Source of the DNA: a virus
Taxonomy: Duplodnaviria; Caudoviricetes
DNA: 64,000 bases
IMG/VR virus record: IMGVR_UViG_3300028888_000047
Location: 224,001-288,000 of that record
Strand: one strand, 5' to 3'
Shown here: positions 1-64,000 of the stretch, piece after piece
How the letters are laid out: each line of letters opens with the position of its first letter
How positions within the stretch are numbered: the stretch's first letter is position 1
Made by a program: the position numbers and the translations under genes
The notes under the pieces: model-generated
Seen by the model: the letters and a program-made list of their open reading frames with translations, nothing else
Databases searched by the model: none
What the model was told of the DNA's origin: nothing

Positions 1-3000
1 CTACTAATGTGTGACACAGCAGTTGGGACTGAAACTGTTTTATTTGCCGATGTGTTATAAGAATCATTTGTCTTACTTGTAACATCCACACCATACTCAA
101 TGGTTAATGCACTATGAGGCAATGTAACTGACTTGTCACTTGCAGGGTCAAACGTATCTGTTAAACCATTGTGAACAACTGTAAACTTACCTCTATTTAA
201 GTGGTTAACTGCTGTTGGTATACTTATTGATTTATCTGCTGATGTGTTGAATGAATCAGTACCACTCTTTCCACTTGTTGCTTCATAAGTCCAAGTTAAT
301 GAACTGTGAGGTAAAGTTAATGCGGTAGATGCCTTAAATGGGTCAAATTCTGCGTTTGTTAAGCCATTATGTGTAATGTTTAACTTATAAGAATTCAAGC
401 TGTGTACAGCGTTACTCTTAGAGAATGTCTTATCGCCATTTGGGGTTACAATTTTCACCGTTGTATCGGCTGAAACATGTATCTTTTGTCCATCATAATC
501 AGTGGTGAAATTAATCGCGTTAGTATCATCGAAAGAATGGTCTTGAACAAGATTATTAGCTGGAAGATAAACAGTCTTATCGTCAGAATGACCTGTAGAT
601 GGATTAAATACGTTCCACACTAATTTAATATACCACTCGCAAGTTTTATCGCCAGCTGTACAAGCAGTGAATGAGCTACCACTTGCATGGCCATTTACAA
701 TTGCTACATCCTTCAAAATATGGTCCTTTGGTATATCAATCCTTACTGTATTACCATTTTGGTCTTTGACCTGCTTTCCATTTTGCCAAAGTTCATACCA
801 CTTAAGGTTCTCATCTGTTGCAGCATAATCGCCAACCTTAAACGTGACTTCGCCTCTATTCATTACCTCACACAATGCAGCGTTGACGGTTGTAGAACTC
901 AATTCGCTTGTGCAATCTGGTGTAAAATAAAGCTTTTTACCATTATCTATGTATACATCATTTTTAAAATGAGTAGTGCCGCTAATATTTGTATTACCAG
1001 TAACATTAAGATTATTAGTTATGTTAGTATTACCTGTAATATTTGTGTCTCCACTAATATTAGTTGTACCACTTATGTTAAAATTAGTTACTTTATTATT
1101 AATGGTTGTAGTTGTATTATTGATTGTTGTGAAGTTGTTGTTGTTAGTAGCACCACCTTCATTAATAGTTGCGCCTGATATGTTTACAGTAGTTGCGGTT
1201 GTAGAACCGTTACAATCAATACCAACATTTGTTGTAGCACCATATACATTAGCTTTAGTAGAGCCGCTTACACAAATATTTGCACCATTCAAATCATAAT
1301 TTGTGATGTTAAAATTACCATTAGTGAAGTTTTCATTTAAAGTAGTTCCGCCTTCATTAATAGTTGTACCAGATACATTTATTGTAGTAGCTGTAGTACC
1401 ACCGCAATCAACGCCAACATTTGTTGTAGAGCCATAGAAGTTAGCCTTTGTTGAGCCACTTACACAAACATTAGTAGCATCAAGGTCGTAATTAACAGCA
1501 TCAACGTTAATTGTTGTTCCTGATACATTAATTGTTGTACCTGTTTCGTTAATTGTAGTACCATTGATGTTCAACGTAGTAGTTTGACCGCCATCAGCGC
1601 AATTCTTACCTATATTAGTCTTTGTTGCACCAACAAATGCTGCTGTTGTTCCTGCACTTTCACAAAGTGTATCTTTTGCAAAAACCTCAACATCACCACC
1701 ATTTCCTGTAGACTGAATGGTAACTTTATTATTTTCACCATTTGTTTCAATAGTGGTTGAACCAGTAGAAACCACTGTGGTGTTTCCTGTTGTATTAACA
1801 TTGTAATTACTACTATTGTTCTCTGTTAATACACCTGTTGTGTTTTCAGTCTTAGCAGAAAGATTATTTTCTATAACAATACCCTTCTTATTTTCTGTAG
1901 TAGTGCCACTGTGGTTTTCAGTTACGTTACCAATCTTAGTTTCGGTAGTTGCGCCGCTTGTAACAAGTGTGTATGTGCTTTGGTTATTTTCAGACACAAT
2001 TCCCTTTCTATCAATTGTTGTCGTGCCACTGTGACTTTCTTTTACGTTACCAACCTTAACTTCGGTTGTGGTTCCTGTTGTGTTAACAATAACATCACCT
2101 GTTGTGTTGACAGTATATCCTGACTGATTATTCTCAGTAACTTGACCTTTGAATGTTTCTGTAGTAGTGCCACTTGTGGTTCTTACAACATTGTTCTTAT
2201 TATCCTCGGTAACGATTCCTGTACGTGTTATATTTGTAGCACCAGTAGTATTAATATTATGGGTGCTCTTGTTGTTTTCTGTTACAACACCGTCAGTTGT
2301 TTCCGTTTTAGTTGCATTATTGGTAATTGTAACAGCCCCAACCCTTGTTAAGTTAGTTGTACTACTGTTAGTTTCTGTAACCGCGCCAGTCTTTACTTCA
2401 GTTGTAGTACCAGTAATGTTAACATTTACATTACCTTTTACGTTTTCTGTAGTATTACCACTTGTATTTACAGTTTTATTAGATAGGTTAGTTTCTGTTA
2501 CATTACCATCATTTGTAGATGTCTTAGTACCTACAGTATGTGTTGTAATATTACCACTTGTGTTTATAGTTTTATCAGCAAAATTGTTCTCAACAACATT
2601 CCCCTTTTTATTTTCTGTTGTTGAACCACTGTGGTTTTCTGTAACGTCACCTATCTTGGTTTCAGTAGTTGTGCCACTTGTAACAACTGTAACAGCACTA
2701 CTATTATTCTCAAACACATTGTTGAATCTATTAACGGTAGTTACGCCTGTTGTATTTTCTGTTACATTACCTTTTTTATTTTCAATTGTATCACCTGATG
2801 TATTTGTGGTTACGCTTCCATTAGTGGTAACTGTTTTGCTGTTAACGTTTGTTTCAGTTACATTACCTCTTCTAACTATGCTTGTAGTTCCTGTGATGTC
2901 TAAGCTTGAATCGCCACTTACTTTTGTAGTATCAGTTCCGATAGTTGCTGTTCTTGTCGTAGCTGTTTGCTTATAATCATCATTACTAAACGTTGCGTTT

Positions 3001-3599
3001 GTGGTAGTAACCATTAAAGTGTGACCTGTACGAGTACCTGTACCATCACCATTTGTGATTGTGGTATTACCACTAAGGTCTGTTTTATCAGTAACAGTTA
3101 ATGAACTAAACGATGGGTTAGCGCCAATCATAGCATAACGAGACATATCAATAGCAAAACCTGCGCCATCAGTATACCCACTATCGGATGTTGGGTTAAC
3201 TGACTTATTATATATATCCTTAGAACCGTTAATATCTCCATGTTTTGGGGTATTACCGGCAACTACTTGGTTAAGCTTAATCACAATATTAGATTTATTG
3301 CCAATAAGGTCGTTATTGGTTATACCATATGAACCAAAACTATCGACAGTGCCTTCAGGACCAACTTCACCACGAACTTGACCTTTATAAGGCACAACTT
3401 CTTTCTTCTCCACCCAATCAATTATTTGTTCGTCTGAAGAAAACCTAACAACTTTGTCATTTGTGTTTTTAATTGAAAGAAATTCTTTATCTTCTGCGTT
3501 GTTAACCGCAATTTCACCAACCTCAAGAGTGGAAGGTGTTGGCTGCTTATCAGGAACACTACTATGTATGTGTTGCAGCTTTTTTCTGTCTTTTGCCAT
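1..3599 (-). CDS. Tail fibre/spike-like protein, runs off window (>1199 aa)
   Basis: Absent from the ORF track because it is truncated. ATG at 3599 reads MAKDRKKLQHIHSSVPDKQPTPSTLEVGEIAVNN (Mtd_N-like GEI motif). Followed by 8-aa Thr-rich repeats (GNVTENHS/GTTTENKK) and longer internal repeats; no stop seen down to base 1. Confidence 0.85.
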   Translation of the reverse strand, partial: MAKDRKKLQHIHSSVPDKQPTPSTLEVGEIAVNNAEDKEFLSIKNTNDKVVRFSSDEQIIDWVEKKEVVPYKGQVRGEVGPEGTVDSFGSYGITNNDLIGNKSNIVIKLNQVVAGNTPKHGDINGSKDIYNKSVNPTSDSGYTDGAGFAIDMSRYAMIGANPSFSSLTVTDKTDLSGNTTITNGDGTGTRTGHTLMVTTTNATFSNDDYKQTATTRTATIGTDTTKVSGDSSLDITGTTSIVRRGNVTETNVNSKTVTTNGSVTTNTSGDTIENKKGNVTENTTGVTTVNRFNNVFENNSSAVTVVTSGTTTETKIGDVTENHSGSTTENKKGNVVENNFADKTINTSGNITTHTVGTKTSTNDGNVTETNLSNKTVNTSGNTTENVKGNVNVNITGTTTEVKTGAVTETNSSTTNLTRVGAVTITNNATKTETTDGVVTENNKSTHNINTTGATNITRTGIVTEDNKNNVVRTTSGTTTETFKGQVTENNQSGYTVNTTGDVIVNTTGTTTEVKVGNVKESHSGTTTIDRKGIVSENNQSTYTLVTSGATTETKIGNVTENHSGTTTENKKGIVIENNLSAKTENTTGVLTENNSSNYNVNTTGNTTVVSTGSTTIETNGENNKVTIQSTGNGGDVEVFAKDTLCESAGTTAAFVGATKTNIGKNCADGGQTTTLNINGTTINETGTTINVSGTTINVDAVNYDLDATNVCVSGSTKANFYGSTTNVGVDCGGTTATTINVSGTTINEGGTTLNENFTNGNFNITNYDLNGANICVSGSTKANVYGATTNVGIDCNGSTTATTVNISGATINEGGATNNNNFTTINNTTTTINNKVTNFNISGTTNISGDTNITGNTNITNNLNVTGNTNISGTTHFKNDVYIDNGKKLYFTPDCTSELSSTTVNAALCEVMNRGEVTFKVGDYAATDENLKWYELWQNGKQVKDQNGNTVRIDIPKDHILKDVAIVNGHASGSSFTACTAGDKTCEWYIKLVWNVFNPSTGHSDDKTVYLPANNLVQDHSFDDTNAINFTTDYDGQKIHVSADTTVKIVTPNGDKTFSKSNAVHSLNSYKLNITHNGLTNAEFDPFKASTALTLPHSSLTWTYEATSGKSGTDSFNTSADKSISIPTAVNHLNRGKFTVVHNGLTDTFDPASDKSVTLPHSALTIEYGVDVTSKTNDSYNTSANKTVSVPTAVSHIS

Positions 3600-3769
3600 A
3601 ATTTTATTTAACTAAATAGTTTATTAAGAAAAGCAAGTAAGGACTTGCTTAAATTATTATTTAATTATAAATATTATGCCAATAACAAAAGAACATTATA
3701 AATTGTAAGGTTTATAACGTTTTTTCAAATATTGAAAAAAACATTATTTTTCCTATTTTTTATATAAAA

Positions 3770-4087
3770 ATGGGATACGTTTATTTAATTGGGGAAAAGG
3801 AAAATCCGGGAAGATTTAAAATAGGTTCAACAAGAGCAAAAGATGTTAATAAGAGATTGAAGCAATTGCAGACAGGAAGCTCATCAGAATTATATATAAA
3901 AGATTGTTTTGAAACAAGTCAGCCGTTTAAGCTTGAAAAAATGCTCCACAATCACTTTAATTCATCAAACATTATAGGTGAATGGTTTGAACTATTTGAA
4001 AGCGATACAGAGGCTTTTAGAGGCATCTGTGAGGAAAAAATGACTATCATTGAGTCATTGAAAGATAATCCATTCTATTTTAAATGA
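3770..4087 (+). CDS. GIY-YIG/T5orf172 (MUG113-like) nuclease family protein
   Basis: GYVYLI..FKIGST..RLKQLQTG..LEKMLHNHF..GEWF. Confidence 0.85.
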   Translation: MGYVYLIGEKENPGRFKIGSTRAKDVNKRLKQLQTGSSSELYIKDCFETSQPFKLEKMLHNHFNSSNIIGEWFELFESDTEAFRGICEEKMTIIESLKDNPFYFK

Positions 4088-4120
4088 AAAAAGCAGTTTG
4101 GTCACGGTCCAAACTGCTTA
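4088..4120. terminator. Hairpin between convergent genes, probable terminator
   Basis: AAGCAGTTTGG-N7-CCAAACTGCTT with A-tract on the left (U-tract for minus-strand transcript). Confidence 0.6.
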
Positions 4121-4275
4121 ATTTCTTCGTCTATATCTTCTAATATTTTCTTTCCTTTTTTCTCCCCATAATAATGAAGAATCATTCTATTGCTTTCTTC
4201 ATCTTCAGAATTATACAACCATTTAAGACCTCTATATATTTCTTTAATCAAGTCTTTGTTTATTTGTGTCGTCAT
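4102..4275 (-). CDS. Hypothetical protein, 57 aa (not in ORF track)
   Basis: MTTQINKDLIKEIYRGLKWLY...KQFGP*, fills the gap after the DUF4326 gene. Confidence 0.6.
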   Translation of the reverse strand: MTTQINKDLIKEIYRGLKWLYNSEDEESNRMILHYYGEKKGKKILEDIDEEIKQFGP

Positions 4276-4696
4276 GTGTGTTTTTTTCCAAATTAATTCG
4301 CTTTCTTTCTTCTATTTGTTCTTTTCTCTTTTCTTTTATCAGTTTTTGTTGCAACTTTTTTGCAATAATATCTGCGTGGCATTTACCAGGTTTACAAAAG
4401 CACCCAAGATACACATCTTTTCCTGTTTTATAGAACTCATATATTTCATCAAATGCTTTTGTGAATTCTTCATCATACCCATACATTTCATCGAAATACA
4501 TTTCATAAGCCGCAATGGCTTGTTCTACCGTTGGAAAAGACCTTTTTGCAATATTTGTTCGTTTTCCTTGATGCGTGAATGGATTTCCAAGCGGTGAATC
4601 ATTATATTTGCTTCTACCTACATAGAAGTACCCATCTTCGCCTGTTTTGTCTTCCGTTTTTATGTTTATAACATGAATCATTATTCTTCCTTCCAA
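4244..4696 (-). CDS. DUF4326-family protein
   Basis: YVGR..SPLGNPF..LGCFCKPGKCHADII. Confidence 0.8.
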   Translation of the reverse strand: MEGRIMIHVINIKTEDKTGEDGYFYVGRSKYNDSPLGNPFTHQGKRTNIAKRSFPTVEQAIAAYEMYFDEMYGYDEEFTKAFDEIYEFYKTGKDVYLGCFCKPGKCHADIIAKKLQQKLIKEKRKEQIEERKRINLEKNTHDDTNKQRLD

Positions 4697-5091
4697 GTAA
4701 AATTAAACTTTCTTGTTTTTGTCCAATACTTTTTAAAATCTTCCGCTTCATTTATATGCTCGGATAAAAACGCTTTCCATTTGCAAGATAGTCTATTTTC
4801 TATGCTGACTTGATTAGTTCCATATAAATAATTATACATCCAGTGGTATCTATAATGGAAAAAATGTCTTATGAACCCATTTAAAGTGTATTTACGATTA
4901 TATAGAAAATCATCAACAAATGTTTTTGATGTTTTTCTTCTTTTTCGTATAGTTCCTGGAATGCGTTCGCTTGAGAGCCTATTATACCTTAATTCATTTT
5001 TCCAAAATTTTAGCAACCTTGGTTTAACGCTGCCGTCAACATTTCTATATTCGCTTTCAATAAAACGCAAGAAAACTTGAGTTGCCGTCAT
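4681..5091 (-). CDS. Hypothetical basic protein
   Basis: ORF tightly packed in minus-strand operon. Confidence 0.6.
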   Translation of the reverse strand: MTATQVFLRFIESEYRNVDGSVKPRLLKFWKNELRYNRLSSERIPGTIRKRRKTSKTFVDDFLYNRKYTLNGFIRHFFHYRYHWMYNYLYGTNQVSIENRLSCKWKAFLSEHINEAEDFKKYWTKTRKFNFTWKEE

Positions 5092-5093
5092 AA

Positions 5094-5303
5094 TTATTTT
5101 AAACTTTTATCAACCAAATCCAACAATGAATTAATCTCATCGGGCGAAAGCTTTGACACCTTATCTCCAACTTTTTTGAGTTTGTTTGTATCAATCTTCC
5201 CACTCTGAACTGCTGTCAAAAAGCTCTGAGTCATTGTAAATTGCTCCGGTGTCATCATTGACTTTATTGCTTTTTTTACAAAAACGTTGTCTAAAATACT
5301 CAT
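5094..5303 (-). CDS. Hypothetical protein
   Basis: ORF packed in operon. Confidence 0.65.
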   Translation of the reverse strand: MSILDNVFVKKAIKSMMTPEQFTMTQSFLTAVQSGKIDTNKLKKVGDKVSKLSPDEINSLLDLVDKSLK

Positions 5304-5439
5304 ATTCGTCTTTTAATTTAATTATTAAACCGTGTATAAATTCTATTATAAAATCTATATTCACAACAATCAAAAATAAACAAAACAAAACAGTTAGAAT
5401 CAATACGCCATCAAAAAATAGTCCTATTATTCCTCCCAT
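5191..5439 (-). CDS. Small membrane protein
   Basis: Hydrophobic N-terminal ~40 aa; 3' part overlaps the next gene. Confidence 0.45.
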   Translation of the reverse strand: MGGIIGLFFDGVLILTVLFCLFLIVVNIDFIIEFIHGLIIKLKDEYEYFRQRFCKKSNKVNDDTGAIYNDSELFDSSSEWED

Positions 5440-5459
5440 AATTTTATTAACTTAGTTTT

Positions 5460-5639
5460 TTATTTTATTTTTTTCAATCCATCGATAATATCTTCCATTT
5501 GTTCTTCCGTAATAAATACATCTGAATCAAAATGTCCATATTTATCATATAAAGTTAGTCTATATGCTGGTAAATCATTTTTCAATCTATCTTCAGAATA
5601 ATCAAGACTAACCCTTTCAGTGTCTACAAAATATTCCAT
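5460..5639 (-). CDS. Hypothetical protein, 59 aa (not in ORF track)
   Basis: MEYFVDTERVSLDYSEDRLKNDLPAYRLTLYDKYGHFD...; downstream of a promoter. Confidence 0.65.
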   Translation of the reverse strand: MEYFVDTERVSLDYSEDRLKNDLPAYRLTLYDKYGHFDSDVFITEEQMEDIIDGLKKIK

Positions 5640-5706
5640 ATCTATTCAATTTTAAATTATTATTTTGAATAAATATGTCATAAACGTAAAAAAATACCAT
5701 ACTTAC

Positions 5707-5738
5707 CAAATATACAAAAAAAACCTTAAAGAAACAAA
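5707..5738 (-). promoter_or_regulatory. Bacteroidota-type sigma70 promoter
   Basis: TTTG-N20-TATATTTG; overlaps hairpin AACCTTAAAGA/TCTTTAAGGTT (5722-5750). Confidence 0.75.
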
Positions 5739-5770
5739 TCTTTAAGGTTAAATAATGTTAAAATAATCTG

Positions 5771-5858
5771 TTATGAGTGCAAGATTCGAACTTGCGGTGA
5801 GTTATTAACTCACACCGGAGCCAGAATCCGGCGCCTTAAACCCCTCGGCCAACTCACA
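5771..5858 (-). tRNA. tRNA with CTG anticodon (nominal Gln), long variable arm
   Basis: Acceptor TGTGAGT/ACTCATA; anticodon arm CCGGA-TTCTGGC-TCCGG; V arm GTGAGTT-AAT-AACTCAC; T arm GCAAG-TTCGAAT-CTTGC; no encoded CCA. Confidence 0.85.
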
Positions 5859-5863
5859 ATTTA

Positions 5864-5971
5864 AGCTGAAACCCTAGCTAGTTAAATGATTACTAAACAT
5901 CTTCATCGCCCTTGGGATGACTATCTACGACCTCTCGTACTATCAGCACTTTCACCATTTGGCTTCAGCTA
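5864..5971 (-). ncRNA. Candidate structured ncRNA (~105 nt)
   Basis: Closing stem AGCTGAAGCC/GGTTTCAGCT with inner stems TACGA/TCGTA, TCATC/GATGA, AAATGGT/ATCATTT. Confidence 0.45.
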
Positions 5972-5979
5972 TATTATAA

Positions 5980-6216
5980 CTAATCCCACCCCCATATTTC
6001 ATGTGACATTGGAAACCTCATTGACATTCTTTTCACAAAACTATCATTATACCATTTTTTCTTCCTGAAATACCATTTAAATTTACTATGATTTCTTCCT
6101 AAGACATGAGCAGTTGTTTTTCTCCATGACTGCCTGGCATACCAAGGTCTCTTTGTCTTTTTCAACATTTTTCTCCAAAACTTTTTTGGGGTGTTGAATT
6201 TTTTGCCTTTACTCAT
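5980..6216 (-). CDS. Highly basic Trp-rich small protein, 78 aa
   Basis: Start reassigned to MSKGKKFNTPKK because the longer track ORF overlaps a tRNA. Confidence 0.65.
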   Translation of the reverse strand: MSKGKKFNTPKKFWRKMLKKTKRPWYARQSWRKTTAHVLGRNHSKFKWYFRKKKWYNDSFVKRMSMRFPMSHEIWGWD

Positions 6217-6221
6217 ATTTG

Positions 6222-6296
6222 CCGGGGCAAACCGAGTCGAACGGTTTCTAGGAGTTCCAAAGGCTCCTGTGACATTTGCCGATACACCATACCCCG
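6222..6296 (-). tRNA. tRNA-Gln(TTG)
   Basis: Acceptor CGGGGTA/TGCCCCG; anticodon arm GGAGC-CTTTGGA-ACTCC; T arm AACCG-TTCGACT-CGGTT; G73. Confidence 0.8.
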
Positions 6297-6344
6297 TTAT
6301 TTGAAATGCCATTACACCATAGGGCAGTCCTATTACTCATATAC

Positions 6345-6377
6345 AAAAAATCCCATCAGTATTTCTACTAATGGGAA
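6345..6377 (-). terminator. Intrinsic terminator
   Basis: TCCCATTAGTA-GAAA-TACTGATGGGA followed by T6. Confidence 0.7.
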
Positions 6378-6521
6378 CATTTTATGAAAACATCCTTGGA
6401 AAAGGTCAATACAATATCTGTATCAACCGTTCCCATATGGTTGATACAACTTAAATCTGTTGTTGCTGTTGTCGTACTATATTCTTCATCTTATTTATAA
6501 ATATTAAATTGTTTTAAATTG

Positions 6522-6605
6522 TGCGCCTAGTCAGATTCGGACTGACACGCATATTTCAGCACAAGTTCCTAAGACTTGCGAGGCTACCGGTTACTCCATA
6601 GGCGC
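6522..6605 (-). tRNA. tRNA-Leu(TAG)
   Basis: Acceptor GCGCCTA/TAGGCGC; anticodon arm CAAGT-CTTAGGA-ACTTG; long V arm; A73. Confidence 0.9.
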
Positions 6606-6610
6606 AAATT

Positions 6611-6894
6611 ACTGTTAAACGAAATTAAGTCATAGAATCATACACTGTTTATTTTGGATTCGGTATCAAGCTCCAAAGCACACAACGGTTGCATTTTCGA
6701 TTCAAGCTTTTGCCACTTTCACTAGGAAAGTCGGATGCGTATACACCTAGGTATACGGTTACGGTTCGTGTCTTCCGATTTTATCGCAGGAGAGTGTGTC
6801 GAGGTGTTTTATCTTATCAATACTCCCTCAGTAAAGGTGAATAACTTCTTTACCTATTGTGCAGGGAGACCTTTTCAACTTTCCGCTTAACAGT
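6611..6894 (-). ncRNA. Candidate large structured ncRNA (~285 nt)
   Basis: Terminal stem ACTGTTAAGCGGAA/TTTCGTTTAACAGT enclosing at least 6 further stems; GC-richer than the genome; no long ORF. Confidence 0.55.
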
Positions 6895-7027
6895 TATTTT
6901 CTCCTTGGATGGGCTTTTTATTTTGCATATTAGCCCACCTAGTCTCTATTTTTTCCCTTAATCTCTTTTGGCGATTAATCTCATTCTGCCAAATTACAGG
7001 GTTTTCTACATCTAGTAAAACTTTCAT
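6887..7027 (-). CDS. Small ORF, 46 aa (not in ORF track)
   Basis: MKVLLDVENPVIWQNEINRQKRLREKIETRWANMQNKKPIQGENNC*, A-rich upstream context. Confidence 0.45.
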   Translation of the reverse strand: MKVLLDVENPVIWQNEINRQKRLREKIETRWANMQNKKPIQGENNC

Positions 7028-7062
7028 TTTTTGCAAAAATTTTAGGAAAGAATTTTATATCT

Positions 7063-7165
7063 ACCGCCGTGTCTACCAATTCCACCATACTACGGATAGA
7101 TATGGTTGTCTATTTCCCGTAGCAATGGGATTCGAACCCATACGGCTCATTTCGTCCAGCGGTTT
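7063..7165 (-). ncRNA. Circularly permuted tRNA-Leu-like element lacking an anticodon loop
   Basis: 3' half (7165-7117) precedes 5' half (7094-7063) in transcription; the halves pair into a full acceptor stem and anticodon stem. Confidence 0.75.
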
Positions 7166-7169
7166 CCTT

Positions 7170-7385
7170 GCTTAATTATTACTTGCTGTTACTTTCCTTG
7201 TTTTATATTTTAACCTTTGCCAAGGTTGAGAATTTTCAATGTTGCCTAATATACGCGATTTCCGAAGTCCTCGTTTAAATTAGGCACTTGGGGTGAACTT
7301 GATTTTCCTAGCCGCATTGAGGAAACTCTCCCAGGTCTAACGACCACCAAACACCCATAAAACTCATCGCGTTGCCCTAGTTAGT
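7170..7385 (-). ncRNA. Candidate structured RNA upstream of the permuted element
   Basis: Stems TGCCTAAT/ATTAGGCA, GAGAGTTT..TCAATG/CATTGA.AATTCTC, AACCTT/AAGGTT; no ORF. Confidence 0.4.
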
Positions 7386-7389
7386 AGCG

Positions 7390-7473
7390 TAGCCCTAGTA
7401 GGACTCAAACCTACACTCATATTTCAGAACCTGAGTTTGAATCAGGCGGGTCTATCAATTCCCCCATAGAGCC
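7390..7473 (-). tRNA. tRNA-Leu(CAA)
   Basis: Acceptor GGCTCTA/TAGGGCT; anticodon arm CCTGA-TTCAAAC-TCAGG; long V arm; A73. Confidence 0.88.
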
Positions 7474-7527
7474 ATTTTTGGTAGGGTATGTTACCTATAT
7501 AGTTCCTTACCCCACCATTTTCATTTA

Positions 7528-7559
7528 CAAAGATACAAAAAATAATTGAAAAAAAGAAA
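7528..7559 (-). promoter_or_regulatory. Bacteroidota-type promoter driving the tRNA cluster
   Basis: TTTC-N20-TATCTTTG. Confidence 0.7.
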
Positions 7560-7916
7560 TTAATCGTTAAATAAATCAGAAAATTCACCAAAATTAACAT
7601 TTATAGGCTTAAAATCTTCATCCATTAACATATTTTTATAGTAATCTGAGAAAAGTTTCTGAATATCGTCATCAACATTCACATTTATATCTTCATTTTC
7701 TATATTATCATATGCGTTAATTGATAACACTTTCAACTTTTTACCCATTTTAATCTCTTCATCTTCTTCGGTAATTACATCACTTTCTTCAAGAGAATAT
7801 GCAACAGTAAATGAATAGTCATCTATTTCGAATTCCAATTCATTTTCCCCTTCCATGAATACCAAGTCTAAATCATCAATATTATTTAATAATGTTGTTT
7901 TTGGAGAATCAATCAT
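7560..7916 (-). CDS. Acidic hypothetical protein
   Basis: ORF in operon. Confidence 0.65.
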   Translation of the reverse strand: MIDSPKTTLLNNIDDLDLVFMEGENELEFEIDDYSFTVAYSLEESDVITEEDEEIKMGKKLKVLSINAYDNIENEDINVNVDDDIQKLFSDYYKNMLMDEDFKPINVNFGEFSDLFND

Positions 7917-7922
7917 ACTTAT

Positions 7923-8060
7923 TTATCTTATTTCTCTTTTAATTATTCTCATACCGTTTACGGTTTTTTGTGGTTTTGACTCCTGTTTAGTAACAGAAGG
8001 ACTTGATTTTACCACACTATTACCTGCATTTGCTCCTTTGTTTTTACATCCACATGCCAT
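7923..8060 (-). CDS. Small basic protein with N-terminal CGC, 45 aa (not in ORF track)
   Basis: MACGCKNKGANAGNSVVKS...IIKREIR*, fills the gap between two genes. Confidence 0.65.
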   Translation of the reverse strand: MACGCKNKGANAGNSVVKSSPSVTKQESKPQKTVNGMRIIKREIR

Positions 8061-8091
8061 GTTATTTAAATATTTTATATATAAAATTATT

Positions 8092-8532
8092 TTACCAATC
8101 TAAATCATCATCATCCTGATAATATTCTAAATCACTATCATCCGGATTAACCAAACTCTTTAATGCATTTGCTACCATACCATTATCTTCAATTTGGGTT
8201 TGATTTCCATTATCATCCAATACAATGCTTGTTATAAATATCTTATAATCTCCCTCCATAGTATCTGGGTCATTTACCTCGAAATCCCTTCTACCTCTTA
8301 TTAAATATCTTCCATCTTCTATTTCATAATCAATACAAGCAATTACATTACCCTCATCATCAAGAGGAACATCAACATAGTTTTCTCCCTTTTCTGATGG
8401 AACTTCTACCGTAGATAAACGCTCAACTATTCTGCTTAATAGCTCGTTATTTTCTATACCTTCTTTTATAATTTTTTTTACGGTTGAAGAAATTAACCCG
8501 TATAAATCCGATTCTAACAATCTCAATACCAT
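8092..8532 (-). CDS. Hypothetical protein with shared N-terminal leader
   Basis: MVLRLLESDLYGLISSTVKKIIKE. Confidence 0.7.
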   Translation of the reverse strand: MVLRLLESDLYGLISSTVKKIIKEGIENNELLSRIVERLSTVEVPSEKGENYVDVPLDDEGNVIACIDYEIEDGRYLIRGRRDFEVNDPDTMEGDYKIFITSIVLDDNGNQTQIEDNGMVANALKSLVNPDDSDLEYYQDDDDLDW

Positions 8533-8625
8533 ACTTATTAAATTTTTGTTTTTTTTAATAAATATAGCGATGTTTTTAAAAAAATAAAGGAGAATTACTT
8601 TAACTCTCCTTTATTATGAAGGTTT

Positions 8626-9306
8626 TTACTTTTTAGTGTTTGTAATTATGGTATCGATGAACCCAGCTTCAACGGCCTCTTTACCTTTATACCATTTATC
8701 ACCGTTTTCGCACAGTTGAATTATTTCTTCTACAGATTTTCCACTGTTCTTTGCAAGCACTTCGTACAAATCATTTCTAATTGATTCCATTTCCCTAAAT
8801 GCAATTTTGCTGTCGGTAAATTTAGTATATCCATTAAAGCTTGATGGCTGATGTATCATGAACCTTGAATATGGTAGGGCATATCTCTTACCTTTCGCAC
8901 CATTTGACGCTATTACTGCCCCCATAGAAGCAGCCATTCCCAAAACAGTTGTTGCGACATCACTTTTAACAAAATCCATTACGGAAACAAGTTGAAGTCC
9001 GCTATAGCAATCGCCTCCAGGCGTCGACAGATACAAATTAATATCTCTTTCATCAGTTGAATCAAGATAAAGCAATTGTGCTGTTATTACATCCATTGAT
9101 TCTGGTGTTACCTCTCCACTAAGGAAAATAATTCTGTCTTGGATTAACCTTGAAAATACATTCATTTCATTTACCCTCATTGAAGAATTTCTTTCTTCTA
9201 TGATTGTTGGATATACGAAATCTTTAACTTTATCATCAAAAACTGATGGAGAAACGTTTGTCTTATCAATTGCAAACTTTCTAAAATCTTCAATAACCTT
9301 ATTCAT
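8626..9306 (-). CDS. clpP: Clp protease proteolytic subunit
   Basis: FSRLIQDRIIFL, GMAASMG (Ser), MIHQPS (His), DKWY (Asp). Confidence 0.95.
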   Translation of the reverse strand: MNKVIEDFRKFAIDKTNVSPSVFDDKVKDFVYPTIIEERNSSMRVNEMNVFSRLIQDRIIFLSGEVTPESMDVITAQLLYLDSTDERDINLYLSTPGGDCYSGLQLVSVMDFVKSDVATTVLGMAASMGAVIASNGAKGKRYALPYSRFMIHQPSSFNGYTKFTDSKIAFREMESIRNDLYEVLAKNSGKSVEEIIQLCENGDKWYKGKEAVEAGFIDTIITNTKK

Positions 9307-9505
9307 ATTCTATTGTATAATTTAATTCTATATTGTTTTGCTTAAGCCATGCATCAACTGCAAGTTTAACAGCAGTTCTTGTCATTTCATTATTTGGATA
9401 GCCTATAAATGTGTCTAAAATTCTTTGTATGCTTTCTTCTTGTTTTTTTGTTAGACGACCATAAAGAAAAGCATAATCATAATGTTCGTAATTAAAACCT
9501 TTCAT
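9299..9505 (-). CDS. Hypothetical protein
   Basis: Overlapping stop/start coupling. Confidence 0.65.
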   Translation of the reverse strand: MKGFNYEHYDYAFLYGRLTKKQEESIQRILDTFIGYPNNEMTRTAVKLAVDAWLKQNNIELNYTIEYE

Positions 9506-9650
9506 CGTTTATATTAATCCAATGTTGTATAATGCCTTTTAAGTTCATATTTTGTTCCATTAGCGCCCTTTTCTTTTGTTTTTTAATTTCGTCTCTCCTT
9601 AGAAGTTCTAACGCCTCATAAAAAACCGTATTTAATTCATTTTCTCCCAT
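9492..9650 (-). CDS. Small protein, family B copy 2, 52 aa (not in ORF track)
   Basis: MGENE...EIKKQKKRALMEQNMNLKGIIQHW; paralogue at 9933. Confidence 0.65.
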   Translation of the reverse strand: MGENELNTVFYEALELLRRDEIKKQKKRALMEQNMNLKGIIQHWININDERF

Positions 9651-9675
9651 AATATTATTGAAAGTCTTCTATTGC

Positions 9676-9909
9676 CTAACCAAAACAATTAAATAAAAAA
9701 TTGTATTTTTTTGTTACCGCTCCATCATAATACTTCCTATTTTCCCTCTCCCTTCCTTTTTTATTTAAATTAAAGCTTTTCTTCAAAGAAAAGGAAAATG
9801 CCACAAAAGATTTTTTAAGAGTGTCAAAATCAACAATAACCTTCCCCGATGGCTGATAATGAAATTCTTCTTTTAACGTTTTTATTATTTTTTCTTCTGT
9901 TAATTCCAT
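9676..9909 (-). CDS. Small protein, family A
   Basis: MELTEEKIIKTL. Confidence 0.6.
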   Translation of the reverse strand: MELTEEKIIKTLKEEFHYQPSGKVIVDFDTLKKSFVAFSFSLKKSFNLNKKGRERENRKYYDGAVTKKYNFLFNCFG

Positions 9910-9932
9910 ACTACTTTAAGCATTTTTTCATA

Positions 9933-10082
9933 TCAATTATGATTATTCATCCAACTATTAACTATACCTGCAGTATTCATATTCCTCTGCATTAATAATT
10001 CTTTTTTCCTCATCTTTATTTCTTTTTCATGTTGTGGAAAAATAGGTATAAAATCCTCCAAATCAATTTCATTATCCCCCAT
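9933..10082 (-). CDS. Small protein, family B copy 1, 49 aa (not in ORF track)
   Basis: MGDNE...EIKMRKKELLMQRNMNTAGIVNSW. Confidence 0.65.
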   Translation of the reverse strand: MGDNEIDLEDFIPIFPQHEKEIKMRKKELLMQRNMNTAGIVNSWMNNHN

Positions 10083-10086
10083 AGCC

Positions 10087-10326
10087 TTATGTTATTTTTA
10101 TTATGTTAACAGTGTTTAAGAAATCATCATTTCTTTTAATTAATTCTCTGGTTAATGCCTCACGTTGCTTATCTGATAAATTTCTCATGTTATTCATTAC
10201 TCCGCATATTTTAATAACTTTAATATATGCATTAACAAAAGTCTTTTCGTCTGTTATGCATTCTAAACGAAATGGTCTTGAGCCTCCTTCAGTAAATTTT
10301 TTTAATATTTTTTCCCTTGTTATCAT
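10087..10326 (-). CDS. Small protein, family A
   Basis: MITREKIL..VNAY..NMR. Confidence 0.65.
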   Translation of the reverse strand: MITREKILKKFTEGGSRPFRLECITDEKTFVNAYIKVIKICGVMNNMRNLSDKQREALTRELIKRNDDFLNTVNIIKIT

Positions 10327-10553
10327 AAATGAGTTGGTGTCATTAAAACATTTTTTACAATTACTTCTGCTGCATTAGTAATCTTGTTTTGCAAATATGT
10401 GGGCGTTTTACGCATATTTTCTCTTGCGCACTTACACTTTTTAAGCGCCATATATGCTTTAACTACCTTTTCATCGTCATTGCTTTTATTGACGAAAGTA
10501 TATTCCTTTATTGTTTTGTTTAAATCATTTATGACTTTATCTATTGTAAGCAT
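10323..10553 (-). CDS. Small protein, family A
   Basis: MLTIDKVI..VKAY..NMR. Confidence 0.65.
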   Translation of the reverse strand: MLTIDKVINDLNKTIKEYTFVNKSNDDEKVVKAYMALKKCKCARENMRKTPTYLQNKITNAAEVIVKNVLMTPTHL

Positions 10554-11334
10554 CTGTGATTCGTTTTAAAGAAATGTTATAATATTCTTCAACCTTTTCA
10601 ATTCCAACAAAATTCCTATTATTAAGAATTGCCATTTTACCAGTAGTTCCACTTCCCATAAATGGGTCAAACACCAAATCATTCTCATTTGACCAAGATA
10701 TTATTTGGTCTTCAGCCAATTTATCAGGAAATACAGCAGGATGCCCCGTTTTCTGCCCTCCAACGGTATACGTAAATACATTTGGATGATATTTAGTTTC
10801 CCTCGTTGCTTTATATGTTGTTTCTTCAGGATTTCTCATTGCTTGATTTTCATCCAATACCCTTCTCCTTTTTCCGCCATAACTTTCTATTTTACCTGCG
10901 TTTTTACAAGGTACTTTTATTGGATTAAATGTCTTCGGTCTACCTTTTGAAAAACAAAACATATATTCAAAGGTCTGCTCATATCTATTATGAGTTAACG
11001 GTATATAATTTGCCTTTTGAAATATCATTGTATCATGCAAATTAAAACCAATTTCCTTGAAATACAACGCTTGCTTAAAAGATGTTCCGCTCTCAGAACC
11101 TTTTATAACTGAATCATTTACAACCCATATAACAACACCTCCATCTGCTGTTATTTCATATAATAAATCAGCACACTGTTTGAATACATCAAAATTCCAT
11201 TCCAACGTTCCATCATACGAACGAGTTGTATCATATGGCGGTGATGTAATTGTTAAATCAACCTTTACTCCATCTTTTATTAGTTCTTGCATTTTTTCCC
11301 TGCAATCGCCTAAATATAAATCATACTTTGCCAT
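10537..11334 (-). CDS. DNA methyltransferase, beta class, probably N4-cytosine
   Basis: TSPPY catalytic motif, HPAVFP, DPFMGSGTTG; likely start MAKYDLYLGDC. Confidence 0.92.
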   Translation of the reverse strand: MAKYDLYLGDCREKMQELIKDGVKVDLTITSPPYDTTRSYDGTLEWNFDVFKQCADLLYEITADGGVVIWVVNDSVIKGSESGTSFKQALYFKEIGFNLHDTMIFQKANYIPLTHNRYEQTFEYMFCFSKGRPKTFNPIKVPCKNAGKIESYGGKRRRVLDENQAMRNPEETTYKATRETKYHPNVFTYTVGGQKTGHPAVFPDKLAEDQIISWSNENDLVFDPFMGSGTTGKMAILNNRNFVGIEKVEEYYNISLKRITDAYNR

Positions 11335-11400
11335 AAATAATTCTAAACCAATATGGGAGTTTATTAAAAAACTCCCATATTCAATCCACACAAATAATAA

Positions 11401-12099
11401 TTAATCTATTGTAGCACTGCTGCTTGTATTAGTTAAATCAATACCGGTATCTGCCTTATATTCCTCATTAAGAGAAGCCATAGACTTTTCAATGCTTGCA
11501 TCCAAAGCCAAACTTGCTGTTGCAATATCTGCTGCACATCTATAAGCAGTAACACCAGTACTAATTACATCATAGTTGTTATAAAACTTCTTCTTGGTGG
11601 TGAAACCTTTAAATTTGAAATTAAGATTGTCCGCATCTTTTGCATCTGATAAATCATTTCCCAAGTAAATGAAGCTCCAATTGTATTTTTCAGTTTGTTC
11701 TTTAATTCTATCCTTAATATCTTTAAGTCTATATTCAGTAGAAGAGTTTTCTCCACCATCTGTAATAACAACAATAAGGTTCTTTGAAGGTCTTTCTTCC
11801 TCGGGCATATCAGCAAGCCACTTGCCAACATCATCAATTGCCGTTCCTAAGCCATCCCACAACTTAGTCATGCCTCCTACTTTATAGTCAATATCCTTTA
11901 CCTCATCAAGTTTCTTACCCAAGTAAATTTGCTTTACGTCGCTTGCAAATTCATAAAGAGATACAATACATTCTCCATCCTTAACTGCTTTCTGTTCCTC
12001 AATGGTTTTCTTGAAACCTCCAACGACATCCTTTTCGCTACCTGCCATTGAACCCGATGAGTCTATGACAAATGCAACATGTATAAGTTTTTCTTTCAT
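11401..12099 (-). CDS. von Willebrand factor A domain protein
   Basis: DSSGSM MIDAS motif, GMT, ITDGGEN. Confidence 0.9.
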   Translation of the reverse strand: MKEKLIHVAFVIDSSGSMAGSEKDVVGGFKKTIEEQKAVKDGECIVSLYEFASDVKQIYLGKKLDEVKDIDYKVGGMTKLWDGLGTAIDDVGKWLADMPEEERPSKNLIVVITDGGENSSTEYRLKDIKDRIKEQTEKYNWSFIYLGNDLSDAKDADNLNFKFKGFTTKKKFYNNYDVISTGVTAYRCAADIATASLALDASIEKSMASLNEEYKADTGIDLTNTSSSATID

Positions 12100-12112
12100 T
12101 TTCTATTTTTAT

Positions 12113-12571
12113 TTATTTATTATTTTTCTTTTCTTTCTTTGCCAAACGTTCCTCTTCCTTTCTTCTTTTTTCCTCATCTTCAATTTGCTCAATAACAATG
12201 TACGATTGTTCAGCTACATCAACATAATTTGGATATTTCCTTCTCATTCTAAAAATTTCCTTTGAAAAATCACTTTCCACAAGAAGTTTATCCTTTTCTG
12301 TATCATATGATATATTTGATATTGCACCTTCCATTAACAGGTGTTTATGTTCGTCTGTTAACCTATCGAAAGCTTCTTCGTAAACTGTTAACACAACATC
12401 TTTCTTCGTTAAGAAATGTGTTGTTGCATTTGCCCTTTGTACCTTAAGAATTGATTTTGCTTTTGTTGTTGAAATGACTTTTAAATCAATTCCCATTTGT
12501 GCCAATGATGTATCTTCAAATTTTTCTTGTGCCAATTCTGCAATATCGGCTGATGTTTCAAATAACTTCAT
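12113..12571 (-). CDS. Phage metallopeptidase-like protein without intact HExxH
   Basis: DVVLTVYEEAFDRLTDEHKHLLMEGAISNISYD pattern. Confidence 0.45.
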   Translation of the reverse strand: MKLFETSADIAELAQEKFEDTSLAQMGIDLKVISTTKAKSILKVQRANATTHFLTKKDVVLTVYEEAFDRLTDEHKHLLMEGAISNISYDTEKDKLLVESDFSKEIFRMRRKYPNYVDVAEQSYIVIEQIEDEEKRRKEEERLAKKEKKNNK

Positions 12572-12627
12572 ACTTATATTATCTATTTATTTTAACTTAA
12601 ATTAACGAATATTTTATATGTTTGTTA

Positions 12628-12659
12628 CAAATATACACAAAAAAATTTAAAAAAAGAAA
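12628..12659 (-). promoter_or_regulatory. Bacteroidota-type promoter
   Basis: TTTC-N20-TATATTTG. Confidence 0.65.
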
Positions 12660-12674
12660 TAAAATCGTTAAAAA

Positions 12675-13361
12675 ATGCCAAAAAGACCACTTAGGAATAT
12701 TTTTCAAATTATTCTGACCAATAATGGTAAAATGCTTAAGACAATATATAATTGCGCATCAGAAACTCTTGTAAACAAGAAATTCAAAGACCTTATTGAA
12801 GAGAATAAGAAGGTCAGATTTCCTGTTAGATACGTCAATATTGGAAAGCTTGTTGACGCTCATTATGAGTTATATATAATAAGGAGAAATGATGATAATA
12901 CGAAAGCAACAAAATTAAAGGATGAAAATGGAAAGATAATAAACTTTGAAACAAATGATGAAAATTGGATAATATATGACCGTGAAAATTATGATAAGGA
13001 AGAATCATTTTGGGTATATGGTTATCATCCGGTATTTCAAAGAAAAAACTTTAATTGGATATTTGATAATCTAATTTCAAATAATAATAACAAATATAAT
13101 TTAAAACAGGTATTGGTATATCAAAATAAATTACTTATATCTTCTACCAATAATCTTGATATGGTTTTATGTAAAAATGAATCTGACTGCATTAGATTAT
13201 ATAATGAATTGGAAATTGAAACAATAAATAAAAAAATAAAACATGTGTTATTCTCAGGTGATGCTTTTCATAGCAAAATAAGAAAAACATGGTTTGAAAA
13301 AATTAAAAAGCTAACAAATTGGTCAAATTTAAAAATCCGGAGAAACTCATTAAGACCGTGA
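12675..13361 (+). CDS. Hypothetical protein
   Basis: 228-aa ORF, no competing ORF. Confidence 0.75.
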   Translation: MPKRPLRNIFQIILTNNGKMLKTIYNCASETLVNKKFKDLIEENKKVRFPVRYVNIGKLVDAHYELYIIRRNDDNTKATKLKDENGKIINFETNDENWIIYDRENYDKEESFWVYGYHPVFQRKNFNWIFDNLISNNNNKYNLKQVLVYQNKLLISSTNNLDMVLCKNESDCIRLYNELEIETINKKIKHVLFSGDAFHSKIRKTWFEKIKKLTNWSNLKIRRNSLRP

Positions 13362-13383
13362 GAAGCAATAAAACCTGAAGATA

Positions 13384-13644
13384 TTATTCTTCAGGTTTTT
13401 CTTCTTCAACTGTAAATATAATATTAAGGTTCTCAAATTTTACAATCACATCATTATCTGATGGCGTGAATTCTTTTCCTTCCGGTTTATTTCTATAATA
13501 AAGGTCTTCATCTATTTTTCTTAGTTCCTCTTTTGAAACCTTTACAACGAGGTCATTTTCCCTATTTAAACCGTTATCATGTAGGAACTTGGATATATAT
13601 TCTCCAAGTTCATATATTTTAATACTATTCAATGTTAATTCCAT
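13384..13644 (-). CDS. Hypothetical protein
   Basis: ORF in operon. Confidence 0.7.
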   Translation of the reverse strand: MELTLNSIKIYELGEYISKFLHDNGLNRENDLVVKVSKEELRKIDEDLYYRNKPEGKEFTPSDNDVIVKFENLNIIFTVEEEKPEE

Positions 13645-13652
13645 ACATCTTA

Positions 13653-14237
13653 TTAGTTTATTCTAAATGTTATTACCCATGCAGATGTATTATCAACAAA
13701 ATCATTAGATAAATCTGTTACGCTTCTCCATATTACTCCTGCTTCTTTCATATTATCAAGATACTTGACAACGTTTTTCATATCATCATCAACAAAATCG
13801 CCATATCCATTCTTTCCTTCATTAATCAAGAAGAAATATTGATATTCACCTCCTATTTTAATTGCAAATACTGTTGTAATTTTCTTTCCAACAGCCTTTA
13901 TTACCTTTGAAACCCTTAATAGTTCCTCGTCGTTTATAAAGTCATTTTTAAAACTGTTGAAATAATACAATTTAAAGCCATAATCATCATATAGTGTGTA
14001 TTCGCTTGACGGCATAAATGCATTTGGTTTACCGTTGCTAAAATACACTCCTTTAATTGAATTGCCGATTTCAATTAAATCTTGTACAGAAGCTGTGGAA
14101 CTTAATAGTCTAATTGCTTCTTCTGCTGTATCTATTCTATTTTTAAATGCTTCTCTTGTATCTTTTAATAATAAATTACCGTGAAATAAAAATCTTTCTA
14201 TAACGTATTTAACTTTTTCAAATAGTGTTGTTTTCAT
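13653..14237 (-). CDS. Hypothetical protein
   Basis: ORF in operon. Confidence 0.7.
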   Translation of the reverse strand: MKTTLFEKVKYVIERFLFHGNLLLKDTREAFKNRIDTAEEAIRLLSSTASVQDLIEIGNSIKGVYFSNGKPNAFMPSSEYTLYDDYGFKLYYFNSFKNDFINDEELLRVSKVIKAVGKKITTVFAIKIGGEYQYFFLINEGKNGYGDFVDDDMKNVVKYLDNMKEAGVIWRSVTDLSNDFVDNTSAWVITFRIN

Positions 14238-14469
14238 TTTTCACAAACATTTTTTTAAATTTATTTTTATAAAATTTCAGTTTATATTTAATAACCTCAT
14301 TAAATGTTAATTTAACTTTCTTTTTTCCTGATAAAACATCTTTAATGTCTTGCCCTGTACTTCCTTTAAGAATTTCAGCCCATCTATTCTTTTCTGATTC
14401 GACAGCTCGTTCTGTCATTAACTTATCGTTTTTTAAGCCTCTAAGCTCTCTATTTAATTCGTAATCCAT
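14218..14469 (-). CDS. Hypothetical protein
   Basis: ORF in operon. Confidence 0.65.
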   Translation of the reverse strand: MDYELNRELRGLKNDKLMTERAVESEKNRWAEILKGSTGQDIKDVLSGKKKVKLTFNEVIKYKLKFYKNKFKKMFVKNENNTI

Positions 14470-14474
14470 ATTAT

Positions 14475-14834
14475 TTAATTATTATTACTACGTTCTAATG
14501 ACTCTTGTAATGTGTGTATTAGCCAATTAACACCACTTCCAATTGCCCCATCCAAGAATATTATAAATGGAAATAACATCTTATCTGATATAGCATAATT
14601 CATTGGCGTTATTGGAAATATCGGAAAAAATAATATATTTATTACACTTATAATCATTCCATTCCACCACGGACAGCATATCATACATGACAGCCCTTCA
14701 TTTAACATTGGATGTGTTTTTTCAAGATATTCATGCATTTTTTTAAATATATGAAATGGTCCATTAGCAAACACAATTGTATTGCTAATCCCATATACTG
14801 CCAATGAAAAAATAAATATTATAATTAGCTCCAT
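14475..14834 (-). CDS. Membrane protein with CxxC (DUF1360-like)
   Basis: Three hydrophobic segments, LSCMICCPWW. Confidence 0.6.
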   Translation of the reverse strand: MELIIIFIFSLAVYGISNTIVFANGPFHIFKKMHEYLEKTHPMLNEGLSCMICCPWWNGMIISVINILFFPIFPITPMNYAISDKMLFPFIIFLDGAIGSGVNWLIHTLQESLERSNNN

Positions 14835-14837
14835 AGT

Positions 14838-15317
14838 TTAATCATCTTTTGCTTCTACTACTTCAACATTATCAAGTACTGATGTTGATTCATTTAATTT
14901 ATTTTCTTCTTCAGTTTTCTTTTTCTTTGTATACTTTCTCTTTGGCTTCTTCTCTTTTTGTTCTTTTTCAATTACAAACACCAATTTTGAAAGTTTTTCA
15001 TATGTTTCCCTTTTAAAAAGTTCCTTAAGTTCATTAACCTTATCATTAAGCAACTGTATCTTAAGTTCAGCATCCTTATTAGCCTCAATCGTTTCTTTTA
15101 TAATGGCAAAAATATCGTCAAGAGACACTTTATTCATATCGCCATAGTAAAAGTATTCGCCAATAGATTTCTCGCTTTTAGCAGGCTTTATATTGCCATC
15201 TACGGAAGGATATACCTGCCATCTTGGTGGGAAATTAACCTTTACAATAAGAGCATTATTGAAATATTCAATTCCTCTAAAGTAATCTCCCAATTTCATT
15301 ATTTCATCTTGCAACAT
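14838..15317 (-). CDS. Hypothetical protein
   Basis: Likely start MLQDEIMKL. Confidence 0.7.
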   Translation of the reverse strand: MLQDEIMKLGDYFRGIEYFNNALIVKVNFPPRWQVYPSVDGNIKPAKSEKSIGEYFYYGDMNKVSLDDIFAIIKETIEANKDAELKIQLLNDKVNELKELFKRETYEKLSKLVFVIEKEQKEKKPKRKYTKKKKTEEENKLNESTSVLDNVEVVEAKDD

Positions 15318-15390
15318 TGTATATATACTTTTATAAAAAATAAAAAAAATGCTTAACAAATAAAGGTTTTGTCAAGCATTTATTTAAAAA

Positions 15391-16062
15391 TTATTTTGTT
15401 AAATCATATGTGATTGAAGCCCCAGCCATTATTCCAAATTGTTTATTGGTTAAATCATATCCTGCTGTAATGCTTGGACCAACTGAAAATCTTTTCCAAA
15501 ATGTTTTTTTATCTTTTTTAAAGACTGTAACATTTGATATATCAGAATTTCCTGTATTTCCGCCAATTGTGATATGGTTTTGTCCGTTTTCTCCTTCTTT
15601 ATTAACAATTGTATATTGTGTATTTGTTTTAATTTTTAAAGAATACCAATTTGGTTCTTCTGGGGAGTTTATTTTAAGGTTATAAGTCATTGTGTCATTT
15701 GGAGATACATTTGTATATTCAAATGTTCTTGGCACTTTAATTGAATCCTTATATATAGTATCTGTTACTTTTTTAATTATAACCTTACCCGTATTATATT
15801 CTTGTTTTGAGTTAAATTGAACTAGGTAGTCTATTTTATCTTTTGAAGCTTCTAAAGAATCATATAGTTGTCTATTTGTTTTCTTTAGTTCTTTAATAGT
15901 TGTTTCATAATAGATTTTATTATATCTATTTAGACTATCTTTATATTCAATTTCTTCAATTTTCTTTCTTGATTCATACATTTTGTAATGTGTGAAACAA
16001 ATTAACCCCAACACAATTAATAGTAGAGATAAAACTAATATTAAACATTTTTTACTTTTCAT
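15391..16062 (-). CDS. Membrane-anchored coiled-coil protein, spanin candidate
   Basis: N-terminal TM, coiled coil, C-terminal amphipathic beta strands (FSVGPSITAGYD..GIMAGASITYDL). Confidence 0.5.
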   Translation of the reverse strand: MKSKKCLILVLSLLLIVLGLICFTHYKMYESRKKIEEIEYKDSLNRYNKIYYETTIKELKKTNRQLYDSLEASKDKIDYLVQFNSKQEYNTGKVIIKKVTDTIYKDSIKVPRTFEYTNVSPNDTMTYNLKINSPEEPNWYSLKIKTNTQYTIVNKEGENGQNHITIGGNTGNSDISNVTVFKKDKKTFWKRFSVGPSITAGYDLTNKQFGIMAGASITYDLTK

Positions 16063-16065
16063 AAG

Positions 16066-16869
16066 CTAATCATTTTTCTTTAATTGTGCGCTCAAATCAA
16101 GAAGCGGGGTTATTATTTTTCCATATTGCTCAATCTTTTCCTTTATTACATTTTCAGCCATTTGAGGCTTACCATGAAATGATATGCATAAGAAACCAAG
16201 TGGCAAACCTCTTGTTGTTAAATACATCATTCCAAGATATTGTCCTCCAATTCTTTCAACATGTTTTGCAAAACCATTGTCTATCTCAGCAAATTCATTA
16301 ACATTACTATAAACATACCTATGTTCAGCAAGATAATGAGGGTATTTATAAAGTGTTAATGGAATATCCTGGAATTGCATTGCAACACTTTCAACATTTT
16401 TTTCCTCATTTGTTTCCTCATATGACATATCTGCATATCTAAAGGGTAATCCACTTGCGTTTCTTTTTCCATTATGTAATTCAAATATAAATGCCCTATC
16501 TGCGTTTAATGAATAACACAGCATTGCAAGTTCTCTTTGAATTTTTGGCGTTACTTTATCTGTTCTAATATCTAAATGTATTTTTTCTTGTTCGTTTTTA
16601 GTACTTTCAATTTTTTGAACAAACATATTTATGAACTCATCATTGTTCACAGCGTTATAAGCAAACCTAAACGATATAATTAAGAACAATGAAACAGCTA
16701 CAAAAACAATCACTTTTATTGCCTTCAAAACAGGTACATCTGATAAAAAATTCAACACCTCTTTAAATGGATTTAAATACTTTACTATTCCCTTACTTTC
16801 ACCTTTTGATGGAGCAGAAACATTTACATTAATAACGTTCTGCTCCACCTGTTTTTTATCTTTTCCCAT
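16066..16869 (-). CDS. Single-TM protein with GAF-like domain, T4 gpT-type holin candidate
   Basis: One TM then LNADRAFIFELHNG...PLGFLCISF. Confidence 0.5.
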   Translation of the reverse strand: MGKDKKQVEQNVINVNVSAPSKGESKGIVKYLNPFKEVLNFLSDVPVLKAIKVIVFVAVSLFLIISFRFAYNAVNNDEFINMFVQKIESTKNEQEKIHLDIRTDKVTPKIQRELAMLCYSLNADRAFIFELHNGKRNASGLPFRYADMSYEETNEEKNVESVAMQFQDIPLTLYKYPHYLAEHRYVYSNVNEFAEIDNGFAKHVERIGGQYLGMMYLTTRGLPLGFLCISFHGKPQMAENVIKEKIEQYGKIITPLLDLSAQLKKND

Positions 16870-16900
16870 TTCGTTTTCAAATACTTTTTATATAAGGTTA

Positions 16901-17767
16901 TTATTTCATCAACTTCCTAGCCTTATCAATCATATCCGAAAACTCTTTATTCTCATTCATTCTTGACTTTGAGTTAGTGGTTGTGAAATAATCCTTACTC
17001 TTATATCCATAAAGAGCCTTGATTCTGTTCATTTCCTCATTAACCTGAGTCTTATTTAATCTCTTTGTAACATTAGGCTGTTTATTTGTCCACTCTACAA
17101 GATACTCATTATCAGCAGTATCTTTCATTATAAATGTTTTTCCTTCTACCTTAAATTCATCAGGAACTTTTGATAACATATGCCCTTCTGAAAGGAATTG
17201 TGTGTGCTTAAACTGTATTTTACTAATTTTCTTTGATTCAAACATAGTATCGCTATTTTTTTCTGTTTCATCTTTATATTTGCTGCTAACCAAGCCATCG
17301 GTCTTACTCTTATCACTTTCCTTCTTGGCTTCTTTAGCATGGTCGGCAATATCTTTACTTAGATTGTTTGAATCATAGTAAGCATTACCAAATTCCTTAT
17401 CATCCTTGTGGAGTTTTTCATTTTCTGCTGAAGGATAGCCTTTAATCTGTGCCTTAACCCTATCTTTAAATGGTTTTGATATTGAATCATAATCGAGGTC
17501 AGACATACCCCTGTTATTAGCAGGCGTTACGCTTTCTCCCTTTTTACGTTCAGAACCAAGACCACCGTCATATTTTTCAGTTTCTTTGGTAATGTCCTTA
17601 TATGCATCAGAATTTATTTTCTTATTATCCTGTGGTACATTCTTACCAAATACAGGCTCAAATTCATTCTTAGCCTCAAGTACACTTTTCTTGGAAACTG
17701 ATTTACTTCTCTCAAGATTCTCCCTGAGTCTTGCCTTTAAATCACCTAATTTGTACTTTCTTTCCAT
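16901..17767 (-). CDS. Hypothetical protein, probably virion-associated
   Basis: Charged protein; TATTTAT upstream. Confidence 0.7.
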   Translation of the reverse strand: MERKYKLGDLKARLRENLERSKSVSKKSVLEAKNEFEPVFGKNVPQDNKKINSDAYKDITKETEKYDGGLGSERKKGESVTPANNRGMSDLDYDSISKPFKDRVKAQIKGYPSAENEKLHKDDKEFGNAYYDSNNLSKDIADHAKEAKKESDKSKTDGLVSSKYKDETEKNSDTMFESKKISKIQFKHTQFLSEGHMLSKVPDEFKVEGKTFIMKDTADNEYLVEWTNKQPNVTKRLNKTQVNEEMNRIKALYGYKSKDYFTTTNSKSRMNENKEFSDMIDKARKLMK

Positions 17768-17787
17768 GTTTTTATTTATTTTATATA

Positions 17788-17961
17788 TTATAAATAGTCT
17801 TGAACTTGCGTTAAATACAATCCACGCAACATTTGTTCAAACATTAATTGCGTTCTCTTGTTTTTATCAGTCTCTGTTTTTAATTTTTCATCTATTTCTT
17901 TAACGGCATTTATTACTTTTTTATCATCAAATAAACCGTTTTCTCCATAATAATCAATCAT
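17788..17961 (-). CDS. Hypothetical protein, 57 aa (not in ORF track)
   Basis: TAATG-coupled; MIDYYGENGLFDDKKVINAV. Confidence 0.65.
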   Translation of the reverse strand: MIDYYGENGLFDDKKVINAVKEIDEKLKTETDKNKRTQLMFEQMLRGLYLTQVQDYL

Positions 17962-18593
17962 TATTTTCTGTTTTTTGGAATTGATATTGAACCACCTTTA
18001 CCATCCTTACGATTCATAGCAGGAGTCATATCAACATTACTTGATTGCTTTGTTACATCACCACCTGCGCTTTTATCCTTTGGTTGATATATCTTTCTTC
18101 TCTGTACCTTTCCAAACGGAACCGTATACTGCCCACTTTCAGGATTGGTTCCCAATGGTGCATTTCCACTACCTGTTTGCATTGCTCCAGCACAGTTTGT
18201 TGCGCCACCATCTTCTTTAATAACACTTTCTCCCACTTTCATTTTCATGGCTTCACTTTTCTTAACCAAAAAATAATATCCAGCTCCATAATCTTTATAC
18301 ATTTCTGAGCCAACTTCAGGAATTTCCATTATAAATTGTCTATAATGAGGCATTTGATTTTCTTCGAATTCACCATCTGCTGCAACATCCTTAAACCATT
18401 CAGCAGCAGCTTCCTCTTCAGATAAACCATATTCTTCAGCAATTTCTTGTGCTTTATAATCTTCAATTATCCCATTGTAAATCAAAGCAATAGAATCATC
18501 TGGTTCACCATGATACTCTTTCAATATTTTTTTTACAGATTCTTTGATAACTCTATGTAAATCTGATTCTGTAAGTTTAATTATCTGTTTCAT
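17961..18593 (-). CDS. Leader-bearing hypothetical protein
   Basis: MKQIIKLTESDLHRVIKESVKKILKE. Confidence 0.75.
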   Translation of the reverse strand: MKQIIKLTESDLHRVIKESVKKILKEYHGEPDDSIALIYNGIIEDYKAQEIAEEYGLSEEEAAAEWFKDVAADGEFEENQMPHYRQFIMEIPEVGSEMYKDYGAGYYFLVKKSEAMKMKVGESVIKEDGGATNCAGAMQTGSGNAPLGTNPESGQYTVPFGKVQRRKIYQPKDKSAGGDVTKQSSNVDMTPAMNRKDGKGGSISIPKNRK

Positions 18594-18596
18594 ATA

Positions 18597-18893
18597 TTAT
18601 TTTTTCATTAATGTGTGTAATTTTCCATCAGGATATTTAATTATTGCATCTACAAACAAATCAGTATTTTTGTTAGTATAATATCCTTCTAGATAGCGTT
18701 TATCAGGATATACATCGCCTTTAATTATCTCAATCCCCCTATCAAGTATTTCTTTCCCTAAAACAGGAGTAAATGCTTTTTCAAGAGCACTTAAAGACCT
18801 GTCACTAATAAATGATTCTTTTATTATTTTTTTTACTGATTCATTAACTATTTTACGCAAATCTTGCTCTGTTATTCTTATTATTTGCTTCAT
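18597..18893 (-). CDS. Leader-bearing hypothetical protein
   Basis: MKQIIRITEQDLRKIVNESVKKIIKES. Confidence 0.75.
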   Translation of the reverse strand: MKQIIRITEQDLRKIVNESVKKIIKESFISDRSLSALEKAFTPVLGKEILDRGIEIIKGDVYPDKRYLEGYYTNKNTDLFVDAIIKYPDGKLHTLMKK

Positions 18894-19714
18894 AATGAGT
18901 TCACTATATTATATATGTTTTTATCTTGGTTAAATGCCCAAATATACATTTTTATTTCAGTTACGGGAATCCATTTGAATGGTTCATTTTCACCATCACC
19001 AATTCCAGGTTTATAATTATCTGTTGTTCCATTTAAAACCGTCATAAAATTCTTACCAAGATTAACCCCATAACGGCTTGTATATTCTTCATCGCCAATA
19101 TCCTTTAATATAGATTGGCCTATATTTATTCCACTTTCCTCTCGTACTTCTCTAACAGCAGCATCCTCTACTGATTCATCAAAAATTTTATCGCCTACTT
19201 GCCCTGTAGGAACATTATATAAGCCACCATTATTATTTCCTCTTCTTTTACCTGCAAGAACACATAAATCTCCATTTTTATCTTTGCAAAAAATATATAC
19301 TGCTACAGAATCATATTTTTGAGGCTTTACATCATCGAAAAGTGATTCATTTATTTTTTTACCTTTTCCATTTTCAAAAAAATATGAATAAAGTCTTTTA
19401 ATCTTTTGTTCAAAATTCTTTCTTGGAACTCTATATTGTAAATGATGCATTGATTTCATATTTCCATCAGCATCATTTGGTTCGTCTATATTCTCTTTCT
19501 TGGAAACAATATCTCTGTCAAGCATTTTATTTAAAAGAATGCTTTTGCTAATACCATGTGCTTTAAAAAAGCCACTTGGCTTTGCCCCAATTGGGTCATC
19601 TAACAAATCTTTTATAAAATTCTTAACTTCAGTGAAAAACTTATAAAAAGTAACCTCTTCTTCCTCACTCTCTTTTATAAGAATGAGTTTACTTTCATCC
19701 AAATATATTTTCAT
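18890..19714 (-). CDS. Nudix hydrolase with N-terminal extension
   Basis: Nudix box GQVGDKIFDESVEDAAVREVREESG. Confidence 0.85.
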   Translation of the reverse strand: MKIYLDESKLILIKESEEEEVTFYKFFTEVKNFIKDLLDDPIGAKPSGFFKAHGISKSILLNKMLDRDIVSKKENIDEPNDADGNMKSMHHLQYRVPRKNFEQKIKRLYSYFFENGKGKKINESLFDDVKPQKYDSVAVYIFCKDKNGDLCVLAGKRRGNNNGGLYNVPTGQVGDKIFDESVEDAAVREVREESGINIGQSILKDIGDEEYTSRYGVNLGKNFMTVLNGTTDNYKPGIGDGENEPFKWIPVTEIKMYIWAFNQDKNIYNIVNSL

Positions 19715-19936
19715 TTATACTCTTGATACTGTTGATTTCCAAAAATTATTTCTCTGCCATAATATCTTAAACAATTCACTTACAACCTCAGAACTTAACT
19801 CCTTAACCTTCTGCTTAAATTCACGAGAAGATAATGTAGAGTTTAACTTGGTGCTAATCATAGAATTAACATCAGACTTGCTAAGTTCCTCACTTATTAT
19901 TTGTTGTAATTTCTTCTCGTTTTCGTTCATACACAA
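19715..19936 (-). CDS. Hypothetical protein
   Basis: KLQQIISEEL; TATTTAT upstream. Confidence 0.7.
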   Translation of the reverse strand: MCMNENEKKLQQIISEELSKSDVNSMISTKLNSTLSSREFKQKVKELSSEVVSELFKILWQRNNFWKSTVSRV

Positions 19937-19992
19937 TTTTTTATATAAATATCTACATAAAAGAAAAAAGCCCTTTAGGCAAAGGGCTTTTG

Positions 19993-20568
19993 TTATTTAT
20001 TCTTTTCTGCTGCTTTTTTAAGCTTTTCCAAAAGGTCTCCATCTTGTATAAGTCCTTGCTTCCAATTGAGAAAGCTATCAAGTATTTTACCTATATTTCT
20101 TGAATTTTCATCAGTTAATTGTAATCCATCACAGAATATATAAGCGCCCCGGCCAGAGGGGTCGTTGTATCTGAACTGAAATGTTGTATTCATTGAAGGT
20201 ATTTCTCCATTAAACACAAGGTCATCAGCATCTGGATAATAAAGAAGCGATTCATCATTAAATTTAACTTGTTCTCCTATAGTTTTAAGAATTGCTTCTT
20301 CTTGCGAAACTCTAACATCACCAAATTGTGGTGTACTCTTGGTTATAGGAAAAGAGTTTCCATGTTTATCATCATTAAACCCTTTTTCTTCAGTTAAGTT
20401 TTTTTTTTGATTTTCAGCTTCTTCCATTAATATTTTTGAACGTGTCAAAAAATTGTCTTTTTCTATCGTTGCTTCTTCTACAATAAGTGGATTAACTGTT
20501 TGTTTTTTTGTTTTTTCAACATTTTCTCTTATTGTTTTAAGCATTTTTTTTGTAAAATCTGTTGCCAT
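19993..20568 (-). CDS. Hypothetical protein
   Basis: Likely start MATDFTKKML. Confidence 0.7.
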   Translation of the reverse strand: MATDFTKKMLKTIRENVEKTKKQTVNPLIVEEATIEKDNFLTRSKILMEEAENQKKNLTEEKGFNDDKHGNSFPITKSTPQFGDVRVSQEEAILKTIGEQVKFNDESLLYYPDADDLVFNGEIPSMNTTFQFRYNDPSGRGAYIFCDGLQLTDENSRNIGKILDSFLNWKQGLIQDGDLLEKLKKAAEKNK

Positions 20569-20570
20569 AT

Positions 20571-20969
20571 TTAAAAATCTATTGCTTGTCCATTCCAAAG
20601 ATAACCAAAGCTTTGGTTAAACTTATTAATTATTTTTTTAACTCCACTTTCTTTTTTATCAACAACTTCTTCCTTTGGAGCAATTACTGCCGGGTCACCA
20701 TTAACAACTTCAACTTTCTTTTTATTTGTGACAACCACTTCATCATCATCTTTTAACTGATTGAAAACACTTTTAACTTCTTCTTCCGTTGCGTTTGTTA
20801 AGTCATATTCACCCTTTTCATCTTTAAATTTTTCAATATCAACTTCTTCAACTACTGTTTGTTCTTTAACTTCTTCTACTAATTTTGGAAGTTGAGTCTC
20901 TGTGACCTTAGTAACTTTCTTGTTTGAGTTATTTTTCTTAGTTACTTTCTTTTTCTTATCTCCTGCCAT
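20571..20969 (-). CDS. Hypothetical charged protein
   Basis: ORF in operon. Confidence 0.7.
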   Translation of the reverse strand: MAGDKKKKVTKKNNSNKKVTKVTETQLPKLVEEVKEQTVVEEVDIEKFKDEKGEYDLTNATEEEVKSVFNQLKDDDEVVVTNKKKVEVVNGDPAVIAPKEEVVDKKESGVKKIINKFNQSFGYLWNGQAIDF

Positions 20970-20998
20970 TGTAACAACTTTTTATTCTAATATAAATA

Positions 20999-21724
20999 TT
21001 ATTTAAATATAAAATCTGCTCCTTCCATTAATAAAATATCACTTCTAAGTTTTGATAATGACACTTTTTTAATTTGTCTGACCCTTTCTTTGGTTATTCC
21101 AAGCATCTTTCCAATTTCTTCAAGATTTTTTTCTTTTTCGTTTATGCCATAATACTGTTCAATAATAAATCTTTCTCTCCAAGAAAGATTTGATAATAAT
21201 TCGTCAACAATCTTTTTTTGATTCTTATGCAATTCTCTTTTAGTTTCATCTTCTTCATTTGATAAAACCGTTTCTCTTTTTGTGACATAATCATCTTCGT
21301 CATCTACATTAAACGAATCTGTAATTACTGGTGAATTTAAATAGTCATCTTCCTTTTCAATATTAAGTGTTGTCTGTCTTTTCTTAATGAACTCTTGCAT
21401 CGCATTCCTAATCCACCACACAGCATAAGATATGAATTTTACATCTTTTTCCGGATTGAATTTCTGAATTGCTTTTACCAATCCCATATTTCCTTCAGAT
21501 ATTAAATCAGATATTGCTGCGCCATTTCCTTTATATCTGCTTGCAACGTTAAATACAAACCTTAAATTAGCTGTTAATATCTCATTTTGAGCATTTAAAT
21601 CTCCATTCTTAGCTTTTAGAATTAATTCCTTTTCTTTTGCCCTTGTAATTGGTTTATATTTTTTTAATTCATCGTAATAAGTCTTTACGGTGGTGCTAAA
21701 ATCATTAACATATTGATTTGCCAT
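20999..21724 (-). CDS. Sigma-70 family RNA polymerase sigma factor
   Basis: ANLRFV, DLISEGNMGL, KFISYAVWWIR, LEEIGKMLGITKERVRQI. Confidence 0.95.
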   Translation of the reverse strand: MANQYVNDFSTTVKTYYDELKKYKPITRAKEKELILKAKNGDLNAQNEILTANLRFVFNVASRYKGNGAAISDLISEGNMGLVKAIQKFNPEKDVKFISYAVWWIRNAMQEFIKKRQTTLNIEKEDDYLNSPVITDSFNVDDEDDYVTKRETVLSNEEDETKRELHKNQKKIVDELLSNLSWRERFIIEQYYGINEKEKNLEEIGKMLGITKERVRQIKKVSLSKLRSDILLMEGADFIFK

Positions 21725-21748
21725 TAAAATTAAACATTTTCCTAAACA

Positions 21749-22216
21749 TTATTTTTCAAATAAACCTGAAGACACCCACTCTTTTGAAAACCATACATTG
21801 TTTGGTATCTCATTGTTAAATTCATTAGTTGCTTCTTTAAACATTTCTATCATTTCTTTTCCGGTATATCCACATATTGTTGCTTCGTATGGCATATTTC
21901 TATATGCTACTTTAAAATTTTTTTCTTTATTTTCTAAAGCACATTTATACATGTTTTTAATATATCCTATTATTTCATTTTTTGGCATCCCTCTTTTAAT
22001 TGGTGGTAAGCGGTAATCTTCAAAGTTAAGATTTGTTGTTGGTAAACCATATGATGAACCTTGCAAGCCTTCTCCTTGGCCTTTTTTAGCCCCAAAAAAT
22101 ATTAATGCCACCTTTGCCGAGCCTGCTCCATGTATTCCTTGCGGATTAGAGCCGAAAACAAATATAGTGTCTTTTTCTGGTATTATATTACCAATGTAAT
22201 ACTTTGGATTTTTCAT
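21749..22216 (-). CDS. Phage protein of the FVFGSN..G.HG.G family (macro-like)
   Basis: IFVFGSNPQGIHGAGSA..GQGEGLQGSSYGLPT. Confidence 0.75.
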   Translation of the reverse strand: MKNPKYYIGNIIPEKDTIFVFGSNPQGIHGAGSAKVALIFFGAKKGQGEGLQGSSYGLPTTNLNFEDYRLPPIKRGMPKNEIIGYIKNMYKCALENKEKNFKVAYRNMPYEATICGYTGKEMIEMFKEATNEFNNEIPNNVWFSKEWVSSGLFEK

Positions 22217-22222
22217 AATATA

Positions 22223-24607
22223 TTAAACATTATTTTTAATAAGAGAAATTTTACTTATATTATCTACCTTTTCAACAATAACATTGCTTGTTGCCCAACT
22301 CTTGATTTGGTCCAAATGTGAAATCATAAATACGTAATCATGATTATTAAGTATTTTATTTATAAGATTATGAATGTTTTCAAGGTTTTCTTCTGCAACA
22401 CGCCCTGTTATTTCATCTAATAATATGCCATTCGCTTCCGGTATTGTAGATAACTCAGCAAGAACCGTTCTAAGTGCCAATGATGCTGCTGTTTTTTCAA
22501 ATCCACTTCCACTTGTTAAATCAGACTTTATGCCATCTTTAACTAAATAGAACATAACATCATTTTTTATGTTTATTCCAACTTCAACATCAAAATCACA
22601 AACATCACTTAATAATTGAGATAATTTAGCATTGATTATTGGCAATGTTTTTCTGAATACCATCTTAGAAATACCATTTTTACCAACCATTTCAAGATAA
22701 ATCTTCCAATTCTTAATTAATTTTTCTTCCTCAGATATTTTTGAAATAATTTCATCACGGTCATTAATTTCTTTCCTAAAATTCTCTATCTCATTACCTT
22801 TTGATAATATTTCCCTTAGATTTACTTCTTTTTGATTTCTTTTATTCTTAATATGTACTTCAGTATTATTAATTTCAATTGAAAGCTTGTTATTATTATC
22901 AATTGCTTCGCTGTTCTTATTATAGTCTTTCAAAACATTTTTTGAATCTTTAAGTTCTTCTCTTAACCTTGACATATTTAATTCAAGAGCCGCTTTCGTC
23001 ATTGACAATTTTGCTTTCTCGTTATATAAATCCCTGTTTGCTTTCATGGATTCAATATTCTTTTCAACTTTTGAAATGTTCTCTGAAATACTTTTTCCTT
23101 CTTTTACAATTTTTATTAATTCTTTTTCAGCTTCTTTTATTTGTTCTGTGTTGTCAACATTATCAAGTTTTCTTTTGCAAACCGGACAATATTCACTTGT
23201 TTTCAAATGTTCAAGATTATGTTTAATGTTTTTATGTTTTTCCAATAAACTTCCTCTTTTTTCTTTTAAAGAAGATAATTCCTGAACTGTATTGTCATAT
23301 TTTTCAACTGAAAAATCTATTTCTCCTATTTCATTTATTCTATTATCTATTGTCTCAACTTCATTCTTTTTCTTTAACCCTTCAGTTGTTAATCTTTCAA
23401 TTTTTGCATTTAACGTTGTAATATCTATTTTAAGTAATGATTCGTCAACGGTTTGTTTTGCCTGCATTAACGCATTTTTATTTTTCTCAAGTGTTTCAAT
23501 TTCCTTATCAATTTTTGAATTTACTTCTGTGAGTTCTCTTATGATTTTATCATTACTTTTTATTTTAACTTCAAATGCTATTTTTTCTTGTTTTAAAGTT
23601 TCACTGTTGTATCTATTAGACAGTAAATAAGGCTTTATTTCTCCATTAAATTTCTCCCTTGCATAAAGGTCTTTTTCTTCGATTGGCAGTAATCCAATCC
23701 AACGTGAAAGTATTCTACCCCTTTCGGTATCTTTCATATCAATTAACGCATCAAGGTTTGACTCTGTTATTGACATTACGAGGTCAAAATCACTTTCCTT
23801 ACCAATAGCTTCTTTAATGACCTTATTGGTTTTTATTGAATTTTCTTCCTGTTGGTTATCTATATATTCTTCAAGTTCCTCTTTATTTCCACCAACAATC
23901 TTATAATATTCAACCTTTTGAGTTACTTTGCTCTTTTCAGTTCTTTTATCTAATGATGGCCTTGAAAGTGTTCTTTTAATTATGTAATCCTCTCCATCAA
24001 TGTTTATACATCCTTCTACAACCACGTTTGTCGCTTCAGGAATATGTTTGTTAAATATTTTACTTTGAACTTCAGCCTTATCTGTTTTACCGAACAGTAG
24101 AAAGTGCAACAAATCAATAGCAAATGTTGTTTTGCCTGATTGATTTGAAGGCTTACCACTTAGCAAAACAATTCCATTAAGGTTTGTGAAATCAAAATAG
24201 TTGTCGGCTCCATAAGAGAGAAAATTATCCCATCGTACCCACTTGATAGAATATCTCCTATACTTGTCGTAAACTTGATAATCAATTTTTCCATTTATTT
24301 CAGAATCTATTTTTTTGATTAATTCAAAATCATACCCATCAATGTTGTTTAAGTTCAAATAATCTTTAAACAATTTTATTTGAAAATTTGGGTCTTGAAT
24401 GTTTTGAATAATATCCTTATTTATTGAAATCTCTGAACCATTTTCATCTACAGTTAAAAAATCCGGTATAACTCTAATATGTTCCTTTGGAATTGAGTAT
24501 TTTTTACTTGCCTTTGAAATGATATTATTTACCTTTTCCTTTGAATAATCATATGGAGATACCTTCCAATGAAAAGTTATTTTTGATGTATCTTTTATAT
24601 CAATCAT
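22223..24607 (-). CDS. sbcC: SbcC/Rad50/gp46-like ATPase
   Basis: Walker A NQSGKTT, zinc hook CPVC, signature SGSGFE, LLDE, MISH. Confidence 0.92.
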   Translation of the reverse strand: MIDIKDTSKITFHWKVSPYDYSKEKVNNIISKASKKYSIPKEHIRVIPDFLTVDENGSEISINKDIIQNIQDPNFQIKLFKDYLNLNNIDGYDFELIKKIDSEINGKIDYQVYDKYRRYSIKWVRWDNFLSYGADNYFDFTNLNGIVLLSGKPSNQSGKTTFAIDLLHFLLFGKTDKAEVQSKIFNKHIPEATNVVVEGCINIDGEDYIIKRTLSRPSLDKRTEKSKVTQKVEYYKIVGGNKEELEEYIDNQQEENSIKTNKVIKEAIGKESDFDLVMSITESNLDALIDMKDTERGRILSRWIGLLPIEEKDLYAREKFNGEIKPYLLSNRYNSETLKQEKIAFEVKIKSNDKIIRELTEVNSKIDKEIETLEKNKNALMQAKQTVDESLLKIDITTLNAKIERLTTEGLKKKNEVETIDNRINEIGEIDFSVEKYDNTVQELSSLKEKRGSLLEKHKNIKHNLEHLKTSEYCPVCKRKLDNVDNTEQIKEAEKELIKIVKEGKSISENISKVEKNIESMKANRDLYNEKAKLSMTKAALELNMSRLREELKDSKNVLKDYNKNSEAIDNNNKLSIEINNTEVHIKNKRNQKEVNLREILSKGNEIENFRKEINDRDEIISKISEEEKLIKNWKIYLEMVGKNGISKMVFRKTLPIINAKLSQLLSDVCDFDVEVGINIKNDVMFYLVKDGIKSDLTSGSGFEKTAASLALRTVLAELSTIPEANGILLDEITGRVAEENLENIHNLINKILNNHDYVFMISHLDQIKSWATSNVIVEKVDNISKISLIKNNV

Positions 24608-24608
24608 T

Positions 24609-24959
24609 TTATTTTTTTATTATAGTGATTTTCTTTTTTGGCTTTATAGGTTCAACTTTTTCTTCCTTCTGTATGACGCTTTCTTCGTTAGTTGATTGTT
24701 GTTTTTTTGGCCTGCCCCTTCTTTTTGTTTCCTTTCTTTCCAATCCTTCAACGTTACTTTTTTCTTCTGTATCATATACTTCTATGTTTAATGGTTTATT
24801 TTCTTTATTAAAATTATCTTGCGGGGAAATGCCATATTTTACAATATTAAAGCCATTCCTCAAACAAATTGTTAAAAATCCATTGATGTCTTCAATTTTA
24901 TTTAATCTAACAAAACTCATTATGTCATTATCTAATGACCTTGGGATTTCTATGTACAT
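24609..24959 (-). CDS. Hypothetical protein with AT-hook-like RRGRPKK
   Basis: First gene after promoter. Confidence 0.7.
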   Translation of the reverse strand: MYIEIPRSLDNDIMSFVRLNKIEDINGFLTICLRNGFNIVKYGISPQDNFNKENKPLNIEVYDTEEKSNVEGLERKETKRRGRPKKQQSTNEESVIQKEEKVEPIKPKKKITIIKK

Positions 24960-25104
24960 ACTTTTTTAATTTAAAACAAATATACAAAAAATATTTTTAA
25001 AAAAATAATTTTTCTTTATTTTTATTTTAAAATTATTATATTTTTTATAAATCCGGCATATTTTCCGGATTATATATAATATATTAATTAATATTTAAAA
25101 TATA

Positions 25105-25878
25105 ATGATAGATAATAAACCTGTATATATGGCACTTGATGTGTCAACAAAAACAATTGGTGTTGCTGTGCTGCTTGATGATGGGTCAGATTACGGAAAA
25201 ATAATAGAACTTACCCATATAAGCCCAAAAGTTTCATCAAAAATAAAAGGGATTGAACAATTATTTTTAAAGAAAAAAATTTTTGAAGAATACATTTCAA
25301 AATTCAAAGATTTCAACATTGATAAAGTTATAATTGAAGAGCCTTTGATGAAAAGCAACAATATTTCAACTTGTAGTGTACTTTTACGATTCAATGGAAT
25401 GGTTTCGGATTGCATTTATAATACTTTAGGTGTAGTACCTGAATATATTTCAAGTTATGACGCAAGGAAATATGCTTTTCCTGAACTAATGGCAATTAGG
25501 AAATATGGAAAAGATGGAAACCAATATGAATACAAAAAAATAATGAACGAAATAACAAATAACAAATTCGTTCTATTCGGAAGTTATAGTTGGGAAGTTG
25601 ATAAAAAAACTGTTTTACATGACAAGGTTTCAAAGTTATTTCCCGAAATTCAATGGGTTTATGATAAAAGCGGAGAATTGAAAAAAGAAAACTTTGACGC
25701 ATCTGATGCTTATGTTGCAATACGTGGATGGTTAAACCTCCAAAAATATGGAGAACTTGATATGAAATCTGAAAATATTATGTCAACAGCTTCAACAGAC
25801 CCGGAAGTTTCAACAAAAATAGAATATGACATAACATATTGGGACAAAAAAGAACACAGAATTACTTATATTGATTAA
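25105..25878 (+). CDS. RuvC-like Holliday junction resolvase
   Basis: MALDVSTKTIG, VIIEEP, FDASDAY. Confidence 0.8.
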   Translation: MIDNKPVYMALDVSTKTIGVAVLLDDGSDYGKIIELTHISPKVSSKIKGIEQLFLKKKIFEEYISKFKDFNIDKVIIEEPLMKSNNISTCSVLLRFNGMVSDCIYNTLGVVPEYISSYDARKYAFPELMAIRKYGKDGNQYEYKKIMNEITNNKFVLFGSYSWEVDKKTVLHDKVSKLFPEIQWVYDKSGELKKENFDASDAYVAIRGWLNLQKYGELDMKSENIMSTASTDPEVSTKIEYDITYWDKKEHRITYID

Positions 25879-25883
25879 TACTT

Positions 25884-25919
25884 AAAAAAAAGCGAGACTC
25901 TTTTTGAATCTCGCTTTTT
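25884..25919. terminator. Bidirectional intrinsic terminator
   Basis: A7-GCGAGA..TCTCGC-T-tract between convergent genes. Confidence 0.75.
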
Positions 25920-25922
25920 ATA

Positions 25923-26897
25923 TTATTGGTTTCCTATACCTTGTATGTCCCTTTGCCCTCTATTTTGTGCATATGCTTGATTTATCTGAGACCTAGTAGG
26001 ACCTTCCCACTCTTTCCAATGTTGATTATATGTACGTTGGGCTTTAACATTGTTAGGGTCTTGCTTTAATCTGTTACTTGTTTTCAAATCGTTTCTTAAG
26101 GCTTGTAAATGCCTTTGGTTTTCTGTTGGGGCAATATTATGTTTTGTATAATAACCACCTGGTGTACCCCATCTTCCTCTTTGTTCTTCTCTATCATTGA
26201 ATTTTTTTTGCATTCCAATTGCTTTTTCCTTATTAATAATCGGAACAGATGTACCATCTTTAAAATTAACGGCGTTATCGGCGATTCCGGTAACTTTATC
26301 CATTTTACTAGCCTCATCACCAATCATATCATCAGTTAAATCTGCAATTGGAAAGTTATCACCTCCATAAAAACCATATCCTCCTTTTTTTATACCTCCA
26401 TGTTGCCTAGCCATAGTATCTAACTTAGGAGATTTAAAAGCTTCATTTATTTTTTTTTTAAAAATTCTCATCACAGATTCTCTTATAATTTGATGCAACT
26501 GTGATTCATTTACCTTATATTGTTTTGATTCTGCTGCAATATTATTAACTGGCTGTTCGTTGAAATCATCAAATTCATGTTCATCATATGATGGTCTACC
26601 ATATATATTCATCCCTTGAGCCATTTCAGCATCACTATATTCTTCTAAATTTTCTTCGCTCTGTTGAATTGGTTTTCTCTCAAAACCATTTTGAAATTCC
26701 TTACGTTGTGAATCATTCCATCTATCACGATTCATTATCTTCTGGGCTGCATTCCAAGGACCAATTTTACCTTGTTCCAAACCTCTAGCTGCACCCAAGC
26801 CTGCCATATGGGGGTCATATTCTTTAAGAATGCTTTGAACTGCTTCTCTTAAAGCATCCTTTAATTCTGATTCTGTCAATTTAATCTGTTGTTTCAT
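25923..26897 (-). CDS. Leader-bearing hypothetical protein (two leader copies)
   Basis: MKQQIKLTESELKDALREAV and internal YKVNESQLHQIIRESV. Confidence 0.75.
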   Translation of the reverse strand: MKQQIKLTESELKDALREAVQSILKEYDPHMAGLGAARGLEQGKIGPWNAAQKIMNRDRWNDSQRKEFQNGFERKPIQQSEENLEEYSDAEMAQGMNIYGRPSYDEHEFDDFNEQPVNNIAAESKQYKVNESQLHQIIRESVMRIFKKKINEAFKSPKLDTMARQHGGIKKGGYGFYGGDNFPIADLTDDMIGDEASKMDKVTGIADNAVNFKDGTSVPIINKEKAIGMQKKFNDREEQRGRWGTPGGYYTKHNIAPTENQRHLQALRNDLKTSNRLKQDPNNVKAQRTYNQHWKEWEGPTRSQINQAYAQNRGQRDIQGIGNQ

Positions 26898-26899
26898 AC

Positions 26900-27565
26900 T
26901 TATCTTCTAAATTTACCAGTATTATATGAAAATGCATCCCTACCTCTATCAAGAAGGTCTTGCATCTTTTTAATTTGTTTCTTTATCTCATCAATCCCCA
27001 TAAACGCATGATACATAATTGTTGATAATCCTACTCTCTTACCATCTTCAGAACCCGATAATGCATCAGTACCATCAAAATAGTTTTTAATATTTGATTT
27101 ATCAACCAATGTATTTAATGTCATCAATTGCTCCAAAATAGCATCAAGATTCCAAACAATCTGCTGCATTAATGGTCTTCCTGTTAATTTATTTTCACCA
27201 TAAATTAAATCAATGATTTTTCTATCTGCTTTGCTTATATTGTTAACTGCTGCTCTAATACTATCATCCTTTAATATATGATTAACAATATCTTTTGTGA
27301 GTCTACCACCATGCTTTACTGCTCCTTCTGGAGAAAAATATAAAACAAGTTGTCTAATAGCTTTATATGGGCTATTAACAGACACTCTATTGCCAAATGG
27401 TATCATAGCTTGTATGAAGTAGTTTATGCTTCTTGTATCTATACTATCAATACCATCAAGGAAATTCTTGTCATAAGCTATTTTAGCCTCATCAAACATT
27501 TCGTTAATAACACTATGAACTATGCTACTAATTCTTTCTTCTGATAAATTAATCTTCTTTACCAT
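26900..27565 (-). CDS. Leader-bearing hypothetical protein
   Basis: MVKKINLSEERISSIVHSVINE. Confidence 0.75.
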   Translation of the reverse strand: MVKKINLSEERISSIVHSVINEMFDEAKIAYDKNFLDGIDSIDTRSINYFIQAMIPFGNRVSVNSPYKAIRQLVLYFSPEGAVKHGGRLTKDIVNHILKDDSIRAAVNNISKADRKIIDLIYGENKLTGRPLMQQIVWNLDAILEQLMTLNTLVDKSNIKNYFDGTDALSGSEDGKRVGLSTIMYHAFMGIDEIKKQIKKMQDLLDRGRDAFSYNTGKFRR

Positions 27566-27571
27566 AATAAA

Positions 27572-27850
27572 TTAATAATAATATAACCAAAGAGCCTTTT
27601 TAAGCCATTCAACCTGTGACTCTTCCAAATTATTTTCATCTAAAGAATTATCTTGCCATATAATTCCTTGCGTACTATCAAGAGAATGTTCATCAAATCT
27701 ATGCGTATGGTCATCTATAATTGCAGATTCTTCCGCAAGATTTGTGTAATAATAATGGCCATTATAACCATAAACTGTTGGTTCATAGTCAACCATCATT
27801 TCCATTCCTCTTAATAAATCACTATCTCTTATTACTTTTTTCCTATCCAT
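27572..27850 (-). CDS. Hypothetical protein
   Basis: ORF; TATTTAT upstream. Confidence 0.65.
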   Translation of the reverse strand: MDRKKVIRDSDLLRGMEMMVDYEPTVYGYNGHYYYTNLAEESAIIDDHTHRFDEHSLDSTQGIIWQDNSLDENNLEESQVEWLKKALWLYYY

Positions 27851-27941
27851 TTCAAAATAATATTTTAAAATAAATATCTACACCATTTTGTTTTTACATT
27901 TTTTTTATGTATATTTACCGACAAATTTAAAATTATAATTT

Positions 27942-28958
27942 ATGATTTCAGAATTAGATAAAATTTACAACATATTAGCATCATTTCTTGGGGAAGCAAA
28001 AAATGGATTTGATGGAAAAAATATGCAATTACAATTCCCCTGTCCAAGATGTATTGAAAATAAAGGTAGTAAAGAAGTTCTAAAATACAATTTAGAATGT
28101 AACATCAGTTCCCAAGTATTTAAATGTTGGTCTTGCTGTGATGAAGGTGATAAAATGAGTGGTTCTATACTTAAACTCATTAAATTATATGGCAATGAAC
28201 AATTACTAAAGGATTATAAAGAAGCAATACATTCATTTAGAGAAAGCAAACTATATAAACTCAACTTTTCTGATGATGAATTTAACATAGACACAAAATC
28301 AATAGAGATTGATGATTTAAAACTACCAAGAACATTTAAGTTTTTGCAAAAAGACAAATATGTTCCAAAACCTGTTGCAGCATATTTAAATTCAAGAGGT
28401 ATAGATTGGGATGTGATAGAAAAACATAATATGGGGTATACCGAATTTATAAAAGATGATTTTATGCCGTCTTATAGGTTATACATACCATCATATGACA
28501 AATATGGAGATTTAAACTATTGGACAGGAAGAGATTACCTAGATAGAAAAAACGTAGTTAAATATTTTAATCCAAAAATTGAAAGAAAAAATATAATATT
28601 TAACGAAGAAAAGCTTCAATGGGATGCTGATATAACATTGGTAGAAGGGCCATTTGACCATATAGTAGTTCCAAATTCAGTTCCATTATTGGGAAAAGTT
28701 TTAAATAAGGAGTTTAAATTGTTTTGGGAAATAATTAAAAATGCCAACAGTAAGGTTAATATATGGCTTGATTCTGACGCATTTGATTCAATAAAAGAAA
28801 TTTATAAAGAATTAAATCACGGAGATTTATATAATAGAATTAGGATAATTGAAACAGATTTGGGAAAAGACCCAAGTGAAATATATGAAAAATATGGATA
28901 TAAGGGTATAATCCATTGCTTAAAATCAGCAAAAAAAATTGAGGAAGTACGTTTATAA
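27942..28958 (+). CDS. DNA primase
   Basis: Zn finger CPRC..CWSC, TOPRIM LVEGPFD, LDSDA, KDPSE. Confidence 0.9.
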   Translation: MISELDKIYNILASFLGEAKNGFDGKNMQLQFPCPRCIENKGSKEVLKYNLECNISSQVFKCWSCCDEGDKMSGSILKLIKLYGNEQLLKDYKEAIHSFRESKLYKLNFSDDEFNIDTKSIEIDDLKLPRTFKFLQKDKYVPKPVAAYLNSRGIDWDVIEKHNMGYTEFIKDDFMPSYRLYIPSYDKYGDLNYWTGRDYLDRKNVVKYFNPKIERKNIIFNEEKLQWDADITLVEGPFDHIVVPNSVPLLGKVLNKEFKLFWEIIKNANSKVNIWLDSDAFDSIKEIYKELNHGDLYNRIRIIETDLGKDPSEIYEKYGYKGIIHCLKSAKKIEEVRL

Positions 28959-29135
28959 TACTTCCTCAATTAAATATTTTTCAGCGTTGTCATCAATAAC
29001 TGCACCATTTTCGTCAATCAATTTGTATTTTCTTACATCTTCTTTATTAGATAAAAATACACTAGCATTGAATATATTATATCCATCTATAAATGACCAC
29101 TTATACTTTTCATTAGGCAATCTTAATATCCACAT
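28953..29135 (-). CDS. Hypothetical protein
   Basis: Small ORF after the amidase. Confidence 0.5.
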   Translation of the reverse strand: MWILRLPNEKYKWSFIDGYNIFNASVFLSNKEDVRKYKLIDENGAVIDDNAEKYLIEEVL

Positions 29136-29156
29136 ACTTCACTATGTTTTAAAAAG

Positions 29157-29813
29157 TTATTTCTTTTTTCGAAAATTTATATAATCAATTATTCCTTCAA
29201 TATGTAATCTAACAACGCCATGAACTCCTTCATCAGATGTTAAATATTGTAAGTCATCCTTATTATCATAAAAGAAATTTTCAGTCAATACAGCAGCGCA
29301 TTTTGCCTTTTTAATAATATAGAAATCAACCTCTTTGTCTCTATCACCATCAGACCAATCTTCTCTTATTTTTCTTCCCTTAAGATTTTCATCCGCTCTT
29401 TTATAAAGGAAATTAGCCAATGTGTCTGAAATAGTTTTACCCCTTGTTGTATATGCTTCCCAACCTTTAGCATCTTGCCAAGACGAACCATCGCCCTTTG
29501 CATTGGAATGAACTGAAACTAACAAAACGTTTGCTGCGCCTTCCTTGTTACAAATAGTATTGATTCTTCTTATTCTTTCAGCTAATGAAGCATCAGCTTC
29601 TTCTGGAACAACAAGTCTTGCGTCATATCCCATAGAGATAAGTTTATTAACAACTAAATGAGATATTACTCTATTATATTTCCATTCACGGAACCTACCA
29701 CCATTGGTGAACTCAGAACCAATTTTTATAGAACTATCAAGTTTGGGGCTGTATTTTCCGTTTTGCTCTGTATTACAACCGTGTCCGTTATCAATTAGTA
29801 TTATCATTTTCAA
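29157..29813 (-). CDS. N-acetylmuramoyl-L-alanine amidase (Amidase_3), endolysin candidate
   Basis: IDNGHG, REW, VSVHSNA, AVLTENFF. Confidence 0.92.
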   Translation of the reverse strand: MKMIILIDNGHGCNTEQNGKYSPKLDSSIKIGSEFTNGGRFREWKYNRVISHLVVNKLISMGYDARLVVPEEADASLAERIRRINTICNKEGAANVLLVSVHSNAKGDGSSWQDAKGWEAYTTRGKTISDTLANFLYKRADENLKGRKIREDWSDGDRDKEVDFYIIKKAKCAAVLTENFFYDNKDDLQYLTSDEGVHGVVRLHIEGIIDYINFRKKK

Positions 29814-29816
29814 GTC

Positions 29817-31019
29817 TTAATTATTGATTTCTTCTATTGTTACATTATCATTACTCAATTCTATATCTCCACAACCACACGCAGTACTATTTGTAACTGT
29901 TACTCTAATTTTAATTGAGTCACAAGTTTGTTCACAAGTATTACATGTAAAGGAAACATTTACATAAGTAGAACCGGTCGCAATACCGGTGATTGTAATA
30001 GTATCACTATTAATTGTTGAAGACGCTATAGAACCATCACTTGACCTAACACGTGTATCAGTAATACAAGAGCCCGACTCATTTATTGTTACTGTTCTGC
30101 TTTCACCAACAGGTATAGATATTTCAGCCCTATCTAACTTCAAAGTATTACAATCACATTCAATAGGAGGATTAGGGTTAGCTGCTTGCGTCACACTTAA
30201 TATTTTACTGGTGCAAGGCTGAGCATTAAAATATGGAGTAATTGTAATATCGTTAAGTTCTCCTGTTTGATTTGGTTTATAACTTATAAAGAATCTATTA
30301 CCATTTTTACCATAATTCATTAAATCCCCATCAACTACAAAATTATATGAATTTGCACATTCATTATCAAACGTGTAAACATAATGACTTGATGATTCAT
30401 TGTAAGGTATTGGAGTAAAAATAGATGGATTATAAACTTTTTCTATATAATCACAGCCACATGTTGCTCTTTTCCCTTCTTGCTTAACTATAAATTCTTT
30501 AGAACATTCTGTGCTTGTTCCTTGTATAATACCACGAACACGTAGTCTTACTTCTCTATCCTCCGGGTCTACATTTTCTTCAAAGGTAGCAACAGGGTTT
30601 CCGTTAGAATTTAGGCCAATATCATCTACCCAATCAGGTAACGTTCCACCTACAGGATTTTCACGCCTTTCAATGAGGCAGCTCGGCCAATTAACTGTTA
30701 ATAACTGAGTAGGTGTACTATAGCCTTTAGATGGTACTGTAACAATATTAGTACTTAGAGTTAAATAATCGCAACTACAGCCAACTGGCTTACATCTTGT
30801 TACCGAAACTGATTGAGTTTTTGATACTTCTGAACATACAAATGTTACTGTACCATTTAAATCCGTTTCTGTTGAAGTTGTCGCCTCATCTGCTGTTATT
30901 ATAATATTCATATTTCCTGAACCGCTATTTATTTCATGTTGCCTATCGTTTCTATTATAAACATGAATCCAATTTTTATTTTTACTAACGGTCCAATTTA
31001 AGTTTCTAACTTCTGCCAT
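29817..31019 (-). CDS. Cys-rich Ig/BACON-like virion surface protein
   Basis: Likely start MAEVRNLNW; repeated CxC-linked beta domains, VKQEG/VTQAA motifs. Confidence 0.65.
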   Translation of the reverse strand: MAEVRNLNWTVSKNKNWIHVYNRNDRQHEINSGSGNMNIIITADEATTSTETDLNGTVTFVCSEVSKTQSVSVTRCKPVGCSCDYLTLSTNIVTVPSKGYSTPTQLLTVNWPSCLIERRENPVGGTLPDWVDDIGLNSNGNPVATFEENVDPEDREVRLRVRGIIQGTSTECSKEFIVKQEGKRATCGCDYIEKVYNPSIFTPIPYNESSSHYVYTFDNECANSYNFVVDGDLMNYGKNGNRFFISYKPNQTGELNDITITPYFNAQPCTSKILSVTQAANPNPPIECDCNTLKLDRAEISIPVGESRTVTINESGSCITDTRVRSSDGSIASSTINSDTITITGIATGSTYVNVSFTCNTCEQTCDSIKIRVTVTNSTACGCGDIELSNDNVTIEEINN

Positions 31020-31098
31020 ATCTTTAAAAACAATTTTATTATAAATATTTCCGTGTTTTATATTTTTTTTGTATATTTGTAATAAAATAAAAAATATT

Positions 31099-31923
31099 AT
31101 GATTAAATGCATTATACACTTAGCTGATGTACATATTAGACCATTCGTCAGATTGGAAGAGTACACGGTTAAATTGAACGAATTAAACAAAAAAATAGAA
31201 GAAGAAATTAAAGGTTTAGAACATGATGAAGTTAGAATTGTAATATCTGGTGATATAGTTCATTCTAAAAATAGTATAAGTAATGAATTAATAGCCTTCG
31301 TATCATCTTGGATTAGACAATTGGAACAATTTGGAAAAGTAATTGTGATAAGTGGTAATCACGACCTAATGGTTGGGAATATGTCTCGTGTTGATACGTT
31401 AACAGCAATATTTACAGCAGCACAATTTAACAATTCATTTCACCTTGATGAAATGTTAGGGTATGATAGTGGGATTGTGCCTGATGAGAATGTATGTTGG
31501 GCATTATATTCAATATTTGCTGATTATAAAAAGCCTAATATAGAACAAGCAAAAAAAGATTTTACAAATAATACAATTATAGGTCTGTATCATGGGACAA
31601 TAGTTGGTGCAACACTAAATAATGGCACAATTATAGATAGTGGAGTTACTGGTGATGTTTTTGAAGGATGCGACTTTGTGGCAGCGGGAGATATACATAA
31701 AAGGCAAGAAATAAAAAGAGGAAATGTTAAAATTGTTTATCCTGGTTCATTAATTCAACAAACATTTGGCGAAACGATTACACAGCATGGATTTGTTGTG
31801 TGGAATTTGGAAGATAAAACTCATAAATTTGTTGACTTATCAAATGATTATGCCCTCTATGATTTCGAAATAAAATCAGTAGAGGACATAGAAAATGATA
31901 AAGAAACATTAATCAATTACTAA
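31099..31923 (+). CDS. sbcD: SbcD/Mre11/gp47-like nuclease
   Basis: HLADVH, SGDIVH, GNHD, GDIH, YPGSLIQ; TATATTTG promoter element at 31072. Confidence 0.9.
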   Translation: MIKCIIHLADVHIRPFVRLEEYTVKLNELNKKIEEEIKGLEHDEVRIVISGDIVHSKNSISNELIAFVSSWIRQLEQFGKVIVISGNHDLMVGNMSRVDTLTAIFTAAQFNNSFHLDEMLGYDSGIVPDENVCWALYSIFADYKKPNIEQAKKDFTNNTIIGLYHGTIVGATLNNGTIIDSGVTGDVFEGCDFVAAGDIHKRQEIKRGNVKIVYPGSLIQQTFGETITQHGFVVWNLEDKTHKFVDLSNDYALYDFEIKSVEDIENDKETLINY

Positions 31924-32410
31924 ATATAACATTTATTAAATCTTCTTTGCATAAAGATGGTATTATCCTTAAACTTCCCTTTCCGGTAGTCGGGGATACT
32001 ACCATCAAATTGTCACCATTAATAAAATATGAAACATTAGAGTCGCTATCTATTTCCCATCCGCCAAAGCAGAATATGTTTATAATAAACTCCTCATTTG
32101 GCTGTTTATATTTTAGGAATATGGTTTTTTTCCCATTACATATTTCGTAACTAGGGTTTGTTGAAACATAGCAATTGTTTGAATAATAAACATCTAATGT
32201 GTATTGCCTGCAATAGCCATCACCATATGAAAAATGAACCACACCTTCGGCGGTAATCTCATCAATAGGTATGTTAACATCTATTACACTTGAGCCACTT
32301 CCATTGTAAGAAGATAATGTGAAATTACCTTCCGCTTTACAAGACCAATACGTATTGGAGTCTATTTCTATTGTATATCCGCTAGTTGTTATTGCACTAA
32401 ATTGTTTCAT
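31913..32410 (-). CDS. BACON-like structural protein
   Basis: IDSNTYWS..LSSYNGSGS. Confidence 0.55.
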   Translation of the reverse strand: MKQFSAITTSGYTIEIDSNTYWSCKAEGNFTLSSYNGSGSSVIDVNIPIDEITAEGVVHFSYGDGYCRQYTLDVYYSNNCYVSTNPSYEICNGKKTIFLKYKQPNEEFIINIFCFGGWEIDSDSNVSYFINGDNLMVVSPTTGKGSLRIIPSLCKEDLINVIFSN

Positions 32411-32416
32411 AATTAT

Positions 32417-33382
32417 TTAGGTAATTATAAATTCTATTTCTTCTACGCCACCTTTTTCAGCGTCATGATATTCGGTTTCTGTTAAAATTAGTTTAACTGT
32501 TGTCGGTTTTTCTTGTAACTTAAAAGAAACACCATTTAAATCTTTGCTTATAATTTCTGCCCCAATTAAAGTAGAATCAAATGTACTATATACGTATAAT
32601 GTTTTTATTTTATTACCACATTTTGATTTTTCAAACCAATTTGTGCAACTTACATAAGAAAGTTTTATATAATATACGTCTTCTCCAATAGTACTTGATG
32701 ATGCTGTAAATGAACAGCTGCCTCCAGAACATGATAAGTTGTTAGAACTTGGTGTTAATGTACACGATTTTGAGGATGATGATACTTTTGTAACTTCCAA
32801 ATCTTCAATATGGTCAAATTGAGTTTCTGTATAACTTGTTATTTCTTGAACTGAAGTTACAGTCAATACTCCATTTTTTCCTTCTGAAGAATCAAAGGTA
32901 GCGTCTAAATAATTGCCTTTTACAATAATTGTATAAGTGTTATTGGCTTGAAACTTTGTATTTACTTTAGGCTCTACCATTTTATAATCACTTTCTTTCA
33001 AAGGTATTATTCCCACTTCAGCACCATTTTCATCGTATTTTTTCAAATATACATTTAATGATTGAATAAGTTTATCATAAGAAATATCACATTCTGACAT
33101 TTGCACATCGTCAACCCAAAGTTCATATGTATATTTTGTTTTATCTTGTTTTAAACAAACAACGTCATACAAATCAGTTCCCTTTTGCCTAAAAATGGCG
33201 TGGCCGTTTCTAGGTGAAAAATATATATTTTCATCTGCTATTATTTTTATATATTGTCTATTATCATCCAATGTTTCACAAGATTTTCCATCTTGAGAAA
33301 CGGTTACCCCGGGCTGATTTTTGTCAAAATAAGCCCAAGGAGCATCATATATTATAGCGTTCCAACCTAGTCTTTCTTCCAT
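32417..33382 (-). CDS. BACON-like structural protein
   Basis: ADENIYFSPRNGHAIFRQ..CLKQD. Confidence 0.55.
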   Translation of the reverse strand: MEERLGWNAIIYDAPWAYFDKNQPGVTVSQDGKSCETLDDNRQYIKIIADENIYFSPRNGHAIFRQKGTDLYDVVCLKQDKTKYTYELWVDDVQMSECDISYDKLIQSLNVYLKKYDENGAEVGIIPLKESDYKMVEPKVNTKFQANNTYTIIVKGNYLDATFDSSEGKNGVLTVTSVQEITSYTETQFDHIEDLEVTKVSSSSKSCTLTPSSNNLSCSGGSCSFTASSSTIGEDVYYIKLSYVSCTNWFEKSKCGNKIKTLYVYSTFDSTLIGAEIISKDLNGVSFKLQEKPTTVKLILTETEYHDAEKGGVEEIEFIIT

Positions 33383-33395
33383 TTTTTAATATTGT

Positions 33396-36300
33396 TTAGC
33401 AAATACCAGTTTCAGTAGTTCCCCATTGTTCTGGATTTTTAGTTGTATATTTTACACTACAAATAATATTAGATGGTATTACTTGAGTTAAATAAGGTAA
33501 TATTATAGAGTCTATATATTTTGTTTCTTCAAGCCACTCTTTTGAATACTCTTGTTTGTTTTTTATGAAAAATTCTATTTCAACTCTTTTAGTGTTAACT
33601 ATCTGATATGTACTACTGTCATCAATAGTACTACCATCATTTTCATATTTAAGATTATTTATGACAACTTTATTACCAAGTGAATCGTCTATGATGGCTT
33701 TTCTTACTATATTTCCATAAATTTGGTCATATTTTTCGAAACATGATAACTTTGTTCTATCGTATCCAAGTTTTAAAACATCTCCAAAATAATGGCATTT
33801 ATTATCTTCTTTTAAATATTCATCATAATTTGTTTTGCAAACATCATTATCTATAATATTATCAAAAGCAAATTCCCTAGCATCATCCAAATATTTTAAA
33901 TCATCATCTGTATATTTTCTATAGTCTATTAAATCATTGTCTATGACGTGCTTAAAAGGCTTTTGCAAATATGTTAAATATTCATGCCCATTATCATACT
34001 TCATATTACCCATATGTGGATTATTACCCTCACTATTATCAACAATACTATTTAATATGTAATATTCAAACTCATCATCTTTTATTTGTTGCCAACCCAA
34101 AGAACTAAGTTCATTATTGAAGTCTGTGTTATTTAATCTAAAATAATTAGTGTAGTTGCCGCCTTTCATATATTTTCCGTTTTCAAAAACGGTAAATGTA
34201 CTAATAGATGAATTTGTAGAATATGCGTCAATATAGTATTCTCCATTAGAATCCTTCAGCACATACACTTTAATTTCAGTATTGTAATAATAATTTTCTG
34301 TAAGGTTAATCCTTTGTTTTTTATTGTCAAAATATGGATTACTTATAACAACATAATCATCAAATACTGCGTTTCCGATTGTTAAATAACCGTCGTTTGT
34401 GGTTACATATATGAATGTATCTCCTTCTTCATCATTATCAGTTAACTCATTAAACAATGGGTATAAAATACCATCTATAACAGCATATCTACCCGATAAA
34501 TCGGTAACCTGACAAATAATGCCATTTTGTGTTGCCAAAGATGTATCTGATAATAATTCTTGTAAAGAGCCAACAGACTTTATGTTTTTGATTGTTTCCG
34601 TAAACAATGGCATATTGTCATATGAATCAGACTCCATTAATATGTTGTTATTAGAATCAAACATAAATGGTTTTTTTTGCAGCCACCCACCATTCATTTG
34701 ATAATAAGGGTTTCCATCATATTTATCATACGAATTAAAGCAAGGATATAAATATCTTATATCATTTCCATTAAGTGTTTTTGTAACTGATGTAACAGGC
34801 AAGCCTTGATAAGGCTCATATTCGCCAAAAGAATTGTATGAAATTAATTTAGTAGAATTCACCCAATCTAATTTGTACATATTCTTAGATGGTAGCCATT
34901 CATCAATTTTACCGGATGTAAATAAAGTATATTCCTTTACTTCATAGTCATATAAATCACACAAATTGTTTTTATAGTTGTTATAATACTTTTCTCCTTC
35001 TTTGGTTAATGACAAACAATCTCCTTGTGTTAAATCTTTTTGGTTTGTAAAATATTTTTCATTGGTGTAAATATTATTTTTACTTTTTAAACCAAATAAC
35101 GATAATAACATTTCTATACCTTCAACGGTTCCTTTATGCCTAAATATGCTTGGTGAATTTAATGAAAGTATTTTTAAAAACTCGTTATTAACATCAGCAA
35201 ACGTATATTCATGTTCATCACTATATATTTTTATTAATTCACCAAAATCATTATGATAACCATTAGCAACATATTCACCTTGACCATCTGCTATTGCAGT
35301 TACATCTACTTCTTTATCATCATTACATGAATATACAGTATTAGTATCTACACTAAACTCAGTTATACCACCAGTTTCGTCAGGGTTACACTTGCTATAG
35401 TTAGTTTGTTTTATTGTTGTTATATTTGAGTTTGAATAAGGAAAAACGCTATCGCTCATTTGAGAAAAAGTTCTAACTATTTCCATTTTATTTCTTGATG
35501 CTGTTTCATCAGAATCATAGAAATAGTTTAACTTTTCTGCTTCTTCTGTGCTAATTTCATGACCTTCTTCATCATATTTTTTACGAAAATACCCATCAAT
35601 ATCAATTGATACGCTTTCAAATCCTTTTATATATTCATTTAACTCAAACGGCTGTATTAAAGAAATATCCCAACCTTGTTCTTCTAATTTATCCGTTAAA
35701 AAATAATCAGGTAAATTATTAACATTGTCGTAACTTATAACGTTTAAATCATCTATTGCTTCTATATAGGTTTTAACCTCATCAAATTCTCTGCCAAACA
35801 ACCTTATGGCTTTTTGAAATTTTGTTCCTGCCTCTAAATAAGGCTCTTCTTCTCCTGGTGTATAATGCCTTGTATATGTCCAATCAAAATTTTTAATAGC
35901 CTCGTGAGTCATAGAACGCCACAAGTTATCTGTGAATTTTTCATCATAAAATTCTCCAACTTCTGACAATTCTTTTATGTAATCATTAAACAATTGATTA
36001 TTAGACCCTATATTATAACCGCCATATGTAGTTGGAAAAGTAAATTGCCTAATGTATGTGTATAAGCCATAATCATTAGAATTAACTAATTCAAATGTGG
36101 CTGTATATATAGGATTAGTACCCCTGTTAAGTAAAACTTTTTCAAAGGGTTCTAAATTTTCAAAATAAGCATCAATTATTTCTTCTTTTGGGCGAATTCT
36201 AATAGTAAAATTATTATAATTGTCTTCAACAAAATATTTTATTTCGTTGTTATTACCCATGAATAGATAAATGTCAAGTTTACGCTCCAACTCGTCTTTT

Positions 36301-37970
36301 AATTTTGAGTCAATATTCGTATCATTTCCATTGTATTCTCCACGACTATTTTTGTCAGATTCAAAAACTAATTGTCTTGCGTCATCACAACAAATGCCGG
36401 TAGGATTTCCTTCAGCATCCCTCAATAAACCCGGTTCAGTTTTAAAATATGGTTCTTTTTTATGAAAAGATAAAGAAACCTTTCCAATATATTTTCCCGG
36501 TTCCGCACAACTTATAAAGCACTCTAATGACTCATCAAAACGTTGTGTTGCTTCTAAATAAACTGAAATTTCAGAATCGCAAGAAGATGAGTTTTTGGTG
36601 GCTTTAACGCTACCACTCATTCCATCTGTACTATCACAACATTCTAATGTATTATTAAACGAAACAAGGAAGTTAGAATCTTCACGTTCATCTCTATCCA
36701 CATTTACATTAAATTTTGTTTCGACTGGTACACTATCTGTTCCGCCTAGTCCATCAAATTTAATTTCATCTATTACAACTGAAAATTCGTGCTCTTTATC
36801 TATTTTCCATTCTGAATCAATATCATGCTTTATGTAAGCAACGTAGTTATCTACGCCTCCATTAGCAAAGAATTTCAATGGGTCTGCGCCATCTTCAACA
36901 AATTTATTATGTATATTAATTCCAAATGGATTATCTATCAACGCAAAAGATTTTGCTGATATTATATTACCATGTTTGTCTGTTATATATTTAAACTCTC
37001 TTGTATATGGTATACCCTTTTCTAATTCTTCTAACTCTTGGTTGGTCAATGGGTCAAGTAATGCTATGGTATTAGCAGTAATAGCACCTTCTCCAGCAAC
37101 AGCTACAACACTAACTTCAGTTTCTAATCCACATTGTTCTGGTTCTTTTTTTATAACGTTGAAAGTACTATTTTCACAACTTGATGCAACAGAATGCGTC
37201 TTTTCATTTTCAAATGAAGTGTAATACCCTTTAATGCCTGAATTAATAACCACATATCCATTTTCACCGAACACAGCTTTAGCTGCGTCTTCTGTATATT
37301 GCACGCTTTCTACATTTTCGAATGTTTGTTCTGCTTCCAAATATGCATCAATTGTATTATAGCACGAAGACTCGCTTTTTGTCGCCTCTATTGTGCCATT
37401 CATTCCATTTGTCTCATCATAGCAATCACTGGTGTCTATAAAACTCGCTTCAAATATTTTTTCTTCCCCTTTACTTTCGCCTTCTATTGTTACATTAAAA
37501 TCTGAGCTTATAATAGTGCCGTTTTTACTCACATACAATTTTTCATATGGAACAAATAGTTCTCCTGGGAATGTTTTAATAATGTTATTAATGCATACCC
37601 TAATCAATTCAGCGCATGAGCCATAATAAGCAAAATCACGAAGGTCTTTATAGTCTTTTTTAACTATGATTTTTTCATCATGGGATGATTTTTCATCCTT
37701 TTCGTAATTTTCAAGAACGTTTAAATCCCATATTTCTCCATCAATATTTTTATACCATTTGTTTTCAGATGTTTTATTATGACTACTATTATCATCATTT
37801 ACAGTCATAACAAAATTACCACTTCTGTAAATAGGAACTTGACCCCTGGCGAATTGGTCTCTTCCGCCAATGGTAGTAATATCCCTTTCAAAAATAGCAC
37901 CATCAGTTGTGTTCTGATGCTTTGATTTTAAAACATAGTTACTATGTGATTTAATGTACTTGTTGGCCAT
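33396..37970 (-). CDS. Large baseplate wedge/tail protein
   Basis: IFRHKGTVEGIEMLLSLFG (gp7/P2-I-like motif); in baseplate operon. Confidence 0.7.
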   Translation of the reverse strand: MANKYIKSHSNYVLKSKHQNTTDGAIFERDITTIGGRDQFARGQVPIYRSGNFVMTVNDDNSSHNKTSENKWYKNIDGEIWDLNVLENYEKDEKSSHDEKIIVKKDYKDLRDFAYYGSCAELIRVCINNIIKTFPGELFVPYEKLYVSKNGTIISSDFNVTIEGESKGEEKIFEASFIDTSDCYDETNGMNGTIEATKSESSCYNTIDAYLEAEQTFENVESVQYTEDAAKAVFGENGYVVINSGIKGYYTSFENEKTHSVASSCENSTFNVIKKEPEQCGLETEVSVVAVAGEGAITANTIALLDPLTNQELEELEKGIPYTREFKYITDKHGNIISAKSFALIDNPFGINIHNKFVEDGADPLKFFANGGVDNYVAYIKHDIDSEWKIDKEHEFSVVIDEIKFDGLGGTDSVPVETKFNVNVDRDEREDSNFLVSFNNTLECCDSTDGMSGSVKATKNSSSCDSEISVYLEATQRFDESLECFISCAEPGKYIGKVSLSFHKKEPYFKTEPGLLRDAEGNPTGICCDDARQLVFESDKNSRGEYNGNDTNIDSKLKDELERKLDIYLFMGNNNEIKYFVEDNYNNFTIRIRPKEEIIDAYFENLEPFEKVLLNRGTNPIYTATFELVNSNDYGLYTYIRQFTFPTTYGGYNIGSNNQLFNDYIKELSEVGEFYDEKFTDNLWRSMTHEAIKNFDWTYTRHYTPGEEEPYLEAGTKFQKAIRLFGREFDEVKTYIEAIDDLNVISYDNVNNLPDYFLTDKLEEQGWDISLIQPFELNEYIKGFESVSIDIDGYFRKKYDEEGHEISTEEAEKLNYFYDSDETASRNKMEIVRTFSQMSDSVFPYSNSNITTIKQTNYSKCNPDETGGITEFSVDTNTVYSCNDDKEVDVTAIADGQGEYVANGYHNDFGELIKIYSDEHEYTFADVNNEFLKILSLNSPSIFRHKGTVEGIEMLLSLFGLKSKNNIYTNEKYFTNQKDLTQGDCLSLTKEGEKYYNNYKNNLCDLYDYEVKEYTLFTSGKIDEWLPSKNMYKLDWVNSTKLISYNSFGEYEPYQGLPVTSVTKTLNGNDIRYLYPCFNSYDKYDGNPYYQMNGGWLQKKPFMFDSNNNILMESDSYDNMPLFTETIKNIKSVGSLQELLSDTSLATQNGIICQVTDLSGRYAVIDGILYPLFNELTDNDEEGDTFIYVTTNDGYLTIGNAVFDDYVVISNPYFDNKKQRINLTENYYYNTEIKVYVLKDSNGEYYIDAYSTNSSISTFTVFENGKYMKGGNYTNYFRLNNTDFNNELSSLGWQQIKDDEFEYYILNSIVDNSEGNNPHMGNMKYDNGHEYLTYLQKPFKHVIDNDLIDYRKYTDDDLKYLDDAREFAFDNIIDNDVCKTNYDEYLKEDNKCHYFGDVLKLGYDRTKLSCFEKYDQIYGNIVRKAIIDDSLGNKVVINNLKYENDGSTIDDSSTYQIVNTKRVEIEFFIKNKQEYSKEWLEETKYIDSIILPYLTQVIPSNIICSVKYTTKNPEQWGTTETGIC

Positions 37971-37975
37971 GTCAA

Positions 37976-38875
37976 TTAAACTTTATCTTCTAATGTTTGA
38001 CTATAATCTATAGATGTATTTTTATTCTTTTTTACTTCATAAACAGGTTGACCTGTTGCGCTATCTTTTAATGTATAATGCTCAGATTGATGATATATTT
38101 GATTATTTTCATCAAATGTTGTAACCAAGCCATTATCAATATCTCTGAGTTGTGAGCCTTCAAGCATATATGCCATTGTGTTTAAATCATGTTCTGTCAT
38201 TTCAATATCAAGCATAACAGGTTCAAATAATGTGTTTACAAATAATATTCTCTGTGTTGGCTTTCCTATATAAGGAGAAGCGCTTGATTTAAAACTAGGA
38301 GCCAATGAAGGTGTCAAAGTTAAAAATGATAAACTTGAACTTTCGTTATACCTATACGTATATGACTTATTACTTGAATCGTTAGACGTTTGTATAATTG
38401 GTTCACACTTATTGTTACTAGTTACTAACCTATAATAATCAGTTCTTTTACCGTCATCGTCTAAATAAATTATTCTATACCCAACAAGAGAATTATTGGT
38501 TGTTAATTTGCTTTTTAATTCTATATTTGCGTTGCCATCCAATATAATTCCTCTAATATTAGGGAAAGCTGTAAGTGTGCTAACATCTGATATGATAGCA
38601 GGTATTTCTTTTGGCTTAATATAAACTGTATAAAACCCTTTCCTATTAAAATATTGTAATGGTAACTTTAAATTATATAATCCCTCTAAAACATTATCTG
38701 TTGCGCCACTTTCACCATTATAAATGACATCACTTAATATAGATGATGGTAATTTGGTAAAAACAGAACTCTCTACGCTATCACTATTTCTTGTTTCGTG
38801 ATAAGCGTAAAATATATCAACATCGTTACTTGTTATTCTTGAAGGAATCGTTGTTCCATATACACCTTGTGACAT
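37976..38875 (-). CDS. Structural protein, baseplate operon
   Basis: Position in operon. Confidence 0.65.
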   Translation of the reverse strand: MSQGVYGTTIPSRITSNDVDIFYAYHETRNSDSVESSVFTKLPSSILSDVIYNGESGATDNVLEGLYNLKLPLQYFNRKGFYTVYIKPKEIPAIISDVSTLTAFPNIRGIILDGNANIELKSKLTTNNSLVGYRIIYLDDDGKRTDYYRLVTSNNKCEPIIQTSNDSSNKSYTYRYNESSSLSFLTLTPSLAPSFKSSASPYIGKPTQRILFVNTLFEPVMLDIEMTEHDLNTMAYMLEGSQLRDIDNGLVTTFDENNQIYHQSEHYTLKDSATGQPVYEVKKNKNTSIDYSQTLEDKV

Positions 38876-38890
38876 ATTGTAATTTATTCT

Positions 38891-41689
38891 TTAATACTTA
38901 TTTATTTTAAAATATCCATTACCCATATTTTCTATGGATTCTACACTTTTTATCTCTTGAAGTTTTAAATGCTTTTCATATGCAGCACTTATACCTCTAT
39001 CTATATAAATATCTGCTTTAATATTTTGAGGCATTGATGAAGCCAAATTAAATTCAGTTCTAAAAACAGGAGTAGCTATCACCCCATTATTTTTTTCAAA
39101 ACCGCCAAACAATTCTTCATTAACCAAATGCCCATTATTATCATATAACATAGGCGTTATTTCAAAATATGTAGAAACATCGCTTTTTGCAATATCATTG
39201 AAATCAGTCAACTCAATAGAACTTACGTCTTGAGAAAGTAAATAATATTTAAATGTAAATGCTTCATCATCATTTAAATAAAATGTTCCTACTTTTTTAT
39301 AAACGTATACACTATCTATATACTTGACGCCATAACTGTTATCTATTCTACTATAATTGGTTCCATCTTTTTCTATCTCTGTTCCCAAATAGTAAGTAAT
39401 GTCACACATCATTGTGTTAACTACTGTGGAATTATTTAATGCGTCATATTCTCTTTCACAATAGTTAATGGCATCCAATGCGTTATCTTCATTTGCGCTA
39501 TGCCTTATAACCTTTTTATGTGATGAGTCCTTATAGTAAAACTCAATATTTGTTATTATATTACCTATAAAATGACCACCGAAGTTTTTTAACTCTGAAA
39601 CTTCTCCAACTTTATAAAGAATATCCAATGTACACTCATCGTATGTTACATTATAATGAGAAGTATCATCAGTTTTATTTATATCAACAACACTTCTAAA
39701 ATAGCCTGGTAATTCATTGCCTAAATCATCTGTACTAATTTCTTTCCTTCTAATTAAATCTAATTTTGAATCGCAATACCCACTAACAATGTTACAATTT
39801 TTCTTTTCAAACAGATAATATATTTCAACAGTATTATCCAATAAAACAAATTTATCTATACCAAGAATATTTAATTGCTCCTTTGAAGGAATCTTATAAG
39901 TAAACATATATGAATTTGTTGACTCATCATATTCCAAAACATTAGGAATTACAATATTGCCATTTAAAATATAAAAAATTGTCGAGCCATAGTTAAAATA
40001 CCCTTCTAATGCTTGATATGTAAATTCAACGCCATCTTCTTCAATAGTCAAATAATTATCGTCAACAAAATATAATACGTCGTTATATAAAACATATTTT
40101 CCACTTTTTACATTGCAGCCTTCATCATAACAATTAGAGCCTTTAAGAAAATAAATTTTTTCTACGCCATTATCAACTTCAACATATTTTCTTTTACCGT
40201 TAAATATAGCATATTCCAAACTACCATCTTTAAAAACCGGCAATTTATTGTTTTTTCTATATTTTACATCAGCTATTGTATTAGAATCATAGCATAATTC
40301 AACATATTTACCATCAATAACTTCATATGTGTTGCCATTAATACAAACATTTTCTATTTTATTAATTGGTATTTCAGAAGTTATTTTTTCTGGGTTGTAT
40401 ATTATTTTGCCATTTAATGGAGAAAAAGTGTATGACGTTACTCCTTTAACATCAAATTCATTTGTATTATGGCTAATATAATAATCAGTATAATTGAGCC
40501 AATCATCTTTCTTAAAAACATTTTCATAATAATCATTGTATTCATATCCACTTACATTATTACTTTTAATAACATAAGTTTCATCAGAAGCACTCTTTTC
40601 ACCAGTTTCATTGTTTGTTATATATGGTTGATAAATTGTAGTTCCCGCTGATGATGATAATGTATTGTGATAATCTACACCTTCTTCCCATTCATTAGAA
40701 AAAATAGACATTTCTCCAAAGTCATCAATAGAATTTGACAATGAAATTGGTATTGTTATTGATGCTGAATTTGTTACAGTACAATTTATGTCAATTCTTT
40801 CAGCCCAATTTTTTAAATCATTATATAATTCTGCCCCTCCAAGATTAATGTATTTAACACAATCATCATTTTTACAATCTTCAGTTGCTGCTAATTGTCC
40901 ATATTTTTCATACATTTCCTTAAACCAACGATACCATTTTATTGCATTAGAATAAAATAGTGTGGTCATTTTCCACGCATCAACAAATTTTGCCGGAATA
41001 CTATATTGTAATATGTAATTGCTCGTAATCCAATTATATGTTATGTCGCCGCCAAGGGCAATAAATTTATCATCTAAATCCTTATAAAAAGTTTCTTGCC
41101 ATTCATTTCTCACCTTTATTTCCCCATAATAGTACTCTATTGCATCATTGTAACTTTTTTTACCATCTACATTTTTTATAAGTTTATAATAATTTTCAAA
41201 AAAAGAGTACCACTTGTTAAGCGTATAATATGTTATTATCTTAACGGGAACGCCTGTAACGCCACTTACTATAGTTCTTCCACTATATCTTGGGTCTGTA
41301 TCTGATGAAGGGTTAAACAAATCATAATAATCATCAGTTCCTGATTTTGGTATGTTAACATAAATGTCTGTAAATTCAGTAATATTGTCTGCTACTTCAT
41401 TTGGTATTATAATATCACTTGGGATTAATCCATAGTTTCCATTAGGAAAATTAACTGAGTTATTTTCGTTAAATGTCATAAACTCAACTCCATGCTCCAA
41501 TTGTGAAACATTTATATTATACTCTGATGCTCTTTTAACCGCGTCACGATAACTATAAAACTTCTCTTCTACATTTTTACCACAAGAATACAAATATGGT
41601 ATCTTCCAGAAATCAACCAAAGATGGTATAATTCCCGGAAGCCTTGATTTTAAATCATTTAACGATATTTTTTTGTGTATTACTTTCAT
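38891..41689 (-). CDS. Structural protein, baseplate operon
   Basis: 932-aa ORF, coupled. Confidence 0.65.
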   Translation of the reverse strand: MKVIHKKISLNDLKSRLPGIIPSLVDFWKIPYLYSCGKNVEEKFYSYRDAVKRASEYNINVSQLEHGVEFMTFNENNSVNFPNGNYGLIPSDIIIPNEVADNITEFTDIYVNIPKSGTDDYYDLFNPSSDTDPRYSGRTIVSGVTGVPVKIITYYTLNKWYSFFENYYKLIKNVDGKKSYNDAIEYYYGEIKVRNEWQETFYKDLDDKFIALGGDITYNWITSNYILQYSIPAKFVDAWKMTTLFYSNAIKWYRWFKEMYEKYGQLAATEDCKNDDCVKYINLGGAELYNDLKNWAERIDINCTVTNSASITIPISLSNSIDDFGEMSIFSNEWEEGVDYHNTLSSSAGTTIYQPYITNNETGEKSASDETYVIKSNNVSGYEYNDYYENVFKKDDWLNYTDYYISHNTNEFDVKGVTSYTFSPLNGKIIYNPEKITSEIPINKIENVCINGNTYEVIDGKYVELCYDSNTIADVKYRKNNKLPVFKDGSLEYAIFNGKRKYVEVDNGVEKIYFLKGSNCYDEGCNVKSGKYVLYNDVLYFVDDNYLTIEEDGVEFTYQALEGYFNYGSTIFYILNGNIVIPNVLEYDESTNSYMFTYKIPSKEQLNILGIDKFVLLDNTVEIYYLFEKKNCNIVSGYCDSKLDLIRRKEISTDDLGNELPGYFRSVVDINKTDDTSHYNVTYDECTLDILYKVGEVSELKNFGGHFIGNIITNIEFYYKDSSHKKVIRHSANEDNALDAINYCEREYDALNNSTVVNTMMCDITYYLGTEIEKDGTNYSRIDNSYGVKYIDSVYVYKKVGTFYLNDDEAFTFKYYLLSQDVSSIELTDFNDIAKSDVSTYFEITPMLYDNNGHLVNEELFGGFEKNNGVIATPVFRTEFNLASSMPQNIKADIYIDRGISAAYEKHLKLQEIKSVESIENMGNGYFKINKY

Positions 41690-44628
41690 TATTCAGCAAC
41701 TTCAACTATAGATTCATTAGCAAATTTTGTTTCAAATAAATTGAACACCATTACATCATTATCAATTACCAATTCTGAGTTTTCCCTTAAATTTTCAGGT
41801 AAATAATAAACATATTTTCCTGTTTCTTTGTTATATATGATGTTTATAGGTATATAAGTTTGATTATAAATATCATTTAAAGCGAAACCATTCTTTAATT
41901 TTTCAACGTCTTCAGATTTGTGCAAATATAATGGTTTGTGCGTAGCATTATCTCTCGGAAGCATAAATTGTATTGTTTTACCTATGCCAGCGTGATTAAA
42001 CTCCACCTTTAAATATATTGTAGCTTCGCGCATTTTCTTTGTGTATTCTTTAAACATATACATATAAAACCCTTCAGATGATGTGTCTGTATTATATTTG
42101 TCCTTTATAACAAATCTACTACTAAGTCTGCGTTCTTCAGTAAATGCGCAAATGTGTTCTTCACTATTAAATATGTCGCTGGGCTCCCCAAAAACAGAAA
42201 TAAAACTATCCTCACTCATTGGGTTGAATATGTTGTAATAACCTTCCCTATAAGCATTGTCTATGAACTTTTTATAAGCGTGATTAGCGTCAAAAAAAAC
42301 AGTAGATGTGCATAGTAATACTTGTGTCTTGGGGTTTGGCGTACTATAATATGATAATCGCAAAAATGTTTTTTTAAGCTTATTTGCTATGCTTTTTACA
42401 TCACCATCTGTAAAATTAATTAACCCCAGCAAATCTGATGCTGAATGCAAAGATTTAATAGCGTTTTGGCCACACAACTCATCGTGTTGCACATTCTTAT
42501 AAAAATTATTATCAGTCACAAACCAATTTGACATTGCATAATTTGCGGTCTCAATGTTACTAAAATCTCTATCATCTTCTATTACTTTCCAATTTTCAAG
42601 ATTTCTTGTTCTAAAATGTAAATTAAACTGTAACTCTGTAATTGGACAAAACACATAGTTTTCTGGTGTACCACTTTTCCAAACAGGATAATATACATCT
42701 TTTTCCATATCAACAATTTTATTGATTGAGTTATCTTTAATATAATCAACAAAATCATTTTTAACAACATCTTCCCTTAACAAGTTATTTGCAGAATTGT
42801 TTAAAAGAGGAAAGTTAAATGAAATATAATCTTGAATTCTATAAATTTTAATTTTTTTCTCCAACGCATAAAAATCTAGTATTGAATATGGCGCTGGGCT
42901 TGACATAGAATTCATTAATCCATTTTCTACTGATAATAACTTATTGCCAAAAGTGTCATATCTAAGTTTAAATCTAAATGATTTCCAATTGTTAACAACG
43001 ACTCCACAAATATCGCGCCTAACCTCATCCATTTCCTCGTCACTTATTGTATCATTATCAACGTCTGGATAAACAATATAACTACTAGAACCATCTATGT
43101 TAGAGACGAACAAATTAAATGAAACCATTTCATTTATGACTACATATTCACTACCATCATTATCAACTATAACAGGGTATTTAACATTGTTTATTGTCAC
43201 ACCACTTGTTGTTTTAACACTATATTTGTTATTATTAATGCCATATTCAATTTTTATGTTATCTTCTGTTGAAAAATCTGACTTATAATAAATTTTATTA
43301 CTTAATCCTGCTTTTTCATTATTAACATTAAAAAGCATAGTTTCACCATTAACAACGGTGCTTGCGCTATCATAATCGTCATTAAAATAAGTTAAAACAT
43401 ATTCATTATCTGACATATTAACAGTGTCATATAAATGGTCTTGAACATAATATTTTTTTCCATTATATGTTATATATCTTTCAGTGTCAATTTTAACGTA
43501 TTCTATTATTTCAATTGGCGCTGTGCTTTCAGCAATTATGTGATTTCCCTCCGAAATATCAAAATTGTCACTAGAATCAATGATAATTAAAAAACAGCCA
43601 TCGTTTTTTTGACTTATTAAAACATCATTGATTTCTAAATATAAATCATCCTCAGGAATATATATGGCGCTTCCAGTATACTCTAAATCATGATGCTCCT
43701 GATATATAGAATCATTACCATAATTGTTTTTTGCTTCATAGAAATTACCATTTATAGTAACGCCATAACCAATATAAGCCCCACCGTCGTCATAAACTTC
43801 CTCCAAGTAATAGTTTTCGCCTTTGTAATTAACAAAGTGCTTGTAGCCCCCATACATTACGTCATCTGCTTCAATAACTGGTTCTTCTTCCTTAATCAAT
43901 AAAAACTTTTGCTTCCTTTTCCATTGGCTAGGAAAAAAATCCACTACTAATAGATTACCATTATTATCAGTATCAGCGCTAACGTTGCAACCATCTATAA
44001 GCCCTATCAACTCATTTGCATTAATAGGGTCGTGATTTTTGCTTAGTCTAATTTCTGGAAATGTATTTGAAAAATCTACCTCATATACATAGTCTCCTAC
44101 AACTAATTTACCATCTTCTATATTTAAAAACGTTTTAATTATAACTTTTTCGTCATAAAAAGACGCTTTATAAAATGAATGATTAATTAGATACCCACTT
44201 GGAGAATTACCATTACCATCAAAAAAATATGATATATCACCGTTATATTCAATATAATTTTGTTCTACGCCACTTATGATATAATCCCCTTCATCAAAAG
44301 TCTCATATTTTTTGTTGTAAACAATCACATAACTTCCATTTTCATCAGAATATATTGGAAGTTTTAAAGCAGTTTCTATTTTTTTAACAGGCAATTCTAT
44401 TTTTACGCCCAATTTACCTTGTATTTTAACGTTTTCAACGTTTATGGTGCTTTTATCGCTATTTAGAAGATAAGGGCTTTCAATTATAACGCTCTCTCCG
44501 TTTATAAGACCTGTGTTATAATCAGTGTAACCTGAAATATATGATAAATCAGGTGACACATACAAATCAGTGATTGGAAAATCGTTTAATTCAATTTCTT
44601 TATTCGTTTTAACTTTATATTTTAACAT
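41689..44628 (-). CDS. Structural protein, baseplate operon
   Basis: 979-aa ORF, coupled. Confidence 0.65.
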   Translation of the reverse strand: MLKYKVKTNKEIELNDFPITDLYVSPDLSYISGYTDYNTGLINGESVIIESPYLLNSDKSTINVENVKIQGKLGVKIELPVKKIETALKLPIYSDENGSYVIVYNKKYETFDEGDYIISGVEQNYIEYNGDISYFFDGNGNSPSGYLINHSFYKASFYDEKVIIKTFLNIEDGKLVVGDYVYEVDFSNTFPEIRLSKNHDPINANELIGLIDGCNVSADTDNNGNLLVVDFFPSQWKRKQKFLLIKEEEPVIEADDVMYGGYKHFVNYKGENYYLEEVYDDGGAYIGYGVTINGNFYEAKNNYGNDSIYQEHHDLEYTGSAIYIPEDDLYLEINDVLISQKNDGCFLIIIDSSDNFDISEGNHIIAESTAPIEIIEYVKIDTERYITYNGKKYYVQDHLYDTVNMSDNEYVLTYFNDDYDSASTVVNGETMLFNVNNEKAGLSNKIYYKSDFSTEDNIKIEYGINNNKYSVKTTSGVTINNVKYPVIVDNDGSEYVVINEMVSFNLFVSNIDGSSSYIVYPDVDNDTISDEEMDEVRRDICGVVVNNWKSFRFKLRYDTFGNKLLSVENGLMNSMSSPAPYSILDFYALEKKIKIYRIQDYISFNFPLLNNSANNLLREDVVKNDFVDYIKDNSINKIVDMEKDVYYPVWKSGTPENYVFCPITELQFNLHFRTRNLENWKVIEDDRDFSNIETANYAMSNWFVTDNNFYKNVQHDELCGQNAIKSLHSASDLLGLINFTDGDVKSIANKLKKTFLRLSYYSTPNPKTQVLLCTSTVFFDANHAYKKFIDNAYREGYYNIFNPMSEDSFISVFGEPSDIFNSEEHICAFTEERRLSSRFVIKDKYNTDTSSEGFYMYMFKEYTKKMREATIYLKVEFNHAGIGKTIQFMLPRDNATHKPLYLHKSEDVEKLKNGFALNDIYNQTYIPINIIYNKETGKYVYYLPENLRENSELVIDNDVMVFNLFETKFANESIVEVAE

Positions 44629-47489
44629 GGGTCAAATTCATTTTCGTTATAATTGATTTTATTTGAAGGGCTGAAATTATGATAATTGTTTATATCCTCA
44701 CCATCCGGAACATAATCAAAAGCATCATCGCTAACATCTCCCAAATGTTCTTTTTGAGGGTCTTGCCTTCTCAAGAAGAAATTAATGCTTCTTTTAATGT
44801 AAAACGCTCCATTTGTAAATGGATATATGTTTTCATTTTCTTCTATCCCATTTGAAACAACATTTCTCCACCCATATCTACAAAAGCCATCCAATATAAC
44901 GTTTGCGTAATCGGGAATATTTTCAGGCTTTTTAAGCAATACATAATCATTAACATTAGCAAAATCAAGTCCTGAGCTATTAACAATTTCGCACGTAAAT
45001 TTGTTTAAATCAATTGGCTCAATAACAACAACATTATACGCTTTATTTGTAGAACGATTATATAGCATTAATTTCTCATTTTTTGAAAAACTATTTTTTA
45101 AAACTGTTTTTATTTCATTGCTGCTTATTGAATATATTTCATATTCTATTGCTTTTTCAGTGTTTAATGTGTTTGAAACTGTTTTGATAGGAATTCTATA
45201 ATGAGGTTGATAATAATAACCTTCTTTAAAAGAAAGCATATCTTTATAATCGTCAGGTACTGAATGATTTAATGGACCATTTTCAAATGCCTCAAATGGG
45301 TCTACCTCATAATCATAATTTATAACCGTTAATTTATTTTCATCTACTTGTATTTCATCGTGACACAAGCGACCAATACCATAATCTCCTGTGGCAATAT
45401 GACAACTTCTAAAAAATGTTAATGACTTTGAAGTTGGATTTATGTTAGATAGTTCCCTTTGAACGGTGTTAAATCTATGCATAGACATTTGTAATGACTG
45501 TTCATCACAATCTATAGGAGAATAACAACAAATATCACCGTAATATTCATAATCTTTGCCTATTTCAACTTCCCCCAAATCTTTTGTTTCTCCATATGTT
45601 AAATCTCTAACATCATATAAAGTAGTTGATTGTCCTATGTTATACCATTCTCTATAATAATCAGATAGCACAAAACTGTCATGTATTTTACCAAAACAAT
45701 GAGAATATTCTACCTCTTCACTACCTAAATCAAATTCTTCATCTATCCCATACCATTTTTTATACCCTTTGTTGTTTTTTACAATTGTCAGATATAAATC
45801 ACTTAATGGTCTTCCAAGGTTATCCTTTAAAAATGAAGTATCAAAATCATCAGTAAATACTATTTCAACAGAATCATCACCATACGCAGTGTTGGCAAAT
45901 CCCAATTTGCCAATGTGACTTTCAAAATTACTTCTCCAATCTTTTGGGTCAGAAAATCTCTCTATTAAATCAGAACCTTCTTTATATAAGGTATAATCAT
46001 TAACTTCTTCGTTTTTAAACTTGAAATTTGGCAACCTTGAAAATTTTCTTACATAATATTTACATTCCACGCCATTCACCACCCTTCTTATATGTATATC
46101 TTGCGCATTTGGGTCAACATTACACCTATTGCTTTCACATATTGGATAATAAATACCGTTATCATCTTGATAAACACCACCACTGTCAAATCTATCGCCT
46201 TCAGTTTCAACCCATTCATTTGATATATCAAAAGATGCTTTATGCACTTGGAATATAAAGTTGTCAACAACGTTTAAAACCTGAACAGAGTCATAAACTA
46301 AATCATCTGATTTGTATATATTAACGGTGTCGCCAACCATTAAACCATGTTGGCAAATTGTATATATTGTTAATACAGACTCTCCATTATCATCAACAGT
46401 ATATTCATCAAACATATAAACCTTTAAAGATGTATTACCACTGCTATCTATTCTGAAAAATGGAAAGTCATTACAATTATTCATTTTTACAACGTTTTTA
46501 CTTGGGTAAGTAATACAATAATTCCAATTGTTTTCAACCCTTCTTCTATATTTATTGTATTTTGGCGTAAAAGAATATAAATCTCTGCCGGGATACATAT
46601 CTATAAATTCGCCAACTTCTTTATTATTTATAGTTCTGTTTATATATTTCCCATAATCATCAAGCACTCCATCCAATTTAACCGAAGCGTTTATAAACGG
46701 ATTTTTAAATCCATACCATCCATTGCTATTTATTAATTTGTTTTCAACACAATCTTCAAAACTCATTATATCTATATTTTGGTATAAATGTAATGGAACT
46801 TGGTCTTGCCTAAAACCACTTCCAAGCTCATATCTAACAAAATTTTCCGAAACAATAACACCATTACTGTCACGCATATAATCATCTATTGTGTTGAAAT
46901 CATTGCTAACATATTTATGTTTACCTTCTGTGATACCGATAGTACCTGCATGCACCGGTATGTCATAGCCTTGACCATATACATCGGAAAATTTACCAAT
47001 TTTCTTTGTAGAATTTATATCATTGTAGTTTACCGCTTTAAAAACTTTATTTCTTATAATGTGATTATTAAAAATGTCTATTCCACAATGATAATCAAAA
47101 CCAAATCTTTCACTGGATAATTGTGTATCTCTAATTGCTTGATATTGATTCCAAACGAAATTTGTGTCCTTACCTATTATATTATTGTCAATATAACCAC
47201 TTTCGAAATTAAGGCATTTAACATCATCAGTTCCTTCATTTTTAACTATTTCAGTATATGGATTAAATAAAATATTACTGCAAAATGGATTTATATTAAC
47301 AACCAATCTAAATTTATTACTTTTTTTACGCTCATCAATATAAACATCATAAGCATCAATCGTACCATCAATAGAATCTTCCGGTAATAATTTCTCATTA
47401 CCGGTCAAATTAAGTGTTAATGATGAGTTTTCGTTAACTGACTTTTTATTAATTGAACTATTAAGTAATATTTTTTCCGTGACTTCCAT
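44622..47489 (-). CDS. Structural protein, baseplate operon
   Basis: 955-aa ORF, coupled. Confidence 0.65.
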   Translation of the reverse strand: MEVTEKILLNSSINKKSVNENSSLTLNLTGNEKLLPEDSIDGTIDAYDVYIDERKKSNKFRLVVNINPFCSNILFNPYTEIVKNEGTDDVKCLNFESGYIDNNIIGKDTNFVWNQYQAIRDTQLSSERFGFDYHCGIDIFNNHIIRNKVFKAVNYNDINSTKKIGKFSDVYGQGYDIPVHAGTIGITEGKHKYVSNDFNTIDDYMRDSNGVIVSENFVRYELGSGFRQDQVPLHLYQNIDIMSFEDCVENKLINSNGWYGFKNPFINASVKLDGVLDDYGKYINRTINNKEVGEFIDMYPGRDLYSFTPKYNKYRRRVENNWNYCITYPSKNVVKMNNCNDFPFFRIDSSGNTSLKVYMFDEYTVDDNGESVLTIYTICQHGLMVGDTVNIYKSDDLVYDSVQVLNVVDNFIFQVHKASFDISNEWVETEGDRFDSGGVYQDDNGIYYPICESNRCNVDPNAQDIHIRRVVNGVECKYYVRKFSRLPNFKFKNEEVNDYTLYKEGSDLIERFSDPKDWRSNFESHIGKLGFANTAYGDDSVEIVFTDDFDTSFLKDNLGRPLSDLYLTIVKNNKGYKKWYGIDEEFDLGSEEVEYSHCFGKIHDSFVLSDYYREWYNIGQSTTLYDVRDLTYGETKDLGEVEIGKDYEYYGDICCYSPIDCDEQSLQMSMHRFNTVQRELSNINPTSKSLTFFRSCHIATGDYGIGRLCHDEIQVDENKLTVINYDYEVDPFEAFENGPLNHSVPDDYKDMLSFKEGYYYQPHYRIPIKTVSNTLNTEKAIEYEIYSISSNEIKTVLKNSFSKNEKLMLYNRSTNKAYNVVVIEPIDLNKFTCEIVNSSGLDFANVNDYVLLKKPENIPDYANVILDGFCRYGWRNVVSNGIEENENIYPFTNGAFYIKRSINFFLRRQDPQKEHLGDVSDDAFDYVPDGEDINNYHNFSPSNKINYNENEFDPC

Positions 47490-47494
47490 TTTAA

Positions 47495-50428
47495 CTATTT
47501 TTTATCGCATTTAGAGATGAACTGTTCATAGAACTTTTCAATTGCTGTACTACCTTGATTTAAGCCAAAATAAAAATAAAATGAATTATTATACAAAGGA
47601 AAAGCGTATTCTTGATTACCTGGATTATAATCTACAGCGACTTTATCATTCGTCGCGTCGTACCCATAAAAATGCCTTTCAAATTTTAATTCATTGTCTA
47701 AACTTATAGAATCTAAATTAGAGCCAAACCTAAAATCCAAATAATCTTTATTTCTATAATCTTTTGTTTTATTATTTTCCGTTCCTCCTGACGTATAATT
47801 TTGTGCGATATATTCCATTCTGCCATCAAAATTATTTGGGTATAAAAATTTTAAATCATATTTCTTATATCCGGTTAATTCGTTTGGGATTTCACCAATC
47901 AATTTTTTATAATTCATAGATGCAAATTGAGAACGAGAATCGACATCTTCAATTTCTCTTTTTGTAATCAAACCATCCATAAGCAACGTATCTGAATAAT
48001 CTGACCAATCAAGCGTAAAGTTATATGTTACATTACAATCAAGAGTTGTACCCAATTCACATATTCTTTCAACATTTGGAATTGTTTTTACATCACTTTG
48101 TGGTAATATTAGTTTAACTTCCTTTTCTATATCAAATATCCATATCTTATCTTTAATGTTTTGTGTTTTATAATACATTCCAAAAAACAAACCAGACCCC
48201 AAATAATACTTATACCTATCATCATTACTATCAACACCGTGTTCTTGCCAATAGTCTCCCCAATTCATTCCGTTAAATGACACTTTTGTATCCCCTTGAT
48301 AAGTGGTATTCCCACTATAAGATGGCTTATATGCGCCAATTGACGGAATATTAGATGTTGTCGTAGGTAAGTTGTACATTACTTTTGGAACGCCATCAAT
48401 ATCATCGTCCTTTAAACTACCTAACAATATTATATCAGTAGAAAAAAGTCTTATGTATTCACTTTCGTCTTTCTCCTCGATGTTTTTTAGCTTAGTACCA
48501 TAACTATAATAAAAAACATCGTCATCATATTTTGTTTTTTTATTTTTTATTATTCCATCATAAAACTCTTTACTACCATATGGCATTTTAGTGAATTTAT
48601 ATTTATAGCCATTTTTTTCATTGGTATAAACTGTATTTTCGGTTGGAATTCTTAAATTACAATTTGAATATATGTATGACCCACCGTTAAAAAGCATCAT
48701 TTTATTTGCAGTATCTTTAACTCTCTTACACTCACAAAATAAACTATCACGTTCTGCTTTCCCATTTTCAGTGTTTGCTTTGGTTTTTAAGTGCCAAAAC
48801 CACGAAGGAAAATAAAGACATCCGTTTAACCAATCATTATAAAAATCAAGACCTATACCTTCCTGTTCTTCCAAAACCTTTTCCACAGCAGCATCAATAC
48901 TTACAATATATGAATGACTTTTTAAAAAATTCCAAAACCCAACAAGAGAATACCAAAAATTTTCATCGCCATAGATTTTATTACGAACCAAATCTTGTAA
49001 TGCATGAAATGCGGGTATTGATAAATTTAAGTTTATTTTATTAAAAGGTAATAAATTATTTTTTTTCGCACCACTTTTGTTTACCCCCTTTATTGCTAGA
49101 TAATTTTCAATATAATCATATATATTTCTCTGTAATCTTGGAATATAACCTTTTACAGAATATACTTTATTCCAATATAAATCTCTAAAACAATCTTCAG
49201 GGGTATTCGTTCCAAACTCATAATAATCGTAATTTTCTTCACAATTTATTACTTTTTTATCAACCACCGGCTTGGTATACTTATTTATTAAGTCCGGATT
49301 ATTCGGTACAAGATACCTTGCCTTATGCGAACTTAAATTGTTAGCACCATTTTCATCAAGTGTTATTCTAAACCTAACTCTTGCCCTTGTCGGTATTCCT
49401 TTTGAAATGTCATTTGTTGGAACTATATTTCCCTTTTCATCGGTTCCAACATAATCAAGATTCATCGGTATCTGATAACACCATACACCATCACTATCAA
49501 TCAACTGATTGCCCTTAATGGTATATTCTTCAACATCACCATCTACTGTTTTTCTAATCATTTCAATGTTACCCTTACTTACAGTAAGTTGGCTTGCTTC
49601 CCCAACACTAGCATCAGGTATACAATCATGACTAATGTAACTTGAGCCGTCATCAGTTATAACGGACCCCAAGAACACACAAGTGGTTTCAAACTTATAT
49701 TCTAACGTTATATCCTTTCTTGTAATAGCTATTTCGTTAGAATCTTTATCTCCCCACAATGGATATACAGTAACAGATGTGCTCTGATTAAACAACTGAG
49801 GTAAATCGTCCAAATTGGTACTTTTCTTAAACTGCGTTGGACTTTCAAATAAATCAAGCGAATATCCTTTGTAAATGAAATCTCTTGGCTCTTGAGATAA
49901 AATTCCAATATCTGACAAATCAACGTCAACATGAAGCATTTGTTCTCCTGTAGGAACGCCAAATATCATATAATCTCCTGCGTTATTTGTTACTGTTGTA
50001 TATTTGTAATATTTGTCATATATTTCAATAACCGAATCATTGTCAAGAACAAGTTGTTTTTTTGGAAATGAACCAACCGCTTGGTGGCATTCAAATTCTT
50101 TATAATTTGGCAACAAATTATATTTTACGTTTCTACTATCAGTATCATTAACAAAGTTATATGGATATACTGTTCTTATATATTGATTTAATTTATCTGC
50201 CTCAGATAAAGGTATAAATACAGAAACCTTTGCGTTTGGAATTCCAAACGCATCATTAGCAAGAACTCTACCAACTATAACACCATAGTCGGCAGAGTGA
50301 AGCTTGTATAAATTCTCCTGGCTTAATTCAAGAGAAAGTATTTCATATATGTCAACATCTTGTTTAAGACTTACGTTTAAGTATTGGTCAGCCCCAATGT
50401 TGGCTTTAATTGTGTAACTATTATTCAT
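47495..50428 (-). CDS. Structural protein with carboxypeptidase-regulatory-like beta domain
   Basis: VIVGRVLAN..GIPNAKVSV..TTVTNNAGDYMIFGVPTG. Confidence 0.7.
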   Translation of the reverse strand: MNNSYTIKANIGADQYLNVSLKQDVDIYEILSLELSQENLYKLHSADYGVIVGRVLANDAFGIPNAKVSVFIPLSEADKLNQYIRTVYPYNFVNDTDSRNVKYNLLPNYKEFECHQAVGSFPKKQLVLDNDSVIEIYDKYYKYTTVTNNAGDYMIFGVPTGEQMLHVDVDLSDIGILSQEPRDFIYKGYSLDLFESPTQFKKSTNLDDLPQLFNQSTSVTVYPLWGDKDSNEIAITRKDITLEYKFETTCVFLGSVITDDGSSYISHDCIPDASVGEASQLTVSKGNIEMIRKTVDGDVEEYTIKGNQLIDSDGVWCYQIPMNLDYVGTDEKGNIVPTNDISKGIPTRARVRFRITLDENGANNLSSHKARYLVPNNPDLINKYTKPVVDKKVINCEENYDYYEFGTNTPEDCFRDLYWNKVYSVKGYIPRLQRNIYDYIENYLAIKGVNKSGAKKNNLLPFNKINLNLSIPAFHALQDLVRNKIYGDENFWYSLVGFWNFLKSHSYIVSIDAAVEKVLEEQEGIGLDFYNDWLNGCLYFPSWFWHLKTKANTENGKAERDSLFCECKRVKDTANKMMLFNGGSYIYSNCNLRIPTENTVYTNEKNGYKYKFTKMPYGSKEFYDGIIKNKKTKYDDDVFYYSYGTKLKNIEEKDESEYIRLFSTDIILLGSLKDDDIDGVPKVMYNLPTTTSNIPSIGAYKPSYSGNTTYQGDTKVSFNGMNWGDYWQEHGVDSNDDRYKYYLGSGLFFGMYYKTQNIKDKIWIFDIEKEVKLILPQSDVKTIPNVERICELGTTLDCNVTYNFTLDWSDYSDTLLMDGLITKREIEDVDSRSQFASMNYKKLIGEIPNELTGYKKYDLKFLYPNNFDGRMEYIAQNYTSGGTENNKTKDYRNKDYLDFRFGSNLDSISLDNELKFERHFYGYDATNDKVAVDYNPGNQEYAFPLYNNSFYFYFGLNQGSTAIEKFYEQFISKCDKK

Positions 50429-50431
50429 TCT

Positions 50432-52426
50432 TTATATCAACTTTGTTCTAACTTGAATATCACTGGATGGGTTATATATTTCAAAACAACTATTATAATC
50501 ACTTAATAAAACGTGGTCAATAGAGTCCAAATCTATTTTAAATGAGTCAGCATTACTATCCACTTTAAATATTCCGCCTTCTTTTGACTCAGAATAAGGG
50601 CATTTATCTGAACTATATGCTCCATTATAAATGTTATATACTTCAAAATTAATCATTGATATTACTCCATCTATTAGCATTATTTCCTTTTCTAAATCGC
50701 CCACGAATATATTTTCTCCCATATCGTGTCTATCTATAGACATATATTCTTTAATCTTTTCAATAACATTAGTAATAACGGTAGGCACATCATAGGTTTT
50801 ACTTACAAATATATCAACTGAAAAACCCAAATTGTATATTTTTCCGCTCCTGCATTCTATATAATCGCCAAGAGTTTTATAATGCGACATATATTCTTCT
50901 ATATTTTCGACCAATGTTTCAGGTAATGCTTTTACAAGTTTTCCATTGGCGTTCATACCAAGCATACTAATTACTATTTTGTTATTTTCTTCAATTGCAG
51001 AAACCCTATACGGCGCTCCATATTTAGGGGGCATCATCATCAGCCTATATTTATAGTCCTTTACAGTAATACATCTTTCTTGAGAAGCATTATTGTATTT
51101 TGTAAGATATTTTATTTCTTCTGTTGATGGTGCGTCTTTTCCTGCAACAGCAGTACTTGTATTTGTAACGCTTAATGAATTTAAAATACTTCCCCTAATG
51201 TTGGCAACAGATGTATCGGTCGTAGCGTTTTGCTTAAATTCAGCAACTGTAAGCGAAATAGAATTAATCGCTCCAACTCCTATGTTGCTTGACACACCTC
51301 CACCTACTCTATATAACACAAACATTGTCCAACCTTCTCTAGGTAACACACCAAGCATATCATTATTAATAATATTTGACATTATTCTTTCAGAAAACTT
51401 GGTTTTAACTTTTGGTAATTCATCATATAAAACGCCACTACCAAAAATAAGTTTTATATATCCATTATCTGTATATTCAGTGATAAATTTTTGTGTTATT
51501 GGCTTCCACTTACCTCTATAATATCTTGTGGTTCTTATTGAGCTTCCATTGTCATCTGTTTCGGTATAATCATCATACATTTCTGGGTTGAAATAATCCT
51601 GTAATATGCCATTATCTATTTTTACTTCGGACATAAACCTATATTGTTCAGCCAAAGAATCCACCTCAAAAAATCTAAATGTATCAGCAGCTTCTGATGT
51701 CATTTTATATTGTTCCGAATCAACATAAAACTCAGAAATTTCTGGGTCATTCTGAAAATTAGATGTTTCTTTAAAAATTACAGATTCAATATTCATAACA
51801 TTCTTTTCAGGCAGTACAATTTCCATAAAAGGCTTTAAATCTTGTTTTAATATCACCTTTTTATATATTCTTGTGCTACCATTTACAGCTAATGTGCTTT
51901 TTGTTACCGTGTATGCAGTTACAATACCATTAGTGTTTCTAAGTGGAACAAACGTTCTATTAGAATATCCATTTTTATTAAATTGTTCACTAAAATCAAC
52001 ATCTTCATATAATTGAAAATTAAGATTTCCGGCCGATACAACAGTACTTTTCTTAACTATTGGGGCATAATTCCAATCTGGAGAAGATATGTTACCAGTA
52101 GTAGTATCTCCTACCGGTAACACACAGCTTAATTCAATCTCACACATACTTGCCTTTGGACCAGGAACCTTTAAACCATTTGTACGGGCAATATTTAGAA
52201 CGGTGCTTTTTAACTTAGCACTATTCACGTTTGTCTCTTGATACATACGGTCAATATGGTATGATAAGTTATCTCCAACAGAAGATACCAAATCAATAAA
52301 CCAAGACCCAACACTTGAGTCGTTAAAACTATCTGATAGTTCAGGATAATACTTATTACTGAACTTTATTAACTCAGATTTATAATCATCAAAATTTCTA
52401 GCTAAAAAATTTATTCCTTTTTCCAT
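50432..52426 (-). CDS. Baseplate wedge protein (T4 gp6/J-like)
   Basis: ARNFDDYK..LSYHID, YRVGGGVSSN, AGKDAPSTEEIK, QERCITVKDY. Confidence 0.88.
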   Translation of the reverse strand: MEKGINFLARNFDDYKSELIKFSNKYYPELSDSFNDSSVGSWFIDLVSSVGDNLSYHIDRMYQETNVNSAKLKSTVLNIARTNGLKVPGPKASMCEIELSCVLPVGDTTTGNISSPDWNYAPIVKKSTVVSAGNLNFQLYEDVDFSEQFNKNGYSNRTFVPLRNTNGIVTAYTVTKSTLAVNGSTRIYKKVILKQDLKPFMEIVLPEKNVMNIESVIFKETSNFQNDPEISEFYVDSEQYKMTSEAADTFRFFEVDSLAEQYRFMSEVKIDNGILQDYFNPEMYDDYTETDDNGSSIRTTRYYRGKWKPITQKFITEYTDNGYIKLIFGSGVLYDELPKVKTKFSERIMSNIINNDMLGVLPREGWTMFVLYRVGGGVSSNIGVGAINSISLTVAEFKQNATTDTSVANIRGSILNSLSVTNTSTAVAGKDAPSTEEIKYLTKYNNASQERCITVKDYKYRLMMMPPKYGAPYRVSAIEENNKIVISMLGMNANGKLVKALPETLVENIEEYMSHYKTLGDYIECRSGKIYNLGFSVDIFVSKTYDVPTVITNVIEKIKEYMSIDRHDMGENIFVGDLEKEIMLIDGVISMINFEVYNIYNGAYSSDKCPYSESKEGGIFKVDSNADSFKIDLDSIDHVLLSDYNSCFEIYNPSSDIQVRTKLI

Positions 52427-52815
52427 TACAATTGTGCAATTATACTGTCATTAGTTAATTTATTTCCTTCTTTTACAGAATAATCCATCCTCACAAATAT
52501 CTCAGCTCTCTCATCATTGCTCTGAACGACCCTTATATCATTCATTATACAATTTGGAACATACCTTTGCACGGATGCAACTATCTCATTCTTAACACTT
52601 TCCCATGTTTCAGAGTCATTTGGGCTGAATATATATTTAATTAAATCTGTACCAAACTCAGGATTTCTTATTCTTTGACCCTTTGGGGTGAATATCACAT
52701 GCATTATCTGACTCCTAACCTTATCCTTCTCAGTCATATTAACATCACAAAAGAAGTTCTGATAATCATTAGTAGTGAAAGGAAATTTTATGTTAAAATA
52801 CTGCCTTTTTGCCAT
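52426..52815 (-). CDS. Baseplate protein gp25/GPW-like
   Basis: IFTPKGQRIRNPEFGTDLIKYIF. Confidence 0.9.
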   Translation of the reverse strand: MAKRQYFNIKFPFTTNDYQNFFCDVNMTEKDKVRSQIMHVIFTPKGQRIRNPEFGTDLIKYIFSPNDSETWESVKNEIVASVQRYVPNCIMNDIRVVQSNDERAEIFVRMDYSVKEGNKLTNDSIIAQL

Positions 52816-52887
52816 CGTTACATTTTTAATATATAATTATCTAAAAGATAACTTTTTATCAATGTTTGTAAACAAAAAAAGACAGCT

Positions 52888-53382
52888 TCATTTAGCTGCC
52901 TTTTTCCAAAACAAATTGGTAATATCTTTAAATTCTATCTTCTTAGCTCCATCCTGCAATCTTTCATGAGATAATTTATATAACCGTTGATTGGTAGTTT
53001 CTTTATTAAGTCCTCCCAATTTTTCATCATAATGCCCAAGCTTAATATAATCAAACCAATCGAACTCAACATTTTTATAAAAATTATCCATTCCGCTGTA
53101 CCACCCGACCTTTAATCCTCTAACCTCATGAACATATTCAGCAAGAGCACAAATTGCATCAGGAGAAGCGTCACCACCCATAAAACAAACACAAGATATG
53201 CCATCGTTTTTATCAATTAATGAATCAAGTTCATCGGTTGTTAATTCAGTTCCAACATCATCCCATAAAAACTTTGAATGGCACCCCGGACATTTGCAAG
53301 GGCAGTTTGTTATATTGATTGCCAATGTTATTTCATCTGGTATTTCTTCAAATACCACCATTGAATTGTAATATTTAACCAT
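52888..53382 (-). CDS. nrdG: Anaerobic RNR activating enzyme (radical SAM)
   Basis: CPCKCPGCH, CFMGGD, TTNQRLY. Confidence 0.92.
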   Translation of the reverse strand: MVKYYNSMVVFEEIPDEITLAINITNCPCKCPGCHSKFLWDDVGTELTTDELDSLIDKNDGISCVCFMGGDASPDAICALAEYVHEVRGLKVGWYSGMDNFYKNVEFDWFDYIKLGHYDEKLGGLNKETTNQRLYKLSHERLQDGAKKIEFKDITNLFWKKAAK

Positions 53383-53638
53383 TTTCCAACTCGTTTAACT
53401 TATTTTCCAAATCCTGCACATTGAAAAGCCCAATAAATCTACCAACCTCTTTGTTATTTTCATCAATAATGATTGTTGTCGGCACATTTCTAATGCCATA
53501 ATTCATTAATTCCTTTTCGTCTGCGTCATCAACATCAACCTTTTCTATTTCGCATCTATTGAAATTCTTCAATTTCTGCTCCAATACCCTGCATGGACCA
53601 CACCATGAGGCTGAAAACTTCTTAATCTTATATTTCAT
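53375..53638 (-). CDS. Thioredoxin
   Basis: WCGPC. Confidence 0.92.
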   Translation of the reverse strand: MKYKIKKFSASWCGPCRVLEQKLKNFNRCEIEKVDVDDADEKELMNYGIRNVPTTIIIDENNKEVGRFIGLFNVQDLENKLNELENG

Positions 53639-53686
53639 CTTTTAAACACATTTTAAATAAATGGAGTACACTTGGTACTCCATATT

Positions 53687-55882
53687 TTATTCTTTGTTAT
53701 AATATCTCATTTTTGCTTCAACCTGCCTTGGCTCGCAAAATGAACTTTCTCTTTTTAAATAACCTATTATTCTTGTTAAATAATCCAAGTTTTTACTTCC
53801 ACATTTAGGGCAAGAATCTAACGTATCTTTACTTATATATCCACATTCGTTACAAACTGTATTTTTGCAATTGAATGTAAAATAACTGCACCCATATTCA
53901 GAAGCAACCCTCAATAATTGTCTATATTGGTCAAACGATAAGTGTTCGTTTATGTTAATGTGGGCAGCTTGGCCTCCATCGCACCATTTAACAAAGTCGT
54001 TGCCGTGCAATTTCATTTTATCAAGTATAGATAAGCTACTATCTTCTGGATTAAAGAAATAACTACTATACATTATATGTTTAGGAGAAACATAATACCC
54101 GTCCTTTTTATCCCAATTATAGTTTTTATTAGAGAGATTTTCACCTGGTACAAATTCTGTATTGTACATGCAATCTCTTGTTCTATCTTTTTTGTTAGAA
54201 ACATTAATTGTTTCGAGAATTGTATTTACAAATTCTTTATAGTAATCATTCAAATTTGCATCTATTGATAAAAATTCTGCTGCATCTGTTAAACCGTTTA
54301 CGCCAACCGTCAAATATTGTTTTTTCATATTTATAAAGCCGCCTTTATAAACATCTAACATGTTAGCGTTAAAGAAATCCTTTATAATTTCATTAAAAGC
54401 TCTTTGGTACTTATGCACTCTTTCTGTCATTTCAGTAATTCCATCATGAATGTACGAATAAAGTAACTTTTTATCTTTTACACTTTTAATATCTACTTGT
54501 TTTCCTTTTTCAATATCAGTATTTTCAACTTCTTTGAAATATAACCTCGTTGCGTTTTGTATGACTCTATTTAAATTAATTGTCATAACAGATTTAGAAC
54601 CAGTTGCTACTGACGCTGTTCCCATTGAGAATTGATGCGTCGTATGATTGTGTTCTTCATCTAACTCGCTGTCTTTCAATGAGTTACGAAGTCTACAGCA
54701 GCTTGAGAGACTGTCTGGCGAATCACTTAAATAGCAGAAGAATGAATGACCTTCAGACCACATTTCTGCTGTAAAATCAGCATATTCTTTGTCAACTATA
54801 TCGTGGCCATCTGTAAGCATTGCCATTGTTTCCACGGGAAATGTTAAAACATATTTGGTTCTTTCTTCATTAAACCATTTCATAAATTTCTTCTGCAACC
54901 AAGACAATGTTTCCCACTTTGGTTCAGTTCCATCTGGAAATTTAAATCCGCTAAAAACGCCTTCAAAATAGTTTCTATCAAAATAACCTACATTCCAGAA
55001 GACCGTCTGGTAGCCGCGATTTCCGGCTGGCATATTCATTGAATGTACTACTTGTTGGAAACAATTCTCAATCACTTGTTCAAGAGTTCTGCCTTTCCTG
55101 TTTATTTCAACCTTTTCACCTAATTTACTTAAATAATCATCGCCATAATCTTTTCTAATGAAATAATCCATATACATCAAAAACTCAGGTGTAGCAACGG
55201 CTCCCATAAATTGCGAAGATACAGAATAAACAAGATTAATGAATTCTCCACAGTAAGACTTTAAATCTGTTGGCGCTGTTGATTGGCCTCCAAGATTTTT
55301 TAATCCATCTACAAGGAAAGGATACATCGTTATAGCTACACAATATGGATAGCCTGGAGTTCCACTTTCATCGTGCTTGTAAAGCACATGACTTTCAAGG
55401 TCTTTTATATATTGGTCTGCTAATTTTTTAGAATATAATGCTTTAATCTTATTGTGCATTATATATCTATTTTGCTGAATATTCTTGCCTTTGTGTAGTT
55501 CTTGACCAAGAGTTACAACATTTTTGTTTTCTACATTTGCATTTGAGTCGTATTTTGAACCTGTTGAAGCGTTCGAAGCATCAATATAGTCTCTTATGAA
55601 ATCACTATCTTTCTTTAGAGTTTTATTTTTTCCTTCAGCTTCTTCATATGCTTTAATATACGCTCTCGCAACTTTTTTATTGACTGACATTAAGGCTTCT
55701 TCTATTTGCCTTCTTATTTCCTGAGAACTAATTTTATCATATATTAAAAGGTTTTTTATTAATGAATCAATTAATCCGTCAGGACAAATTTCATTTGTGG
55801 CTACATATGCCTCACAAATGCCATGTTTAATTTTAGAGGCATCATAATCCTCAAAAGAGTCATCGTTTTTTCTTACTTCCAT
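53687..55882 (-). CDS. nrdD: Class III ribonucleotide reductase with ATP cone
   Basis: ATP cone, SSCCRL, EFVPGEN, CNEC..CPKC, TRIIGYL. Confidence 0.96.
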   Translation of the reverse strand: MEVRKNDDSFEDYDASKIKHGICEAYVATNEICPDGLIDSLIKNLLIYDKISSQEIRRQIEEALMSVNKKVARAYIKAYEEAEGKNKTLKKDSDFIRDYIDASNASTGSKYDSNANVENKNVVTLGQELHKGKNIQQNRYIMHNKIKALYSKKLADQYIKDLESHVLYKHDESGTPGYPYCVAITMYPFLVDGLKNLGGQSTAPTDLKSYCGEFINLVYSVSSQFMGAVATPEFLMYMDYFIRKDYGDDYLSKLGEKVEINRKGRTLEQVIENCFQQVVHSMNMPAGNRGYQTVFWNVGYFDRNYFEGVFSGFKFPDGTEPKWETLSWLQKKFMKWFNEERTKYVLTFPVETMAMLTDGHDIVDKEYADFTAEMWSEGHSFFCYLSDSPDSLSSCCRLRNSLKDSELDEEHNHTTHQFSMGTASVATGSKSVMTINLNRVIQNATRLYFKEVENTDIEKGKQVDIKSVKDKKLLYSYIHDGITEMTERVHKYQRAFNEIIKDFFNANMLDVYKGGFINMKKQYLTVGVNGLTDAAEFLSIDANLNDYYKEFVNTILETINVSNKKDRTRDCMYNTEFVPGENLSNKNYNWDKKDGYYVSPKHIMYSSYFFNPEDSSLSILDKMKLHGNDFVKWCDGGQAAHININEHLSFDQYRQLLRVASEYGCSYFTFNCKNTVCNECGYISKDTLDSCPKCGSKNLDYLTRIIGYLKRESSFCEPRQVEAKMRYYNKE

Positions 55883-56070
55883 TAAAGCAAAACTTTAAAT
55901 TAATTATTTTTACATTTCGGTTAACCATTTTTTTATTTTTTACATCTTGATGTGAAAATAAATATGCCGAAAAAAAATAAAAATCGCCAAAAAAATTAAA
56001 TTAAAATTGGCTATCTTTCTTAATTCAATGATAGCCAATGATTTTGGAAAAAAAATTTTTTTATTTTTTT

Positions 56071-57498
56071 TTATGGTGCATTTTTCTGCCTATTCATGAT
56101 ATTTACTATTTTATCTTGGATGTCTTTATCCCTATCTTTTTTAAAGGCTAACATACCGTTAAATTCATCAACATTATCAGTACTAATTATACAAGTACCA
56201 TTGTTAAATTCAACGTTATCAAAGACTTTTCCTGCCTTTCCTGCTCTATTTTTCAATATCGCAATAGTGGCCTTACTTTCTTCAATATCTTCAACTGTTC
56301 TTGCAATTGACATTACGATGTGAGCAATTTGAATCTTTTTGAAAGAGCCACCCGCTTTATCCATTGTAACTACTTCAACATTAAGTGAGTCCTTTGTGCC
56401 TTGAACTGGAATCCAAATACCAATGTTAAGTTCTCCTGCCATTGATTCGAACTTTCTCATTGTTTTTCCTTCCTTTTCCCATTTATCATCACTTGAATCA
56501 CCTTTGCAAAGAAGACATTCAAAATAGTCAACAATAACAAGGTCAGGACTAAAGCCCATATTTTTAAGTTTTATTATTAGCCTTTTTATATCATCAGCGG
56601 TTTTTTCTCCACTTGGTAATCTAATAATTCTAAGATTTCTTTGAAGGGTTTCCCTATCCTTATAATGCTCCAAAGTATATTTAACCTTATCAATATATTC
56701 AGGTTTTGATAAGTCTTTTGCTTCCACACCGGTTATTCTACCAAAATGCTTTCTTTGAATTTGTTTTACCCTGTCTTCAAAAACTATTTGTAACACTTTA
56801 TACCCGTCATTATTATTCTGTGGAGAACGATAAGTTGCTGCAAATGAAGCTATTGCTGTTGTTAGGCTCGTCTTACCGAATGAGCTGCTTCCAACTATAA
56901 CACCCAATTCTCCCTTTCCAAGTCCGCCTTCAAGCGTTTCATCTATTTTACCTATTCCTGTCGGTATTGCTATTCTATAGTCTTCTGACAATGTTTCTGC
57001 TTCATTTTCAAAAACACTGTGCCCTAAATCTTCGCTTGTTCCTTGCGTAAGAGCTTTATTGAGTATTTCAACGCATTTATCATAGTTTTCAATATCACCT
57101 TTACCTGCGATTTTAATAATCTCATTTGCGACGCGAATCATGTTTTGTTGTTTAAAGAATTTTTCAGATAATTCTCTTACAAAATTAGAATCTTCAGATG
57201 ACATTTGATGTATTTTATCAACTACAGCATCATAATACTCTTTTTCTGTAGAATTATGCGATTTGCTTGCTAAAACGAACTTTAGTGTATCATAATTGGC
57301 AGGTTTTCCTTCTTTTCTATAATATTCCCTCATAACCCCAACCAATGTTTTAAGGTTTGGGTCTGTAAAAAGGTTTTGGTCAATGATGTCGCACAAATCT
57401 TTGAAAAATTCTTTATCTTCAATAAATTCATGTACGAGTTTATACTGAAAGTCTTCTCCTAGAAAACCCAATTTATTTGTTTGTGCGTTCTTTGCCAT
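56071..57498 (-). CDS. Replicative DnaB-like helicase
   Basis: IPTGIGKIDETLEGGLGKGELG..GKT, IVDYFE, KNRAG. Confidence 0.92.
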   Translation of the reverse strand: MAKNAQTNKLGFLGEDFQYKLVHEFIEDKEFFKDLCDIIDQNLFTDPNLKTLVGVMREYYRKEGKPANYDTLKFVLASKSHNSTEKEYYDAVVDKIHQMSSEDSNFVRELSEKFFKQQNMIRVANEIIKIAGKGDIENYDKCVEILNKALTQGTSEDLGHSVFENEAETLSEDYRIAIPTGIGKIDETLEGGLGKGELGVIVGSSSFGKTSLTTAIASFAATYRSPQNNNDGYKVLQIVFEDRVKQIQRKHFGRITGVEAKDLSKPEYIDKVKYTLEHYKDRETLQRNLRIIRLPSGEKTADDIKRLIIKLKNMGFSPDLVIVDYFECLLCKGDSSDDKWEKEGKTMRKFESMAGELNIGIWIPVQGTKDSLNVEVVTMDKAGGSFKKIQIAHIVMSIARTVEDIEESKATIAILKNRAGKAGKVFDNVEFNNGTCIISTDNVDEFNGMLAFKKDRDKDIQDKIVNIMNRQKNAP

Positions 57499-57505
57499 TT
57501 TTCAA

Positions 57506-58255
57506 TTATTTTTTAGCGGTTTCTACTTCTAATCTCTTTTTTGCGTCTTCTGATGCCAATTTAAACCATTTCCTTTCCAATTTTCTGTTATGCGCTTCAA
57601 TGTTGTAATCATAAACTACTTCATTACCATCTTTATCTTTTCCATACTTTTCAGATAAAGTGTAATCGCCAATTTTGGCGTAAGTACCTTCATGAGTTGA
57701 GCAAGTTTCACATATTTGCTTTGTTATCTGTAGCAATAAATCAGATTTATCCATAATCATTGCCTTTAGAACCTGATGTTCAAAGCTCAGTCTATCTTCA
57801 TTTGTCTTAAAGAAAGATTCCTTATCATATGTATAAACCCTACCATCTTTAGAAACAATCTTAACTACCTTATTACTAATGTCAACCTTATCTCTAATCG
57901 CCTTTGGGTATGCATATCCGTCCCAAATCTTACTAATTACCACTTTTTTCTTATCCAACACTTCAAACTTGAATGTGCATTCCCAAGGCTCAATTGGCTT
58001 GCCTACTAATTCGTCAAACACTTCAGGTTCTGCCGGATTAAAGAAATACCACGTATAAACTCTACTTTTAGACTTCAAATCATTATCAATCATATTAACG
58101 ATTTCATCCACTTTGTCTTTAAACTCCATAGACTCCATACTGTGTTCAATAAAATCATTGATTTTAAAGTTTCGTTTACAAATAATGTTGTTATTTACAT
58201 ACAACGCAAATTCAAATCTCTCTTCCTTGTAAGTTTGTTCTTTTAAGTTAGCCAT
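57506..58255 (-). CDS. Hypothetical protein, replication cluster
   Basis: ORF in operon. Confidence 0.75.
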   Translation of the reverse strand: MANLKEQTYKEERFEFALYVNNNIICKRNFKINDFIEHSMESMEFKDKVDEIVNMIDNDLKSKSRVYTWYFFNPAEPEVFDELVGKPIEPWECTFKFEVLDKKKVVISKIWDGYAYPKAIRDKVDISNKVVKIVSKDGRVYTYDKESFFKTNEDRLSFEHQVLKAMIMDKSDLLLQITKQICETCSTHEGTYAKIGDYTLSEKYGKDKDGNEVVYDYNIEAHNRKLERKWFKLASEDAKKRLEVETAKK

Positions 58256-58289
58256 AACTAAATAAAAATTAATTGTTAAACATATATTT

Positions 58290-58538
58290 TTAAAAAACTC
58301 TATTCTGTGCTGCTTTTATAAAATATCTAAGCGCTTTTTCTGACGTGTCCATGTATTTAAACACCTTTGTGTTATAATATGTTTCTTCACCGTCATTAAA
58401 TGTTTTATAATATACCAATTTATATGCAGTTTTACCATCAAAATCGTTTATAAATTCGCCATGAAATGAATAATTTGGATTTCTAAACTGTAATAATGAT
58501 ATTGTTTCTTGATATTTTCTTATCAATTCCTCATTCAT
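58290..58538 (-). CDS. Hypothetical protein
   Basis: First ORF after promoter. Confidence 0.65.
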   Translation of the reverse strand: MNEELIRKYQETISLLQFRNPNYSFHGEFINDFDGKTAYKLVYYKTFNDGEETYYNTKVFKYMDTSEKALRYFIKAAQNRVF

Positions 58539-58575
58539 AACAAATATTTTTTAAATTTAACATCTATTAACACTA

Positions 58576-58607
58576 CAAATATACAAAACATTTTTTTAAA
58601 AAACAAA
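58576..58607 (-). promoter_or_regulatory. Bacteroidota-type promoter
   Basis: TTTG-N20-TATATTTG. Confidence 0.8.
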
Positions 58608-58609
58608 TT

Positions 58610-59773
58610 TTATGTTATTTTTTTAGCATATTCTTTTTCTTTTAAAATAATGCGCTCGTAAGGACCAAGTAAATTGCCAAATTTTGACTCTTCTAACATA
58701 TCCGTCATTTCATTTTCATAAATGATTTCATATATATTCTTAACATCCCTATCTTCAATATTCATTGGGGCATATAACTCTTCTTTTAAGCCTTCCAAAG
58801 CTTCATCGGTTAATAATGGTTCTGACAAATCTATGATTTTTTTATTTATTTCATAAATGTCTTTGCCCTGTATGCCATCTGTAACGCGATTAACGATATT
58901 TTCAAGCGATTTGAGAGGCTTTTTTTTATCAGCCTTTCTCTCTTCCAACAAAGACTTGGAACGTTCTACAACGGCTTTTAATGACGTTTTTTCATTTTTC
59001 ATTTCGGGAAACAATTTTAATAATGTTTGCTCGCCTAAGCCCTTTATTCCTTTTATGTTATCAGAAGCATCACCGCATAATATTTTTTTAACTAAAACAT
59101 TTTCGTGAGTTATTCCAAGCTCTTCAACTGAATTCTTTGGTGTTATAAACTTTTTTAACGTCGGTATATATTGGCAAACCTCGTCATTTATTAACTGTGT
59201 TAAATCTCTATCGCCACTTACAATTACAACCCTTTCATTTGGCTTCTTATTTTTAACATAATAAGCAATAAGGTCATCACCTTCAACATCATCGTATATA
59301 AATTGTCTTATGAAGAGATTTTCAAGAATATCTTGTATTATTCCTCTTTGTCTTTGAAATGATTCATCATCAGTTTCAATTCGTTTAACTTCATATTTTT
59401 TGTTCTTACTATTTTTCAAAATATTTTTTACAAAATTATTTATTTTTTTATCATAATCAGAAACGCCGGATGTTAATTCATAATGCTTATCTCTGTTTGC
59501 CTTATAATCCTTATAATAATTCCACCTGAGACTTCCTGAATTGAAGCCATCCCAACAAACTATACAAAAATCAAAATCCTTTTTCTGTAATATTTGCCCC
59601 AATATTCTCAAGAATAAAAATATTGCTCCATATTCTTGACCCTTTGAATTCATTCTCTTATCAACCAATGACATCTTTAGTAATGAATTGCCATCTACAC
59701 ATAATGTATAAATTAATTTTTCATTGCTAACATTGTTTGCTTCTGCTCTATTCTTTTTAACTACTTGTTTCAT
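58610..59773 (-). CDS. 5'-3' exonuclease/flap endonuclease (T4 RNase H-like)
   Basis: VDGNSLL, YKANR, VEGDDLIA, SGDRDLTQL, GDASDNIKGIKGLG. Confidence 0.93.
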   Translation of the reverse strand: MKQVVKKNRAEANNVSNEKLIYTLCVDGNSLLKMSLVDKRMNSKGQEYGAIFLFLRILGQILQKKDFDFCIVCWDGFNSGSLRWNYYKDYKANRDKHYELTSGVSDYDKKINNFVKNILKNSKNKKYEVKRIETDDESFQRQRGIIQDILENLFIRQFIYDDVEGDDLIAYYVKNKKPNERVVIVSGDRDLTQLINDEVCQYIPTLKKFITPKNSVEELGITHENVLVKKILCGDASDNIKGIKGLGEQTLLKLFPEMKNEKTSLKAVVERSKSLLEERKADKKKPLKSLENIVNRVTDGIQGKDIYEINKKIIDLSEPLLTDEALEGLKEELYAPMNIEDRDVKNIYEIIYENEMTDMLEESKFGNLLGPYERIILKEKEYAKKIT

Positions 59774-60030
59774 TTAAATTTATATGTTTTTTCCGGTGTT
59801 ATAATTTCCCAATACCAATCAATATTAGGGTCATACTTATAATTTGGCTTTGCGTCATAATATACCTTTTTTAACTCTCTATACAATACCAACGCTGCAT
59901 CCTCTGGAGTGTATGCTATAGTTTTTATTGCTTCCCATTCTCTGAAGGTAAGTTCTTTTCTTACAAAAAAACTTTTTTTCTCTATTCCTACTTTAGAATA
60001 ATCGTATATCTCATATTTGTATTTACCCAT
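59770..60030 (-). CDS. Hypothetical protein
   Basis: Likely start MGKYKYEIYDYSK. Confidence 0.65.
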   Translation of the reverse strand: MGKYKYEIYDYSKVGIEKKSFFVRKELTFREWEAIKTIAYTPEDAALVLYRELKKVYYDAKPNYKYDPNIDWYWEIITPEKTYKFK

Positions 60031-60301
60031 TGTTATAAACATTTAAAAAATCTTCTCTATTGCTAACATATGTTGGAGTATATATTGGGCCTGTATATGT
60101 TGACAAACTTGTTAATATACTTCTATCAAGTTCTACCGCAATTTGTTCAGAAAGAATTGCTGTTAATTCGCCTTCAACGGAAATATTGTTAAATGCTGTA
60201 ATATCATTAGCTAATTCAGTTGACCATACTACTTTACACACCTTTGGCTTACATATTTCAATTTTTGAATAATCGTAACTTTCAAATTTATACTTTCCCA
60301 T
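60023..60301 (-). CDS. Small protein containing a gp23-like major capsid protein segment
   Basis: KVVWSTELANDITAFNNISVEGELTAILSEQIAVELDRSIL. Confidence 0.7.
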   Translation of the reverse strand: MGKYKFESYDYSKIEICKPKVCKVVWSTELANDITAFNNISVEGELTAILSEQIAVELDRSILTSLSTYTGPIYTPTYVSNREDFLNVYNNG

Positions 60302-60671
60302 AATTTACAACTTTTACATTTAACCCTTTTTCTTCTGCAATTTTAATCATATGCTCAGTTCCATGAGAACTTCCATCCCAAAAAGCAATTAAGCCATCAG
60401 CAAGTTCTGCCATTTGTTCATTCCTTCTAAATCCAGCTGATTTTCCATGCTTTTTCCAATCAGCAGGATAAACTTCCAAGTCCAAATCTTCATCAGAAGC
60501 ATATTTCTCACCCAATTGGTCAGCACCACGTGCTCCACCACTAACAATAATAACGTTATGTGTTTTTTTCTTTTCTCGTAGAACTTTATTACAAGTCTCT
60601 TTTAATAACTTATAATTGCTAAACCCTCTTGAACCTGCAATAATAACCTTAAAATTTTCTTTTTTACCCAT
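60288..60671 (-). CDS. SLOG superfamily (YspA/DUF2493-like) protein
   Basis: IIAGSRGF, VSGGARGAD, AGFRRNEQMA, FWDGSSHGT. Confidence 0.88.
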   Translation of the reverse strand: MGKKENFKVIIAGSRGFSNYKLLKETCNKVLREKKKTHNVIIVSGGARGADQLGEKYASDEDLDLEVYPADWKKHGKSAGFRRNEQMAELADGLIAFWDGSSHGTEHMIKIAEEKGLNVKVVNYGKV

Positions 60672-60686
60672 AAAATTGCATTTTTA

Positions 60687-60718
60687 CAAATATACAAAAA
60701 AATGTTAAAAAAAACAAA
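60687..60718 (-). promoter_or_regulatory. Bacteroidota-type promoter
   Basis: TTTG-N20-TATATTTG. Confidence 0.8.
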
Positions 60719-60774
60719 AAAAAGAGGCAAGAAAAAATCTAACCTCTTATTAAAAAATATTTGTAAAAAATAAA

Positions 60775-61938
60775 TTACCTTACCATTATTCCACTATAAG
60801 GCATGGCCTTCATTTTGAGAACGTTCATAAGACTTTCGTTCATATCAGCCTGATTCTTCATTTGATTCCAAGGCAACATTCGGTCTAATCGTTCTTTTAA
60901 CTCGCCCAACACAGCTTCCTTTTCCTGTTTTCCTTGGTCTAACAACATTGAATAATCAAGTTGCATTTCAGCTTCAGGTATCTTAACCACTCCGCTTGCA
61001 TAACCTCTAATATTGCCAAGCAATATCTTCGCCTCAGCTATTAATAAACGTCTTACAATCTGCTGCGTTGGATAATTAAGCAATTCATAATGCATCTTGC
61101 TCAAAGGAACTTGGTCAGGCGTGATTAACAATGTGTCCTTGTTGTCAAGCATACATTGCTCAGTTGCATCGTTTTCACCGGTGGAAACATCGTAGTAGGT
61201 ATACCAACAAATACAGTTAATGTATCTACCCCATCCATAAGCATCGTCTGCTGACAATCCTCCAAGCATATTTTTAGAACCAGGAGTAGACATAAGGTGT
61301 ACAAGGTGTGTTCCATTTGGCCCAGCTGTTACCTTATAAGCCAAATCGCCTCTTAGAAGTGAGTTTTTATATTTAAGGTCAGCAGCAAGTAATGCTGTAT
61401 CATAAGCAGAGCCAACATAGAATCCAATTAAACCCATACCATTCTGATATGTTCCATACTGTCCCCAACCACCTCCAATACCTGTATCAAGCATTCCTAC
61501 GTTTCCATATAATGCTGCTTTTGTGGTTGAAGGGGTAATATACATTACTCTGTTTATTTCTCTACCTGCAGGAATTACGTACACTTGTTTTCCTTTTTCA
61601 ATGGTAAAAAAGTCTTTTTTAAGCTCCCACCTTGTTCCGCGTTGCTGAAGACCAACTTCTTTAGAAAACCACTCTGACCAATCACGTGACCAATCAAGTG
61701 TCCTTGTGCTTAACGCAAATGCAAGGTCTGCCGGGTTGTCTATTAATTGGTTTTTACCCATCATATTAAGCCATTGGGATTCGATTACCCAATTTTGCAC
61801 ATATGAAGCATAATCGCCAACACACATTTCAAGAAGGTCGCATAGTTGTTCATCTTCTAACTGAACCGGACGAATTGGCGCTCCGCAGCTTGTACGAACT
61901 TTCCTAAACAAGTCTTTTATTTCATCTGTTACTATCAT
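60775..61938 (-). CDS. Neck/head-tail adaptor protein (T4 gp13-like)
   Basis: GAPIRPVQLEDEQL, AEAKILLGNIRG..QLDYSMLLDQGKQE. Confidence 0.75.
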   Translation of the reverse strand: MIVTDEIKDLFRKVRTSCGAPIRPVQLEDEQLCDLLEMCVGDYASYVQNWVIESQWLNMMGKNQLIDNPADLAFALSTRTLDWSRDWSEWFSKEVGLQQRGTRWELKKDFFTIEKGKQVYVIPAGREINRVMYITPSTTKAALYGNVGMLDTGIGGGWGQYGTYQNGMGLIGFYVGSAYDTALLAADLKYKNSLLRGDLAYKVTAGPNGTHLVHLMSTPGSKNMLGGLSADDAYGWGRYINCICWYTYYDVSTGENDATEQCMLDNKDTLLITPDQVPLSKMHYELLNYPTQQIVRRLLIAEAKILLGNIRGYASGVVKIPEAEMQLDYSMLLDQGKQEKEAVLGELKERLDRMLPWNQMKNQADMNESLMNVLKMKAMPYSGIMVR

Positions 61939-61960
61939 ATTGACAATCTTTTAATTACTT

Positions 61961-61972
61961 ATAAATATTTAT
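61961..61972. promoter_or_regulatory. Palindromic double TATTTAT motif between divergent genes
   Basis: ATAAATATTTAT, 22 nt from ATG 61938(-) and 17 nt from ATG 61990(+). Confidence 0.6.
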
Positions 61973-61989
61973 ATAAAAATTAAAATTGC

Positions 61990-62808
61990 ATGAAAGGTAT
62001 AATATTAAATGAATCTATTATAAAAAAGGCTTTACGTGAGTCCATTAATGAAATGATGGATGAGGATAGGATTGAAAATCAGGATGGGACTGTTGAGGTT
62101 GATAATTTTGAAGCATTAAAAGAGATAATAAAGTTTGAAAATCCAGGAGATACATTATATTTTATACAGATAAAGAAAAGAGATAAGGATAATCCCGGAC
62201 AACATTCAAAATTCCAAGCAGCAATGCACTTGAAGGAATATTATATTAAATCTCTTCAGGAATTTGATGCAGCAGAACCAGAAATAAAGGACATTTGCAA
62301 GCGTGAAAGTGCTCGCGCTTATATATGGCTTAATGCAAGGTCTAAAGCCATTGTGGATAGGTACACTCAACGAAATATGGATTATTGGAAACGTCATCCT
62401 CGTGAAGGCTACAAATACGGCTGGAAGGCTCAAGCTCTTGCTGCTGCCAAAAGTCTTGATATAGATGATAGACCTTTATGTTTTGTTGACGTAGATTCTG
62501 ATGACCAAAATGATATAAATATGGCCATGCAAATCATACAAAGAGCAGGAATTAAGCCGTTATATGCTTATAGAAGTTTAAATAATGGAATTCATATAAT
62601 ATTACCAAATAAAGAAGATGCAAAGAAACTTGATTTTTCGCCCATTAACGGTAACTTACAAGGTATGGGAAGAAAGGTTCAAATGAACGCAAAGGTTGGT
62701 ATCGAAATTGATAAACCCGCTTTGCTTTATGCGTGCCTTGTTCCACAGGGATATGGAAAACAACAAGCAAGATTCGCAAAATTCACAGGACAAAATAAAA
62801 AACCATAA
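61990..62808 (+). CDS. Leader-bearing protein with AEP (primase-polymerase)-like motifs
   Basis: MKGIILNESIIKKALRESINE; FVDVD, RSLNNGIHII. Confidence 0.65.
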   Translation: MKGIILNESIIKKALRESINEMMDEDRIENQDGTVEVDNFEALKEIIKFENPGDTLYFIQIKKRDKDNPGQHSKFQAAMHLKEYYIKSLQEFDAAEPEIKDICKRESARAYIWLNARSKAIVDRYTQRNMDYWKRHPREGYKYGWKAQALAAAKSLDIDDRPLCFVDVDSDDQNDINMAMQIIQRAGIKPLYAYRSLNNGIHIILPNKEDAKKLDFSPINGNLQGMGRKVQMNAKVGIEIDKPALLYACLVPQGYGKQQARFAKFTGQNKKP

Positions 62809-62811
62809 GTT

Positions 62812-63519
62812 ATGAAAAAGATAATATTAAACGAGAATTCTTTTAAGCTTTTCAAGAAGTTTTTGGTTAATGAAATAGTATTACCTAAAGGCGTTTCTTT
62901 TTGTACCAACCCAAAGGATGAAATATTTTATAAAACTTGTTTAAAAAAATTAGATAACATACCTAATTTAAGAACAGATAAATATAAGGACTACGACCTT
63001 GAAAATGCTTATAATGAGTGGGCTAAAACAGGTTTTTCAAAAGATTCTTTTGAATATAGAACATGGTGTGGCTTATTAAAAAACTACATGGATTACCTAA
63101 GCACAAGTATCAATTTTGTTAAATTCAATAAGGTTGATAGAATTGGTGATGCAAGAGCACATTATGTTTTTGTTGACCCAAAATGGGTGGAAAAAATGAA
63201 TGATGGAAAAGAAGACTATCAAGGCATATTTTCTTTAACATTAAAAATATATCAAAACAAGGTAATATGGAATGATTTATTTTTTAATCCAATATTTGAA
63301 ACTTTAAAAAACGAAATTAAAGAGATAAGAAAATTTGCAACGATAAAAAGAAAATTGGATAAAAAATACGATTTACTATTGCCTTTGGAAGAATATATCG
63401 AAATAGGTAAATTCATGTCAGACGAAAATAACGCAAAACCTGAACTGTTTTATGATAATAACACTAATTATTCCCAGGATTTAACCGTAAATAACGATGA
63501 ATTTAACTGGGGCGGATAA
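62812..63519 (+). CDS. Leader-bearing hypothetical protein
   Basis: MKKIILNENSF..LVNE. Confidence 0.7.
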   Translation: MKKIILNENSFKLFKKFLVNEIVLPKGVSFCTNPKDEIFYKTCLKKLDNIPNLRTDKYKDYDLENAYNEWAKTGFSKDSFEYRTWCGLLKNYMDYLSTSINFVKFNKVDRIGDARAHYVFVDPKWVEKMNDGKEDYQGIFSLTLKIYQNKVIWNDLFFNPIFETLKNEIKEIRKFATIKRKLDKKYDLLLPLEEYIEIGKFMSDENNAKPELFYDNNTNYSQDLTVNNDEFNWGG

Positions 63520-63533
63520 ACAACAATAAATAA

Positions 63534-64000
63534 ATGGCTAAATTATTAAAATTTGGAGTAGGATATATACCAAAGAAGGTTTTTAAAAATAATAAAACTG
63601 GTGAAAAAGAAGAAAAAAGCTGCGTAAGTCTTGCCTTATTTTCAGATTTAAGGTCAGGTGCTGCTGCATTTCCTCAAATACAAAGTTTTATGAGGGATAA
63701 CGCGACATTGGATAAAAAAGATGGCACTATATTCATTACCATACCTGAAGATAAGTTTGAAATCTTTGCAAAGGGTAAATTATTGGAAAGAATTTTATCA
63801 ACATTTGAACAAACCACAGGATATGTTGCTGATTCTAAAGACATTTCAGAATTGGTTCAAAGATTTAACATTGCCAAGGACGAGGTTTTAAACTCTAATA
63901 AATCAGATTTAGACGCTATTACAAGCCAATATCTTGAAGACCTTATATCAGGAATAGAAAGGGACTTTAATGACCCAAGATTCCAACAAATTATGAACTC
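63534..64000 (+). CDS. Hypothetical protein, runs off window
   Basis: MAKLLKFGVGYIPKKVF..., open to window end. Confidence 0.7.
   Translation, partial: MAKLLKFGVGYIPKKVFKNNKTGEKEEKSCVSLALFSDLRSGAAAFPQIQSFMRDNATLDKKDGTIFITIPEDKFEIFAKGKLLERILSTFEQTTGYVADSKDISELVQRFNIAKDEVLNSNKSDLDAITSQYLEDLISGIERDFNDPRFQQIMN

What the first reader, a model, noticed from the sequence alone, without database searches (positions are those of the whole stretch)
7063..7165. Circularly permuted tRNA-Leu-like RNA with no anticodon loop, inside a phage tRNA operon
Seen (minus strand, in transcription order): a tRNA 3' half AA-ACCGC-TGGACGAAATGAGCCGT-ATGGG-TTCGAAT-CCCAT-TGCTACG-G, a 22-nt linker GAAATAGACAACCATATCTATC, then a tRNA 5' half CGTAGTA-TG-GTG-GAATTGGTAGA-CAC-G-GCGGT. 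The halves give a 7-bp acceptor stem (CGTAGTA/TGCTACG) plus a C-1:G73 pair, a perfect 5-bp anticodon stem (GCGGT/ACCGC), a canonical T loop, a Leu-type D arm and a long variable region. The linker itself forms a hairpin (ATAGA/TCTAT) capping the acceptor end. Both breaks fall at the anticodon loop, and no anticodon can be rebuilt from the flanks. It lies between intact Leu(CAA) and Leu(TAG) genes. Established: permuted tRNA genes occur in some algae and in the archaeon Thermofilum and use BHB splicing; permuted two-piece tmRNAs have the same topology; bacterial LeuRS and SerRS largely ignore the anticodon. I know of no phage example. Inference: RNase P/Z processing could give a two-piece, anticodon-less tRNA mimic, or it is a tRNA-like domain docked into a larger RNA through its anticodon stem. 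Possible roles are a decoy for anticodon nucleases or synthetases, or a tmRNA-like domain.
Basis: partly seen in the sequence, partly recalled or inferred. Interest (0 to 1): 0.92.

Follow-up and report, generated by a model that had tools for sequence, protein, structure and literature searches.

The report
Phage tRNA-shaped Y-RNA-like small RNA
This is a real, conserved gene for a small RNA that folds like a leucine tRNA written in rotated order, with a capped acceptor end and no anticodon loop. A short "handle" clamps it shut, and that handle travels with a Ro60-like ring protein in many phages, so it is most likely a new kind of Y RNA and not a broken or split tRNA.

Summary
Window 7063-7165 (minus strand) holds a tRNA 3' half, a hairpin linker and a tRNA 5' half. 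Rejoined in silico, they give an 86-nt class II (Leu-type) cloverleaf.

It is neither decay nor misassembly. Seven further independent assemblies carry the same rotated order. 92% of base-pair cells are kept, against 40-47% in slid controls, and 12 of 26 pairs show double compensatory changes.

The true unit is larger, 7044-7198. The anticodon stem opens into an internal loop closed by a covarying 7-bp helix that is followed by an invariant ACAGCAA. This handle recurs about 11 times in the phage's tRNA arrays, around other cargo.

The topology (variable arm, T arm, capped acceptor, D arm) is that of YrlA, the tRNA-like Y RNA of bacteria and mycobacteriophages. The unit nevertheless fails YrlA's sequence tests.

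The phage encodes a DUF2828/DUF7788 protein whose model matches Ro60 over its full length. Handle RNAs are enriched beside such genes in 61 viral loci.

Best reading: a Y-RNA-like adaptor or decoy.

This scan had already reached the same reading on other DNA, including the orthologue in a 401-kb phage.

The parts
7192..7198 (-). Handle helix, 5' strand (AGGAAAG)
   Evidence: Pairs with 7044-7050. It covaries among orthologues and paralogues.
7183..7189 (-). Invariant unpaired ACAGCAA, 2 nt after the 5' strand
   Evidence: Identical in all eight orthologues except one ACAGCAT. Present in about 11 paralogous elements of this genome and in related phages.
7164..7182 (-). 5' side of the internal loop; variable in sequence and length
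   Evidence: Alignment A3.
7159..7163 (-). Anticodon-stem 3' strand (ACCGC)
   Evidence: Pairs with 7063-7067. One double compensatory change in L008; 92.5% of cells paired.
7142..7158 (-). Long variable region (class II type)
   Evidence: A weak stem here. Relatives have clear hairpins of differing sequence at the same place.
7125..7141 (-). T arm: 5-bp stem and TTCGAAT loop
   Evidence: The loop is invariant. Three of the five stem pairs show double compensatory changes; 97.5% of cells paired.
7117..7124 (-). Acceptor-like helix, 3' strand (7 bp plus the extra C:G pair)
   Evidence: Pairs with 7088-7095. All six counted pairs show double changes among orthologues.
7096..7116 (-). Cap of the acceptor helix: a 3-nt bulge plus a 5-bp hairpin with an 8-nt loop
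   Evidence: RNAfold. Specific to this phage; relatives have 4-8-nt loops here.
7088..7095 (-). Acceptor-like helix, 5' strand
7068..7087 (-). U8-G9, the Leu-type D arm (3-bp stem, 11-nt loop with GG) and G26
   Evidence: Nearly invariant in the eight orthologues. The 24-mer across the D arm and anticodon stem is identical to true tRNA-Leu genes of unrelated phages.
7063..7067 (-). Anticodon-stem 5' strand (GCGGT)
7051..7062 (-). 3' side of the internal loop; A-rich, ending in AAAU-like letters
   Evidence: The A-rich run just before the 3' strand recurs across the family.
7044..7050 (-). Handle helix, 3' strand (CTTTCCT), followed by TAA
7212..7227 (-). Upstream 6-bp hairpin conserved in this lineage; role unknown
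   Evidence: Identical in L008 and present in L010, L042, L063 and L052. Absent in L011, L037 and the paralogues.

Best explanation
Window 7044-7198 (minus strand) encodes a small non-coding RNA of about 155 nt, co-transcribed with tRNA genes. It has two modules.

Module 1 is a handle: a 7-bp helix joining the two ends, an unpaired ACAGCAA just after the 5' strand, and an A-rich 3' side.

Module 2 is a cargo: a class II, leucine-type tRNA body in rotated order (variable arm, T arm, capped acceptor helix, D arm) that joins the handle through its anticodon stem. It keeps the D-loop/T-loop elbow but has no anticodon loop and no free acceptor end, so it cannot decode or be charged as it stands.

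By analogy with Ro60 and its Y RNAs, especially YrlA, the handle is most likely bound by the phage's Ro60-shaped DUF2828/DUF7788 protein. The tRNA-shaped cargo would then recruit or sequester a factor that recognises tRNA shape, such as a synthetase, a tRNA nuclease, or a repair or modification enzyme.

Shown here: the RNA structure and its conservation, the handle family, the Ro60-like predicted fold, and the genomic co-occurrence. Inferred: transcription and processing, protein binding, and the cargo's target.
For: Structure:
- The reordered halves give a class II cloverleaf.
- Eight orthologues from independent assemblies keep the rotated order.
- On alignment A3, 92.3% of cells pair, against 40-47% when partners are slid. 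12 of 26 pairs carry changes on both sides, and 0 of 500 shuffles reach the observed values.
- A strand paired with its own partner pairs far better than with another orthologue's partner: 0.92 against 0.48 for the acceptor helix.
- The T loop, D arm and elbow nucleotides are invariant.

Handle family:
- The same helix plus ACAGCAA encloses other cargo about 11 times in this genome, always on the minus strand and in the tRNA arrays. Two of these cargoes are further rotated tRNA bodies.
- The handle recurs in related phages, while a reversed-pattern control finds none.

YrlA likeness:
- The published YrlA order is V, T, closed acceptor stem-loop, D (PMC4201824).
- The paralogue at genome 157680-157790 matches Rfam YrlA end to end at 38.2 bits, E about 1e-7, below the 69-bit cut-off.

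Protein partner:
- A 534-aa DUF2828 (25.6 bits, below cut-off) plus DUF7788 (69.7 bits) protein is encoded on the same strand.
- Both complete relatives encode orthologues.
- The AlphaFold model has pLDDT 84.5 and pTM 0.81. Its 12 best PDB matches are all full-length Ro60/TROVE structures, with E from 6e-6 to 5e-3 and TM 0.36-0.57.

Linkage:
- In 61 viral loci holding homologues (plus or minus 6 kb), stem-closed ACAGCAA elements number 50 on the gene strand. Scrambled motifs give 7-11 on that strand, and ACAGCAA gives 10 on the opposite strand.
- In distant homologues (22-45% identity) the elements sit 13-400 nt from the gene.
- An unrelated phage with handle RNAs (L006/L007) also encodes a homologue. 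Two handle-free phage fragments do not.
- The phage also has RtcB, the ligase that accompanies rsr-yrlA in bacteria (PMC7790460 abstract).
Against:
- No binding evidence of any kind exists.
- In this genome the DUF2828 gene lies about 45 kb from this unit and about 11 kb from the nearest handle copy.
- The handle lacks the known Ro60-binding motif GNCGAAN0-1G. No TROVE (PF05731) match exists in this genome or four relatives.
- The Rfam YrlA model does not match this unit even at E 10.
- Fold-match TM-scores are moderate, about 0.5.
- Many of the 61 loci come from related rumen or gut jumbo phages, so the co-occurrence counts are not fully independent.
- One orthologue (L010) has a weakened anticodon stem and a T-stem mismatch.
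Confidence: 0.6

Rival explanations
1. A free-standing tRNA-shaped decoy or sponge. The handle is only a clamp that stabilises the RNA and defines its ends. The RNA acts alone on a host tRNA-binding factor, with no DUF2828 protein involved.
For: The most conserved parts are the tRNA elbow, D arm and T loop. In this genome the unit lies 45 kb from the DUF2828 gene. Cargo differs between copies while the handle is constant.
Against: An invariant unpaired 7-mer next to a freely covarying helix looks like a protein-recognition site. Handle RNAs sit directly beside DUF2828 genes in distant phages.
Confidence: 0.2
2. A cis-acting processing or stability element of the tRNA operon, for example a leader structure guiding RNase P or RNase E maturation of the next tRNA. 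On this view it is not a trans-acting RNA.
For: In relatives the handle ends 7-15 nt before the +1 of tRNA-Leu(TAG). Most paralogous copies end 5-10 nt before a tRNA or the tmRNA.
Against: In this window a 435-nt insert separates the unit from the next tRNA, yet the unit is intact. In L011 it has its own promoter-like motif and no upstream tRNA. In distant phages handle RNAs sit beside DUF2828 genes away from tRNAs. A full tRNA body is not needed for a leader.
Confidence: 0.1
3. RNase P and RNase Z open the capped acceptor and give a two-piece, anticodon-less tRNA-like molecule that may receive CCA and an amino acid. smegmatis YrlA or two-piece tmRNA.
For: This phage's copy has a 7-bp acceptor plus a 22-nt capped extension. 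M. smegmatis YrlA, which has a 7-bp stem, is cut by RNase P and receives CCA (PMC4201824).
Against: In orthologues the acceptor is 3-8 bp and closed by 4-8-nt loops, including GAAA tetraloops, so an open acceptor is not the conserved feature. There is no G3:U70 and no tag frame. The phage has its own tmRNA.
Confidence: 0.05
4. Two decayed tandem tRNA-Leu genes, an assembly artefact, or a permuted tRNA gene or permuted intron-exon that matures into a decoding tRNA.
For: Halves of tandem copies of one gene would be complementary by descent. The unit lies between two tRNA-Leu genes.
Against: The order is kept in eight assemblies, with double compensatory changes in every helix. The acceptor is capped by tetraloops. 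No anticodon loop or U33 can be rebuilt. No group I intron is found. The halves are not close copies of any of the phage's four tRNA-Leu genes.
Confidence: 0.03

Closest known systems
YrlA, the tRNA-like Y RNA bound by bacterial and mycobacteriophage Ro60/Rsr (Rfam RF02553; Chen et al. 2014, PMC4201824)
   Same: The module order is the same: variable region, T arm, closed acceptor stem-loop, D arm. The ends pair into a stem with an adjacent conserved single-stranded motif. The T loop and D loop are tRNA-like. A phage-encoded partner with a Ro60 fold is present. The acceptor stem length varies, and a 7-bp version exists in M. smegmatis.
   Different: The handle motif is ACAGCAA after a 7-bp helix, not GNCGAAN0-1G. 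The predicted partner is DUF2828/DUF7788 and not a TROVE (PF05731) protein. The gene lies in a tRNA operon 45 kb from that protein's gene, not within 4 kb. The cargo is class II (Leu-type D arm, long variable arm). The Rfam model does not match this unit.
Thermus phage phiLo Ro60 with Yrl1/Yrl2 (PMC12135203; PDB 9KOP, 9L5Y)
   Same: A phage-encoded Ro60-fold ring with phage-encoded stem-closed RNAs. It is the best structural match of this phage's DUF2828 protein model.
   Different: Yrl1 and Yrl2 carry the CGAA motif and no tRNA-like domain is described. Binding and PNPase recruitment were shown there; nothing is shown here.
Class I RNAs of dictyostelid social amoebae (PMC7919456; search pattern in PMC5054030)
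   Same: A short covarying stem joins the 5' and 3' ends, followed at once by a conserved motif that contains UUACAGCAA, then a variable interior.
   Different: Class I RNAs are 42-65 nt and eukaryotic, have their own DUSE promoter, and have no reported tRNA-like cargo. They were reported as unique to Dictyostelia. Homology is not tested here.
Permuted tRNA genes (Cyanidioschyzon merolae, Thermofilum) and two-piece tmRNA genes
   Same: The 3' half of a tRNA(-like) body is encoded upstream of the 5' half.
   Different: Those mature into molecules with an open, chargeable acceptor end, and the tRNAs regain an anticodon loop (my knowledge). Here the acceptor is capped, there is no anticodon loop, no G3:U70 and no tag frame.

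Membership tests
YrlA (Rfam RF02553) | Module order V, T arm, closed acceptor stem-loop, D arm, with the ends paired | tested here: met
   Order as published in PMC4201824.
YrlA (Rfam RF02553) | Score at or above the Rfam gathering threshold (69 bits) | tested here: not met
   No match for this unit at E up to 10. The paralogue at genome 157680-157790 reaches 38.2 bits.
YrlA (Rfam RF02553) | Ro60-binding motif GNCGAAN0-1G on the 5' strand | tested here: not met
   The conserved motif is ACAGCAA.
YrlA (Rfam RF02553) | Encoded within about 4 kb of a TROVE-domain Ro60 gene on the same strand | tested here: not met
   No PF05731 match in G000-G004. A Ro60-fold DUF2828 gene lies on the same strand but about 45 kb away.
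YrlA (Rfam RF02553) | Bound by Ro60, and modified by TruB/DusA | not testable with these tools
   Needs RIP/EMSA and modification mapping.
ACAGCAA-handle RNAs linked to DUF2828 genes (unpublished as far as I could find; noted repeatedly by this scan) | A 6-8-bp covarying terminal helix, ACAGCAA 0-3 nt after the 5' strand, and a variable interior | tested here: met
ACAGCAA-handle RNAs linked to DUF2828 genes (unpublished as far as I could find; noted repeatedly by this scan) | A DUF2828/DUF7788 (Ro60-fold) gene in the same genome | tested here: met
   Enrichment near such genes.
Dictyostelid Class I RNA | A short terminal stem plus an adjacent 11-nt motif (CCUUACAGCAA in D. discoideum) | tested here: inconclusive
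   The stem is present. 7-9 of the 11 motif letters are shared (UAACAGCAA here). The pattern was read from PMC5054030.
Dictyostelid Class I RNA | Length 42-65 nt, DUSE promoter, dictyostelid host | tested here: not met
   The unit is 155 nt, in a phage tRNA operon.
Two-piece (permuted) tmRNA | G3:U70 alanine identity, a D loop without a stem, and a tag reading frame with pseudoknots | tested here: not met
   Pair 3:70 is U:A and a true D stem is present. ARAGORN and Rfam find no tmRNA here.
Permuted tRNA gene | Matures to a tRNA with a 7-nt anticodon loop and a free CCA end | tested here: not met
   The flanks hold no U33 or anticodon. In orthologues the acceptor is capped by tetraloops. Maturation itself is not testable here.
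Group I intron-split tRNA-Leu / permuted intron-exon | A group I intron core flanking the exon halves | tested here: not met
   RF00028 gives no hit in the region, and its best hit in the genome is 13 bits elsewhere. Relatives lack the long flanks altogether.

The most novel reading that the evidence does not exclude
The ACAGCAA-handle RNAs and the DUF2828 ring protein form a separate, undescribed branch of the Ro60/Y-RNA world. It would be shared by jumbo phages (and, per earlier notes of this scan, giant viruses) and possibly be homologous to the unexplained Class I RNAs of social amoebae. In it, interchangeable tRNA-shaped cargoes, such as this leucine-type one, would aim the ring at particular tRNA-handling enzymes or tRNA-cleaving host defences.
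Probability: 0.4. Interest if true: 0.85.

Novelty: new variant of a known kind. Interest (0 to 1): 0.7.

Why it matters
Y RNAs and their tRNA-like modules are known, but what the tRNA-like part does is still open. Here one constant handle carries several different tRNA-derived cargoes within one phage genome. This cargo is a class II, leucine-type body, not the class I-like body of YrlA. The arrangement suggests a modular system in which the cargo sets the target.

A defined pair, the DUF2828 protein and the handle RNA, makes this directly testable by binding assays and pull-downs. It would also give a function to a widespread domain of unknown function, and perhaps to the amoebal Class I RNAs.

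For annotation, such units should not be called tRNA pseudogenes or split tRNAs.

Tried and rejected
- Permuted group I intron-exon, or two intron-split tRNA-Leu genes. This was my first idea. Rfam RF00028 finds nothing here, no U33 or anticodon can be rebuilt, and relatives lack the long flanks.
- tmRNA-like. ARAGORN and Rfam are negative, and the phage has its own tmRNA.
- TROVE Ro60. No PF05731 match in five genomes.
- The vWA ORF in the window (11401-12099) as a Ro60 remnant. Its neighbour 12113-12571 gives only a weak, sub-threshold match to a phage metallopeptidase family (20.0 bits against a 23.7-bit cut-off). The pair may resemble the vWA-metallopeptidase pairing described for jumbo phages (PMC7824862), and nothing about it points to Ro60.
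- An RNase P RNA-like word on the opposite strand of the 435-nt insert. No Rfam support.
- Synteny through the 1199-aa neighbour gene. The relative L003 has no tRNAs there.
- Exact-word searches of viral contigs gave only true tRNA-Leu genes apart from L008.
- PDB sequence search with the DUF2828 protein gave nothing; only the fold search did.
- No covariance model was built; hand-parsed helices and the count of structure pairs were sufficient.

Full report
**1. What is there.** The window is bases 224001-288000 of a 317-kb, about 30% G+C virus record. The record carries 37 tRNA genes, its own one-piece tmRNA and a CUA suppressor tRNA.

It holds an anticodon-stem 3' strand, a long variable region, a canonical T arm, an acceptor 3' strand, a 22-nt linker, an acceptor 5' strand, a Leu-type D arm and an anticodon-stem 5' strand.

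Neither ARAGORN nor Rfam calls it. I joined the halves in tRNA order through a 7-N placeholder loop. ARAGORN then draws an 86-nt class II cloverleaf with score 110.6. RNAfold recovers the acceptor helix and the capping hairpin. The flanks contain no U33 and no rebuildable anticodon.

**2. It is a selected RNA structure.** It is not decay, chance or misassembly. A neighbouring protein and DNA patterns led to homologous units in three viral contigs (L008, L010, L011). A gapped pattern then found four more in metagenome contigs (L037, L042, L063, L052). All eight keep the rotated order.
- On alignment A3, 92.3% of cells in the 26 counted pairs are standard pairs, against 40-47% when partners are slid by 1-3 columns.
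- 12 pairs carry changes on both sides, and no shuffle out of 500 reaches the observed values.
- All six counted acceptor pairs and three of the five T-stem pairs covary.
- A strand paired with its own partner scores 0.92 in the acceptor helix. Paired with another orthologue's partner it scores 0.48.
- The T loop, the D arm and the elbow nucleotides are invariant.
- The halves are not recent copies of any of the phage's four tRNA-Leu genes.

**3. The acceptor end is closed.** In relatives the acceptor-like helix is 3-8 bp long and capped by 4-8 nt, twice by GAAA. The 22-nt hairpin linker of this window is a lineage-specific elaboration of that cap. An open, chargeable acceptor is therefore not the conserved feature. 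This weighs against a two-piece tRNA or tmRNA-like product as the general form.

**4. The unit is larger than reported.** The flanks are conserved. A 7-bp helix (7192-7198 with 7044-7050) closes the whole element. It covaries, with G:C to C:G and A:U to G:C changes in L011, L052 and the paralogues. It is followed after two bases by an invariant, unpaired ACAGCAA.

The same helix plus ACAGCAA occurs about 11 times on the minus strand of this genome's tRNA arrays, around different interiors:
- two further rotated tRNA bodies of class I type (genome 157690-157808 and 171864-171987);
- a normal-order tRNA-like body with a 6-nt anticodon loop;
- a lone T arm;
- short hairpins.

The same pattern recurs in related phages, and a reversed-pattern control finds none. 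The finding is thus one member of a modular family with a constant handle and variable, mostly tRNA-derived, cargo.

**5. Comparison with known RNAs.** The order V, T arm, closed acceptor stem-loop, D arm, with the ends paired and a conserved motif beside the stem, is the published architecture of YrlA. YrlA is the tRNA-like Y RNA bound by Ro60/Rsr in more than 250 bacteria and 22 phages. M. smegmatis YrlA has a 7-bp acceptor, is cut by RNase P and receives CCA (PMC4201824).

One paralogue here matches Rfam YrlA end to end at 38 bits (E about 1e-7), below the 69-bit threshold. The window's unit gets no match. The YrlA motif GNCGAAN0-1G is absent, and no TROVE-domain gene exists in this phage or four relatives. 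The unit therefore works like YrlA in design but fails the family's defining sequence tests.

The handle instead matches the design of dictyostelid Class I RNAs: a short terminal stem directly followed by a motif containing UUACAGCAA, then a variable interior (PMC7919456; pattern in PMC5054030). Whether that is homology or convergence is open.

**6. A candidate protein partner.** A first-stage note on this genome pointed to a DUF2828-vWA protein, and I tested that here.
- The genome encodes a 534-aa protein with DUF2828 (25.6 bits, below cut-off) and DUF7788 (69.7 bits) on the same strand, at about 184.6-186.2 kb.
- Both complete relatives encode orthologues, at 80% and 58% identity.
- A sequence search of the PDB finds nothing.
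- An AlphaFold model from a 41-sequence alignment has pLDDT 84.5 and pTM 0.81.
- Its 12 best PDB matches are all full-length Ro60/TROVE structures: Thermus phage phiLo, Xenopus, human and Deinococcus. E runs from 6e-6 to 5e-3 and TM from 0.36 to 0.57.

In 61 viral loci holding homologues with 6-kb flanks, stem-closed ACAGCAA elements number 50 on the gene strand. Four scrambled motifs give 7-11 on that strand, and ACAGCAA gives 10 on the opposite strand. In the most distant homologues (22-45% identity) the elements lie 13-400 nt from the gene, often in tandem.

An unrelated phage that turned up by chance (L006/L007) also has handle RNAs, one carrying a rotated body with a Leu-type D arm. Its record encodes a DUF2828 homologue. 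Two handle-free phage fragments do not. The phage also encodes RtcB, the ligase that accompanies rsr and yrlA in bacteria.

**7. Most likely mechanism.** The RNA is transcribed with the tRNA operon. A Bacteroidota-type promoter-like motif lies upstream of tRNA-Leu(CAA); that reading of the motif is my own knowledge. The RNA is probably released by the tRNA-processing nucleases. In relatives the handle ends 7-15 nt before the +1 of the next tRNA. This step is inferred.

The handle would then dock on the Ro60-like ring, as Y RNA stems do on Ro60. The tRNA-shaped cargo would present an intact elbow and a long variable arm to a tRNA-recognising factor. phiLo Ro60 with its Yrl RNAs binds host PNPase and dampens it (PMC12135203), which gives a precedent for a phage using such a particle against host RNA enzymes. 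Which factor the leucine-type cargo engages is unknown.

I put 0.6 on this Y-RNA-like reading. The rivals are:
- 0.2 on a free-standing decoy without the protein;
- 0.1 on a purely cis-acting processing element;
- 0.05 on an RNase P-opened two-piece molecule;
- about 0.03 on decay, an artefact or a decoding tRNA.

**8. Limits.** Many of the linked loci come from related rumen or gut phages, so the enrichment is not a phylogenetically corrected statistic. The fold match is from a predicted model.

**9. Relation to earlier notes of this scan.** The scan found this before on other DNA. It had already described the ACAGCAA-handle family with DUF2828 proteins on other genomes, including the orthologue of this very unit in the 401-kb phage. 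I had reached the YrlA-like, repeated-handle reading before opening those notes. The DUF2828 and Class I leads came from them and were tested here.

Noticed in passing
window 5770-5858 (-): An 88-89-nt class II tRNA (long variable arm, Ser/Tyr-like D arm) with anticodon CUG, which ARAGORN calls tRNA-Gln. It is conserved in L008 and L010. A type II body reading a Gln codon is unusual.
   Followed up: no
window 6221-6340 (-): ARAGORN calls a tRNA-Gln(UUG) with its anticodon at position 37, but Rfam's tRNA model does not reach threshold. It is preceded by a partial duplicate of a tRNA 5' part. Relatives have a normal 73-nt gene at this place.
   Followed up: no
window 5980-6216 (-): A 78-aa, very basic small ORF between the two Gln-type tRNA genes, with no Pfam match. 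It is conserved in L010 and absent from L008.
   Followed up: no
window 6606-7040 and 7229-7388 (-): Two non-coding inserts (435 and 160 nt) flank the unit and are absent from all relatives. They have no similar sequence in any fetched locus or elsewhere in the genome. The 435-nt piece folds only weakly better than shuffles, z = -1.7.
   Followed up: partly
window 7476-7535 (-): A promoter-like TTTG...TATCTTTG motif followed by a leader hairpin just before tRNA-Leu(CAA). The hairpin is kept with changed sequence in L008 and L010.
   Followed up: no
G000 171507-171619 (-); L025: A handle element enclosing a normal-order tRNA-like body with a 6-nt anticodon loop (ARAGORN: tRNA-???). It is conserved in the distant relative G004.
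   Followed up: partly
L006 / L007 (about 7040-7190 of L007): An unrelated phage has a handle element whose cargo is a rotated tRNA body with a Leu-type D arm, an 8-bp capped acceptor and a short variable region. Its record encodes a DUF2828 homologue.
   Followed up: partly
L011 4546-5502: After the unit, the tRNA-Leu(TAG) gene looks truncated and is followed by an ORF whose start looks like a TnpB/IS605-type protein. That is my reading and was not tested.
   Followed up: no
L054, L056, L061, L062: Metagenome contigs in which a tRNA-Leu-like 5' half ends at the anticodon stem, followed by an A-rich stretch, a hairpin and ACAGCAA (or ACAGCAG in L062). This may be another topology of the same family.
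   Followed up: no
G000 103617-104807 (-): The phage encodes an RtcB RNA ligase, 207 bits.
   Followed up: no

What the first reader, a model, noticed from the sequence alone, without database searches (positions are those of the whole stretch)
60023..60301. Mini-protein carrying a major-capsid-protein segment in a non-structural, host-promoter operon
Seen: residues ~23-66, KVVWSTELANDITAFNNISVEGELTAILSEQIAVELDRSIL, in an intact 92-aa ORF coupled to its neighbours, downstream of a Bacteroidota promoter (60687) and a SLOG gene. Established (from memory): T4-type gp23 has the conserved stretch LKA.(Y/W)S.ELAQDL.A.HG.DA.AELS.IL..EI..EI(N/D)RE, and capsid proteins trigger defences such as CapRel-SJ46 and Lit. 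Inference: a captured capsid fragment expressed early, perhaps a decoy or inhibitor of capsid-sensing immunity, an assembly modulator, or a poison of competing phages.
Basis: partly seen in the sequence, partly recalled or inferred. Interest (0 to 1): 0.78.

Follow-up and report, generated by a model that had tools for sequence, protein, structure and literature searches.

The report
Stand-alone capsid-fragment mini-gene, jumbo phage
A 317-kb Bacteroidota phage keeps a small, conserved gene whose core is a 52-residue excerpt of its lineage's own major capsid protein, joined to a short tag shared with the next gene. The origin is clear, but what it does (capsid mimic in a conflict, or assembly helper) is untested.

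Summary
Window 60023..60301(-) is an intact 92-codon gene. Residues 18-69 are a true piece of a Gp23-type major capsid protein (MCP): Pfam Gp23 31.7 bits against a cut-off of 24.4, and profile-profile E 4.5e-22 to the MCPs of related jumbo phages. It maps to T4 gp23 residues 257-319, which hold a P-domain strand, the short acidic helix and the spine helix.

It is a chimera. Residues 1-22 are a tag shared with the next gene (E 4.7e-10), and the tail is family-specific.

The gene is not decaying. At least 16 intact relatives of 64-101 aa sit in the same place (SLOG, mini, small gene, 5'-3' exonuclease). dN/dS is 0.13-0.56. The spine helix ELTAILSEQIA is identical to the MCP's despite many synonymous changes.

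Five complete relatives that have the MCP lack the mini-gene, so it is an accessory gene.

This contig has no full-length MCP, most likely because the roughly 17-kb head block was not assembled.

Function is unknown. I favour a mimic of unassembled MCP used in a host or phage conflict (about 0.35), with an assembly or folding role as the main rival.

Earlier notes of this scan report similar capsid-fragment mini-genes in other huge phages. I found no publication describing them.

The parts
60023..60301 (-). Mini-gene, 92 aa (P0001); the stop codon is at 60023..60025.
   Evidence: There are 15 homologues of 64-101 aa at 49-87% identity.
60236..60301 (-). Residues 1-22: an N-terminal tag (MGKYKFESYDYSKIEI...) shared with the downstream gene.
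   Evidence: hhalign of A1 against A3 gives 96.6% probability, E 4.7e-10, residues 1-22 on 1-22. The tag is invariant within the family (M1 K3 K5 E7 Y9 D10 Y11 S12). AF2 models it as unstructured in both proteins.
60095..60250 (-). Residues 18-69: the MCP-derived core, comprising a P-domain strand, the short helix region and the spine helix.
   Evidence: It is equivalent to T4 gp23 257-319.
60104..60175 (-). Residues 43-66: the spine helix E.ELTAILSEQIA.E.DR..IL, the most conserved part of the protein.
   Evidence: The columns are invariant. AF2 places a helix at 40-68. The amino acids match those of the MCPs while third codon positions differ.
60026..60094 (-). Residues 70-92: a family-specific tail (GP..TPTY.SN.EDFLN.YNN).
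   Evidence: There is no significant match to the MCP. This half is swapped by recombination between close relatives.
60288..60671 (-). SLOG (YAcAr) gene, the first gene of the unit. Its end overlaps the mini start by 14 nt.
   Evidence: PF10686 E 1.5e-16 and phrog_289 E 6e-34.
59770..60030 (-). Downstream 86-aa gene ('down', P0002 read from its second ATG), which carries the same N-terminal tag.
   Evidence: AF2 gives pLDDT 75.8 and a beta-alpha-alpha-beta-beta fold. It matches no Pfam, PHROG, PADLOC or PDB fold.
58610..59773 (-). 5'-3' exonuclease (FEN/RNase H type), the last gene of the unit.
   Evidence: PF02739 E 4e-28.
60687..60718 (-). Bacteroidota-type promoter-like site, TTTG-N20-TATATTTG.
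   Evidence: The motif occurs 6 times against 0.22 expected.
60715..60748 (-). Terminator-like hairpin plus U-run that closes the upstream gp13-like neck gene.
   Evidence: -12.9 kcal/mol, z -4.2.

Best explanation
What it is. The gene is an exapted, chimeric accessory mini-gene. Its core (residues 18-69) was copied from the Gp23-type major capsid protein of this jumbo-phage clade. It is joined to a roughly 20-residue N-terminal tag also carried by the next gene, and to a private tail. It is transcribed with a SLOG enzyme and a flap exonuclease from a host-type promoter, apart from the head genes.

Shown:
- The origin from the MCP and the chimeric build.
- Conserved synteny and purifying selection.
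- The strongest constraint lies on a spine helix that stays letter-for-letter like the MCP's.
- The distribution is that of an accessory gene.
- The second half of the gene is a recombination mosaic.

Inferred mechanism. The protein does not fold alone. It displays the MCP spine-helix surface and so acts as a mimic of unassembled capsid protein, competing for a partner that normally recognises that surface. Because the gene is accessory, fast-evolving and sits with SLOG in a unit that looks early, I favour a conflict role. The most likely version is occupying or blunting a host factor that senses newly made capsid protein.
For: Origin from the MCP.

Origin within the clade: identity is 57-64% to the MCPs of related 215-380-kb phages, against 39-47% to others.

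Chimera.

Conservation and synteny: 16 family members and 8 sequenced loci share the same gene order.

Selection:
- dN/dS is 0.13-0.56, against 0.06-0.25 for the neighbours.
- The helix ELTAILSEQIA is identical in the mini-genes and the MCPs, with third-position identity of only 3-13 of about 16 codons. This points to selection on the protein, not recent gene conversion.

Accessory status: it is absent from five complete or near-complete relatives that have nearly the same MCP segment.

Mosaic: between the window and L102/L103 the flanking genes are almost identical (pS 0.03-0.07), yet the mini-gene differs (pN 0.07-0.10) because its second half is exchanged.

No fold on its own: AF2 gives pLDDT 55.7, with only the helix formed.

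Transcription unit: a host-type promoter and a separate unit. The same motif precedes the Rad50-like and DnaB units.

Background: capsid proteins are frequent triggers of bacterial defences (PMC13728456).
Against: - No function was tested, and expression timing is inferred from a promoter motif only.
- A fragment that carries a sensed epitope could trigger a sensor rather than block it.
- No defence is known to read this part of a Gp23-type MCP, and PADLOC gave nothing.
- In T4 the copied segment holds head-length and chaperonin-bypass sites (PMC9546572).
- A distant stand-alone strand-helix gene sits between portal and prohead protease in another phage.
- The last two points favour an assembly role instead.
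Confidence: 0.35

Rival explanations
1. Capsid assembly or folding modulator. The mini-protein binds the phage's own MCP, its scaffold or a chaperone through the copied strand and spine helix. It would tune folding, capsomer contacts or head size, much as T4 core proteins gp67/gp68 influence head length.
For: - The copied segment equals gp23 257-319.
- In T4 that segment contains the head-length mutations A268V, A275T, D285V and D287V/N, and the gp31-bypass sites G292, V306 and V307 (PMC9546572).
- The helix is held identical to the MCP's.
- A distant stand-alone strand-helix gene (P0070) lies between T4-type portal and S77 protease, where T4 has genes 67/68.
- The phage encodes its own Hsp70.
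Against: - The gene is absent from five complete relatives whose MCP segment is nearly identical.
- It lies far from the head genes, in a unit with SLOG and an exonuclease behind a host-type promoter.
- It evolves faster than its neighbours.
- T4 gp67/gp68 show no sequence similarity to it.
Confidence: 0.25
2. Exapted for an unrelated job. The helix and strands are only a structural scaffold. The shared N-terminal tag directs both small proteins to a common partner, for example the SLOG enzyme, the exonuclease or a replication factor.
For: - The tag is as conserved as the helix and is shared with a neighbour of unrelated body.
- All four genes are translationally coupled.
- A terminal [FY]K[FY] motif recurs on other stand-alone strand-helix proteins: 5 of 46 against 0.19 expected.
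Against: A mere scaffold helix would be free to drift. Here every helix position matches the MCP after long divergence.
Confidence: 0.2
3. Dominant-negative poison of the capsid assembly of co-infecting related phages (inter-phage competition).
For: The gene is accessory, fast-evolving and mosaic. The fragment covers an inter-capsomer contact region (PMC9546572).
Against: The MCP segment is almost invariant across the whole clade, so the phage's own capsid should be as sensitive as a rival's.
Confidence: 0.08
4. By-product of recombination or homing-endonuclease traffic next to the capsid gene, with little or no function.
For: DUF723/HNH-type endonuclease-like genes flank the MCP in many relatives. 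Their KYDYSKV motif resembles the tag.
Against: - The ORF is intact in every relative, at a fixed position, with dN/dS below 1 and invariant columns throughout.
- The resemblance to DUF723 is not significant.
Confidence: 0.07

Closest known systems
T4 gp23 major capsid protein, residues 257-319 (Pfam PF07068; PDB 6uzc, 5vf3)
   Same: The sequences are homologous over the P-domain strand, the short acidic helix region and the spine helix.
   Different: Only about 52 of more than 500 residues are present. There is no N-arm, insertion domain, A-domain or P-domain sheet. The gene stands alone, carries foreign ends and lies outside the head module.
600-690-aa Gp23-type MCPs of related 215-380-kb jumbo phages (IMG/VR loci L016-L094)
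   Same: They are the closest source, at 57-64% identity over residues 17-66, with an identical ELTAILSEQIA helix.
   Different: They are full-length capsid proteins next to the portal. Genomes that carry them (G002-G005, G007) lack the mini-gene.
T4 prohead core proteins gp67/gp68
   Same: They are small proteins that affect head length. A distant strand-helix mini-gene (P0070) occupies their genomic position in another phage.
   Different: They show no sequence similarity to the mini family. The gene studied here is not in a head module.
Gol peptide of T4 gp23 (Lit/EF-Tu exclusion) and capsid-sensing defences such as CapRelSJ46
   Same: In these systems a piece of, or the whole, capsid protein is what a defence reads (PMC13728456).
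   Different: Gol is gp23 93-122 (own knowledge), a different segment. No sensor for the 257-319 region is known, and no phage-encoded capsid decoy turned up in the papers I searched.

Membership tests
Gp23 major capsid protein family (PF07068) | Profile match above the curated cut-off. | tested here: met
   31.7 bits against 24.4, but covering only 48 of 376 profile positions.
Gp23 major capsid protein family (PF07068) | A complete HK97-type fold: N-arm, E-loop/insertion domain, P-domain sheet and A-domain. | tested here: not met
   The protein has 92 residues. Only 18-69 align to the MCPs, and AF2 shows one long helix and no folded core.
Gp23 major capsid protein family (PF07068) | Encoded in the head module with portal, protease and scaffold. 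| tested here: not met
   It lies between a SLOG gene and a 5'-3' exonuclease in all relatives.
T4 prohead core proteins gp67/gp68 | Sequence similarity to gp67 or gp68. | tested here: not met
   hhalign probability is 0.2% or less, and BLASTP finds nothing.
Gol-type capsid peptide (Lit trigger) | Corresponds to gp23 residues 93-122. | tested here: not met
   It maps to gp23 257-319. The Gol coordinates are from my own knowledge.
DUF723 DNA-binding module of homing endonucleases | Significant similarity of the N-terminal tag to DUF723. | tested here: inconclusive
   A YDYSK[IV] hexapeptide is shared with four repeats of genome ORF 96827..97963. hhalign gives only 3-8% probability, and Pfam finds no DUF723 hit in the mini-protein.
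Known anti-phage defence or anti-defence proteins | Match to a PADLOC model. | tested here: not met
   There are no hits for the mini-protein or its neighbour. The SLOG gene gives only weak ShosA/PsyrA-like hits.

The most novel reading that the evidence does not exclude
Huge T4-like phages carry a so far undescribed class of tagged 'mini-capsid' genes. Each presents one conserved piece of the major capsid protein: strand plus spine helix here, an N-terminal piece in the 171-aa gene, and an insertion-domain piece in the 370-aa gene. These would act as mimics of unassembled capsid protein that blunt capsid-sensing host immunity.
Probability: 0.2. Interest if true: 0.85.

Novelty: new variant of a known kind. 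Interest (0 to 1): 0.6.

Why it matters
Capsid proteins are among the most common triggers of bacterial immunity, yet I found no description of a phage counter-measure built from a capsid fragment.

This family offers a clean, small, conserved test object. It is a 92-residue protein whose only strongly constrained surface is the capsid spine helix. If it binds a host sensor, it would define a new anti-defence principle. If it binds the capsid protein, scaffold or a chaperone, it would give a handle on how very large T4-type heads are folded and sized.

The wider set of stand-alone strand-helix proteins, together with earlier notes of this scan, suggests that the phenomenon is general in huge phages.

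Tried and rejected
- Complex prediction of the mini-protein with a related full-length MCP (A2 with A1) gave no verdict: score 0.01 against a mark of 0.32. This is evidence neither for nor against binding.
- AF2 on the mini-protein alone gave a low-confidence model (pLDDT 55.7), so I ran no fold search on it.
- A Foldseek PDB search with the model of the downstream protein gave nothing at E 0.001 or better.
- Searches for the phage's own MCP found only the mini-gene, a 171-aa N-terminal-like gene and an insertion-domain-like gene. The searches were Pfam Gp23 and phrog_138 over the genome, tblastn and phmmer with two MCPs, an HMM of 7 MCPs run with --max on all six-frame ORFs, and hhalign of 139 ORFs.
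- T4-type portal and S77 protease were not found.
- The 277.6-kb ENA contig that carries a mini-gene could not be searched as a whole.
- The idea that residues 1-17 and 70-92 also derive from the MCP is not supported. BLAST extends to residue 1 in some MCPs, but a forced hhalign extension has zero confidence outside 18-69, and the N-terminus matches the neighbouring gene instead.
- A link of the tag to DUF723 is not significant.
- A link to T4 gp67/gp68 is rejected.
- PADLOC, Rfam and tRNA scans of the relevant stretches were empty.
- Literature searches for capsid-fragment decoys or truncated capsid genes found nothing specific.

Full report
**Observation**

Several independent tests confirm the capsid match:
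- Pfam Gp23 (PF07068) matches residues 23-70 at 31.7 bits, above the curated 24.4 (E 1.4e-7).
- PHROG 138 'major head protein' matches at E 1.9e-7.
- A profile of the family hits solved T4 gp23 (6uzc, 5vf3) at E about 5e-7, aligning mini residues 12-70 with gp23 257-319.
- The residue identities in that alignment agree with positions named in PMC9546572 (A268, A275, D285, D287, G292, V306, V307), so the register is sound.

**Genome context**

The window is bases 224001-288000 of a 317,464-bp linear virus record, 32% G+C, which CheckV rates 95% complete.

The unit that holds the mini-gene starts at a Bacteroidota-type promoter-like site, TTTG-N20-TATATTTG, at 60687..60718(-). The extended motif TTGTATATTTG occurs six times in the window against 0.22 expected. 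A terminator-like hairpin lies just upstream of it and closes a T4 gp13-like neck gene (the gp13 label comes).

The unit encodes four genes joined by overlapping stop and start codons:
- a SLOG/YAcAr protein (PF10686, E 1.5e-16);
- the mini-gene;
- an 86-aa protein of no known family;
- a 5'-3' exonuclease.

A further promoter-like site follows at 58576. That the unit is transcribed early is an inference from the promoter type and from its company of replication genes.

**A real gene family**

The 5.8-billion-protein collection holds 15 relatives of 64-101 aa at 49-87% identity. Invariant columns lie in the N-terminus, the helix and the tail. In every locus with readable context the order is gp13-like neck, a variable gene, SLOG, the mini-gene, a small tagged gene, exonuclease, then DnaB.

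Pairwise dN/dS is 0.13-0.56. This indicates purifying selection, but looser than on the SLOG gene and the exonuclease (about 0.06-0.25).

Between the window and its closest relatives (L102, L103) the flanking genes are nearly identical, but the second half of the mini-gene has been exchanged for the version seen in L010. The gene is therefore a recombination mosaic.

**Build**

- Core: profile-profile comparison with 17 MCPs of related phages gives 99.5% probability, E 4.5e-22, for residues 18-69 only.
- Tag: residues 1-22 instead match the N-terminus of the downstream gene family (96.6%, E 4.7e-10).
- Tail: it has no significant relative.
- Structure: AF2 folds only a long helix (40-68) and a short one (82-91) at low confidence. 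In the neighbour, which otherwise folds at pLDDT 75.8, the tag is also disordered.

The protein is therefore a tag, a capsid excerpt and a tail, and probably needs a partner to fold.

**Source of the excerpt**

An IMG/VR scan returned one further mini-gene (L015) and 79 full-length 600-690-aa Gp23-type MCPs from contigs of up to 380 kb. These MCPs are 57-64% identical to the mini-gene over residues 17-66. MCPs of cultured T4-like phages reach only 39-47%.

Across this clade the MCP segment is almost invariant. The helix ELTAILSEQIA..E.DR is identical in the mini-genes and the MCPs, although synonymous sites differ freely among all of them. Protein-level selection therefore keeps the mini-helix like the capsid helix. 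The strand and short-helix parts have drifted, and in one subgroup they are partly deleted.

**Why this contig has no capsid gene**

The mini-gene is the only Gp23 match in the record. T4-type portal and prohead protease are also missing.

Five complete or near-complete relatives have portal and MCP within about 10 kb of each other. In G002, a 17-kb plus-strand block of 14 genes runs from upstream of the portal to just past the MCP. None of those genes has a counterpart in our contig, apart from the MCP's insertion domain. The adjoining minus-strand block is collinear with our 198967..214910. In G003 the MCP is followed by the homologue of our gene 316187..316675, which lies 800 bp from our right contig end.

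The last 295 bp of our contig are 97% identical to the terminal 295 bp of another MCP-bearing contig, and both contigs stop at the same base. The missing 5% (about 17 kb) therefore most likely is the head block, lost at an assembly break. This is an inference.

**Distribution**

The five relatives that carry the MCP have neither the mini-gene nor its tagged neighbour. The pair is therefore an accessory acquisition of one sub-lineage.

**Wider picture**

The family profile finds 660 proteins at E 0.001 or better among 1.84 billion representatives. Many are MCPs or broken MCP calls. Several, however, are complete 70-150-aa proteins with the same strand-helix core and unrelated ends. Three that I checked are internal genes on their contigs. 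One of them (P0070) lies between portal and prohead protease.

A terminal [FY]K[FY] motif is over-represented among these short proteins: 5 of 46 against 0.19 expected. It resembles KYKF in our tag.

Within our genome two other genes carry MCP pieces:
- A 171-aa gene (genome 211345..211860) matches the MCP N-terminal region (E 2e-7). It belongs to a family with 45 other database clusters.
- A 370-aa gene matches the MCP insertion domain (97% probability).

Earlier notes of this scan describe comparable capsid-fragment mini-genes in other huge phages. I treat these as leads only, not as evidence.

**Mechanism**

What is shown is origin, build, conservation, and a constraint focused on the spine helix. 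What follows is inference.

I favour a mimic of unassembled capsid protein used in a conflict, most likely with a host factor that senses new capsid protein. The reasons are that the gene is accessory, mosaic and faster-evolving than its neighbours, and that it sits with a SLOG gene behind a host-type promoter. Capsid proteins are common defence triggers (PMC13728456).

The main rival is an assembly or folding role. In T4 the copied segment carries the head-length and chaperonin-bypass mutations (PMC9546572), one distant relative sits in a head module, and the phage has its own Hsp70.

A complex prediction with a related MCP gave no verdict.

**Novelty**

The gene is not a capsid protein, because it fails the fold and context criteria. 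It is also not related to gp67/gp68 or to the Gol region. I found no publication on conserved stand-alone capsid-fragment genes. I rate it a new variant of a known kind, with moderate-to-high interest because the function is open and directly testable.

Noticed in passing
G000:C1 whole record; contig ends L106 and L107: The 317-kb record has no MCP, T4-type portal or S77 protease, whereas complete relatives have all of these in a roughly 17-kb block. Genes that flank that block in relatives lie at or near our contig ends and at genome 198.5-199 kb. The head module was probably not assembled.
   Followed up: yes
G000:C1:317170-317464 (L106:3170-3464): The last 295 bp are 97% identical to the terminal 295 bp of IMG/VR contig 3300028888_000316 (L028:11746-12040), whose proteins are otherwise only 40-60% like ours. 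Both contigs end at the same base, and the stretch holds an inverted repeat. No Rfam family or tRNA matches it. It may be a mobile or highly conserved element that breaks assemblies.
   Followed up: partly
G000:C1:211345-211860 (L006:1345-1860, minus strand; outside the window): A 171-aa gene whose residues 36-116 match the N-terminal region of Gp23-type MCPs (own HMM, E 2e-7), with a faint spine-helix-like DIEAEFCALLS at 147-161. It belongs to a family with 45 other database clusters, on contigs of up to 412 kb. The aligned block of relative G002 has no gene at this position.
   Followed up: partly
G000:C1:174580-175692 (L004:4580-5692, minus strand; outside the window): A 370-aa gene of no Pfam or PHROG family shares the insertion domain of the clade's MCPs (hhalign 97%, 28-36% identity over about 135 residues).
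   Followed up: partly
G000:C1:93136-94845 and 96827-97963 (L105): Homing-endonuclease-like genes: one has DUF723, NUMOD4, HNH_3 and NUMOD1, the other DUF4379/DUF723 repeats with the motif KYDYSKV. In many relatives their homologues lie directly beside the MCP gene, in varying number and orientation.
   Followed up: partly
window 56071..57498 compared with L100:4177-6705, L103:5255-7777 and L104:5573-8089: The DnaB-type helicase is 475 aa here but 838-842 aa, with LAGLIDADG hits, in three relatives. This suggests an intein that this genome lacks. In L100 the NrdD gene is split into two ORFs with a 99-aa ORF between them.
   Followed up: no
window 5707, 24977, 31069, 49996, 58576, 60687: TTGTATATTTG occurs six times against 0.22 expected. 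The minus-strand copies precede the SLOG unit, the DnaB unit and the Rad50/SbcC-like gene, as expected for a host-type promoter class used for replication genes.
   Followed up: partly
proteins P0070, P0085, P0088, P0091, P0092, P0187, P0198, P0204 (other phages): These are complete 84-141-aa stand-alone proteins with the same MCP strand-plus-spine-helix core but unrelated ends. Several carry a terminal [FY]K[FY] motif. P0085 and P0187 also carry other short MCP motifs (NPFNFTP, DLISVQPL). P0070 sits between portal and prohead protease.
   Followed up: partly
G000:C1:192644-194539, 182959-184245 and 175751-177115: The phage encodes an Hsp70/DnaK (E 2e-239), a tyrosyl-tRNA synthetase and a TelA-like protein.
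   Followed up: no
window 38891..50428: Four tandem paralogous ORFs of 932-979 aa, followed by a gp6-like baseplate wedge gene (50432..52426). They have no family hits and are probably tail or baseplate proteins.
   Followed up: no
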